A stretch of 63,886 nucleotides of DNA, filler included, from Reticulomyxa filosa (GCA_000512085.1; 18 parts of 18 records of this genome joined end to end with filler, not necessarily neighbours in it); one strand, 5' to 3'. Shown: positions 1 through 63,886, counted from the first letter of the whole stretch. Numbers and translations: made by a program. The notes: generated by a model from the sequence alone, not told the origin.

Positions 1-146
1 ATAATAAGTTTTTTCTATGTTGATCAAAAATATGATTTTTTTAAGTGATTTTAAAAATTTCGAAGGAGTTCATATAAATTGAACATGTATTGCAAATAAG
101 AAATTTTTAAGTCTTTTTGTTTTCATTTTAGGAATCTTCAAGTCAC

Positions 147-205
147 GTAGATACTTTAAAAAAAAATTAGGTTTAAATCTTTATTTTTCATGGAGAAAAT
201 CGATT
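147..205 (-). repeat. Dispersed AT-rich repeat, copy 1
   Basis: The reverse complement (aatcgattttctccatgaaaaataaagatttaaacctaatttttttttaaagtatctac) matches 30456-30660 and 62617-62718. Confidence 0.7.
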
Positions 206-852
206 CTCTTTATATAATGCCATTTAGGTATGTCAGTTTTTTGTGCAATCTACTGTATAATACAAGAAAGTAGTCAAGTATTTTGCTCATTTATTTCTTT
301 GAAGGCAAAATTAACTTAACTAACTTAATGTAACAAATGATATAAAAATTTTTAATGTTTCGTCGCTTGCTTGTTTTAATTCTTCTTCTATTTGATTATT
401 AGGTAATGTTCGTAAAATAAATTACTTAATTTTGGATTTTCAATTGTAGTATATCCTTCTAATGTTGTAAAATTTTAAATGTTGCTTGGCTTTGAAAAGT
501 AAAAGTTCTTTTATATTTTTGGAAATTATTAGAACAAATTAACGTTTTAAAAATATATATGACGAAAAAATCTCTTTGATCAAGTTACCATTAATATAGA
601 CTGTTTAATTAATACCATAATCAATTTTTTTCTTTCTGACATTGTTTCGCACAAGTAATGTCATTCAAAAAAAAAAAAAGATTATAAAAATACAAATTGT
701 CAATAAATGCTTTTTTTTAAGTACAGTCGTCAGAAAATATGGGAAAAAAATGTGATATCTTTTTGATAGGTAGAAGACCAATAAAATGTAATGTTCAGTA
801 ATTTGAGAAAGTCGGGAATTTGTAAAAAAAAAAAAAAAAAAGAAAAAAGATA

Positions 853-2375
853 ATGGATAACTTGAAGGAGGAATTGCAAACAAGCTATGACGAGCTGAAG
901 CAAGTAGATGAAGACAAAAATCGTCATACAAACAGACATGATTTTGGGAAATCAAGATCGGAGAGCACGTTATATGGCGGTTGGAACCCCCGATTGGAAA
1001 CCTTGGCAAAGTACATAGCGTCATTGAGTAGTGAAGAAAGAGCAGACCTATCGAAGATGGACTTGAGTGCAGAGCGCGTGATCGAGAGATTGGGTTTGAA
1101 GTTGGAAGAGACAACGGAGCAAAGGAATCAAGCAACGGAGATGATGCGCACATTGGCAAAGGAGAACGAGAGTTTGAAGATGGAGAACGACGAGGTGAAA
1201 AGTGCAGTGCGATTACGCGACGAAGAGATAAAGTTATTGGAAAAGGATAACACATTGATGGGTGAGTTGTTGGAAGAGGAGAAGGCCAAGTATGAGACAG
1301 AGTTGCAAAAGATGGACAAGATGAGGCACGAGATGATGGAAAGAGAAGAAGAGTTGGAATTGCGATTGAAAGAGCAAGAAGACTTGGAAAGAGAGAAGCG
1401 AACAAGCCAAAACGTCGTGGATACGTTGGAAGATGAGGAATTGAATAAGCTGAGCACAGAGACAGAAAAGAGGTTGTATTTGCAGTTGCAAGAAGAAAAG
1501 AAGCGTGCACAGCAATTGAAGCAGCAAATGGATATTGCGTTGACACGATTGGAAAACGAGACAAAGACAGAAGAGGAATTGCAGCAGTTGAAAGAGTATT
1601 GCATGAAATTGGAACAAGATCACGCGACGGAACTCGAAGAGGCCAATGAGATCAACACATCAGTGCAGTCCGAAATCGTCAAGCTTACTCACAAGACCGT
1701 GTGCTTGGAACAGGACAAACTCGAACTGACCAAACACTTGGAAAACAAACTCAACGAAATCACAATGCTTCGCAAAAACCTTGAGCGCTTCACCAAACGT
1801 CGTATCGTCGTCGTCGAGCGCAACGGTGATAAAGAGGAAGGAGAAGGGGAGGAGGACGACAACGACGACGACGACGATGATGATGATGATAGACATCACT
1901 CCAATGCCATTGCTGATGAAATTTATAATACACAAAAACGTGCTTTGCTTGATATGGTCGCACCTGACGATGAACAATTTGATAATGTCCCGGTTGAAAA
2001 TCAACCTATTCCTATTCCTATTCCTATTCCTGTCCCTAGCTTGATAGTCTCAGAAACTGATGCCAATAAAATCAAACCGAACCCGCCTGATGTCCTCAAA
2101 GAGTATCTTCATTTAACTGCCATGGCCGTCAAACTTAGGTACCCCAAGGTCGCCGTTGAGTCGGAGGAACTCATGAAAAAGGTCCAACTGCAACCTTTTT
2201 ACAACTATTACGAACTCATGACCCAAATCATGGAGGCCGAAAATTCCAAATTGAAAAGACCCAAACATGACACTCCGTCGGCTCATCACACTTCCTTCTT
2301 TTCCAAAATGAAACACAAAAATGTTCGGACCTACTCCTCCACCTGCTCCTCAATACTCTGCAAACAAAAGCAACT
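853..2375 (+). CDS. Long coiled-coil protein (partial, large exon) with acidic tract and IP repeat
   Basis: About 500 codons of E/K/L/Q-rich heptad sequence, a poly-D run and IPIPIPIP. A GTATGT donor at 2376 is followed by TA microsatellite. Probable A-run frameshift near 2317-2321 continuing as MFGPTPPPAPQYSANKSN. Confidence 0.7.
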
Positions 2376-2464
2376 GTATGTCATCTATATATACATATAT
2401 ATATATATATATATGGTTTTTTTTTTTGTCGTACCCAATGGCATTCCTTTTTTTTTTGTATATG

Positions 2465-2564
2465 NNNNNNNNNNNNNNNNNNNNNNNNNNNNNNNNNNNN
2501 NNNNNNNNTTAATTAATTAANNNNNNNNNNNNNNNNNNNNNNNNNNNNNNNNNNNNNNNNNNNN
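2465..2564. other. Artificial contig linker N44-TTAATTAATTAA-N44 (first of 17)
   Basis: The same 100-bp spacer with stops in all frames recurs at 4445, 5654, 6754, 11267, 13557, 24363, 30728, 32299, 35457, 36967, 39525, 43658, 47630, 49676, 53217 and 62732. Confidence 0.99.
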
Positions 2565-2600
<36 letters not shown>

Positions 2601-2995
2601 GTGTTGTTATTGTTATTGCCAACATTGTCACTGACAGTATTGTTGTTGCTAATTGCGCTATCTGCAATGACGCTGCTATTTGTAGCAGTATTGACATTTG
2701 TTGGATTGTCATTGTCGGTGCTGCTATGTGGATGACTTGTTGAGTCCATTGTCAAGTCTCTCACAGATATTCTCTTCTTCTCCAAACTTGTCACTGATCC
2801 TTTCGATCCACTTTTTTGCCTTATGTGCTGTCGCGGCTGCGCTTTTGCAAGTCCTGATGTTGTGCCAGTACTCGTGCTTTCCAATTTTTGTGTCGATGTT
2901 CCTCCGACGCTCCCACGATCTGAAAAATACGCCGATCGTCCATCTGCACCGACTGCTAGTTGTCGTCTATTCACATTTCCAAAGGCACTTGACGT
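2565..2995 (-). CDS. Low-complexity Ser/Thr/Asn-rich hypothetical protein exon (truncated by contig end)
   Basis: Open frame ending in poly-Asn, with an (AAT)n tract at about 2565-2600 and an A-rich acceptor-like region upstream. Confidence 0.45.
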
Positions 2996-3463
2996 TCTTT
3001 TCTTTTTTCCTTTTTTTTCTCCAAAATTAAACACATCGAGGAGTGGTATCTTTTTTTCCAAATGATCCACTATTTTTTTTTTTAAACCGAGGGCAGCCAA
3101 CCGCCGTTGCAACAAAAATAAAATAAAATATTAGAGAAACGAGAACTTCAGTAGATCATCTTTTTGAGAACGCATTTGCAATAGTGGTATTATATGCAAA
3201 TATAATGGATGATATTTTCTGACAATCTTTTCGACGTCTTTCAATTTGAATTTTTAGGTCAGCACCTTTTAAGATCAATGACAACACTCTTACCTTATAT
3301 TTCACTTTGCTTGTAGGTTTTTAAATAGGTAGATTGTACTCAAGAATGAAAATTATTGCTAAAATCATTCATTTTATATAGTTTTATTTGTTCAGTTTAA
3401 CTTCGCTTGTGGGCATTTCTTGAAAAAACAGAAGCCGAGTTTTCGTCACGCAAAATTTTGATC

Positions 3464-4444
3464 ATGTCTGTTCAAAAATTAGTGAAGATCGCCATCTGGC
3501 TCTTCATTTGGAACTGTTTCTGTGTATATTGTAAATTATTTGACTTTAATGCTCTTCTGGACAATGCTGAGTTTCAATCATTTCTTAACTCGAACTTGAC
3601 ACTCGAATCGGTTGTAGACGACAAAGTGAAGAAGACCCGGCAATCCCGGAGTTTGTTGTTTTCAGACACTCCATCAACACTGTTTCGGCACTATCGCTTG
3701 CAACAAAAGCCCCCAAATGACTATAAACTGCAAGGCGGGGATGTGTTGGTAATAATGGACGATTGGTTTGTGCAAAGCGATAAAACGCAAGAAAAGTCAT
3801 CGAAAAAGCAATATTCGATGCAAACATTAACATTTGCAATGGAATTAGCGAAAAAAGGAAAGGATGAAAGCAATAACGCAAATGCAAAGAAATGGAAATG
3901 GGGATTTACAAGCAGTTACCAAAAGGATAGATTTCCTTACATAAACGACCAGGTTATAGTCCCATCGTCCATCCACGACTTAATTCGGTATCAAATCCCA
4001 TTGGTTTTCACAATCAACCGTGACCGCGTGCTGACAAGAAAACTGGACGAAGACATCAAACGTGCGGAAGAGGAGCTGCAAGAGACAATAAAACAGCAGC
4101 AAGAGTTGGAAAATGCTGCTAAATTACAAACAGAGTATCGTTACCAGGAGAATGTAGATTCTTCTCTGGTTTGTACTTTTTTTTTGACGAGAAAGGGGAG
4201 GAATGAAGAGGAAAAGTGATAAATTAGAAATCGATTAATTAACATTTTTACATATATTATATATGTATATAATATATGTAAAAATGTTGACAACCAATCA
4301 AACGACAATCTCTATTTGTCAACCAATCAAATTGATGAAAAGACATACTACATAAAAGGATAGACATGCAAATCGTCTTGCAGAAAGACGTGGTCGATTG
4401 GAGGCTATGACATTGAAGCAAACCCCTCCTCCTCCTCCTCCTCC
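3464..4444 (+). CDS. Hypothetical secreted or membrane protein with C-terminal coiled coil and poly-Pro (partial)
   Basis: ATG at 3464 followed by a hydrophobic signal-like segment (LVKIAIWLFIWNCFCVYC). Intron from about 4169 to about 4358, then DRHANRLAERRGRLEAMTLKQTPPPPP to the contig end. Confidence 0.55.
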
Positions 4445-4544
4445 NNNNNNNNNNNNNNNNNNNNNNNNNNNNNNNNNNNNNNNNNNNNTTAATTAATTAA
4501 NNNNNNNNNNNNNNNNNNNNNNNNNNNNNNNNNNNNNNNNNNNN

Positions 4545-5653
4545 AGAAAACAACATGTTTATAAATTATTTTTTGCCTTATTGACAGCAAAGCCAATGAA
4601 ATGGAGTTAAGTACAATTGAATAATCTTTTTATGTATATGATAAATAATGAATACAAATACAAGAGTGAATATGCTCGTCATTTATACGCACAAGCAATT
4701 CAAAAATGTTTATTATTGCATTGCAATTACAATTGGATAGAAAATAATTAAGCAATGATGTTTTCAATCATTTGATGAATGGACCCAAATATGATTCAAG
4801 TAATAATGCCCAGTATTTATATGCAAAATCATTTGGAAGGATATCATCACAATTGAATGAAGCTTGGAAAGGATTAAATAACAAATTGGATGATAAAAAA
4901 GAAAATATCCGTCCAGACATTTAAAACCCTCTTAGTGAAATGCAAAGAAAAGCAATTTGATAATATCATCGCCTGTTGGATTGATGAACTCAAAGGTAAA
5001 GATAAAGACACTTGTCGTACATGTGTGGAATCAGTTGTAAATCTCTTGAAAAGTTTAACAAATGGAAAACAATTGGACAATCATTTTCATTGTTTGATAA
5101 ATGGATTAAATGTTGAAAATTGGTATTACACAGAAATACTCCGAAAAATAGCATTACAAGTAAATAATATAAAGATTTTAAATATCATCCATGTAAAATA
5201 ATATTTGAAACAATAGTAACATAATTGAATGAACAGCAATTGGACAATGTATTAGAATTTTTAAAATCTATTAGTCATCCCGATTTTTGCATTGGATTAC
5301 TAAGAATGATATCAATGAAATTGAATAAACGACAAATAAATGATATAACACAAGTTTTGGTATAATTTCGAGAAAGATACACACAAAATGGATTGAAATA
5401 TTATTTAAAGTGAATGAAAGACAATTGAATAATATATTTCATGATAAATAATAACATCACAAAATACTCAAATAATATTATTAAAACCAAGTAACTACAA
5501 ATGAAAGACGCATTTGAATTTTTGAGAAACGGATTTAATAATGAAAATGATGACATTCGCAAATCATGTGTGAATGGGCTTCGAACAATAGTATTGAAAT
5601 TGGATGAAACACAATTGAATACCTTGGCTCATTGGTTGGCAAGATTCGATATT
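4545..5653 (+). pseudogene. Degenerate HEAT/ARM-like alpha-solenoid repeat protein fragment
   Basis: Repeating units such as KQFDNIIACWIDELKGKDKDTCRTC, QLDNHFHCLINGL and AFEFLRNGFNNENDDIRKSCVNGL, interrupted by stops and frameshifts. Confidence 0.6.
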
Positions 5654-7023
5654 NNNNNNNNNNNNNNNNNNNNNNNNNNNNNNNNNNNNNNNNNNNNTTA
5701 ATTAATTAANNNNNNNNNNNNNNNNNNNNNNNNNNNNNNNNNNNNNNNNNNNNTGCATAAGCCAAATTTTTGTGCACCAGCCACATTTGTCACATAGAAA
5801 TATCTCAACATTTTTTCTCGTTTGGCCAAAAAAAAGTTATTTTTGCTTTGGAAAATTTGTAAATTTTTATCACGAAACTATTTTTTTTAATAACATCTTT
5901 GACATCAATTTGTGTCAAGCTTTCTCAAAAAAGCAACAGCGAGCTCACAAGGCCGCCAAATAAAAAGCGATTATTATTGATTTAAATCATTTGAAAATAT
6001 AGAGTGAATCAAAACCACAACGTCAGGATAATCATGTTCTAATTCATCCAAAATAAAACAATCCAATTGCTTCATTGAGCTTTGAAATATTTAATAAATT
6101 AATTCCTAATTACATCGATTCATTTGTATTAGTATTGAAATGACAACAAATAACAGATTTGTCTGTGAATAAGTTTTTTAATTTTCAAATTATCAAAATA
6201 ACATGTTTAACAAGCATTTCGATTTTACTTGAAAAATTGTAAACTTCCACAAATTATAAAAACAATAATTTGGAATATTTTTCAATTATAATATTTTTAA
6301 TTATCAAAACTTTTAACTAATTGTACTTCTTCAGAATTGTTGCTTATTTTAAAACATAGAGTCAATTTACGTTTGTTTTGGTCTAATTTTGTTAGCAAGC
6401 TATTTGTAATACTTTGAATTAACGTTTACATTGAATAATTTCCACTGCTATTATCAATTTGATATAATCCTTGAAAAATTTTCAGTTAAATCCAATTTTC
6501 CAATAATATTTGTCATCTGTAGTCATAGCACGTTTTCACTGATTGATTGAAATGTATAAACACTTTTTCTATGATCACCACTTCCAATGATAATAACAAT
6601 ACTTTTTATTCGTTGTTTATTATGCATATTTTTACAAACAAATATCTTTAAGATCTTTGTTGTAATGTGATTGGTTTTCTGTTAAAAAAGTTTTAATGTT
6701 GAAATTTGATTTAATTGAAAAAAATTGGATTGATAGTAATGAGATTACTTTAANNNNNNNNNNNNNNNNNNNNNNNNNNNNNNNNNNNNNNNNNNNNTTA
6801 ATTAATTAANNNNNNNNNNNNNNNNNNNNNNNNNNNNNNNNNNNNNNNNNNNNTAAGTTGGCAAATGACGACATTATGGAAGTCAACTCAACGACAGAGA
6901 ACGCAAAGACAGAACGTAACGAATAGCAATAACTTAACAATTGGTCCAACAGTCAAAAAAGGTCAAATGATTGGTTGGCAAGTATATGATCCAAGCAGTC
7001 GAGCACGAGATTGGACAATTGGA

Positions 7024-7260
7024 AAAATATTCATGGAAAGAAGATATCCCTTCACAACAATCGCCGAGAAGAAAGTGGTGCGAGATATTAAGGAAAAATT
7101 GTCCCATGTTACTTTTGGCTATGAAAATCAATTGAAGAAAGCTGATATCTCCAGCGAACTGGAACAAAACTACAGTTTTCCTGATGGCCAAGTCATCACC
7201 GTTGGTGCTGACCAGTTCCAATGCTTAGAGGTTTTGTTCAAATCAAGTTTCATTGGATTA
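7024..7260 (+). pseudogene. ACT: Actin internal fragment
   Basis: [29 protein letters not shown]...ELEQNYSFPDGQVITVGADQFQCLEVLFKSSFIG aligns by eye to actin [29 protein letters not shown]...[33 protein letters not shown]. Confidence 0.9.
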
Positions 7261-7742
7261 GGAACATTAATTACGAAAGGAAGCCACAAAAAAGGGTATG
7301 TTTGTGCGAAAAAAAAAAAAGGTGTAATAATTTTTTTTTATCTTCAAAAAAACAAATAAACAAACAAACAAAAAATAGAGAAATTCAAAGACAAACTCAA
7401 CAACATGCTCAATTGTGCCACTTGTTAGGAATTGGGCAATTGATAATTTGTGTGACCAAAATGGATGACCCCTCAGTGAAATGTGATCAAGATCGCTTTG
7501 AGGAAAGCAAATGAAATTAGCTGGCTGTGTTTATAATAGTCAAGGAGTGGATGATGTGATTACTAGACGTATTGAACAAGGAACAATTACTCATTGGTGT
7601 TATCTGGTAAAGCAATTTCTATTGAAATGCATCACAAAATAGTCGACAAAGCCGAAGCTGGTGCCAACATCGGTGTAAACGTGAAAAAATTGAATAAATG
7701 AAAATATGCCACAAATTGGTGATGTGATGTGCATTGATGACC
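7261..7742 (+). pseudogene. EFL: Elongation factor-like (EFL, EF-1alpha-related) fragments
   Basis: ITKGSHKKG, intron 7296-7378, then EIQRQTQQHAQLCHLLGIGQLIICVTKMDD carries the EFL-type KGxHKxGEIQGQTRQH insertion. Domain II motifs follow (GVDDVITRRIEQG, GKAISIEMHHK, AGANIGVNVK, NMPQIGDVM) with stops and frameshifts. Confidence 0.8.
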
Positions 7743-8985
7743 GTAGGTACGTTAAAAGAATGTTTTATATTTACATTATACAACAGTAATAAACATTTAT
7801 TGTATTGTATTGTTATCATAGAACAAATGGCTAACTATTTTTTTTTAATAATGTCGGAGGTAAAAAGCGCCAGTCTCGATATACTTTTCAAAAACTTAGA
7901 ATTCAACAGTTTTTGTTTGCTTGGTCTTTACAACGTCTTGAAGAACACAAGCTCTGGATTATCTGTAAGACCAGTAAAGAAACAAAGTTGACTGTGGAAA
8001 ATTGGCACGAATTAGAAACATTTGAAATAGGCGTTGGCTCAAACAATAAAAAAAAGCATCGTCCTTTTATAAATTTTGGAACGCACAAATTGATATTGTG
8101 CTGAGTTGCAGCAATGGCAACAGGAGCAGTTGATAAGGCGTGTGTTTTGTCCTCGTCTTGTGAGTCCAAAGTGACATTTTCGCTGATCGCATCAGAAAAG
8201 ACTTGTACAACATCGTGGTGAGCGGTGGCACAGCCGAAAGAATGCAAAAGAAATCAAACATTTATATCGACTGAATTGCAAACGTCGACACGTGATTTCA
8301 TTGTTTGCAATGGCAAGCTTTTTTCGAGTTAAAGAAAAAGGCTGTTGCAAATGCCTTGAAGAATGTGGTGGGTCAGAAAATAGTTTTAAAGCGACGGCCA
8401 TAGCTTTTTTTTCTCATTTAAAATAGTTTGAATATATTTGCTTGAATTATTTCAAGCTTAAAGCAACATATAATTCAATACCTTTCTTTTCGCTACTTGG
8501 TCTGTCGGAAAAGAATAGAAGCAAAGAAAAAAAAAGTAAAATAAAATAACCCAACAAAACCAAAGCAGTTCCGCAGATGGAAACATTCCCGCTGGTGAAT
8601 ATTCAAATAAAAACTACACAGCAAAATGTTACTTTTCTAAATATCCAACAATCATGTGAAAGTAACAGCAATTAGAAAGACTTAACATTTCAATCACAAA
8701 AGAAAAAAAAGATATAAAATAAAGAATCAAACGCAACAAATGAACAAAAAACGAGAAAAGTGGATGTGGCAGATTACAGATTCTTTTCCCGTTACTTGAA
8801 AAAAAGTAAAAAAGAGACTTTTTAATAACTAAATTTGATTGATATCTTTTTGTTTGAAAACAAAAAAAAAACAACATGAATGCAATCTTCAATCGATTGT
8901 TTTCTTTTTTTCATTCATTCGAATAATTTTCCAATTCTTTATCAATGTGCTATAGTTTACAAAAAATCAATACGTTATATTTTAA

Positions 8986-11224
8986 TTACTGCCAAAAACA
9001 GCAGAAGAAAAAAAGAGTAACTTGAAGCAGATTGGAATTGAGTAAAGAGGCCAATTTCAAAGATTTTAAATACGCTAAAACGGAGTCTTTGTTTTGGTTG
9101 TTTGTAGTAGCAATGTACTTGAGCCCATGTCGAAGAACTTCCATCCAAGTTTTGTGTTTGGTTTCAGTATCTCGCACGGCGATGATAAACTCTTTGAAAA
9201 TGACGACAAGATTGTCTTTGGCTCCATGTACGGACATTGTAGCGAATATGGCTCCATAGAATTCTGGCAGTATTGGTATGTTCATACATTCAAGCTCAAA
9301 ATTTTTCACGAACTCTTTGTCAATATCAACAATGATGGAATAAGATAACCAGCCTTTCGTCACCGGGATCTTCATCCAATGCACAAAGTAGGTCATGACT
9401 TCATCTGGACTCCATCCTTGGCATACTTGGTTGATTAGTCCCGTCCACACATGGCCCGTCCATCGGTCCAAATATCGCAGCACAAAGCCTTCCGCCGTTT
9501 TCAATTCCTGATTGCGTAAGCACTTTTGCACGGTTTTGGCGAGTTCTTCATCGCTAAGATCGTCTCTCGGCCTGCCGATGTGACTCCATTACTATTGTTT
9601 CTATCTTCCTCCTCTCACTCTTATTACTTTCCTTTGTTATCATTGTCATTGCCATTGTCATCATTGTTATTGTCTTCCAAATAAACTCCATATAAAAAAA
9701 ATCCCTTATTCGGAAAGCGCAAGTTAAGTCTGAAAATAAACTCCTCAATTTTACTTTTGAATATTTTCCAAAATGCATTAACATGTTGGGTGTTGGTGAA
9801 ATAGTATATTTTCCCATCCATTATAATTTGATCATTTAAATGTATTGCCATCAATGAAATATCTTTGGTTTCCGCTTTTTTTTTATTTCATCTGTTTGTG
9901 TTAAGGAAAATTTGAGCCCTTGTTTTTTCTTTTTTCTATTCTGCCACAATTGAGATTGACTCTTGATAAAATTATTCAATGCAGTTTCATCATTGAGATC
10001 GAGTCCAGTGTAAACTATCAACTTCATTGCAATGAGAACATTGACATATTCCACAATTCGGTAGATTCGAATGTCACTAATCCCCATGATCTCATCATAC
10101 ATGTTATCTGGCAAATCCATTACTCTTCTTTCATGATATAAATTTATAACTTTTACTTCACTCAATCTTTTTTTTTTCCAAATAAAATAACAGCCTCAAA
10201 AATGATAATGTAAATAATTTTAAAAAATGTAACAAAACTGTTCGTCCTTAAATATTTCTGAATGTCCACCAATAATGGCCAAGAACAAAGATAAAGGAAA
10301 CAAATGAATGAAATTGACATAAAGCATATTAATCATTTTAACTCGTCGTGATGATTGTCTTACTCTTCTTTTGATATTATTCGCGAATTTGAATAGAATT
10401 GGAGCTTGTGTGTTTGTTTCCACTCTATTTGCTCTCAAACTGGGCAGTGAAGGTATACTATTTACATTGTCAATTGTTATTTCAGTTATATTTTCATTAG
10501 CATTAGCATTAAAACAATGTCTCTGTGGAAAATGATACAAATAACGGCCTTGCAAGCGATCATAGCAGGTAGTATTTGTATTCTTTTCAATCCAACGACT
10601 CCTTTGTTGATATCTTTTCCATTCTTGATTCATCGATGTATCCAAACGAATATTTTCAGTTTTATTAGAAAATAATTGCCTTTGTCTTCGTGGGAAACGA
10701 TAAACTGACTTTTTTTGCATTCTTTTTTGGCAATCTTGTTTTCGCAAATCAATTTTAATTTGTATAGTTTGAATCGATTTGATAGAATGTTGTTTGTAAA
10801 AATCATATAACCATTCATGAAAACTCCACACTCTACAATTAAATGGTTTCATAAAGCCATAATAATAATACATATGACTGGAACTCTTGTCTTTGTTTAT
10901 ATTACTTTTGCTTGTTTCATCATGAATCGTTGTTACTGGAGTGTTTATGTCTTGTTTAATTGTAATATTTGAAGTAAAATCATCCTCATGTCGGAGTGTG
11001 TTGGAGGAAAATTGTCCATTCACATTATGATGTTGCAAATTTGTGCACTGTTTTATCTTTTGTTGCATATCCAGATTGTTCACATCCACATTTTTTTCCA
11101 CAATCAATACTGTATATCCATCGTTATTTTGAATATTTACTATTTCTATTAACTCATCGTTACACAAATCCTTTATCAATCGCGAAAATGTACTGCTATC
11201 CAATAGTGTTGTTTTATTCGTCAT
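8986..11224 (-). CDS. Hypothetical multi-exon or frameshifted protein(s)
   Basis: A chain of same-strand ORFs (10220-11224, 9851-10165, 9624-9854, 8986-9531) with protein-like composition. No motif recognised. Confidence 0.4.
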
Positions 11225-11635
11225 TTTCTCTCCATGTTCTATTGATTCTTCATATTATATATATATNNNNNNNNNNNNNNNNNNNNNNNNNNNNNNNNNN
11301 NNNNNNNNNNTTAATTAATTAANNNNNNNNNNNNNNNNNNNNNNNNNNNNNNNNNNNNNNNNNNNNAAAAAAAACAAAGTTTGCGTTTTGTTTTCTTGCT
11401 GGAAAAAAAAAATGAGTTTTTCTTTTTTAAACAGAATGGATCGTGTTACTATTTAAATAAAAATTGTTTATGAATAAAATGATGAATTATTTGAAAAAGA
11501 ATAAAACAAACAATGATTGTGTTACAGTTTAAGAAAAGAGTCAATTCGTAAAAACATGTCTCTTTTCGTTTTACTCTCTTACATCACTTTAGATATGAAA
11601 CATTGTTCTAATAATTATATCTTTTTCGAAAGATT

Positions 11636-13390
11636 TCAAAAATCTCCATCAGGCGCATCTAAATATTGACTGCCAAAATCATACTTAATTTGCACTTCTT
11701 GTTCAATATATTCTTTTCCTTTCATCGTCACCGTCACTCGAATCATTGTTTCACCAAAATAGAAACGAACAACATATTCCTCATCATCACTAAAATCTTC
11801 TGGATATGGAATATCAATTTTCCCCAAGCATACGCAATCTGTGGTCACTCCTGGATCTATTTCCTCACTTCGAAAAAGTGAAATGTATGCTCCTTTTTGC
11901 TCTTTCGATAATTTGGAGTAGCTCTGTTCAACTACCTGTAACATAACAAAAAAAAAAAAACGAAACAGTATTGACATTTGATAATGCAGACGTAATGATA
12001 ACCCCACAGCAAATAGTAGCAATAGTAACTTGGTTCACTTTCACTGGTTCACCTTTGTCCACAAATGTAACGAAGCAATGTGAAACGTACTCTTCGTTGT
12101 CAATATCACAAATATATTTGTGTGCATCGATATGAGTTGTACCGATCTTTGGATGAGATCGAGTATATTCTATTGGCAAGCAAGCAGAATTTCCATAAGC
12201 GTATTTAACAATTCTGGAGGTGATGAAAGATGGAGCCCTTGCGAATTGAGCAGCTCCTTGAACTACGGAAAAATGGGTCTTGTAGGGATTACGAACGTGT
12301 ATTTCCATTCGTAATGTTTTTGAGTTTGTATTGCAAATAAGAAGACTCGCTAAAACCGCCTACCAAACACACGTACTTTAATTTCTTCTTCAATATCTGT
12401 TCATTTGTCTTTAGCATTTCATCCATCAGTTTGATGATGGGATCAATTCTTAAATCAAACAGCTTCATCCATAATGAACAAGACAATGACAAGTCTTCAT
12501 GGTCATACGAATGTCTATTATTGTCGTATTTTGGTCATTGTTTGACCTATCATTCCAATGACTCCAAACAAACAAATAAACAAACAAAACAAACAAAAAA
12601 AACAATGAACCAACCCAGATTCTCCAAGATATTCAAAATTAGAAACTCGTTTTTCCAAATCATCGGTAATGTTTTGTTGCATGAATTGATCGAATTCAAA
12701 CGAGATTTCAATTCGATGAACTCCCTCTGTTCTTTTATTGATAAAAAATCGCTGCTTACTTTTTTCAATATTTTCCAACAATTGCACATATTGTTTTGGA
12801 TCTTGCTGTCGGAATTTTTGCATCTCTTCTCTACCAAAGATGGAGTCAAATATTTTTTGGAGGTCATTATCAATATACGAGCTTCCCCAAGACCCTCCAA
12901 ACGAAGCAATAACTTCCCTCACTTCAAATCGGTCAATGATTTCATGACACACCATGTCGGCAGTCCTGCTCCCAAATCCATCAGCATATAACAGTCTCCT
13001 TTTTTAAACTGAATTTTGTCGTGATTGTCTTGCATTTCAAACAGCACGCAAGCACTTGCACACTCGGGCTCAAGTGCAATAATTAATTGGTTCGGAATTG
13101 AGGGACTCCATATTTTTGCTTGCTGCGCCCATCGTCTCATTAGTCCTTTAATCTCCTCACTCCAAATCGCCGGCACTGTTATCACCCATTGGATTTTATT
13201 TTCTTTGAAAATCATATGTTTTGCTTTGAAATATTCCATGGCCTTTTGTTTGCAGAATTTCAGAGCGCCAGTGAACACAGTTTCGGACTTGACACTCACT
13301 CCATTTATCGATTGCAATTCGTGTTTGACTGTCGATCGTTTCTTTGTTTGGTATTCGCTTGCAACATCTTTCATTTACTCGCATGTTTGC
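11636..13390 (-). CDS. HSPA12: HSPA12-like atypical Hsp70 (5' partial, several introns and homopolymer frameshifts)
   Basis: IQWVITVPAIWSEEIKGLMRRWA, LIIALEPECAS, YMLMDLGAG(T)ADMVCHE, GGSWGSSYID, VCLVGGFSESSYL, SVVQGAA, ITSRIVKYAYG and VRFYFGETMIRVT are hallmark HSPA12 motifs. Confidence 0.85.
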
Positions 13391-13520
13391 CATTTGTGAA
13401 ACCACGTATACACACACACATTGCTACGTAAGCTATTGCAAATGAGAGACAAATAAAACAAACCATATAAATGCATTTTGAATCTATGAACTAGCAAGCA
13501 CTTATCGGTATGTTCAATTC

Positions 13521-13552
<32 letters not shown>

Positions 13553-13656
13553 TTTTNNNNNNNNNNNNNNNNNNNNNNNNNNNNNNNNNNNNNNNNNNNN
13601 TTAATTAATTAANNNNNNNNNNNNNNNNNNNNNNNNNNNNNNNNNNNNNNNNNNNN

Positions 13657-16600
13657 GAGTTGACTCCGGCTTCACCGATCGACGTTCGACTGTTCCGTTT
13701 TAGTGAGGACAAGAAACATTCTCAATGGGTGTGCTGGGGTTCTCCTTATGAAGGTGTTGGTAAGATCGGCTATGAGATGCAGTTTAGCAGCAATTACAAA
13801 GACGAAAAACACAAAATTTGTCGAGTCAATTGCTAATCCACTTGTCCCTAGCTCGCAAAGCTATCACTTCTTTGTATATACTCAATCCGAATTTGAAGGG
13901 ATTGAATACACTTCCAGTGCAAGTGATACCCTCGAAATCATCAGCGAAAACATAGTTCGAACAGAATCTCCATTCATGTATCACATTGTTTTGCTCACGA
14001 GTAAAGAATTAAAAAATGGTGAATATTATATGCAGCCGATTATTGATGGTTAATCAAATTTTTTTTTTTTTCTTAACTTTCGTATTACACAAATGTCAAC
14101 ACTTGTGTATTTGATTGGGTGCGCTTTATGTGTTATTGGATATGGGGGGGGGGGGGGGAAAAAAAAGGTGTGGAATCAGAAGTTCCCAATTTATTTGAAA
14201 AAATTGCAAGCGGTGCTAATGTGTATTGGTGTGTTTGGGATTCGAATCCATTCAAATCACAATCAAATAAATGGATAATGAAAATTAAAACATTTGAAAA
14301 TGTAAAACGAAACAATTATCAAATGACATGGATTTCAGACGAGCAATGGCGTATTGATCCAAATGTTCAAGTACTGATTGTTGATATTTCGGAAAAAAAA
14401 CTTCTTGGTCGCCACCAAGATGCTTATGGAGACTATCTCCTTGCAATTTTGGAATATTTGAGCTCGCGAATAAATGAGCCCATTCCTGTTGAAATAGCTC
14501 TTGAAGTATTGGACCAATATTTTCAGCATTGAGAAAAAAAAGGAGTCGACAAAAAAAAATTAATCAAAAAATTTGTGGATACTATTAAAACTGATTTGTC
14601 AACATTGATAAATGGAACTGATGCCCCACCTTGGGAAGGAGTTTTGTCCATTATCTTTATTTTTGATTTTGTTGAATGCATTAACAAAACTAAATTATTG
14701 CAACCTCAATAAAAAAAAATAAAAATAGGTACTCAATGGCCTGTTTGGATTTTGTGCGCAACTCCTTTATGCACCAGATCATTTACTTCCTGAATCCTAT
14801 TTTAAATTCTACAACTTTCTTTGCGAGTCAAAAATGGACCCAACGGTACCATTTTATCACAAACATTGCAATTTTTTTATTTAATCTTAATTGTTAACAA
14901 TTATTTTCATATCCGTGTGTGTGTGTGTGTGTGTGTGAAATAGGTTATAGCAAAGAGAATGGCGGCAATGGTTGGAGTTAAATTGGAAATGATTCAATCC
15001 GCGCTGTGCAAAAAAGCCAGTGAAAACGTAATGGGAGATGCGCGGTACCAACGGTTGTTGTGGTACAATCTGTTTGGTGCTATTTCTCCACCTCTACGAC
15101 AATTAGATCAAACCCATCAAATCAGAAAATTACCAATCTCTTTAACTATCCCAAGAATTGATATTTTGTCTTGTGTTGAAAAAGAAATGAAATTCTTTGG
15201 AAAGTTAAACCGCCCAATTCCATCAGAGGAATTTTATTTTTTTCATTTGCTGCGACACAGTCATGTACGTGCAGAGCCGGTGATCGATTGGATGAAAGAG
15301 AGTTAATTTCATTTTGAAAAATCTTTGAAAAAACAAATTGCACGTGAATTGTTGTTTACAAAAAAAAATATAAAATAAAATAAAAGTATTGGATTTAATG
15401 GAAAAACATCTATCTGGTGCGCCGGGAATAATGGCGAAGTTGTTCGATAAATACAAAGACGGATTGAAGAAATTAATTGATGGCTTAAAAAACTTTGAAT
15501 TGAGCATGAAAGTAATTGGAGAGATGGTTCGTCGAACCAAATCCAACGAAAATATTTTGAATATTGTAAATGCGTGGATTATTGATGATATAGTCCAGCA
15601 AATCCAAACGTCAAACGACGTCAATATTTTTTGTAATACTTTGCAATTGTTTTCAACTCCTTCCAATGCACTCATCTTCAAAATTTTGGAAAATCCGCAA
15701 TTGAGATCGGACAACCGGCTTTTACATTTTTATATCGACATCATGAAGGCTTGTCTGTTTTTTTTTTTTTTTGAAATTGTGATGACAAACAACATTAATG
15801 AAACTAAACTTTATTTTGTTTGTGTTGACAAGTCACCAAATCCTTTGCCTCAATTTCGATCGAAAATAGTCTCAATCTTTAGCATTTGGTTAAAAAAAAT
15901 GGGCTTATATTTTGTGTTGATCAAATTGTCCAACATAATTTGAATTGGGACTTATTCGAGTCCGTTCTCAAAAGCGTATCTATCTCCGAATATTTAAACA
16001 ATTCTTTTCTCGATAAACTGCATTTATTATCCATTGACTCCATGCCCCTCACTTGTTAAGTTTTTTTGAGATATCATAAAACAACGATTACACTAATAAC
16101 AAAAAAATGACAGTGAAACAAAAAATAATCAAAAGTATATCACATCAATGGGTAACAAAACCAACAAAGACTTCAAGACATAGACCAGGCACAGAACTTT
16201 TTTTGGATAAAAACGAGCAAATGGAGAGCATCAAACTAATTAAAAAGTGGGCAAAAGATGGATCATTATCGAAGCTTGCCGTGGAATTCATGGAACAATT
16301 ATTAGACAAAACAGATCTACTTCGTTGCGACCGTCCAACTGATCCTATCCTCTATTTTACTTCTGAAGAAGGGTTTCAATTGTTGCGGTTAAGTGAATAT
16401 AATACATTTATGTATTGTATGCATAATGTATATTTGCATATTTTGTGTCAAACTGTCTGTTTTAAAAAATAAAAGTCTCCTGCATGAATTAATGCCAAAT
16501 ATCAAAGTGAGTTTAATGGATAAGTATTGCTCATGGTTTGAACATTTGTGTACAAGCATTATGCAAGAAGAGATTAGCGTGGGATCAATGGAGATATTAG

Positions 16601-19600
16601 TAACGGACAGAAGACTAAAAAGGTTATTAAGTTTGTGGGAATCATTCGAGTTGAGAAGCGATGCAGTCAATGTTTCAGTTGTCACAAAATTGGCAGATGA
16701 ATTTGAAGAAATAACCAAAAACGTGGAGTTAATCAGCATTTTTTTTAATAAAAGTGGAATTTCAGCCGCTTTTTATGGCAAAGACTTGCAAGAATTACAT
16801 AAATCGTACACGGAAATGACACCAGCACAGAACTGGCCTCAATTGACTCTGAAAGAGGCACTCAAAAGAGATTGGACTTTGTTTAATGATTGGAGGAAAT
16901 ATTTCTTGGCTTTTGAAAAAGTCCAAATATCGGATATCTCTTTGTCGATGTGGACTTCATCTGTCTCACGTCTTGAATACTTGTGGAGCGTAGTTATGTT
17001 CCTTTTTGTTATCTATTTTGTGAAATGCTTGAGTTGTTCAATACACAAAAATATAGAAACCCTTTTCGAAGATAAACTTATACAAATTAGATGAATGGGT
17101 GAGAGAAAAAGTAAGAGAACTTGTAAGGGATTTGGACGATTTTGATTTGGAAAAGTACGTTCACAGATTTTTTGAACAAGAGATTGATGGACAAAAAATT
17201 GATAGCCATGATTGGAACGAACAAAAGTCTATTGCAGGCATTGTATCCAAATGAAAAAGTTGGCACAAATGAAACAACGATCACATCTCGTTTGTGGGAA
17301 GCCATTCAACAGAAAGTTTTCTTTTTTTTTTTCACTTTTATATATTATATTTACATAAGATTACATTCAATATCATTAACAGACACTAACTCAATAAATG
17401 AATAAATGAATAAATAAATAAAAAAGAAAGAGGAACTTGCAAAGACATTGGAACAATATCCACCAACTCAACGACAGTTTCATTCCGGAACGGTAGTGGA
17501 CATCTTAACCAAAGTCAGAGACAATTTCAAGACTACAATGACAAAATTGAAGGATAAGACTATCACTGGATCGGCAATATCCACGGATTTTGGTTTGTTG
17601 CGGGGAAAACAATTGGAGGAAATTTGTCGGCAAGTTCGACATATGTTCCAACCTCATAATGACACCATTGAAAAATTGGTATTGTCTGCAGTGGAACAAA
17701 ATGAAATGGGCTGTACCTTTCTTCAACCTCCGATACAAATTGAATCAGTTCAATCAGAAGTTATTACTATTGGACTAATCATGAGAATCTTTAACTTCAA
17801 AATGCCATCCATAAAGCATCAAGGAGATGACAATCAAGAGAGAGTACTTGTGCGTGTTATTAAAAGTGAAATTGCACGGGTGATGGACGCAGAGGGAAGT
17901 GAGTCTGTCAGAGGCAATTCGATTCGATGGACCAATATCATGCAAGCATGCGAACTTTCCGAAAATTTGGAGAATTGGCTGAAATTTATAACATATCACG
18001 CAATTTTAAAGAAAACCGGAAGCATGTGGAAACACAGAATTGATGAATATGATCAAATTGGAACCAATTTGGAACACGTGTTTAAGTGTCTCGATGGCGT
18101 GGACGCATTGAAATTGCTCAGAGATGTTACAAATACATTTAGTCTTTTGTACAAACGAGAAACAAAACCTGATTGGGAAGATAAAGAATGGCAACGAAAA
18201 AAAGCTTTGTTGAGATCATTTGACAATATTGAAATGAAAAATATTCTTACCTTTTGGCAAATCAATAAGTTGCTTTTCTTTTGGAAGATGAAACAGAAAA
18301 AAGAGAGGGATTACTATTTGAAAGGAACACATGCACTACAAAACTACTATTTTTTGAAAACATAGAAATGCTCTGCCAGGTGTTTCTCCTCTTCAGATGG
18401 ATTGGCTGAAATTAATGGCAAGCAATGGAAAAGTAGTGAAAGAGTGTTATATCATGTTCCAGAGTGACGAACGATTCCACGAACATTTGAAAAACTTTGC
18501 TGAAAACGACCCCGTCCAACATCGACGAAGCACCAGTTTGATGGATGTGCGCACTTTTGTAGTCGATTTTCTTAGAACTGATTTTGATAACATTACGGCA
18601 ATGTTACAGAAATTGTTGCGATATGTTGAACACAAGGTGAGCAAAGAAAAAATTGACAATCTCAACACAATCTGTTTGTCATGGAACACAATTGTCCAAG
18701 ACATAATGGATCCACAAGGTTGGCTCCATCAGAAAGATAAGGAATTGCTTGAGACCATCGAAAGTGTGTATTTTTGTGAAGACAAGATACCAAATTTACA
18801 GATCAAATGTTCTTTGCCTGCAAAAGTTTCTGCCAACAAAGAAGAAAAGAAAGATGAATCCAAATCAGATGATTTGATGACACAAGAGACTTTTGAGCAG
18901 TTGACGGATCGATTGTTAATGTATATGACAGGTGACGCCAGTGGCGTAGACACTGAAGTATTGACACAAAAAGGATTTAGTGGAATGACATCCGAAGATA
19001 CCGTCAATTGGTTGCAAACGCATAAAAAACAAATACCATCAATGGACACGGATACATTTAGTGTAGTGCTAAAACGAATTAGCTTGCAAAGCATAAGCGG
19101 CAGGGTGTTGTGCAGTTTTATCAAAAAAAATGCGCGTGATATTAGAAATATATTGGTTGGACAAGATGCTCATCCTTCCGTCAATGTAGAGCAGATTGTG
19201 ACCGAATTGACAAAAATCATTAAATTTGAAATGCTCAAAGAAAAAATCAAAAATGATTTGATTCCGAAATTCGATATTTTTAAAAATATCGCAAAAAAAA
19301 GAATGGAATATCATGCATTGGGTGGTAGAGAAGGATTAGATGATGAGCAAATTATCGAATTCAAAAAAAGTGAAACAGAGATCAAAGGGATTGAAGAGCA
19401 ATGGGGAAAACGTTTGTCGCGATGGAGTGCCTATGTCGCAGATCTTCGAAAGAGATACAACGTTTTATCATATTTCACTGTCAATGACATGCGATCGTTA
19501 AATACTAATTTGCAAAAGTATTTCCAACAGGGTAATAAAATCGATTTGCTTGCGGATATTGCATCAAAGATATCTTTTATTAATCCAAATCTGAGCATTA

Positions 19601-22600
19601 GGGATATTGAACAAAGCATCAATTTAAAAAAACAGTGGAATGCAGATGTAAAAGATTGGTTATATCAATTGGGTGAATTTTTATCAAATTCCAAAGCACA
19701 ACGTTGAAACAAGAAATGTTCACAAGTATTTAAAAACAGGACAACCTCATTTGTTTACTTGCAGTGATGTCCAGGTATTATCTCATTTGATTAAATTGTA
19801 TTTGACCCAAGGAGAGCCACCAACTTCAAGTCGGGTATTGTTCTGTGATCATTCTACTTCCATGGAACAACTTGAATGTTTTTTGAATCGAAGCACGGAC
19901 ACCAATCTCCAAACATCAGTGGTGGGTCGTTTGCATTGCTTGGTGCTCCCCGAATTGTTGACTCGATCCATTCAACAACAATTGATAAAGATTCTTCCTT
20001 CTTATACTCGAAAACCTCGTTATCTATTGGTTGTGATTAGCACAAATAGTCAATGTTTTGTTGCTCAGGAATTGAGTTTGTATCGTAATACTGAAATACC
20101 AATTTTGCAACAACAAGAAAGTAAAGAATTTTATTCGACTGTATTTTGTGACAATTTTGAAAAATTTCGTGAAAAACAGAATAACGCACCATTCGTGACA
20201 GTCTTTTTCTCTCAACAGCCATGCGTTGGAAAATCATATACTATTTCACAATGGGCAAAAAAGTTGGATTTGAAACCAAAATGCTTTGTTCATGTCCCAA
20301 TTAATACATTTGTAGTCGATACAGATTTCATTGTCAACCGATTACTCCAGGCTCCTTCCACCACTGATGATTTGATTGTATTTCATATTAATATTTCCAG
20401 TCAAGCTGGGAAAGATGTAAACACATTAATGTTTCAATTGCTTGTTTTGCGTTATATTGTCAGCCAAGAAGGAAAGGGCTTCACTGTACGTAAAAATCAT
20501 GCATTTTTAGTAGAATTACCAACGGAATTGTCGAACACACATAAAAACACATCGTTAACGAATGTGTTTGATTGGTTTTATTTTTTTGGAGATCGTATCA
20601 AGGATTTGTCAATTCCTTTTCTTGAAATCATTGATGAAATGAGGATTATCAAGCCTAGATTTGACAAATTTGAAATCAATAAATTTCATATTTCTCCAAA
20701 AGAAATGTTCGTATTAAAGTACCTGGATGCACTGGATACAGATTTATTAAAACCTGAGGATATTTCCACAAAGGAAGTATTCATGATAACATACTTTGAT
20801 CAAAGCAAGTTAAAGACTCAAAATGACTGGGACTACACAAAGCATCCAGATATTAACAAAACAAGAATGATGGAATTGATTACCAAATATGCATCAGCAG
20901 GTACTCGATCTTTTAATATGTTCATATACATACACACAAACTGCAATTTTTGTCCAATTAACTATTACTACTATAATTACTACAATGTTGTTTGCGATGT
21001 TTTAGCCAAAGAGAGTTTGGTGCAATTGAAATCGTTTTTGCAGTTTTTGTACAAACAATTGGTCCAATTAAACCAATTTTTGTACATCAAACGTCAATAT
21101 GCACCGAGTGATAAAAGACATCTTATCCCTTTACATGTAATGATTGCTACATCGCTTGTGAAATTCGCTGCTCATATTGCTTGTGACACTTACGAAGGAC
21201 GTAATGGTGGCGAAGTGGATGAAGACGAAAAATCCAAAGATATTGAAGAAGCTGAAGGAAAAAAAGAATTTCTTTTGGTACAATTGTGGAAAAAAGCAGA
21301 TCCACCAATGGTGTTATTTAATCAGCTTGCAATTACAGATTCCGTTCAAATTCACATGCAAAAGACGAGTTTAGATGAAGACTTGAAATTAATGGAAAAA
21401 AAAATGGAGCACACCTTGTCGCTGCTGTCAGTGAATTTGAGAAAAAATAAACATCTCCATGCGGATGAGTGGAGATTACTTATGAAACAATATTCATGGG
21501 ATCTTTATAACTTTGAAGATGAAGATTCACAATACAAACCATTGCCAAATACCAAAAAAAATGAGGAAAAAGAAAAAGAAAAAAAAGACCTAAGTGATCA
21601 AATGAAAAAATTACAGCTGTTATTACAAATCTGTGGCGGATTCACATCCAAACATGAAGAAAAAAGAGAAGAGCAAATGGAAGAAATCCTAAAGAAACAC
21701 GGCGATTATGCATTAACCTTTGACAATATTTTGAAAATGGTGGCAATATTTTTCCGAATTAAGTCAGGCATTCCTGTTTTGATCATGGGAGAAACAGGAT
21801 GTGGCAAAACCAAATTACTCAAAGTCATGGCTGATGTCTTGGGTCTTGAAATGGCATCCATCGATGTCCATGGAGGATATACCATTCAAGATTTGCAAAA
21901 TGATTTGGCAAAACCATTGAAACAAGCCAAGGAACGACCCGAAATAACACATTTGATATTTTTGGATGAAATCAATACCAGTCCTGAAATTAGCACATTT
22001 AAAGAGGTGATATGTGATCACAGTTTGAACGGAGAGGTATTTCCAGACAACATAGTTGTTATCGCTGCATTACATCCATATCGATCTCACCACAGGTCGC
22101 AAGACGAACTCAAAGACGAGAAAGAAGAAGAAAAGAATATCCCAAAATTTTATTTGGATGATTTAGACAAAGAAATGTGCCAATTGGTGTATCGTGTATT
22201 TCCATTGCCCAAATCACTGCGAGCATATGTGTGGAATTTTGGATCATTATCGGCATCTGATGAAAAGCAATACATTGCCGTAATGACATCAAACACTTGG
22301 ACAAAACAAGAATTCCTAGGTTCAACTACGATATCACCTCAGCAATTGGATGAATTGAAAACATTGTTTGTGGAGTTGATATGTATTTCTCAGAAATTTG
22401 TGAGAGACAGTTTAAAAGATCGAAGTGTGTGCTCACTACGTGATGTTCGACGTGCCAACTCATTGTTCTTGTGGTTCTTCAAAAATCGAGAGACAATTGG
22501 CACTGCTTACAGCATCCTTGAAGCGATTACTTTATCTCTTGCGCAGTGTTATTACTATCGCTTGAATCAACCACAAAGAGAGAAATACAATAAATTAATT

Positions 22601-24362
22601 TCCACAGAAACTATGGAATGTAATACTGATATTAAATTGGATTTAATTGTCAAACGTGAACAAGACAGGTTTGGCTAACAAAGATTAACAATTTTATTTG
22701 TCAATAAAACTGTATATTTTTGTTTGTTTATAGATACATTCGAGCATTGACAATTCCTCCTGGCATTGCCACCAATCGTGCATTTTCAGAAAACTTGTTT
22801 GTAATGTTGGTCGGATTGGCAACCAAAACACCAACTATCATCGTTGGAAGACCTGGTTTTGATATATTCACGCTCTCTTTTTTATGACATTATTTGAATA
22901 TAAACATCTTTGAAATTTTGATTGACTAATACTTGTAGGTTCTTCAAAGACTCTTGCCATGGCCACGGTTCACAGCAATCTGTCCTCTGCAAGCAAGAGT
23001 AAGCAACTAACTGAAATGGGATATGATGACTTCTTTGTGGTTCGTCTTTTTTTTCAAGTATTTATTGCATGTTGTATGCAAAAATAAATCTTTTGAAATA
23101 CACAGATATCATTCCAATGCTCAAAGTTAACCACAGCCGATTTAATTAAGAAGAGATGGGATGATGCTGTAGAATTTCAAGATACACTTCGAAAAGTAGC
23201 AAAGCAAAAAGAAGGAGATAAAAAAAAGGATCCAATATCTCCTGCGGGAAACGCTGCGAACGCAACATCGAATCGCAGTGTCGTATTATGGCTGGACGAA
23301 GTTGGCTTAGCGGAACACAGTCCTCATCGGCCTTTGAAAGTATTGCATAAATTATTGGAAGATGGCAATCCAACAATTGCTTTTATTGGATTAAGTAATT
23401 GGAAATTGGATGCAGCAAAGATGAATCGAATGGTACTGCATCAAGTGACACAACCAGATGATCAAGAACTAGTCCACACTGCGCAGGCTATATTGAACGA
23501 AAAGAGCGAAGGAGAAAATGACACCTTGCAACAACAGCTTAATGCAAAGATACAAAACATTACACGATTTTATGACAGTGTGATGACTGATCAGAACAAT
23601 TCCCCATTCCAATTTGATTTTTATAGTTACAGAGACTTTTATTCGTTGATTGGTTATTTGAAGTTCATTTGTCAAACACGTGGTCGTTTATCCAATGCGT
23701 TGTTGGTGGAAAGCATTATGCGAAACTTTGGTGGAATGACCAAAGAACAAACAGAAGCCTATCTGTTCCCAAAAATTGCTCAATGTTTTTATAATGGTGC
23801 TTTGCCAGTATCGGAATTTATTTGGAAAGATGTTTCACCTTTACAATTAATCCGACTTAATATTGAACAAACACAACATCCAAAGACGCCATCTATGCGA
23901 AACATTATGCTTATCACTGAGTCTCCAGTAATGTGGAAAATTTTATTTGACAGTGGCATTGCCATGACAGAATCAACAGAAGTCATTTTTGGTAGCAAGT
24001 TCCCTGGGGATATCCATTCCACGATTCATTTGTATCGAACTATTGAGAAAGTCAGAAATGCCATGGCCACTGGCAAAACTTGTATTTTGTTGAAACTGGA
24101 GCAATTGTATGATTCATTGTATGATGTGCTCAATCAAAGATACCAAACTGTCGATGGACAAAAGTTATCTTGTTTATTTATTCTTGTTTTATTTTATTAA
24201 TTTATGTATTGTCATTTGATTAATGTTGTTGTTTGTTGAAATCACAGATTTTGTCAAATCTGTGTTGGTGGAGAGTCAATCCGTTGTCGAATTGCGAAAA
24301 ACTTTCGATGTATTGTGGTGGTGCCTAGGGAAGAGGCATTCCATGAAGTTAAATCAATCAAA
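13657..24362 (+). CDS. RNF213/mysterin-like giant multi-AAA+ ATPase (both ends truncated, multi-exon)
   Basis: YALTFDNILKMVAIFFRIKSGIPVLIMGETGCGKT (Walker A, 21788-21811), IFLDEINT, LVYRVFPLPKSL, VWNFGSL, CSLRDVRR. Second ATPase: IATNRAFSENLFVM...IIVGRPG/SSKT (intron 22856-22938), SFQCS, VLWLDEVGLAEHSPHRPLKVLHKLLE, FIGLSNWKLDAAKMNR, FGSKFPGD, LYDSLYDVLNQRY. The motif order matches RNF213. Confidence 0.9.
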
Positions 24363-24471
24363 NNNNNNNNNNNNNNNNNNNNNNNNNNNNNNNNNNNNNN
24401 NNNNNNTTAATTAATTAANNNNNNNNNNNNNNNNNNNNNNNNNNNNNNNNNNNNNNNNNNNNTTTTTTTCC

Positions 24472-24502
<31 letters not shown>

Positions 24503-24679
24503 TAAAAAAAAATGCCCCTTTCTTTCATTCCCGGCAATATATTAATTATGTTCATTGCCAGTGTAGCAATGCGTATAGTGATGTTACTATTGTGGTGTTG
24601 TTGTTTGTAGTATACGTGTAAATCATTACATACCTATGTTCTTACAATTATTGATCCTGAGCAAAAAAAAAAAAAAAAA

Positions 24680-25723
24680 AAAAAAAAGGTTTCGTATGCC
24701 ATCGTACGTAGATTACATCTATCTGAAGCAGGAGCTTCGATCCTTATTGAGTTGGTTACTTTATGTGATGGTTATGTACATATTGTTTAGCATAACACTG
24801 GCAGTTGATAATGGTCGCAACTTGAACTACTTTTGGACAGGCTGCATATTCAACCCGACTTTTGCGTGTTTGATTTTAGTTGTGCAATGACTGCAACGTA
24901 TCAAGTATTGAAATGGAATAGTATGTTGCCGTTCATGGCTCGTCATCGTCGTACCTTGGCGGATGCATCAGTGTTGGGCGTGCACCGCCAAGAAAGTGAG
25001 CAAATAAATCGCAAGCAAGCTACTTTGACCACTATGTTCAATATTCATCATTCCAAATCTGCTGGTGGGACCTCGGTACGTATTACAAGCACTTCCGAGA
25101 GCCGTCTCTCACTTTTGGACATTCTCAACCATATCCATTCATTACAACTTTTTATGGATTTTTTGTTCCATGAATTCTCACAAGAAAATTTGTTGGGTTT
25201 GTCACCCTCTTTTATGTGTGTTTCGAGAGTTGTTGTTTTGTTTTGCTTGATATGAGCCCTACTTTTTGTTGAGTGCTCTTTGCTTTTATACCATTTACAA
25301 ATATACAATATTATACGTATTTTTTGGTTGACACCATAAACCGGAAAAAAACAAAAAAAAGCACTGATTGAATTAGTCCAGTTCAGAACTCATTTGGATA
25401 AGGAAAGAGAAAGTGAAATTCGGCTGCCTCTGGAAATTGTACGATCGGAAATCGTTTTTAGCGAAACAAAAAATGAGAGTGAGAAATTCCAGCAATTGAT
25501 TGAAAAGTACATTTTGGCTAATGCCCCCTTTTGCTTGAACATACCTTTTGCACATAGAGCGAAGTTGATCGCTCTTTATAATAGTCCTCAAATTCATCAA
25601 CTATCTGCTCAACAATTAAGCACCGTATTTGATGAATGTGTTGCTGAAATCCTTGTATTGATGCGCGACTCATTCTCTCGATTCAAATTCACAAATATGT
25701 ATACTAAATTATGTGAAGTTTAA
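24680..25723 (+). CDS. Transmembrane + RGS domain protein (7TM-RGS-like, 5' partial)
   Basis: Hydrophobic helices (DYIYLKQELRSLLSWLLYVMVMYILF; WTGCIFNPTFACLILVV) precede RGS motifs: LLDILNHIHSLQLFMDFLFHEFSQENLL/ALIELVQF, IEKYILANAPFCLNIP, VFDECVAEILVLMRDSFSRF. Confidence 0.85.
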
Positions 25724-26770
25724 AATCTTGGAAAGAAACAACAAAAAAACTGACATCATGATACCCATGAGTGATTGTACGATGTTTCCTTTGGTTTTTT
25801 TTTGGGTAGAAGAGTGTTTTTCAAATAGTTTAATCTGTGCAGTGTTCATAGTGATTTTTTTTGTTTGATTTCTTTCTCTATTGATTTTCTTTTCACATTC
25901 GAAGCGGAAATTGAAATATAATGAAAATTCTAAAATGACGATTGATATTTTGTGAATGATTTTCAAATGAAGCAATATCTGCATTAAGCAATTCTTATTG
26001 TGTTATCTTCTTTTTTCATAAAACAAAAATTTAATTTGTATCTTAATGTATCCCTTCATAATGTGTCGAAGGTATACACTTTATAAAAAAAAATAAGGTT
26101 TTCAAATAAGCTAGAAATAGTCGCAGTTCTTTCTGACGGGTTGCCTATAACAAAGTGTTTTAAAAATCTTAACTGATCGTATGAAATCTGTTTAATAATT
26201 ATTTTGAATAAAAGCATGATTGTCAATATTAATTGGATTTTTACCAATCGCTCAAACTAGTTGCTATTACACAACCTTTACATTGGACACGCTCAAAATT
26301 ATATATTTTATTGCAACGTCACACACATCTTTAAGATAATCTATAATTTGTAGCGATGTAGGCAAAAAAGTGTTTAGACTTGAAAAGTAACAAAATTGTC
26401 CAAGTTGCCAAATCATACACAAAAAAAACTAAAGAAAACAGACAGAAAAAAAAGAACAATTCATGACACAAAAAGATCGGAAAATAAGAAAAAATGAAGA
26501 AAAACGAGCCAACAAATAAAAAAAAGTTGAAAAAAGATGCAAAAAATCCACACACAAAAGGATAGAAACAAAACAAAAAAACTCTTGCACAAATGCGCAA
26601 AAAAGTACTCTCATTTATGCATATTGAGCAAATTGTTGGACCGGTCCGGCTCAAATGTTTTAATGTTTTTTCACTACTAGGAAATACAAAGTAACAAATT
26701 AAAAAAATAGTATTTTATTGATTATTGTTGTTATCATTGTTTAAGTAAAGAATTTTCCCAGAGACTTCCT

Positions 26771-27990
26771 TTATGTTTTAACATCAACAAACGTGGAGTT
26801 GGTAGTGTCTGCAGTAGTAGCATTGTTTTTCTTTGACGCGGTTTGCTGTTGTGTTTGTGGTTGTGGTTGTTTTTTCTTTTTCATCGAATCTGCAAATGCT
26901 GATCTTGCACTGGCCAATCTCGATGCAATTGCAGTTTCGTCCACTGTCGCTGTTCGCACTGATTTGGTACTGCTTTGAAGTCCCTTAAAATGAGATACTT
27001 TTCCACTCTATATAGTGTTTTTGTTGTTATTGTTTAAATTATCGTTTCAAAGTGTTCTTAACTTTTTTTTAAAAAACCAGCAATTGAATCAAGTGTTAGT
27101 CAAAAGTAACTTCAGCGATTTTTTCTTGTTCCTCGGGTTTGACAGTAGGCCGTATTGGAATCATGGGCTCCAAGCCATGGAAATTTGTTACTTTGGCAGC
27201 CTATGAAGAATGTCAAACATGTTCTTAGTTCATATTTCAAATCAAACCGACAAGCAAACGCCAAAAGCGGATTGAAACGTAACTTTTTGAAGATGTTGTC
27301 GATTTTGTAATCGCAACAAAAAGTCTGCTCCTTTGTTGTATTCCACATCTGCTTTTAAGTCATATTGCTTTGGTCTCACATGTCCTCTCTTATAATAGTG
27401 TTCTCGCATAAATAAAAATTCAGCTCCTCCATGCTTGAATATCTCTTTGGCGGCGTTGATCCTTGCCTTTTCCGCTTCTGTCATACGTGTTGGATCTCCA
27501 TGACTCTTTGCTTGTATGTATCGCATCATATTGCTATATTCATCTTCGCTAATTTGTCTTCTCTGTGTTTTGTCCACACCCCCGAGCAATTTCAAAAACA
27601 AAACAACTTTCGTTAGCCCCTTTTCTTAAAAAAAAGTCTATGTATGTTTCGACAGAACATAAAAAAAAAAAAAAAAAAAGCAAAACAGCAGCGAACATGA
27701 GCATGCTTGGTTTTGGATAGGTCTTGGCCAGTGGTTTCTAAGCAGTCGGTGGAATTTAAGTAAGCAAGAGCTGCATCCAAGTGTAGTTGTTCCATTTCAC
27801 TCAATTCATTTTGTTCCTCTGTGCCGACTTTCGTTTCATCCGCACTTTTGGAGTCCATAGCGTCTTGAATCGCATTGCCACTTACACTGTTTGTAGTCGC
27901 AGTCGGATCGATGCTTGCAACTGTGTTCACATCACCTACTATGTATATTACCATCAACAAGTACACAATAATTGCAAACTTTTGTTTTCT

Positions 27991-28024
<34 letters not shown>

Positions 28025-28815
28025 TAGGCCTTGTTGTCTACTATCTTTTATATTGTATATATTATATATCACATATATACACATAATGTATATGTTTATA
28101 TACGTACATATGTATACACATTTAACTTGTGGCTTGAGAACTAACGGCTGAGGGAAACTCCTTGAGCAATTCGGGATCATCGAACAAAGAACTACCGGTA
28201 TCGTCGTGTTCATCGTTTGTTGTAAGGGACTGGATTTCCTCTTTCGTCAGGCCGAGTGCACACAAGAGTTTTTCACTCTCGGCGGGGCGATTTTGCGGTA
28301 GTCCACTTTTTGCGCGCAAACTCTTTCGGTGACTCATCAACTTCTCAATGTCAATATTCGCTACCAAAGATGCAAAGTCTGTGTCGTACGTCACCTTATC
28401 TATGTCCGTGTAAAAGTCTTCCACCGATGCCAGTTTTGCATTGTCCGGTTTGAAGTTCAAACTTGGTGATACACTTCGCAGCGAATATGCGCGATCGTAC
28501 TTTAAACCAAAATAAAAATAAAAAAGAGGAGGTATAATAATAATGATTTCAAAGAAACAAGGGACACAAAATAAAAAAAATGATACCCCTTTTTTATATA
28601 AAGGGGGCAGAAAAAAACGTTCACACCTTACTGGACGGCTTTGATGCATCAAAGGTCCGGCGAGAACGCCTTTTTCTCTGCATGGATTTTGGTCTCTGTC
28701 TTGAAGTGGTGCGGCTTGATTTACGGGATTTCGATGAGCCTTCGTTGGACGAAGTACTCTCCCCTGATGAGGGAGTCATCACTTGCGAGACAATTGCATC
28801 TGCTATCTTATGCAC
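26771..28815 (-). CDS. Hypothetical multi-exon protein
   Basis: Same-strand GC-richer exons (28621-28815, about 28130-28500, about 27700-27935, about 27112-27595, 26771-26990) separated by homopolymer- and microsatellite-rich introns. No domain recognised. Confidence 0.45.
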
Positions 28816-29319
28816 GTCTTTAAGTTTTTGCTGTGTTTGTTGGTTTGTTTTTTCTCAGTTTTATTCTGAATTTACTTTTTTTGCACTAACTACTCACTTG
28901 CATATTGATAGTGTTTAGACACGAACAGAATACAAATGAAAAATTTCAAGTAAGATTATTCAAAAAACAAAATATTTTTTCATGCGACAATTTTATGTCA
29001 GGTCACCCAGACGTTGTCACGCTTTGCACAATTTATCCAAACGAATTTGTTACAAACACAGACTAGATGAGGTCGAAGCAAGGTTTGGATTGAGATTCTC
29101 ACAGTGAATTTGTTTATTACAACACAATTGCTTCGACTCTTACTGTTTTAAACTGTTTTTTAATCTTATAATAAATATATCGTTTTAACAAGAATTAACG
29201 GATATTCAATAAAGCGACATTTAAATATGTTTTGTCGTTAAGTTATTGTGCAAGTTTTTGACGGTAGGAAATTTCGAAAACTCATATAACAATTTTTTGA
29301 ATTATTTTTATTTTTGAGT

Positions 29320-29733
29320 ATGGTTGTAAATCCTCAACGTTGGATAATTGGGACTATTTCTCAACAAGATGAAGCCAACAAATTCATAAACTCAGCCGTT
29401 TTATTTTCAATGTTGGGTGAACTCATTACCAAATTGTACGGATTTGTCGGAACAGCACGAGTAAAAGTACTGAGTATAAAACATGAACATATCGACCTGA
29501 AAACAAAAAGTGATAATTTGTACATTATTATATGTGAAAGAGGTTGTTTCCAAGAAGTCTTAACGACATTATTATTTTTGAGCGAAATAAGACAAGCCCA
29601 AAGCACCGAAAAAAGTGTTAAAGGCAAATTGGTGCGGTGGAATACATTGAAAGTTGCTAATTCAGAAAGAATGGCTTATGGTTTTATTACCACTTACAGG
29701 AAAGAATTGGAACAAAACATACAGCAAGACTGA
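29320..29733 (+). CDS. Pop5/Rpp14-family RNase P/MRP subunit-like protein
   Basis: 137-aa intronless ORF. MVVNPQRWIIG (cf. MVRxKxRYLL), LITKLYGFVG (cf. I..lfGdxG), YIIICERGCFQEVLTTLLFLSEI and NTLKVANSER (cf. lxVSGTir) fit the Pop5/Rpp14 pattern. Confidence 0.55.
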   Translation: MVVNPQRWIIGTISQQDEANKFINSAVLFSMLGELITKLYGFVGTARVKVLSIKHEHIDLKTKSDNLYIIICERGCFQEVLTTLLFLSEIRQAQSTEKSVKGKLVRWNTLKVANSERMAYGFITTYRKELEQNIQQD

Positions 29734-30455
29734 GCTAGCATCTTTGTGTCTTAAGGCATCTTTATAGACAAAACACACGAGCGTTGTAGTTGCTTATACC
29801 TGTTGCGGCAACAACTAATAATATTTCTTTATTGGGTTATTCAACACAAGTTGTGGACTCGATCCAATCTAAAAAGGGACAAAAACTTCACTTTTACTGT
29901 AATGCTTACTTTTTGTATTGTCTTTTCCCTTTTTTAACTTGGACATAGATTTCACTACAAATTTTTACTTATGTTGATTATACCTTGGTTGTTACAACAA
30001 GAACAAATCTTTTCCTTTATTCACCAAAATTGCTCTTTGAAAAAGTGCTTTATATTGAGTGTAAAATACCTTGGACTCCCAAACCAATTTCATTTGAATA
30101 TTTTTCGAAAGATGGCCATTATGTTCAGATCCATTGGTCCAAAAAGATATCTTTTTTACAATAATATACAGTCCAATTGTGTTCATTAATAAAACTAAGT
30201 CTACTGCTGTATGCTATTTAGTTAGTTTTTGCTTTGTAGTCGAATATATTCAACTCCAAGTTCTAAATAAAAAACATCGGTTTCGCTTTTGATATTTAAT
30301 AATCTTTTCATGTCTTTCGCTGTCATAACGATATAATGTTAAATCTATTACATATTACAAATAATAATAAAAAAGGGTCTTAATGAAGAAGCATTTTATG
30401 TTCAATATTTTTTTTTGCAAAATAAAGTTGATACATAAAATAACACATTATATAT

Positions 30456-30660
30456 ATGATTGATTTTCTTTATGAAAAAACAACACTCAGACCTAATTTT
30501 TTAAAATACAGTAAGATAAAAAAGAAAGTTGAAACCTAAAATGCAATCTTATAGAGATGATTGTGTTTCTCCATGAAAAAACAACATTTAATAAAATTTT
30601 TTTTATTTAAAAAATATCTACGAATCGTGTAGTTTTTAAATATCATTTTGGTTTTTTATT
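30456..30660 (+). repeat. Dispersed AT-rich repeat, two tandem partial copies
   Basis: atgattgattttctttatgaaaaaacaacactcagacctaatttttt and gatgattgtgtttctccatgaaaaaacaacattt...aaaaaatatctacgaatcgtgtagtttttaaatat match 147-205(-) and 62617-62718. Confidence 0.7.
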
Positions 30661-31164
30661 AAGTCTTTACAATTTTTTCAAATATTTTAATCTTTCATTT
30701 GATTTGGTAAAATTTCTTAAAAAAAGTNNNNNNNNNNNNNNNNNNNNNNNNNNNNNNNNNNNNNNNNNNNNTTAATTAATTAANNNNNNNNNNNNNNNNN
30801 NNNNNNNNNNNNNNNNNNNNNNNNNNNAAAATGCAGAGTCCCTTGCACTACTGTTCCATGAACTTGGACGCTTTCTAAAAAGGTGCGGTGATTAAAGACA
30901 TTAGCAAACTGCGACACTGAATGATCGATTGCATTTGCAAAGAAGTTTGAACAAGCAGTGAAATCCTTCCCAATTGCGGCGACCACAAATGGACTGTCCG
31001 AGTCATTTCTGTGAGTTCCTTTGCAACAGTGTGTTCCACTACTAGTTCCAACAGAGGTACATTCATTTTCTAGTATTAATTGTTCACAATTAAGATATCC
31101 AAGTGATTAAGGTCCTGGTGGGTATGGAACCAAGGAAAAGAAATAATACCTTCAAATGATCAAA

Positions 31165-31460
31165 AAGATGGAATATATGGAGAAAAAACTTTATTAAAAC
31201 AAATTCATTAGGAAGTGGCGGTGGAATAATTGAACAACAATTGATTAATTATGGATTAATTCAATACAATGTAGGAAATGGATATAAAATGAACATTATC
31301 ATAGAAATAAAAGATATAAACAACATGGTGGTGAAAGTGGGGTATCAATATTAATTAAATTGCAAAATTCATCTATTCTTTTCCAAATTCGATGTATTGA
31401 AGGAAATCAAAACCTAATTATGAAGGTGGAAAAGGTAGAATTGCCATTTATGGTGTCAAA
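31165..31460 (+). pseudogene. Decayed glycine-rich domain fragment
   Basis: IYGEKTLLKQIH..GSGGGIIEQQLINYGLIQ...GGESGVSILI...IRCIEGNQ...EGGKGRIAIYG read across frameshifts and stops. Confidence 0.45.
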
Positions 31461-32398
31461 TAATATCTTTTTAAACAAATTGTTTTATTTTCTTGGATTA
31501 TTTTACTTTTCAATTTAATAAATAGCATTGTGCAACGCAATTAATTCAAATAATGCATATACATATCTTGAATGAATAATTCTCCAAGTTTTATAATTCG
31601 AATTTGAAAGATAATTTTAAAATGAATAATAAAAATTATTATTATTCCTTGTGCACCCAAGTGATTTAGAACAAGTCAATGTAAAGATCAAAAAAAATAA
31701 AATTTAGTTCATCTATATGGATCAATTTGTTTTGTTGTATTCTATTGTAATCAAAATATAAATGTTTTTCTTTCCAAAAAAAAAAAATAAAAAATGGAGA
31801 TTCTTCCAATAAAAAACACTATCATTATTGGAGTGACTCCAGAAAAAGATGATTGATTTTTATGAAGCAAACACAATAAATAAAAAAAAAAGAACCAAAA
31901 CCACATTAATTTCGATAATATTTTGCCTTTGAAATTTTGGTTTTTTTATGTTGAAGAGTGATGAGATCAGGCATTTATTTTATCCAAATAAGTTTGGAAG
32001 AGCCATGATAAAAAGGACCAAAAAAATAGACACAAGAAACTGTTTTTGTAAGATTATCATTTCTTTAAATGCTTTAGACATTGTTAAATAACTTAATATT
32101 TTCATCAAAGTCATAAATTTTTCATCTTTTAATAATATTCTTACATTGTTGATGTTCCATCTGCAATTGTTTCAATAAAATTTTATAAGATGACAAAAAT
32201 ACAATCTAATTCTTTTTAGATTACAGTTTTCATTTATTGTGCTTTTCAATTCTTAAAAAAAAAAATTGAACAAGTTTTTTCAACTTTTTTAAACAACANN
32301 NNNNNNNNNNNNNNNNNNNNNNNNNNNNNNNNNNNNNNNNNNTTAATTAATTAANNNNNNNNNNNNNNNNNNNNNNNNNNNNNNNNNNNNNNNNNNNN

Positions 32399-32925
32399 AA
32401 AAAAAAAACAAACTTAAAATCGAACTTCTCCTTCATCAGTCTTCGATCCTTTGCCTTCCACGGCAAATCACGTGGCGTTCTTTGTCAAATGTGACAATTC
32501 CAAGTAAGTCTTTGTAGTTCAAAATTTGCTTCTCAACGTCCAGTGCCACTACGAAACACACTTCAGCGGCCATGTTTTGTTATTTTTCTTTCCATCCAAT
32601 TGTTCTTGCATTTGTACGCACTGTCAAAAACTCTTGTGCGTTTCCTTATTCAAATTTTCATTTATTACGTAATACACTTTCTTACACTCTCACAATCACT
32701 TGTCTGACGTTCGTCGTTGTTGGATCGTGTCGAAAAACTAACTTTAAAAGATTCCTTCATATTTGAAGTTATGAACTGTCAAGGCATTGCTCTCCTTTAT
32801 TTTAGGTGAAGAACTCTCAAAATTTCTGTTACACGACATTTTTAACATTACTCGAAGGGGGCCACCCCTAGATCAAACAAAATAAGTGAACGAAAACTTC
32901 GATTTTTGCTTTAATAAGTCAAAAA
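32399..32925. repeat. Direct repeat copy 1 (about 530 bp), containing the 5' part of a formin-like pseudogene on the minus strand
   Basis: Colinear with about 34920-35456, with many substitutions. The minus strand reads AAEVCFVVALDVEKQILNYKDLLGIVTF. Confidence 0.85.
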
Positions 32926-34059
32926 AAATTTATTTGTAAAATTACAAAAAAAAAATTGCAAAAGATTTATTTTGCATTCAATTGTATTTATTGATTTTTT
33001 TTCATTGTTGTTTTTTTTAATAATGTTTACAAAGTGATTTAAAAAAAAAACTAGCTAATTAAAGTGGTTTAATGTCATTGTAGAAAAATGAAATTTTTGT
33101 AATTTCTTGATTAATTTGAGAACAAATAAAAAATGAGAAATGGAACGATTATTGTTCAAATGTGAATTGAGCCAAATACCACGTAAGCTGAATTTTTTTA
33201 GTTGTTGAAAATAAATTGATGCAAAAAGAGTCCCAAATTGATTAAACATCTAAATTACCCAACATTCGGAAATATTTGCTGAGAACGCGCAAGATAATAC
33301 TCTAGATAGAGTTCTTTTTTTTGAGCCTTAACAAAACAAGAAAAAGAAATAGCATCATAGCCAAAGATAATAAAAATTCACTTATCACTTTGAACAAAGG
33401 AAATAATAAAATTATATATTAACATTATTATTAAAGCAATTTAACAAATTAATTGGTGCCTGATAAGAAAAAATAAAAGCGAGAGCCAATTGATTTAATT
33501 CATGTTTCAATAATATCAATAATATTTATGTAAGTTTTTCAACTTTTCCTGCTAATTCAATTTTGCGCTTTTCAGAAATCCACATTGGTGGAACTGAATT
33601 GATTTCTTTTCATCTGTTGAAGTAATCTATCAATAAAAAAGACTTGTAAAATTGCTACAAGTCGAAGAGAAAAAAGTTAACCGAAATGGACAATTTATTT
33701 TCATTAAAACAACTGCAAGGTTGACAAAATGGAGTTAGATATCGTTTATGATGATGCATTTCAATAACGTCTTCATGTTCGAAATAATCAAATGTGCAAG
33801 ACATTGTACAAATTGCATTTCTCTTTTATTGTATTCATTTCGTAAAAATATTATTATATAATACAAAAATAAAAAAGATTGATCACAAATACATAAAGTT
33901 GCATCTAAATTATTCATAGAAAATAAAAATTATCAAAAAAAGAAACGATACTCAACACCATTTGTTCATAAATACAAACAAAATTTCATTGTATGATTTT
34001 GTTCAAAAAATTGATCATTATCCCAGCTTACATGCATGAATTCATTATTATTTCTTGAA

Positions 34060-35170
34060 TTTCTTGCATCTCCATAGCACACACAATCTTTTTATTGCGT
34101 CAGCTAAGGCAGTTGTTTCAAAAAGGTCATAGCCTTCCAATCTTTCCTTTTGTTCAGCTGTTATTTTGAACATTTCAATGTGGACATTGTTTTAATTGTT
34201 GAGTTGAAGTTGCATCAGTTCCTCTTCGCTTCGATTCTTCAAGAGCGGATAAGTCACCTTGATTGACAATATCCACTTTCATTTTCTACTGATTTAGAAC
34301 ATATTTTATTGGACTTTACATTTAGACAGACTTTTGAGACAATTCATCAAAGTTTCTATGTTTTTTGTTTGTTTGTGTCAACTCACATAACAAAAATAAT
34401 TCACCTCTTTGTCTTGTATGTATATATCATGCATTAGTTTAACTTGTTTACTTTTTGGATTTCAAAGAGCCCTTATCTTGCAATGCTTGTTTAATAACTT
34501 CTATCTTTTAGATGATGTCCTTCACTTGGTCGCCTCTGGTACTATGATATCCGCAAAGTCTGTGTACTTGTCGCCATTAAATTGTACACGTGCATAAGTG
34601 CTTCATTCGCTGTCATTGGATCTCAAGCACTTAATTTTGGTCAATACATCCAATCTGACATCATTTTCGCCTTTCTTATTGTTCGCATTCATATGTTCTC
34701 CAACGGCTAAAATGACTGCCACTGCATTTCAATTATTCGTGTACACTCAATAACATGTTGACACGCTTGGCTTATAAATTCATAAACTCCATTTTGAAAG
34801 CCCAGTTCACTCGTTGGATGGAAATCGTGTAATTCCAAAATCTTTCTTCTGTTTCCAACTGTTAACTTTTTTTTTGGATATACTTGTCAATAAAAACGTT
34901 TTTGTTTGCATACGCTAAAAAAAAAGAAAAAAACAACTTAAAATCAAACTACTATTCAATTGCCTCTTTTATTATTTGCTTTCCATGGAAATCCTATTGC
35001 ATTCATTGACAAACGTGACAATTCCAAGCAAGTCTTTGTAGTTCAAACTTTGCTTCTCAACGTCCAGTGCCATCACGAGACAAACTTCAGCTGTCATGTT
35101 TCATTATTTTTTTTCCGTCCAATCATACTTGCATTTGTACGCACTGCCAAAAACTCTTGTGCGATTCATT
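34060..35170 (-). pseudogene. Formin FH2 domain pseudogene fragment
   Basis: Minus-strand pieces ALDVEKQSLNYKDLLGIVTF, QLETEERFWNYTISIQRVNWAFKMEF and VILAVGEHMNANNKKGENDVRLDVLTKIKCLRSND match the FH2 consensus (ILxxGNYMN..G.A.GFxLxxLxKLxxxKSxD). Multiple stops and frameshifts. Confidence 0.7.
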
Positions 35171-35456
35171 ATTCAAATTTTAGTGTACTATGTAACATTC
35201 TTTCTTTTCTTCAGTTCTCAAAACCACTTATCTGACTTTCGCCGCTGTTTGATAAGTATATAAGAACTAACTTAAAAAGATTCCTTCGTATCTGAGGTTA
35301 TGAACTAACAACAAATTGCTCTCCTTTGTTTTAGGCGAGGAATTCTCAAAATTTCTGCTACACACCATTTTTAACATTACTCGAAGGGGGCCACCCCTAG
35401 ATCAAACAAAATAAGTGAACGAAAACTTCGATTTTTAATATAATAAGTTCAAAAAA
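34920..35456. repeat. Direct repeat copy 2
   Basis: Matches 32399-32925 and includes the identical 71-bp block at 35366-35436. Confidence 0.85.
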
Positions 35457-35556
35457 NNNNNNNNNNNNNNNNNNNNNNNNNNNNNNNNNNNNNNNNNNNN
35501 TTAATTAATTAANNNNNNNNNNNNNNNNNNNNNNNNNNNNNNNNNNNNNNNNNNNN

Positions 35557-36325
35557 TATGATGGTGATTTTAATCAAGCATTTGATATTGGAAGATTTAC
35601 AATTCTATGTGATAACTCTACTAAATTACAAACTGCAGTTGCGGTGCTGAAGAAGACAGAACAATTCAATTTGATTGTGTCGGAAGATAAGGATTTCTTT
35701 AATTAACAATCGAAAATACATCATCAATTTCATAATGTTAAATTATATATTGCAAAACATGATGTATATATTGAAATGCAAGCAATATCGAAAAATTTAC
35801 AACATTGGAAGGATATTATATAATTGGAATCCTAAATTAAGTCATATTTTATGAACAAATTCGAGCATGGAAGCCTAGTGATCAATTAAAAGATAAATTG
35901 AAATAAGCAAGATATGAAACATTGACAAAGGTCAATGATATAATTTGTGAATGGATTGATATAAAAGAAATTAGAAAAATAGCAAGCGGTTACAAGCCAC
36001 ATTCAGAAATTCGAATATTGAAACCTTCACAACTAAAAGGAATAAATGATGAAAAATCAATGTCAAAAATTATATCCCATTAAAATTGTCTAAGTATTAA
36101 CTGTATTATCATCATTAATGAACAACATCCAACTGGAACTAAAAATTAAAAGCACAAGTATATAAAGCATTCAATAAACAATGGATTGATATTTATATTA
36201 AAAATATTTCAAATAAATTATCCGAATTAAGAATTCAAATAAATATAAAAAAATCAAATTTGCATTTCAACAACATTGTTAAAATTTAGGATTTGAAATG
36301 TTTATGCAAGGAAATCAAGTTGCAA
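35557..36325 (+). pseudogene. RelA/SpoT-like nucleotidyltransferase domain plus NACHT-type helical fragment (decayed)
   Basis: Frame from 35557: YDGDFNQAFDIGRFTILCDNSTKLQTAVAVLKKTEQFNLIVSEDKDFFN*QSKIHHQFHNVKLYIAKHDVYIEMQA, then ..SH.FYEQIRAW. Later fragments read IPLKL..LTVLSSL, QVYKAFNKQWIDIY and LGFEMFMQGNQVA. Confidence 0.6.
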
Positions 36326-37280
36326 AAAAAAAGAGTATATAAAACGAGATTGATTGAAATTAATGTCAATTGAAGACTTTTTAAAAAATACATTGACATT
36401 GTCAATCAAGAGAATTCAGTTTTCACAGCGTATGTGTACGCCTTCTCCTTCATTGATAATTCGTTCACAAATCTTGTTAAAAGTATCATAATGGATATGA
36501 TCAATCATACACAGTATGTCAAAAATTTTGAAATCTCTAACACTCCAATGTTTGCTGTACGAAGCACAAATTCATATCAAAACCAAGAAGTACCAATACA
36601 CAATAAATGACTGCAAAATCACCGATTTACTTGAACCTTAAAACTGATGTTTTACAGTTTTTTCCAAGTTTATGAAAATGATGATAATTGTTGAGATTGT
36701 CATTTGTTTAAGTTTTGATTTGTTTCTTCCTGATAACTCGAAAAAAACTTATTTTAGATTTAGTAAATCAAAATAAAAAATGGAAAAAAATTATATTATT
36801 TTTTTATGCTTAGGGATGAAATGTGTTGCAACAAACTCAATGTTAAACAATCTTTCATGTTGCTAACAGCAGTTTAATCTTTTTTTATTTGTAGAGGTTC
36901 TAAACAAAAAAAGGGTTTATCTTCATCATGCTTGGACAACTTCAACAAACATTTTCCAAGATAGACNNNNNNNNNNNNNNNNNNNNNNNNNNNNNNNNNN
37001 NNNNNNNNNNTTAATTAATTAANNNNNNNNNNNNNNNNNNNNNNNNNNNNNNNNNNNNNNNNNNNNATTACACTTCAAAAACACTTTGCCCTGTACACTG
37101 GATGGTTGCTCTGCAATACTAAGGTGTACAAATTTAACTATGCAATAGTTTAGCATAACATTCATTTTTTGTTAAAAAAAAATCGCAATAAAGGTAAATG
37201 GTTTTAATCAAAATTAAATCTTTCATTCTTTGTACCAAAGAAATGATTATTTCTTTTGATCTTACAATAAAACACATACA

Positions 37281-37650
37281 TCAAATTTTTTGTTGACTAT
37301 ACCCAAATATGAATGGGTCCCTATATGAACCATAACACAAATTAATACCACGTCTATTATCATTATTGCTTTTTAATTGTATAAATTTAAGACATGATAT
37401 TCCATAATCTTTATTATCTCCATTAATAATATGCAATTCATTCCTATTTGATCGAATATCCCAAAATCGAATTGTATTATCACTTGATCCAGAACATATT
37501 ACATTTGAACTAACAAATTCGATATTATTTACTACAAATGGTGAATATTCAACAGTATATACTGAATATTTGTGTCCATTGAACACTTGAATTTGTTGAC
37601 CAGATAGAATATCCCACAAACGAATAGTGTTGTCGCTTGATGAAGAACAA
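37281..37650 (-). pseudogene. WD40 repeat C-terminal fragment
   Basis: CSSSDNTIRLWDILSGQQIQVFNGH...VICSGSSDNTIRFWDIRSN...LCYGS. The upstream part is degraded. Confidence 0.75.
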
Positions 37651-38283
37651 ATAATATTACGACTATTGTTATGACAATAATATAATGAAAATTTTACACG
37701 ATTTATATTTTTTAAATATTTATTAAATAACTGAATTTGATTTTGTTTTTTTTATTTCATCTATGTCTGTCTCATAATCATGAAATTTATCTAATTTTGT
37801 AACTTTTTTTGTTGAATTGAAGCTTAAAAATATAACCCTTACAAATAATGTTATTTTGTTTTGTCTTTTACTTTGAATGCCATTGACACACTTTGCTGGT
37901 TTGTCGGATTGGTTGCTAACTAATTATTATTTGTGCAAATTTCTGACATTGCGGACTAACTGATTTTTTTTGTTGGTTTATTCTATTTCTGATAAGCATT
38001 ATAAATACATCTTCATATTTCTCTTCTTTTACACGTTGTTCCATTCTACTTAGTGCCGATGTAGCTGTTGTCATATAACATGATTTAGGTGAAAATATTT
38101 TTTATGCTTTTGCTCAACAACGGCAAATTGATAACTCTGTCCTTTTAATTGAATGCTTTCTGGTTTAAACTATAAAAAAAAAAAGGAAAGAAAGCCTATG
38201 CAAATTTAGATCAAGTATTTTTTTTTTTATTCAATTCTGAAAAATAATTTGATTTCCTTGTTATTTCAAACAAAAGAACTTGG

Positions 38284-39524
38284 CTATCCCAATACACGAA
38301 TGAGACCATTTCTAGAACCATAACACAAAGTATAACCACAACATTCACTTGTGTTGTTTTTACTTTTTTCGTTATTCTTTAGACCTTGGTCAAACGGCAC
38401 AAATTCAAAAGAATATATTCCATTGTCATCATCAAATCCTTTGATTTCATGTAATTGTTTGTTAGTTCGGATGTCCCAAAATCGAATCGTATTGTCACCT
38501 GACCCAGAACATATTATGCTTGTATCACTTCCACCATTTTCGGATGGCAAATATTCAACAGCCCATACATAGCTTGTATGCCCTTTGAAGATATGAATTT
38601 GTTTTCCTGTTCGAATATCCCACAATCGAACTGTTTTGTCACCCGATCCAGAGCATATCACATTGCCACCAACAATACTTGTTTCATTTCTTGAATATTT
38701 TACACTTGGCACATAACCTTCATGTCCGTTGAAAGCAACTAATTGTTTGGTGTTTTCGATATCCCACAAACGAATGGTTTTATCACTTGATCCAGAGCAA
38801 ATGGTATATCCAGCACCACCAATCACACCAATGTTATTGGTATCTTTACTACTACTTTGCAATGGTGAAAATTCAACACACCAAACACCATTTCCATGTC
38901 CATTGAACACATGCAATGCTTTCGATGTTTCGACATCCCATAAACGAATTGTACCATCACTGGATCCAGAACACAAATATTTTCCATCAGTGAATGATGA
39001 AAATTGAATGGTGAGAGCATAAGTACTGTTTTCTTTGAAAGTCTGATATTCTTTTGCTGTTTTGATATCCCAAAAACGGATGGTATTGTCATAAGATGCT
39101 GAACAAATGGTAGGGCGATTATGGTTACGATGATATGGAGAGAATTTGGCACTATAAACAGTGCCTGAATGTCCATTAAAGATCTGAATTTGTTTGTTGT
39201 TATCCAAATCCCATACACGGGCAGTGTTATCACTTGATCCAGAGCAAAGAAATCGATCACCATCAAATGAAAAATATTGAAGACTATTTACATTATTGGA
39301 GTGTCCACTGAAAATTTTAAGTAGTTTAGAAGAGCGAAGCAAGTCAAGAGTGTAAGTGGAAGAGTGTTTGGAGTTGGAAGATAGAGTATTGTCATTTTCT
39401 TTTTGTTCATCTTTGTTGGACAGTTTTTGAATATCTTGGTTGAGTTTCTCATTTTTTTCTTCCAGTAATTTGATTAATGTATCATAATGTGATAGTTGTT
39501 TGTTTTCCTTTTCATTGAAATCTT
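38284..39524 (-). CDS. Coiled-coil + WD40 repeat protein (5' truncated)
   Basis: About 7 GH...WD repeats. The frame stays open upstream through DFNEKENKQLSHYDTLIKLLEEKNEKLNQDIQKL to the contig edge. Confidence 0.9.
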
Positions 39525-39624
39525 NNNNNNNNNNNNNNNNNNNNNNNNNNNNNNNNNNNNNNNNNNNNTTAATTAATTAANNNNNNNNNNNNNNNNNNNN
39601 NNNNNNNNNNNNNNNNNNNNNNNN

Positions 39625-40735
39625 CTCTTCAAATCTTTATTTTGTTTTGTTTTTACATTCATATTACATATACATATATATATATACATATATATATATA
39701 TACATATATGTATATATACTTAGTGCGAGAAAGGTTAAATTGAAAGTTTTTTCCTTGATGGAAATCGCGAATTACTTTTTTATATGTTTTTTGAGTGCTC
39801 AGTTTTGCTTGTGCCTCAACACAATGACTACGTAGTATCTCCACGACCTTTACGTCTCGGGTTAATTCGTCGTAGTGATCTTTGTTATTGTTTGTAAACT
39901 GTCCGGCCATATACGCAACCAATCGATTGGTTATGTCTTCGCCTCCAAACTTGACACTTTCTGTCACCGCTTCCATTTTGATTTTCTTCTCTTCAATGTG
40001 TGCCAAAGACACACCCAACTTCCCACTTCCCCAATCCACAATCACCACTTTTTTGCTCGATCGTATCTCTTTTCGATTATGCCACCAGTAACACAATGCT
40101 GCTGCTTTGTGTTCGTCCAATAATTCGATCACCTCTATTCCTGCTTCCTCAGCTGCATTTCTGATCATCTTTCGCAATTTTTTTTTTTTTTTTGTAGATT
40201 GACTTTTTTTGTTTTGTCTGACAAACAAACAAAAAAATGGAGTCATTATTTCAAACTTCTCTTTGGGAGTCAGTAAAATGAAATGGCACTGAAATAACGG
40301 CTCTGAAGGCACTCTCTTCTTCGTCTTCGCTTGCCACTTCTTTGATGAGTTTCATTATTCTTATTAAGATTTGAGAAGGTGTGTATTGCTTGTCTGAGGG
40401 CAGTTTATACACAAGTTCATCATTTACACCCTTTGCCACGTAAAAGTGGCACAGCTGACAATGCTCCATCGCCTTTACTTCATTGTATCTATGGAGTGCG
40501 CCATAGTTATTTGACTGCTCCTCTTTTTTTTTTTGGTTTCTTTGTATTTATAGGTTAACTGTTTTCCAATCAGTAGTTTCGTTCGTGCTACTACTGACTC
40601 TTCATTATCTGATAATGCTACAACTGTATCTCCACTTTGTAACTCTTCCGGACTGCCGTCTTTCCAACCACCAATTCGAAATAAAGAGGTGCCAAAATCA
40701 ATTCCAATTGCCTTAGTATCTCCAAAATCTAACAT
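39625..40735 (-). CDS. Divergent Hsp70-family protein, nucleotide-binding domain (3' truncated)
   Basis: AIGIDFGTS, YTPSQILIRIMKLIKEVA, AVISVPFHFTDSQRE/MIRNAAEEAGIEVIELLDEHKAAALCY, IVDWGSG, FGGEDITNRLVAY, LRSHCVEAQAKLS. Confidence 0.85.
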
Positions 40736-41157
40736 TGTACAATTTTTCAGAAAAATCGCTATGACAGAAAAATTTTGTTGAAAAATACTAAGACCTATTC
40801 AACAAAGAAGCAAAAAACCCTACGGGCGCAACCCTCCATATGAACACGTGTAAGGGGGAAAGTTATAAACTTATAAGCACATACACACAACAGATCAAGA
40901 AACTAAATGTATAAATAAAATAATCTAAAAAAGAATAGATGTTCCTAGTGGCTGACACCTGTTTTTCTTCTGTTTTCTCATATAAAACATTACGATCATT
41001 ACATAATTTTTGAAAAATCAAAAAATTATGTGAAAAGACATCTTGCAAACAAAATGGCTTATAACGCACTAAAAAGATATCTTCTGACGATCAGTTACAA
41101 AATAAAAAGGTTCCACGCTCAGTTGAATCACTATCCAAACACAAGCAGCGTTTAAAA

Positions 41158-43657
41158 ATGGAAAATTCAATAATCCAGCCTCATAACCTATCTACCATTC
41201 ATGTTACTAGTTTTGAAGAAAAAAAAGATGATGATGAGCAAGAGCAACCTTCCCCACTGCACAAACACTACCACAACACGATTTACATGTGCGTGTATTC
41301 AAGAGCAAATAAAGCACCATTCGCAGTGGCATTCATTGATAAAGAATCAGAGGCTCTTTACTTCGGAGAGTATATGTCTGTTGAGGCGATAGATGAATGT
41401 AACCGACCTTAACTAACCTACATGCACAGAAGAGTCTTCTTTTTTTAATTTATTATTTTCTTAAATCATTAGAGATTGATTTTTTTTATTGGGTGTATTT
41501 TAAAAAAAAATGCCAAGTGAAACTACGAATCAATCCGTGCATTATTCTGTGCAATACCAAACCTTATGTAAGATTTTTTCGTATTACACTTAAGTTTTCT
41601 TTTTTTTTATCATATATTTTTCAAACCAATCAAAATTTTTTTTTCGTATTACAAAAAAGAAAAAATGTTTTTAATATTTTGAAATAGCATCCAATCAACC
41701 AACAATTGGCACATAATGCGATGAATGAGTTTGAGTCATTCACAGTACAGTCACTGTCCATCAATGAATTTGCGATTGAATATGCAAAGAGCGTGATATC
41801 TAATGTGACCGTAATGGAGATAAGCCATCATCAATGGAGTTTACATACGCAAGCAAAAGAAGACAAATTGTTGCCATTTCGTTCTATTATTCCATTTAGC
41901 AACCACTTAATCCTTGGGTGCATCGGTGCTTTGTTAAGCTATGCAATTAAAAATCGAGTGCTGGACCAGATGCACACGCAAATTGACGACCAAAAAAAAG
42001 CCACAAATGAGTCACTATTAGAACTGCAATACATTCGTCCGATCCCAACGTTAAGAAAATCGTGCTTGTCATTTTTTTGTTTTTTTAAAATTTATTATTT
42101 GTCTTTTTTTATATAAAAAAAGAGAAGACATGTGTGTGGTGGATAACGAGACAATGAAATGTCTGTGCATTTTCGTGAGTGAACGCAATCCGTCGTTTAA
42201 AGGGGTACGAACGATCAAAGAGGGGCTGTCAATATTCTCTTTATTCAACAAAACTCATACAAGTCATGGTCGAAATGTGTTGAAACATTGGCTTTTGTTT
42301 CCATTGACGAATATTGTAACAATTCAAAATCGATTAGACACAATTGAATGGCTGCTTAGACATGAAACATTATTGCGTGACCTCAAAGGCTGTCTTTCAA
42401 ATATTCGAGATTTGAATCGGATTTTGACAAAAGTGATAACCTATCAAAGCACATTTACAGATTGGCTAGTTTTAAATTCTTCTTTGCAAGCTTTGCATCA
42501 ATTGTTGACAGTGATTCGAAGTGACCAAATATCCAATGCAAATAATATGCTGAACTTGGATTTGAATCGCGACACGAAACCAAGTATTTTGAATGATATA
42601 TTGATTTACTGGTCCGAAGATATCTCTATATTCCATTCGCATTTGAACAAGACGATCGATTTTGATCAAAGCAAAGCACAGCGAAAGGTGGTGATCCAAA
42701 GTGGGGTCAGTGATGAATTGGATCGGTTACGACGGACATACAATGGATTGGAGACATTGTTGAGTGATATATTGCGACAAGAAATGTCGAATGGCCATAT
42801 CCCATTGACGAATACCAATAACAATGGCGATATCAGTATCGTATATTTTCAACACTTGGGATATTTGTTGGAAGTGAATGATGATTCGCTATTCAATGAT
42901 TTTTTAAAACGGCAAAACTGTTTTCACAAATTTGCTTTCAATCACAACAAGTATTACAAAACCGACAAAATGAAAGAACTGGATCGCAAGTTGGGAGACT
43001 TGAAAGCATTGATCAACGACACTGAGAACAGCACTTTGAGAAATCTAATCGAACAGCATTTGCTGAAAATCGAAATGCCTTTGAAACGGTTGAATGAACT
43101 TATTGCCAAACTCGATGCCTTTTGCAGTTTAACTACGGCCGCTGCAGAATATCAATTGACTAAACCACTCATTTCCGATGAAAATGTTTTGCAAATCAAA
43201 AATGGCACCCATTTGCTACAGCAAATGTGGTATGTGATATGTATTCGCCTTTGTTTTGTTTCCGTTATTATACATGCATACATTACATGTTTATATTGTG
43301 ACAAAAAATAACAAAAAGTTTGACGTCGGAGCATACATTTATTCCAAACGACATAGCCATGAACGAACAAAGTGACGACGACACTGTCAAAAGTGGTCGC
43401 ATTGCTATCGTCACTGGCCCAAATCAAAGTGGGAAGTCTGTATTTCTGAAACAGGTCGGGATTATTGTTTATTTGGCACATATTGGGGCATTTGTGCCTG
43501 CAGAATATGTTAAAGTTGGGATTTGTGATAAACTCTTATCCCGAATGCATACCAGTGATGACATTCAATCGAACTTGTCCACTTTTACTCGCGATTGTTG
43601 TCAAATGGCATATCTTCTGCGAAATGCCACAGATAGATCTTTGTTTAGTATGTTTAC
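41158..43657 (+). CDS. MSH5: MutS homolog 5 (meiotic), multi-exon, 3' truncated
   Basis: KEGLSIFSLFNKTHTSHGRNVLKHWLLFP, GVSDELDRLRRTYNGL, YKTDKMKELDRKLGD, IKNGTHLLQ, FIPND, Walker A TGPNQSGKSVFLKQVGIIVYLAHIGAFVPA, and LSTFTRDCCQMAYLLRNATDRSL (MSH5-type STFxxDxxQ). Confidence 0.85.
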
Positions 43658-44100
43658 NNNNNNNNNNNNNNNNNNNNNNNNNNNNNNNNNNNNNNNNNNN
43701 NTTAATTAATTAANNNNNNNNNNNNNNNNNNNNNNNNNNNNNNNNNNNNNNNNNNNNAAAAAAAAGGGTCTGCTGTTGACTTTATTGTCAAACGAAGGGA
43801 GTTTGATTTAGATTGGTTTTTATTTGGTTCCAATGTAAAATTACGATGTTTTCTTTTTTTGACCTTTTTGATTAATTTACATAGTCGATGAAGATCAAAA
43901 ACAAAAGAGGAAGGGGAGCAATAGTTATAAATAAAATCAAGTTTCTACTGTTTACAAATAGCAAGATAGTCTCACTTCAATAAATGACGTAATTTCATTC
44001 TCAGCATTATTCGGTTGGATTTCCAGCGATTTTAAATAACAAGTAAAATAGTCCTTGACGTTTTTGTCACTAACCAGCCTGGGCATATTTCTTTTGCGAT

Positions 44101-45366
44101 ATGACGACTACTTCTGAATAGTATGTAAATGTTTTAGTGCATATTCAAACAATTATTTTTGTTGTAAAATGTGTGTTGATTGAAATTACTCCAACTTTAG
44201 TGATCATTTGTTAAAAGTTGTCATGGTTGGAGATTCTGGGGTTGGCAAGTCCTCTCTTTTAAAACGCTTTGCAGTTGAGTGATGAACCCACAAACGGATT
44301 TTCATGAAATCAAAAAAAAATAAAATAAAATAAAAACAAACATTTCCAATAAAATGAAAACACAGAACCACCAATGGACAGGAGATTATATCAGTACTAT
44401 TGGAGTAGATTTTGAAATTAAAACAATGGAAATTGACGATCAAACTATAAGATTGCAAATATGGGATACAGCTGGTATTTTGCTTTATTTAATTTTTTTT
44501 AAAATAAAATCCTTTTCAATCAAATTGAAGCAGCAAAAGGAAACAAAAATAATCAAAACAGGACAAGAAAGATTTCAAAACATAACGACAAGCTACTACA
44601 GTTTGTTTCAAATTTGCTAATATTTTCTTTATTTTTATTTTTTTCCATCTCTCTTTTTCAATTTTTTAAGTTGCTATCACTGTCTTTTTTTGTTATTATA
44701 CATGTGTTGCTATCTCGGAAACACTCGAACATTGGAAGGAGGGGCACATTGCATCGTTGTATGTACACATTATTTAATTTATTAAAAAAGCAAACTACAA
44801 TCTCTTAGTAGAACGCAGTAGAAGACACCTCGAGCGAAAACACATGTTTGATTGTTTATTTGAAAACACAGTTAGTTTATGACATTACACAATTGGACAC
44901 GTTCGAACACGTGCACAAATGGCACAAACAAATTCAACAACACAGCAACTTCAATGTCCAAATACTGTTAGTTGGTAATAAATCAGATCTGGCTGAGAAA
45001 AGGCAAGTATCGTTCGAACGTGCGGAAGAAATGGCAAATGAACTTGGGATATCCGTTTTTGAGGTAGGCTTTTACACAACGTTTTTTTAAATCTCGTAAC
45101 TGAATCTCAAAATTAAAAATATTTTACTAATACTTTTAAAAGGCGTCTGCCAAAGATGGAGCAAACGTTGACCAGGCATTTTATTTTATTGCAAATCAAG
45201 CTATTCGAAACAAGTTGAGTGAGGTCTTTAGTTCTTTTCAAACAGAAGCTAAAAATATGAACGGAAATGCTATATCCACAGATTACCCAATGTCACCAAA
45301 TCAAAACCTGGCTCTGTTTCATTAGAGAAAAAACAGCTGTCACAAAAAACAAATCCATGTTGCTAA
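44101..45366 (+). CDS. Rab GTPase (Rab1/Rab8-like), 8 exons
   Basis: Exons 44101-44120, 44201-44273, 44366-44474, 44562-44600, 44739-44758, 44872-45063, 45143-45213 and 45282-45366 splice in frame (all GT-AG) to give [46 protein letters not shown] and a C-terminal CC prenylation motif. Confidence 0.95.
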
Positions 45367-46288
45367 GCAGCAGCTTAGGCATTGAACATAAAATGTAGAA
45401 AACATGTTCTAGGCTGTCATTAATTTTTTTTCAGTAGCAATGACAAATTTGTGTATCACTGTTACTGTGTTCTGTTGACGTTCCAAATAATTTATTTCAT
45501 GTTAAATAAGCATCCAATAATTTACCATAAATGACATTCATTCTTACGATAAAATAATTTTAAAAGTATTTTTGGAGGCAAAAAAAGAGCCCATCGAGCT
45601 TGTTTAATATCAAGTTAGTTCATCAGTGAATGATTCCTAACCAAAACTTTCATATTTTTAGTGATTGTTGACAGCAAATTGGGTCAAACAATAAAAATCA
45701 TTTAATCCAATTTGGTGATAGACGCAATGAATAATGCCTATTAAGTGTTTTTTATTAAAGTCAACTGGATCAAAATTTTTATGCAAATGAGCCTTAGGCT
45801 TTAACGAATAAAACACCCTTTTCTTGGGAAAATTTCATTTTTATCTTTTTTTAAATATTATTTCTGTATTTGTGACAGCAAATTGACGTCAAACATGATA
45901 CAGTGTTTTTTTTTTAAGTTGCATTTTTGGTGCCCCTTTTTTTAATGAATAAAACATGAACCAACAACAGGAACACCAGAGGCAAAGTTCAATTTGTGTT
46001 GTTTTGCTTTATCTTGTTTGTTTCGAAATCATAATGTTTTTTTTGTTTGGGATATGTTGTTTGTTTTTCAGAACTGTACGAAGAGGAACGCAACAAAAAA
46101 ATATTATATAACTCCGCAACGGTACTGGCAAACAATAATGGGGAGGTGCGGACAAGAAAGCCAGCAAGGAGATTTGACCCTGTTTGGGACATGTTAAATT
46201 TTTTTTCCCTCTTTTCCTCTCCTCCATTACAAAGTAAACAAAATTTTCTGGCTTTTTTATTCTTTGTCAAAAAAAAAAAAAAAGTAAT

Positions 46289-47629
46289 TTGATTGGTGAG
46301 TCATCAAATGCTAATGCCGATGCCGCCTTGATGGATATGGGAGCATTTGACCAAGAGAAGCTCTTGGCAAGAACGATGCCAATGGTAGCAACAGCAACAG
46401 GTCAGCAATGGAACGTACCGGACAGTCGAAATGGAGGTAAAGTATCATCGACAATGATCGGAAAGAGCAGCGACGAGGGAAGAATAACAGACCCTTTGGC
46501 AAGCAAAACAAGTATTGGAAGTACTTATTTAAATGGAGACGTATACAAATCAATGGTAAGAAATGACGAAGTGTTAATGGGGACTGGACAAGTGTATCCG
46601 CAGCAACAACTACAATCACAACCACAGTCGCAATCACAATCACAATCACAGTCGCAATCACAATCACAATCACAATCACAGCCACAGATACAATTCCAAT
46701 CGCAATTGCAACAGCCATCCAGATCATCGTATCCAATGTATGAAGCTCTTCCTTCGATTGGCTTGAGCAATACAAAATCGAAATCTGAAATGATTATGGA
46801 AGAGTCCACGTTGCATTTCAGTTCGGTTTCAAGCGTTCCCAACCAACAATGTCCGACCAATCGACCTTTTTTACACTTGAACGACCAATTCATTGCGAAT
46901 GCGACGCTGTCACGTCCACACGAATTGCCCGCACATGGCAATGCCAACCACAGTTCCAATTTCCATTCTCACTCTCATTCACATTCCTATTCCAATTCCA
47001 ATCCAAACCACTCTGGCATCGTCTTGAATCCGTTGCAAATGCCTCCTACGCACACGCAAACACATTCGCATTCACATACGCATACGCACAGTGCGCCAAA
47101 CAGTCACGTGTTGCTTTCAGAAAACGTGAGCGTCAACGGATTGGGAGCATCAGAATACGTACCCGAGTACTCGATGAGCAAAACGGAACTGAATAAGAAA
47201 CAAAAGCAGCTGCAACAATGGGAGCTGGACCTGGAGCAACGCGAAGAGCAAATCCGCGCGACCGAAGAGAAGCAAGGCAGTGAACAAAGCATGTTGGAAC
47301 AGCTGAAAAACAAAATCGAAATCAATAAAAAACTTCAGCTCCAACAGTACCAAGCCAAAGTCCAAGAACTTCAGTCACTTCAGCTTCAACACAATGCCGC
47401 TCAACAAAAGCTTGATGCTGGTACAATTATCTTTTCAAAAAAAAAAAATTTAATACATAGGTGAGATAAATATACATAAATGAATAGATAAAAAGCAGTT
47501 TCAGCAGTGGATGAGTGAACAAATGCAATTCAATGAACATTTGTTACGGTTTTTTTTTTTTTTTTTATTATCTCCCCCTTTTTTTTTTTTTTTTTTTTGA
47601 AGTGTGAACGTGATGATAATGCTACAAAC
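46289..47629 (+). CDS. Low-complexity protein with QS and HS/HT dipeptide repeats and a coiled coil (partial)
   Basis: 391-codon ORF with (QS)n at about 46610-46680 and a Q/E-rich coiled coil. Donor at about 47421 and a further small exon near 47488-47549. Confidence 0.6.
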
Positions 47630-47868
47630 NNNNNNNNNNNNNNNNNNNNNNNNNNNNNNNNNNNNNNNNNNNNTTAATTAATTAANNNNNNNNNNNNNNN
47701 NNNNNNNNNNNNNNNNNNNNNNNNNNNNNAACTCAATTTATTAAATCACATTGTAAGTTTGTCAGTTACATTTATTTCGAACTAGCCAAGTAGTAGTGAG
47801 CGTGTGTAAAGAGGAGGGAGAAACTTATGAAAATACGCATACCAAAAAAAAAAAATTGAAATGAAACA

Positions 47869-49100
47869 GATGGAAAAGCGAAAATTGAGGAATTGGGGAC
47901 AAAATTGAAAGAAATCAACCAATTGCGTAAGGATTGCATGGTGGAAGAAAAAACAGCAAACCCGACAGTGGACATTCCAAAATTGTTGCAATATTACAAT
48001 GTGATGTGTGTATTGGAGAAGCGATTTCCATTTGGAAAGACCTCGACAGGATGGTTCAGCAAAGTGCAGTCAGTGATGATAGAATTTCGTTGGTGTGACG
48101 CGTTCAATTCCAAAAAAATATCCACCAACTATTCGATTAAATTAGATAAAGTATCCATTTTGTACAATTTGGGTGCTTTAATGAGGTTATTTCTTTGTTT
48201 TGTGTTTTTTGGGTGTTTGCATATATAAAATAAATATATGTATTTATATATACATACATATTTATTTATTTATATACACATATATATTTATATACATATA
48301 TATATACATACATGTATGTATGTATGTATATGTATCTGTTAGCATTACGACAACAATACAACTAACTAACTCTTGCTTTGGTCTTTTCTTTTTACATACT
48401 TTGGTTAAATAACAGTTTGCAGGCAATAAAACGTCAAAGTGGTGGCAAAGAATGACTTAAAGAGGCTGCCAATTTGGTATATCGAATTGATCTTCAAACA
48501 CATGTGCCACTGCATTTGCATGCGATGCATATGTGATCTTAGAACAAGCCGCCAAAGAAAATCAAGACATTTATTTTGAAGTTGAGCATTAACAAAAAAA
48601 AAAAAAGATAATAAGACCACCGTAACATATATAAGTACCCCTTACACACATACATACATACATACAATTCAATTGCATATTATATACATACGTATACATT
48701 ATCTGTTTTATTTATTACTAATGTATACATTATGTATGTATATGAATACAGACAGTAAATGATTAAGTCTTGGCTCGTGAAAATGAAAGAGATATCAATT
48801 TAGCAGAATTGAATACAAATATGGCCAAGCTAGGAATTGACGCGTATGGTAATTTGGCCTCTTTCAATTCTTCTTCTTCTTATGAGCTGCAATCCCAACC
48901 CAAATATCAGCCCCAATCGCAACCACAATCACAATCACAATCACAACAATCTCAATTATCTCAACTTCAATCACAATTTTCAGTCAGTCCGAGTGCGCCT
49001 TTCTACAATGCGACTGCACCATCATTTAACCCCAGCTATGCACCCACTCGGCAATGGAGTGGTCAACAACAATGCCAGCAACTTCCACAGTACTATTCAG
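47869..49100 (+). pseudogene. ALIX/BRO1-like gene, internally deleted or fragmentary
   Basis: BRO1 N-terminus: LLQYYNVMCVLEKRFPF...IEFRWCDAF...SIKLDKVSILYNLGALM. A later exon reads TVND*VLARENERDINLAEL (V-domain end-like) followed by a Q/P/Y-rich tail with PSAP. Confidence 0.7.
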
Positions 49101-49775
49101 GTCAATGTCTTTTTTCTTTTGTGTGTGTGTTATGCTTTCCTAAAACAGCCTTAACACATTAAAGTAAATGATCTTTTTGAATATTTATTGCAATAACAAC
49201 AACGGAAATCAATAAGGATGTTATATATATTAATAAATATTAAGTATGCAAAGAGTTTTTTGGTTGATTTTAAATAAGTTTTTATAACTACAACATTGTG
49301 AATGATCCCAACAGAAATTTAATTTAAAAAACTGATTTTTCTTTTTTTATGATAAAATAATCTTTATATTTTGATGACATTAAATTGTCATTTTTAAAGT
49401 TACTTGTCATAAATTCTTCAACTTTTGTATAGCAAATAAACTTCAAGTACAAATGGATGCCAGAATATAACTACCAAATTATCCTGATAAGCATTTTTAA
49501 TTGTGAAAGAGACATACTTTGATCTATTTAATTTTAGTTGCCTCATTGGTTGGTACGTTGAATACCACGAAACAAGAAGAAAGCATATCAACTTGCAGTG
49601 ACAAAAATGAATTGAGTTTTGCAGTTTGTCACTGAACAGTAGTGACATTCATGCAATAACAAATTACAAAGCATANNNNNNNNNNNNNNNNNNNNNNNNN
49701 NNNNNNNNNNNNNNNNNNNTTAATTAATTAANNNNNNNNNNNNNNNNNNNNNNNNNNNNNNNNNNNNNNNNNNNN

Positions 49776-50207
49776 TATCATATGATCCAGAACAAATGAA
49801 TTGACAATCATCAAATGTTGAATAATCAATACTCCTCACAGCGCTTGTATGTCCAGTGAATGTATTGATTAATTTGGATGATGAACGAAATGTGTCAAAC
49901 ATGAAGACAGTAGGTATCTATGTTAAATAAACATTTAAATATTTTGATTGGTATTTTAAAAAGGAAAGGACAAATGAACTAACATAATTGACAACAAGTT
50001 TGCCAAACTCATGGATCCATCCTAATTTAATTTTTAATATTCGAATCCAATGTTGAATGATTACTTGAATATTTTCTTCAGGCTGTTTGGATCACAAATT
50101 ATATATGGCAAATAAAACAACTAAAAAACAAATTTTCTGAAGGCTTGTATAAAGCTTACCAACGCTAACTGTGTTGAAGTTCGCTTTTCATTGCTAAGAG
50201 TTATCAT
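49776..50207 (-). CDS. WD40 protein, 5' part (3 exons, truncated by contig edge)
   Basis: Exons 50160-50207 (MITLSNEKRTSTQLAL), 49984-50082 and 49917 downward (FDTFRSSSKLINTFTGHTSAVRSIDYS...CSGSYD), all GT-AG and phase 0. Confidence 0.8.
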
Positions 50208-50404
50208 TTTGTTTTTTGCTTAAGATCGTTTTTGACGATGTAAATGAACGATATTGAACGTTCTCCTCAAGGGCAACGAAAGCGTTTTCAAAAATATTTT
50301 GACAACATAAAGAATAGGATTTTAACAATACATGTGATTTTCAAGAAATAACTTTTTTAATAAAAAACTCCTTGTTTTTAAATTGATTATTGCTTTGCCA
50401 AACT

Positions 50405-50745
50405 TGAAGACACTAGTAGTGTTTGTGTTATTGAATTTTCATCATTAATGGTCAATAAATTCAAGTGTTCAATGGACATACAAATTGGGTTTGGTTTGAA
50501 TATTCAACGTTTGTAATAAACGATAGTATTGGTAATCCAAATGTGATATGTTCTGGATCATATGATAATACAATTCGTTTTTGGGATATTCGACCAAATA
50601 AGAATGATCCAAGGAGGTGACGAAGATTATGGAATATCATGTCTGAAATTTATTGTATTGAAAATGAAAGATAAGACAAAGAACGTCAAATATGATTCGA
50701 ATTTGTGTTATGGTTCAGGCAAGGTCCCATTCATGTTTGGGGATA
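50405..50745 (+). pseudogene. Decayed WD40 C-terminal fragment
   Basis: IQVFNGHTNWVW..EYSTF...NVICSGSYDNTIRFWDIR...YGISCLKF...LCYGS, with deletions and frameshifts. Confidence 0.7.
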
Positions 50746-53700
50746 ATTTACTGTTTTGTCGAATAAGAAATGAAGTTTTTTTTTTTGAAACGTTTGATTA
50801 AAGAAAAGTAAGGTTGTTTGATTTGATTAAATGCAAGCATTAACGGGTGTGTTTTATTTTACTTAGTTGTTTAAAAAATTTGAAAAAACTGCATTCATTG
50901 TTTTAAAGAGTCGAAAATCATAATAAATAAGACATGTATCCAATATCAAAACATTTTAAGTATTGTGTTTTCTTCAATACTAGTTTTTTAAATTGGTTTT
51001 TTAATGTCTATTTGCTATTGTTTTTTGTATAGATCGAACACTCAAAACAGGACAAAATAAAAAGGACAATATTTTCTCTTAAAGCAGGATATGAATAATC
51101 AATAGTTCAAAAGAATGCAATCAGATGAAAAGATCCTTTTAATATTAGGAATAATTTATCTTAAGATAGCTCTCTCTAAGCTGTGGTTGTATGCAAAGCG
51201 AATATATTCTTCATGATATCATATTTTATATCCATTTACATCACTCTAGTTTTGCTGCGACTACACTAAACTGGTTTTTTAAATATTACGTCCAATTCTT
51301 TGTTGTTATTCAATATGCACAAATTCACTACATTGAAAATCTTTTCAAAAAAACATGAGACAGCGCTTATTTGTGTCCAAAATTTGTTTCAAAAAATATG
51401 TTGAGTTCATATTTTTTTTTAGTATTTAAAACAATAACATTGGTAATAATTTTAAAACAAAGGCTTACTTGATCATTGTTGAGATTGTCCAACTTTAGCA
51501 TTCATTTGACCATCTAAAAATATTCAAACGGCTCTTTTACATTATTTTAATTGAGTAGCCAAATAAGAAAAGTTCAGTGTTTACTTGAACATTGTCAAGA
51601 GACAGATTGCATTATGCTACAAATGATTAGGTAATGCTCACTTGTTAAAAAATAGATCAAAAAGTTCAACAGCGCTCACATCATACATGACATACGTATA
51701 TACATAAAAATGTAAATAGTCACATGGACAATGTTGTAAGAAAACAAACAACCTGACTTCAAATTGCACGACAACGTTCAAGGATTGTTTTACTCATGCA
51801 GGCAACAATATATCTTTGTCGTATTCCGACTGTGAGCAAGTGTAAACTTGAATACAGTTTTTAGTAATTCCAGCAACACGTCATAGCGATTTTCGGCGAC
51901 TTTTGTAGCGTAGGCAAACGCTTGCTTTAAATATTGATCCGATGCAATTCCAGTTTTGAAATCAAAGTCTCCAGGATTGAAAAAGCATTACCGTGCACTT
52001 TGGACATAGATTTTACGACCTTCATCTGCGGTATAGCTTCTCTTTTGGATAGCTATAATCTGTACATATTTGCATCAAAGTTTGATTTGCTAGATAAGCG
52101 AACGCAAAGCACATACAAAAAAAGAGTGTAAATAACACACAATGCAGTCGACAGCTGTATTGGACGAACGCATTAACAAATGGCGATTACATTTGAACAG
52201 TGCGTTCATTCCGTGATGTGCAGTTTCGCGTAGTAAATGATTGGAATGAGCCATATTTGGATAAAATCGAGCATATTCTCACGTGCACGAACGAGCGTTA
52301 GACAATGGAAGTGGCTTTTTTGTAATTCAGACTCGTTGAATACTTTACAATTTTGTGCACTTTTTATTTTTTTGTTTGTTTGTCTATCGTAACACAGACG
52401 AATAAATTTTGTTCGATTAACGTATAAATAAGTATCGAATTTTATAAAATTAGAAAATTGCTTTAACAAAATGACGGAATACAAGACTACTTGTAAAAGT
52501 CATTTGCAGTTGCCAGTCATCTCTTATCAATGGTGTAAACACATTTGTCCAACGCCGTTTGCGACACTTGCGAGTGATTGAAATTGTATTCTGATTTTTT
52601 GCAGGCGATTGACTTATTTGTGAAAATCATTGTCAATAAATGCAGGGTTGGACTGTTGACAATAGAAAGTATCTTCCATTTTGTTCATACACTTTTGATA
52701 TTGATCGATTTCAAAGTCACATCTTTTGGCATTTGTTCAAAAACATTGCACACGTGCAGATTCGTACGAGTTGGCTATTTCAAATAAGTATGCAGCATTT
52801 GATGATTTGGACAATTGGCTATTAACCAATTATCTTTTTTTGCATTTAAAAAAAATTATCAAATTGTCATTACTTCCAAAAAAATATATATCAAAAAATA
52901 AAACAATTCATGATTTGACATTTGTTTTTTTTTTCATCGAAAATAAAAACATTGTATTTGATTAGGACGAAAATAGACAAGGAAGCATTTACATAATGTC
53001 GTTCTAAAGATTTGCATTTGCGTTTGCAATCAAGTCATTGGAAACAAAACAAGTGACAAAAAAGGATTGACATAGAAAAGTGGAAACATTTACAAATACT
53101 TGTTCATAGTTTGATAATTTTCAATATATTCAACTGATTTACTCTTTATTTAGCGCACAACAAAAACTCATCTGTGTTTATGTAAAAAAAAGGAAAACAC
53201 TTCCAATCATTCAATGNNNNNNNNNNNNNNNNNNNNNNNNNNNNNNNNNNNNNNNNNNNNTTAATTAATTAANNNNNNNNNNNNNNNNNNNNNNNNNNNN
53301 NNNNNNNNNNNNNNNNACTTGAGTTGCACTTTTTTATTTCTTATCCAACAAATTTTGATGTTGTTACATGATATAAAACGTTTTTATGTGACGATTAATT
53401 TATTCAATTAATTGAAAAAATAGATAATATTCGTATGAAATAATTTGTCTTATGCAATTATCTTGTTCTTTGGTAATAACAATATTTTATAAAAGTAGAA
53501 TTTTTGTCAAATTTTCTACTCCAAAAAAATTGGAGTATTCTAAAAATTTAATAAAATCGAACTGGAACAGCAGAAATAAAAACGATAACTCGTAAAAAGT
53601 TTTTAAAACAAAAACACCTGGAAAAAGTTTTAATTCTAATATAAAATGCAAAAAATAACAAGTAGATTGCATGACTACTTTTTGAAAATTATTTCAATTA

Positions 53701-54430
53701 ACTTTACAAAAGCTTGTTGATATTTCCTCAAATACACCAATTCAATGAATTACAAATTAAATGTAATTTTGGTTTCAAAGACAAACAATTTGTAAAAAAA
53801 TGTGTCGTTTATGTACTCATTTCTGAACCTTTATATGTAGTGAAATTTATCTTTTCCAATTTTAGATTTTTTAAACAAAAAGGAGAATGGCAATATAAGC
53901 AATACCAGCATTCAAATTTGTTTAAATGAAAATAAAAGTGATGATCCCGAGTATTATTAAAGACATCTACTTCTAGCTGCAAATTTTCTCGATTGTGACT
54001 ACATTATATCTTTGATTTCAAAATTAATAATTATTGTTAATCAGTATCATATGAAGCACATTTTATTCTGCAATCACTCAAAAAATTTTTAAAAAATTGA
54101 TGTAAGTAAATTTCATAAATTGGTAACATTTTACAAAAGTATTTGATCAAATATACAAATCAATTGAACAATATTCTATTCTTTATTCATTTAGAAGCAA
54201 AAATTTTCGACAAAAATCAACAACACTTCTTGGTGTTTCTACTTTTATAGTTAAATCCAAAAATAAAACCATTTTTCATTTGCATTACGAAAGTTATACG
54301 TTGCCAAGAAGAAAATGGGCTATGAATTTATTTAAAAAACTAAAAGTTCAACATATTAGTGTGCATTTCTTTTTTACACAAATTCACTTCAGAAATTATT
54401 CAAAAGCATTTATTATTTATGTATATATTT

Positions 54431-56620
54431 TTATCCCCAAATTCGAATTTCGCAATCGGCAGAGCCTGTTACCATTGTATTTCCATTTGGAGAAATATCT
54501 ATACACTTTACAGCATGGAAATGCCCATTCAACGTTTGCATTTCTTTTCCTGATTCTACATTCCACAATCGAATAGTATTATCACTTGAACATGACACAA
54601 TTGTTTGGCCGTCTGGGAAATATTTTACATCATTTACATATTTAAAATGTCCTTTCAGTATTTTCCATTTTACTCCTGTTCCAATATTCCATATTCGAAT
54701 GGTATTATCCAATGAACATGATATAATAAATTGTTCATATGGAGAAAATTTTACACGCATTATACGATCAGAATGTCCTTTAAATTGTTTCAATCTTTCA
54801 CCAGATTCTACATTCCACAAACAAATTGTTTTATCATTTGATGATGATACAATCATTTTACCATTTGATGAAAATTGTGTACTTAATACATCTTTTGAAT
54901 GTCCTAAAAATTGTTTGATTTCTATTCCGGAATGTAAATCCCATAATCGTATTGTATTATCTTGCGAACCTGACACAATACTTTTTCCATCTGGAGAAAA
55001 GTTTACATCCCATATCTTTTTGGAATAACGTTTAAATGTCATTACTTCATTTTCTGTATTAATATCCCATAATCGAATTGTTCCATCTCCTGAGCATGAA
55101 ACAACAGTATTTCCATCTGGTGAAAATCTTGCAGCAAAGACTCGATCGGTATGTCCTCTGAAAATTTGAAGTTGCTTTCCTGATGCAGCATCCCATATTC
55201 GAATAGTGTGATCATATGACGCCGAAACAATCTTGCGGCCATCTGCAGAAAATATCACACTACTCACTGTGTCGTCATGTGCTTGTAAAGTCATCAATAA
55301 TTTAAAACCTCTGATCTATTTTAAAAAATACAAAGTATATAAATGATAGATAATATACATTTTTTTATTTATATTTAAAAAAAAAAAAAAAGCATTACTT
55401 AACATATTTCATAATAATTTTGTTAAAGTCATTAATCCATCCTAATTTTATCTTTAAAGTTCGAATCCAATATTGGATAACAAGTTTTATTTCATTTATT
55501 GCCTGTTTATTGTTTGTTCATCGGTTTTATACAATAAAATTGATTTGTGTTTGATTACAAAAAAAAAGATTGAAATGAATATTACCAACTGTGAAGAATT
55601 CCTCAATGCATTTACTTTTGTCTTCATATGAGTTGATAGTGGAATCATCTTATTATTATTTCCTCCAATGATATGTATATAAGTTTTGTCTTCATTCAAT
55701 ATCCCAAAACAGTCACACGATGGAATAGGTAAAGTATATTCAAGCTTAATCCATGTATTTTCTGATATTGAATAACTGTGCACAATACTATTGACAGAGC
55801 CCCGATCATATCCACCGAAGAGCAAGATGATATCATTGATACGCACATATGCATATCTACAGAATAGTTCAACATCATTACAAAAGGTTAATTGACAAAA
55901 TCGAAAAGTGTTGTTGTCTTCATTATATTCAATTGAAAATCCTGTAAATGTATAAAATGACAGCATTTCAATTTTTTTTTTCTTTTTGCTATTATCTTTT
56001 TCTTCATTTGTTTTCATTTCTTGCCTATTTTCTGATCTTGATATAAAGCAATTACACTGTGAACTATGAGTTGGTAATTGATCATGTTTAATAAATTGAA
56101 ATTTATTTAAATCAAATACACTAATATTACTAAAAAGATAAGCTATAAATAACAAATGATTGTTACTTCCACCAATCACTGCACGCACTCCTTCATAATA
56201 ATCACCATCTCTTCCAAGGATAATTGGATGATTGTTATTGTCTGTAAAAGGCTTCCATTGATTGAATTTTTTTGATTTTTTTGATCTCTTTGATTTATTT
56301 ATTTCATTGTCATTATTCCAAATACTTACATATTTCATTACTAATGTATGCTTGCTTCTTCCACCAAAAGACAACAAAGTAATTTGATCATTTTTGTTGC
56401 TGCTGTTGTCCATAAGTTTTACTACACAGTGTCTTTCTAAATAAACATCCCTTGGATACTCACAGATAAACTTGTATTCGTTTTTTATTGTGTGATAAGA
56501 ATAACAGTTTCTTTGTTTATACCCCCCACAAATGAGGATTTCGTGTTTATGTAGCACACATTGAGTTTGAGAAAATGGAGTGGGCAATTTCTTCAAACTT
56601 TGAAAGATTTGATTACTCAT
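54431..56620 (-). CDS. Kelch-like propeller + linker + WD40 propeller fusion protein (gene A)
   Basis: Exon 1 (56620 to about 55587; ILICGG, LLSFGG, AVIGG, LLFGG, HIIGG), exon 2 (55404-55502) and exon 3 (about 55316-54431, 7 WD40 repeats) join in phase 0. Confidence 0.85.
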
Positions 56621-57344
56621 GTTGTTAATGTTGAACTATTATTTAGGTTTAATTTTTAAAAAATGGACAAAAGAAAAAAGTATCCCTTTTCAAAAAATGA
56701 AAAGACAATAATTTTCTATTTAAAAATGATAAATTGAAAGTCGCTTTAATTGAAAAAAACTTGATTGATAGTATCACAATTGTACTATTGCAATGATTGG
56801 ATCACTTTTTAAAAGGACAGTAAATTATTTAAGCAAATTATTGTTCTAAGTTGTAAATAAATAAAGACTAAAAGATCTATCCGCTATTTGATTGTATTTA
56901 CTTACAGTGAAAACAACTGTCTCTCCTCTTGAAAAATTTTTTAAAATAAAATCTTTTTTTCCTCCCTCCCCTGCCTCAACAGTCGATTCCTTTTTCTTTT
57001 TTTTTTGGCACAACGAAATAATTAACCTTTTACCAACACTTTTGTTTCTTTACCGTTGTATTTTGTTTAACAAGAAAGAAATAATCCAAAGAAATTTAAC
57101 AGCTTATGAAAAACAGTAATAACATTTTTTAGCAATCAAATAACCAACAAATCCGCAAATCATTATATTCATCTAATGAAACAAGATTCGAATAAGTGAC
57201 TTTTAAAAAAATTTCAAAATTATGACTATTTATTGAAATAAAAACATTCAATCATTTCCAAGTGGATTGTCAATTTTTCATGTCCAAATATTCGTCTAAA
57301 AAAAGGGATTGTCAGAACACTTCAAAAAAAAAAACACATCTGAC

Positions 57345-58193
57345 ATGTCTACTCAACTCAACAACATCTTTCAAACTTTGCCTGAATTACCCAAGCCATT
57401 TACATCTTTACAATGTATTTTGTTCAAGGATGAACTCCTTGTTTGTGGGGGCTTTCAAACTAACGACTGTTATTCCTATCATACTCTGAAAAAACAATAT
57501 AAATATATCTGCTCTTATCCTAATGATATTGAATTACGTGGACATTGTGTTGTACAATTGATTCATTCACAAACCAATTCCAATGAAATTCATTTATTAT
57601 CATTTGGAGGACAAGTTAAAAATAAAATGAAACAAACATTTTCAATGAAATATAAAAGTGTATGGGAAATTAGTGACTCTAAATCTGAACATCATTCCAT
57701 TGATCAATCATTTAATATTTGGATAAGACATAATCAAGACACCAACATTGGAAAATTAGAAGATGATTTAGAAGGATTGCGTGGATTGATTGGTGGAATA
57801 AATAATGATCTATTGTTCATTACACATTATCCAGAAAATATTGAAGTAATTGATTTGAAAACAATGAAGCCATTGACTGGAATCAAAAATAACATTATTC
57901 CGAGAGAAAAACATACATTTGGAATTGATTATCATTGTTTTGTACCATTGGCAATGAATAATGAAAAATTAATCAATCATTTCATATTGTTTTGTCGAAA
58001 CACAGGATTATTAATCAAATATGACGAACAAAACAAAACATTTCATTATGAAAAATTACCAATTTGTACTGCTTTAAATGATTTCATTGCTTGTTCATTT
58101 GTATATTTTTACGACTTTATATTTTTATTTGGAGGAATAAATAGCAAATTTGAAATAACAAAGAATTTGTATAAATATTCAATGAAAGAATGA
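57345..58193 (+). CDS. Kelch-like repeat protein (appears C-terminally truncated)
   Basis: FQTLPELPKPF...LLVCGG...CYSYHTLKKQYKYICSYP...LLSFGG...LIGG...FLFGG. Paralogous to the flanking Kelch exons but stops before the last blade. Confidence 0.75.
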   Translation: MSTQLNNIFQTLPELPKPFTSLQCILFKDELLVCGGFQTNDCYSYHTLKKQYKYICSYPNDIELRGHCVVQLIHSQTNSNEIHLLSFGGQVKNKMKQTFSMKYKSVWEISDSKSEHHSIDQSFNIWIRHNQDTNIGKLEDDLEGLRGLIGGINNDLLFITHYPENIEVIDLKTMKPLTGIKNNIIPREKHTFGIDYHCFVPLAMNNEKLINHFILFCRNTGLLIKYDEQNKTFHYEKLPICTALNDFIACSFVYFYDFIFLFGGINSKFEITKNLYKYSMKE

Positions 58194-59396
58194 CCACTCG
58201 TAACAATGAAAAACAACTCTCCTTGCAATTGATTTTGGTAAAATTCATCCGCCTTTCAGAAAATTAGCTGTCATTAAGTAGTTATTGTATCATGTGTTTG
58301 CATAATATCAATATGATTATACCATTGAATACTCCTATTGAATTCCAATGATTATTTGTTTGAATTTCCAAGTTGTAATGATTTTATTTTTAATTTATTT
58401 TCATCAAATAACATTATTGTTCAATGTTCATAATCAAATATACTAAAATAATCTTTTCATTTTCCATTCATAACATACACACTTTATTTTCAATCCAATA
58501 TCTTGTTTTATATCTATTTAAAATAATTGGTTATATCATTTCTTTTATTAAAAGCAACAAAAAACGCATCATGATTTGTTCATTGATCCAATAACGATAA
58601 CAATTTCACAGATGTAATAATTGAATATGATTATATTAACAATACAAATTATCCTTTTTTGAAACCAATGAATTGTAACCACATTTTCATATTTACGAAT
58701 ATTTTTTCCAAATCTGCACATAATGTATGACATTTTAGAAATAAATAGTTGTATAAAGCTTGTTTATGAATTTGACGATATTTGATATGTTTATGATATT
58801 TCAAAATATTCCACAAAATATGCAAACACATTTCTCTAAATATTTTTAATTCATTTCCTTCTTTCGACTTGTTATTTTACAAATTTTATTTATATATTTT
58901 ATATTTTATTGTTGTTTTTTTGATCGTATTTCCAAAATTTTGGAATGAAACCATCAAATGATGCTGGTGTTGTAAATTTATACTGTAGAAAATATGAAGC
59001 AATACGATGTTTTTGTGTATTAAAAAAAAGAAAAAAAATGTATTATTACGTGTTCTGTTATCCAAGTTAAGAGCGCCTTTGTCCCTTCAACATTTCCGTT
59101 ATACACATTACATGTTTTTAAAAGGATATCTTTATCTATCTTGGGAAATGTTTGTTGAGTTGTTCGAGCATGATGATGAAGTTAAACCTTTTTTTTGATT
59201 TAGAACTTCTAAAATTGAAACCGACCTTTTTTTTACGTATATGAAAAGTAGATTTAAAAAAATTGTCCAAATATTTCAAAGTTCGAGATCATGTAACGAA
59301 AAGTCTCACTTCAGAAAATTATATTCAAAAAGAACACAATCAAAAAATCACTTCAAAGTCCCTCATTTTTTAAAAAATAATTTATTACTTTTATGA

Positions 59397-61677
59397 TTAT
59401 AACGATCCCCAGATTTGAATTTTACAATCACTAGAGCCTGATATAATTTTATTCCCATTTCGAGAAACATCCACACATTTCGCATAATCAGAATGTCCGC
59501 TCAACATTTGTATTTTCTTCCCTGATTCTACGCTCCACAATATAATTGTTCTATCTCTTGAACATGATACAATTGTCTGACCATCTGGAAAATATTGTAC
59601 ATCTTCCACAATATCTACATGTTTTCCCAATATTTTCCCTTCTGTTCCTGTTTTAATATCCCATATTCGAACTGTATTATCCAATGAACAGGATACAATA
59701 AATTTATTATCTGGAGAAAATCTTGCACGTGTTACACCAGCAAAATGTCCTTTGAATCGTTTCAATCTTTCACCAGATTCTACAGTTCCATATATTAATT
59801 TTTTTATCGTATGATGACGATAAAATCATTTTACCATCTGATGAAAATTGTATGCTCAATACATCTTCTAAATGTCCTAATAATCGATTTATTTCTATTC
59901 CAGAATGTATATCCCATAATCTTATCGTTTTATCTTTAAAACCTGATACAATATATCTTCCATCTGGAGAAAAGTCTACATCCCATATCGGACCAAAATT
60001 TTTTTCTAATTTCATTATTTCAGTTCCTGTATTAACATCCCATAATCGAATTGTTCCATCTTGTGAACATGAAACTACAGTATGCTCATCTGGTGAAAAT
60101 TTCGCAGTAAAGACAGAACCAGTATGTCCTCTGAAAATTTGAAGTTGTTTTCCAGATGAAACATCCCATATTCGAACAGTATGATCACATGACGCCGAGA
60201 CAATCTTGCGACAATCTGCAGAAAATCTTACGCTTCTCACTATTTCATCATGTCCTTGTAAAACCATTAATAATTGATAGCCTTTTACCTATTTGAAATA
60301 TGCAAATTATATAATAACAATCATTTATATGCAAAAGAAATATTACTTAACATAGTTGGCAACAATTTTGTTAAACTCGTTGATCCATCCTAATTTTATC
60401 TTTAAAACTCGAAGCCAATGTTGAATAATAAATTTTATTTTATTTATTGGCTGTTCATTATTTATTGTTTATGTACTATAATTTATTTCTATTTTGATCA
60501 CCAAAAAAAAAATAAATAAACAAATCATTACCAACTGCGAAGCATCCCATACATACACTTTTGCATTCATATGAGTTAATACTGTGGTATTTTTATCATT
60601 ACTTCCTCCAATGATGTGTATATTATTGTCACTCAGTATTGCAACACAATTTAATAAAGGACTGTGTAAAGTGCTTTGAGATGTTATCCATTTATCTTCT
60701 TTAATTAAATACTTGTGCACTGATTTTGAAAAAATCCATTTATTGTTATTCCAACCATATCCACCAAAGAACAAAATGACACCATTGATACACACATATG
60801 CATATCTATGGAGTGGTGCAATATCATTACAAATCGATCGTTGATAAAATTGAAAAATGTTTTTACCTTTCTCATATCTAATTGATAATCCTGTCTTTTT
60901 ACAAAACAACAGCATTTGATAATATTGTGTATTTGCATTTATCATTTCTTGCCCTTGTATATTTTCTGAATTTAATATAAAGCAATGATACCCTATTTGA
61001 TTACTAGCTGGTAAAGTATCATGTTTAATAAATTGAAATGTATTTAAATTAAATACACTAATATTCTTTGGATAATAAGTGATAAATAACAAATAATTGT
61101 CTTTTCCACCAATCACTGCACGCACTCCCTCATAATTGTGATTTTTCTCTCTTCCAATGATAATTGGGCGATTGTGATTGTCTGTGAAAGGAACCCATTT
61201 ATTGTAATTGTGCAATTTATTTGATTTGTTTGATTTATTACTCCAAACACTTACATATTTCATCACCAATGTATGTCTTTTTGTATATGGAGACCCACCA
61301 AAAGATAATAAAGTGATTTCATTACTGTTGTTATCTGCTAGTTTTACTACGCAGTGTCCACTTAATTTAACATCGCTTGGATACTTACAGATAAACTTGT
61401 ATTCGTTTTTGCGTTTATGATAAGAATAACAAGATCTTTTGTTCCAACCTCCACAAATGAGGATTTCGCGTTTGTGTAGCACACATTGAGATAGAACAAG
61501 TGGAATAGGCAACTCCTTCAAACTTTGAAAGGAAGTCAAATAAGTGAAATGTGGAATTTGCTCTTGTGAATAGTACTGTAAAATCCAATCTTTGTTAAAG
61601 CAGGACTGCTCAAATGAAAGCAAAGTTGCTTCAGTTTTTACTTCATCGTTTGAGTTTTCTTCAATTGTTTGATTCAT
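59397..61677 (-). CDS. Kelch-like + linker + WD40 fusion protein (gene B; 1-nt frameshift at about 59785, possible pseudogene)
   Basis: Same exon structure as gene A (linker exon 60352-60450). The WD40 exon is split into 59770-60267 and 59397-59765 by one extra base. Confidence 0.8.
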
Positions 61678-62616
61678 TACCTTTTTTTTGCTTTATTAAT
61701 AATCAATTGAAACTTCAAAAAAAGTTTAATTTTTACCAAAAAAAAAACGTTTTTTAGTTTTTCAAAAATGAATAGAGATTGAAGGAATTAGAAAATACCG
61801 GTTGAACTTTCTTGTGTAACAAAAAAACTATTCAAATCATTGTTTTAAAAATCATTTGTTTGCAAAGTATTCTCTTAAGAAATGAAAATCGTAAACCTGT
61901 TAAATTGTATGATAAGAGATTTCAAATAGATGCAATAAATGTGATTAACACAAAATCTCACATTATTTTAACATTTTAAAAAACATTTAATGCAATGGAA
62001 GTGTGACAAATTTCAATACATAATAATAAACTTATGGGAAAATTTATCTATATTAACTGCCAAAAGTCACGACCAAATACTTTAATATCGCCAGTTGGGA
62101 TATCTCCCGCACGGTGCAGCCTTTACGGTAGAATAGAGGATGTTTTGTGACGGATAAAATTCATAACTATCAGTCAACGTTCCTGAATTCAACAGAAACT
62201 GATCAATATCCAGGATTGTGCATAAATTATTCAAACGAAAATTAGTTTTTAAATAAAATTTAAATTAAGATTAAAAGTTGAACTGATTCAACATAACACT
62301 TTAGATTTACCAAACCTAGGTAAATAAGCAACACATCATCTATAAAAATCAATAAGCTGGGGGATTTGTATCATGTACATTTTTCATTCCAATTAAATCA
62401 GTCGCATTGAAAGCTGTATAATATTAAGATGTCAAATGCAAATACGTACATCTTTAACGAGAGTTTATTGCTTTTTTCTTGCTTTGAAAAAGCACAGATG
62501 AGAACGAAAGCAAATGACTGAAGCGCATCTTGACTGATACAAATAGTGATACCCTACGTTATATTTATACAGTATGTTGCAAAGAAAACTGAACGCCTAA
62601 AACTATATCATATGAT

Positions 62617-62718
62617 GATAATTGATTTTCTCAATGAAAAATCAACATTTAGACCTAATTTTTTTTTAAAAAATATCTACAAATCTTGTAGTTTTTAAAT
62701 ATGAAATTGGTTTTTTAA
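62617..62718 (+). repeat. Dispersed AT-rich repeat, copy at contig end
   Basis: gataattgattttctcaatgaaaaatcaacatttagacctaatttttttttaaaaaatatctacaaatcttgtagtttttaaatat matches 30456-30660 and 147-205(-). Confidence 0.7.
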
Positions 62719-62893
62719 TAACTTTTTTTTTNNNNNNNNNNNNNNNNNNNNNNNNNNNNNNNNNNNNNNNNNNNNTTAATTAATTAANNNNNNNNNNNNN
62801 NNNNNNNNNNNNNNNNNNNNNNNNNNNNNNNATCAGCAAAAATAAACTTTTTGATAACATTAAAAAAAAAAAAAAAAAATAAACATACAAATA

Positions 62894-63406
62894 TTATACC
62901 CTGTCTCTTTTGGCAATCAATGGCAAGCAAGGTTTTTTAGCATACAATTGATGCACGACATCTGCCTTTGGGAAAGTGGGATGCTTTTCGAAAGGAAAGT
63001 GAGTGATTCGATCTCGATAACATATGTCGGCGTCATCGAATTGCAAGCGCTGCCATCGAAGTCCACGCTTTTGTGCTTCGAGCGACATGTCGCAGAACTG
63101 ACGTTGAACGATTTGGTCAAAGGCGCGACAATTGAAGTAGATATGTCGGAAATAGCTCTCGGCAAGGAAAGAGGCAATTTCAAAGGCGACCAGCCAATTC
63201 ATCCACGACACGCTGTTCATCAGACCCGCAGCCCATACTTCGCAATCGGGGACACTCTTGAACACAAACAACTTGGATGGCATGGCAGCCTCGAGACGAT
63301 ACACGACTTGGTCGGGTTCGATCCAACGTTCGGAGTGCGCATGAGCATTTCTCCAATAGTTGAACGGGATAGGATGAACATGAGCATTGTCCTTCTTCTC
63401 CTCCTT

Positions 63407-63438
<32 letters not shown>

Positions 63439-63739
63439 CGTTGTCGTCCTCCTTCTTCTTCTTCTTCTTCTTCTCTTTGATCTCGTCCACTAACATCAAA
63501 TAATACTTCTTGGGCCGCGACACACTGACGCCATCCCATCGCTGACGCTTTCGAGGTCTTCTGCCCATATTCCGCTGCTCGATTTTTGTGATGACTGCGT
63601 TGGTTCGTCTTTTGTACTCCTCTTGTCTCGAGTAATGCGTAAAGTACTCAAAGTTCACCTTGTCTCCGATGTTGAATTCGTTCACCTCACAGGACAGCAC
63701 CATGTTCCATGACCACACTTCTTCTCCGTCTTCCACCAT
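62894..63739 (-). CDS. Hypothetical protein with poly-K and (DN)n tracts
   Basis: 281-codon ORF, markedly GC-richer than its flanks, with NLS-like RRPRKRQR. No family recognised. Confidence 0.55.
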
Positions 63740-63886
63740 AATATCTTCGCCTCGATATGTTTTCTATTTTCGATTGATTTTTATTTCATTGATTGATTGA
63801 TTAATTGATTGATTAATTAATTGATTGGTTGCAAAACATAAGTCACCCAATTTTTATTTTAATTTTTTTTTTTTTTTTTTTTTTTT

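What the first reader, a model, noticed from the sequence alone, without database searches (positions are those of the whole stretch)
17057..17315. Hidden SAM domain encoded as a single phase-0 exon within the RNF213-like stalk
Seen: exon 17057-17315, flanked by AG and GT in phase 0, reads KPFSKINLYKLDEWVREKVRELVRDLDDFDLEKYVHRFFEQEIDGQK and, after removing one A from the run at 17193-17198, LIAMIGTNKSLLQALYPNEKVGTNETTITSRLWEAIQQK. This fits the SAM consensus W...V..l..l.l..Y...F...eIDG..Ll......L..l...G.....l..aI. The ORF track misses it. Known: human RNF213 has no annotated SAM domain; SAMs mediate polymerisation or RNA binding. Inference: an exon-shuffled SAM could give this ATPase a self-assembly or sensing function, an architecture I do not recognise as described.
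Basis: partly seen in the sequence, partly recalled or inferred. Interest (0 to 1): 0.8.

Follow-up and report, generated by a model that had tools for sequence, protein, structure and literature searches.

The report
SAM-fold module in foraminiferal RNF213-like gene

Summary
The piece is Reticulomyxa filosa contig ASPP01005072.1. Its six annotated + strand models are fragments of one RNF213-like gene (PDB RNF213, E 2.5e-51).

Exon 17057-17315 is real. It has AG and GT borders in phase 0 and is conserved in at least 9 R. filosa paralogs.

A 96%-identical sister contig keeps the A6 run at 17193-98. It has A3 where the window has A4 at 17223-26.

By sequence the domain is not a demonstrable SAM:
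- Pfam SAM_1 reaches 16.9 bits at best against a cut-off of 23, in 2 of 10 copies.
- A family profile found only 12 proteins among 1.84 billion, none a canonical SAM protein.

By predicted structure it is a SAM fold. The AlphaFold2 model of the intact sister copy has pLDDT 82. An exhaustive PDB search gave 50 of 50 top entries as SAM/PNT domains (Z 8.0-4.5). Foldseek and the ESM Atlas agree.

A second, intact SAM-fold module lies at 18964-19254 (Z 9.4).

Recent exon shuffling, polymerisation and sensing are unsupported. No sequencing runs were listed, so whether the extra A is an assembly error or a real lesion stays open.

The parts
16483..16992 (+). Upstream coding exon, ending ...SRLEYLWSV. 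The donor GT is at 16993-94.
   Evidence: Annotated models P0011 and P0014 read WSV|KPFS. All paralogs keep the W-x-x-x-P spacing. The exon is collinear with paralogs.
16993..17056 (+). Phase-0 intron of 64 nt (GT...AG). L008, L003 and L007 have an intron at the same position. L002 and the metagenome contig L009 do not.
17057..17315 (+). SAM-A exon, encoding the whole divergent SAM-fold domain of about 86 residues. The frame is broken once.
   Evidence: Sequence and frames. Paralog conservation: E 8e-25 and 1e-14. AF2 model of the intact sister copy: pLDDT 81.9. SAM matches: Foldseek, VIA-align with 50 of 50 top entries, Atlas with 10 of 10 rows. Pfam SAM_1 only E 0.0084 and 16.9 bits.
17193..17198 (+). 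It is not the lesion: the intact sister copy carries the same run.
17223..17226 (+). A4 run carrying the real +1 frameshift. The intact sister contig has A3 here. More distant paralogs show a one-base excess at the same place.
17243..17426 (+). Artificial intron of the deposited model RFI_05904 (donor GT at 17243). It dodges the frameshift and deletes the last two helices of the domain.
   Evidence: P0011 reads ...WNEQKSIAGI|KEELAKT, compared.
17316..17426 (+). Phase-0 intron of 111 nt (GT...AG). L002 has an intron at the same position. L007 probably does too, since its deposited model reads on past ...LITKR into codon GTN. The L008 contig ends 51 bases into this intron. L003 and L006 have none.
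17427..18269 (+). Next coding exon (KEELAKTLEQYPPTQRQF...), a helical region conserved in paralogs.
18964..19254 (+). SAM-B, a second SAM-fold module. It is intact in the window and aligns with a Bolivina argentea protein.
   Evidence: Alignment A4. AF2 pLDDT 75.1. VIA-align: 50 of 50 top entries SAM/PNT, Z up to 9.4, 75 of 75 residues at rmsd 2.1. hhalign to SAM-A: probability 70.8%, E 3.8e-5.
21704..22489 (+). AAA+ unit homologous to RNF213. It matches residues 1830-2093 of chain 6tax_A and 2432-2695 of chain 8s24_A.
   Evidence: E 2.5e-51. Pfam AAA, AAA_8 and AAA_5.

Best explanation
Exon 17057-17315 encodes a very divergent five-helix SAM-fold domain, SAM-A. It lies in the N-terminal arm of a giant RNF213-like AAA+ protein of Reticulomyxa filosa, roughly 1,400-1,500 residues upstream of the RNF213-type AAA unit.

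The domain is a fixed part of a foraminiferal paralog family, with at least 9 copies in R. filosa. It is not a recent insertion. About 550 residues downstream there is a second SAM-fold module, SAM-B, which is weakly similar to it.

Shown: the exon, its conservation, the position of the frameshift, and the predicted fold.

Inferred: like other SAM domains, the two modules most likely act as protein-protein contact points of the arm. They could bind each other, other paralogs or partner proteins. They may also serve simply as rigid building blocks of the helical arm.

In the window copy the domain is broken by one extra A in the run 17223-26. This is either a homopolymer error of the draft assembly or a recent lesion in one of two 96%-identical copies. 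The deposited protein RFI_05904 hides it with an artificial intron.
For: RNF213 homology:
- PDB sequence search gives E 2.5e-51.

Organism and gene fragments:
-.

Conservation in one frame:
- L003 49% identity, E 8e-25; L002 35% identity, E 1e-14.
- Further copies P0010, P0012 and P0013-P0018.

Position of the frameshift:
- Sister contig, 96.1% identical over 2.8 kb, has A3 against the window's A4 at 17223-26 and shares the A6 run.
- The DNA alignment with L003 and L002 shows the same one-base excess.

Fold:
- AF2 model: pLDDT 81.9, pTM 0.68, five helices.
- Foldseek against PDB: the listed top hits are almost all SAM domains, probability up to 0.99, TM by target 0.59-0.74.
- VIA-align against 48,161 chains: all 50 listed entries are SAM/PNT, Z 8.0-4.5, covering for example 71 of 72 and 69 of 69 target residues.
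- ESM Atlas shape search: 10 of 10 rows are SAM families.
- Language-model neighbours include SAM_1, SAM_2, SAM_TNK and SAM_NCD1 clusters.

Weak sequence echoes in the window copy:
- Pfam SAM_1 at E 0.0084.
- The three best PDB phmmer hits are the CNK and polyhomeotic SAM domains, aligned in register on W...Y..F..QEIDGQ.

SAM-B:
-.
Against: - No copy passes the Pfam SAM_1 cut-off. The best score is 16.9 bits against 23, and only 2 of 10 copies score at all.
- Family profiles hit no SAM chain in PDB sequences.
- The family profile hit no canonical SAM protein among 1.84 billion representatives.
- The structure is a prediction from a 10-sequence alignment.
- Z values of 8-9 lie in the range that the tool warns can reflect a common helical arrangement.
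- No transcript or read data were available.
- pN/pS in the SAM exon between the two sister copies is about 1.0, from 2 synonymous and 9 non-synonymous changes, which is too few to interpret.
- There is no evidence of any kind on function.
Confidence: 0.72

Rival explanations
1. The segment is just one of the generic helical bundles that make up the RNF213-type N-arm. Its likeness to SAM is a convergent arrangement of five short helices, without common ancestry or SAM-like behaviour.
For: - Mouse RNF213's N-arm is described as 'a string of helical bundles' (PMC7311170).
- No significant sequence match to SAM from the profiles.
- The Z values are at or below the tool's caution level for helical proteins.
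Against: - All 50 listed entries out of 48,161 chains are SAM/PNT, for both modules, and they cover the full length of the target domains.
- No RNF213 chain is among the entries listed by Foldseek or VIA-align.
- Independent weak sequence signals point to SAM specifically.
Confidence: 0.17
2. The window copy is a dying gene. The extra A at 17223-26 is real, the SAM-A exon no longer yields a folded domain in this copy, and only the sister copy and other paralogs are functional.
For: - The frameshift is present in the deposited assembly while the 96% sister contig is intact.
- The SAM exon shows 9 non-synonymous against 2 synonymous differences between the two copies.
Against: - The rest of the gene is collinear with paralogs over 8 kb and has long open exons, including one of 1001 codons.
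- The upstream exons give pN/pS 0.38.
- The lesion sits in a homopolymer. Most other length differences between the two contigs also lie in or next to short single-base or simple repeats. That pattern also fits assembly error.
Confidence: 0.4
3. One reading: an assembly error in the A6 run 17193-98 hides a canonical, recently exon-shuffled SAM domain.
For: - Removing one A there also opens the frame.
- The exon is symmetric, with phase 0 at both ends.
Against: - The intact sister copy carries the same A6.
- All paralogs follow frame 1 for ten more codons, including a conserved W.
- The domain fails the Pfam cut-off and has no close relative outside the family.
- The flanking introns are shared family positions that some paralogs have lost.
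Confidence: 0.02

Closest known systems
SAM (sterile alpha motif) domains, Pfam SAM_1/SAM_2/SAM_PNT, e.g. Shank3, polyhomeotic/PHC3, CNK, Hyphen/Aveugle, SARM1
   Same: - A five-helix bundle of about 70 residues with a long last helix. The predicted models superpose on whole SAM domains at rmsd 1.9-2.8 A.
- The motif W...Y..F..(E/D)IDG between helices 1 and 3 aligns in register with the polyhomeotic and CNK SAM domains.
   Different: - Sequence similarity is below every curated threshold.
- The loop before the last helix is longer.
- The domain is embedded in the middle of a giant AAA+ protein.
- No evidence for polymerisation, RNA binding or any other SAM activity.
RNF213 / mysterin (mouse 6TAX, human 7OIK, 8S24)
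   Same: - Homologous AAA+ unit (E 2.5e-51).
- A long, mostly helical N-terminal region ahead of the AAA core.
   Different: - No SAM domain is described for mammalian RNF213.
- No RNF213 chain appears among the structural matches listed.
- The foraminiferal N-arm has no detectable sequence similarity to the mammalian one.
- The gene family is expanded in R. filosa.
- One paralog carries an fn3 domain at its N end.
- The RING/E3 module is not on this contig.
SARM1 / TIR-1 (tandem SAM domains in an immune enzyme)
   Same: Two SAM-fold modules in one large protein. Both SARM1 and C. elegans TIR-1 are among the structural matches.
   Different: In SARM1 the SAM domains are adjacent and form an octameric ring (established knowledge, not tested here). 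Here the two modules are about 550 residues apart and their oligomeric behaviour is unknown.

Membership tests
SAM domain (Pfam SAM_1 PF00536 / SAM clan) | Scores above the Pfam gathering threshold | tested here: not met
   The best score is 16.9 bits (E 0.0084) against a cut-off of 23, for window:17057-17227. Only 2 of 10 family members score at all. SAM-B gives no hit.
SAM domain (Pfam SAM_1 PF00536 / SAM clan) | Five-helix SAM fold of about 70 residues | tested here: met
   This rests on predicted structure only.
- SAM-A: pLDDT 81.9; VIA-align gives 50 of 50 top entries as SAM/PNT, Z up to 8.0; Foldseek probability up to 0.99; Atlas 10 of 10 rows.
- SAM-B: pLDDT 75.1; Z up to 9.4 with 75 of 75 residues aligned.
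SAM domain (Pfam SAM_1 PF00536 / SAM clan) | Profile-level sequence homology to known SAM domains | tested here: inconclusive
   Family profiles find no SAM in PDB sequences and none among 1.84 billion representatives. The window copy alone gives in-register but non-significant matches to the polyhomeotic and CNK SAM domains, at E 0.7-0.85. A profile-profile search against a SAM library was not available.
SAM domain (Pfam SAM_1 PF00536 / SAM clan) | Self- or hetero-association, or RNA binding | not testable with these tools
   This needs recombinant protein.
RNF213-like AAA+ E3 ligases | Dynein-like AAA units homologous to RNF213 | tested here: met
   phmmer against PDB: nine distinct RNF213 sequences at E 2.5e-51 to 7e-48, with ORF residues 678-939 matching 6tax_A 1830-2093. 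Pfam AAA, AAA_8 and AAA_5.
RNF213-like AAA+ E3 ligases | C-terminal E3 module with RING (and RZ finger) | not testable with these tools
   The contig ends at 24362 within the AAA region. The rest of the gene lies on other contigs that were not linked.
RNF213-like AAA+ E3 ligases | N-arm or stalk homologous to the mammalian one | tested here: inconclusive
   No sequence match from single sequences or from an 821-position family profile. The placement is by order along the protein only.

The most novel reading that the evidence does not exclude
The two SAM-fold modules are real interaction surfaces. Through them the many RNF213-like paralogs of R. filosa would assemble head-to-tail into homo- or hetero-polymers. 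That would make a polymerising form of a giant AAA+/E3 machine, a behaviour not described for mammalian RNF213.
Probability: 0.12. Interest if true: 0.65.

Novelty: new variant of a known kind. Interest (0 to 1): 0.42.

Why it matters
RNF213 is a giant immune and vascular-disease E3 ligase, and the function of its N-terminal arm is poorly understood. A protist lineage that builds SAM-fold modules into this arm offers a handle on what the arm does, such as docking or oligomerisation. It also shows that domain families too divergent for HMMs can be recovered by structure prediction.

There are two practical results. The deposited protein RFI_05904 is a mis-modelled fragment. The six gene models on this contig should be merged into one gene.

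Tried and rejected
- Sequencing runs for reads or cDNA: none was listed. Read laying was therefore not used, and neither the A3/A4 question nor the splice junctions could be checked in reads.
- Pfam on each exon half and on the paralog copies gave only sub-threshold SAM_1 and DUF7804 hits.
- BLASTP of the exon halves against the ORF that holds SAM-B found nothing. Only the profile-profile comparison linked the two modules.
- Profiles against PDB sequences hit no SAM and no RNF213 N-arm.
- The R. filosa genome paper is not in the held library. The sequencing platform, and so the likelihood of homopolymer error, could not be cited.
- pN/pS between the sister copies rests on too few changes to decide between a live and a dead gene.

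Full report
**What the piece is.** The 10,706-base piece (window 13657-24362) is Reticulomyxa filosa contig ASPP01005072.1, from assembly GCA_000512085.1.
- The deposited annotation splits it into six + strand gene models. tblastn of longer paralogs shows a single collinear gene from about 16116 to 24356, with frame changes at short gaps that fit introns.
- The 1001-codon ORF 19673-22675 matches nine distinct PDB sequences of mouse and human RNF213 at E 2.5e-51 to 7e-48 over an AAA+ unit. It also hits Pfam AAA, AAA_8 and AAA_5.
- The gene is therefore RNF213-like in its AAA core. The E3/RING part is not on the contig.
- R. filosa has many paralogs. One related fragment comes from the foraminifer Bolivina argentea (P0006).

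**Checking the observation.**
- Frame 1 reads KPFSK...EIDGQKIDSHDWNEQKSIAGIVSK and then stops at 17252-54. The tail LLQALYPNEKVGTNETTITSRLWEAIQQK lies in the next frame.
- The upstream junction is better placed at 16992/17057 (WSV|KPF), using the GT at 16993. The deposited models read this way, and every paralog has three residues between the conserved W and the P/N position. Both choices are phase 0.

**Where the frame is really broken.** A local tblastn showed that paralogous loci carry the whole domain in one frame: L003:3358-3621 at 49% identity and E 8e-25, and L002:8727-8978 at 35% and E 1e-14.
- These loci, and paralogs P0010, P0012 and P0015-P0018, read ...IDG.(K/R)(I/V)(D/E)...W.E(Q/K).LL..L(F/Y)P. 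That follows the window's uncorrected frame for ten codons past the A6 run, including a conserved W.
- A DNA alignment puts a one-base excess in the window between ...CAAAAG and CTATTG.
- The decisive comparison is contig ASPP01041786.1 (L008; protein RFI_37299, P0014). It is 96.1% identical to window 14544-17365, with 77 mismatches and 21 length differences.
- In L008 the A6 run at 17193-98 is identical. The only length difference in the exon is A3 against the window's A4 at 17223-26. The frame is open...EIDGQKIDSHDWNEQSLLQALYPNEKVGTNETTITSRLWKAIQQK.
- The deposited model RFI_05904 (P0011) avoids the stop by splicing from a GT at 17243 to 17427. This removes the last two helices of the domain.

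**Error or real lesion?** No sequencing run could be listed, so this is open.
- For an assembly error: the lesion lies in a homopolymer; most other length differences between the two contigs also lie in or next to short single-base or simple repeats; the rest of the gene is open and collinear; and the upstream exons give pN/pS 0.38.
- For a real lesion: it is in the deposited assembly, and the SAM exon shows 9 non-synonymous against 2 synonymous differences between the sister copies. Those numbers are too small to carry weight.
- I put about 0.4 on a real lesion.

**Is it a SAM domain by sequence?** It is not demonstrably one.
- The first 57 residues of the window copy hit Pfam SAM_1 at E 0.0084 and 16.9 bits, against a cut-off of 23.
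- The sister copy gives E 0.026. Only 2 of 10 family members score at all.
- phmmer of the first half against PDB sequences puts CNK SAM and two polyhomeotic SAM entries on top. They align in register on W...Y..F..QEIDGQ, but at E 0.7-0.85.
- Family profiles A1 and A3 find no SAM chain.
- The A1 profile, run against 1.84 billion representative proteins, found only 12 proteins at E <= 0.001. Eight of the nine strong ones are named R. filosa proteins. The ninth, P0013, is the 1176-residue model on R. filosa contig L002.
- Of the three weak hits, one is a eukaryotic-looking metagenome contig (P0021). The other two match only the LCEWIR(E/D)N helix motif in a repeat protein.
- No canonical SAM protein was reached.

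**Is it a SAM domain by structure?** The prediction says yes. I folded the intact sister copy (P0014:283-382, about 90% identical to the window exon) with a 10-sequence paralog alignment.
- The model has pLDDT 81.9 and pTM 0.68. It shows five helices after a poorly defined lead-in helix from the upstream exon.
- Foldseek against PDB: no hit below E 0.001. The listed hits are nearly all SAM domains, including Shank3, CNK, polyhomeotic, Hyphen, Scm and SAMD1. Probability reaches 0.99 and TM by target is 0.59-0.74.
- VIA-align, which is independent of Foldseek, compared the model with 48,161 representative chains. All 50 listed entries are SAM or SAM_PNT domains, or TEL-SAM fusions. Z is 8.0-4.5 and rmsd 1.9-3.3 A. 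Coverage is often the whole target, for example 71 of 72 and 69 of 69 residues.
- The ESM Atlas shape search gave 10 of 10 rows as SAM families.
- Language-model neighbours include four kinds of SAM cluster, at lead-level scores only.
- The tool warns that Z below about 8-13 can reflect common helical arrangements. The unanimity of the hits, the full-domain coverage and the weak sequence echoes make a true SAM fold the best reading, at about 0.7-0.75.

**A second module.** The ORF 18397-19704 contains a similar pattern (...MTSEDTVNWLQTH...LQSISGRVL...).
- I folded window:18907-19356 with five relatives, including the Bolivina sequence. The model has pLDDT 75.1.
- Residues 20-116, which are window 18964-19254, again give 50 of 50 SAM/PNT entries. 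Z reaches 9.4, with 75 of 75 residues at rmsd 2.1 A. The last helix runs on into a 44-residue helix.
- The module has no Pfam hit by sequence.
- hhalign of the two families gives probability 70.8% and E 3.8e-5 over 64 columns in register. The two modules may therefore be old duplicates.

**Exon shuffling?**
- The two phase-0 introns that bound SAM-A in the window recur at the same positions in several paralogs. The upstream one is in L008, L003 and L007. The downstream one is in L002 and probably in L007, whose deposited model reads on past ...LITKR into codon GTN; the L008 contig ends 51 bases into it.
- Each intron is absent from others. L002 and L009 lack the upstream intron. L003 and L006 lack the downstream one.
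- The 'one exon, one domain' layout is thus probably ancestral to this paralog family, with later intron losses.
- Nothing points to a recent shuffle. No similar SAM exon was found anywhere else.

**Relation to known RNF213.**
[quoted passage not shown] The word 'sterile' does not occur in it (PMC7311170).
- Papers in the held library that mention both RNF213 and SAM appear, from titles and abstracts, to do so for other proteins such as LRSAM1.
- No RNF213 chain is among the structural matches listed. Absence from a top-50 list is not proof.
- The foraminiferal N-arm shows no sequence similarity to the mammalian one, even as an 821-position profile. 'Within the stalk' is therefore a statement of order along the protein, not of homology.

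**Mechanism.**
- Shown: a conserved, compact, predicted SAM-fold module is encoded by this exon, and a second one lies downstream.
- Inferred from what SAM domains generally do: these are contact modules of the arm, possibly for self- or hetero-association among the many paralogs or for docking partners. Alternatively they are merely rigid spacers.
- No tool result bears on this choice.

**Verdict.**
- The exon and its SAM-like nature stand at the level of predicted fold.
- The repair site, ten residues, the upstream junction and the shuffling story do not stand.
- The architecture of an RNF213-like core plus two cryptic SAM-fold modules appears undescribed in the library searched. It is a modest, testable novelty.

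**Procedural note.**
- The frame-corrected peptide was built only inside local scripts from the window file. It was not sent to any search or folding tool.

Noticed in passing
window 18964-19254 (+): A second SAM-fold module (SAM-B), intact in the window. It is invisible to Pfam, aligns with a Bolivina argentea protein, and is weakly similar to SAM-A by hhalign.
   Followed up: yes
window 13657-24362; L001 gene models 121-1056, 1303-2287, 2451-4709, 4759-6051, 6206-9231, 9413-10544: The six deposited gene models, which include RFI_05904 and RFI_05906, are fragments of one RNF213-like gene. RFI_05904 contains an artificial intron (17243-17426) that truncates the SAM-A domain.
   Followed up: partly
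L008 (ASPP01041786.1) versus window 14544-17365: A 96.1%-identical sister contig with 77 mismatches and 21 length differences, most of them in or next to short single-base or simple repeats. It is either a diverged allele or a very recent duplicate. Which of the two was not resolved.
   Followed up: partly
window 14915-14930: A short (GT)n tract in a probable intron differs by 4 bases between the window and the sister contig.
   Followed up: no
P0016 (RFI_07840) residues 135-220; L002 3731-5843: At least one paralog carries a Pfam fn3 domain (E 9e-9) at its N end, upstream of the SAM-A region. The start of the window piece (13660-13836) resembles that region by eye but gave no Pfam hit.
   Followed up: partly
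P0019, P0020 (JGI metagenome proteins): Repeat proteins with units of about 90 residues that contain the motif LCEWIR(D/E)N or LCKWIKEN. They matched only the first-helix motif of the SAM-A profile. This is probably an unrelated helical repeat.
   Followed up: no
L009 (ENA ERZ893790 k147_1911700) 1878-2627: A metagenome contig encodes a relative of the region upstream of SAM-A plus the first half of SAM-A. It then appears to enter an intron after ...EIDGIKL. This would be a relative of the family outside the R. filosa assembly, with a different intron position.
   Followed up: partly
window 17057-17197 (+): A sub-threshold Pfam hit to DUF7804 (E 0.0016-0.0028, 18-19 bits against a cut-off of 27) on the first helix region of the window copy only. 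Its meaning is unknown.
   Followed up: no
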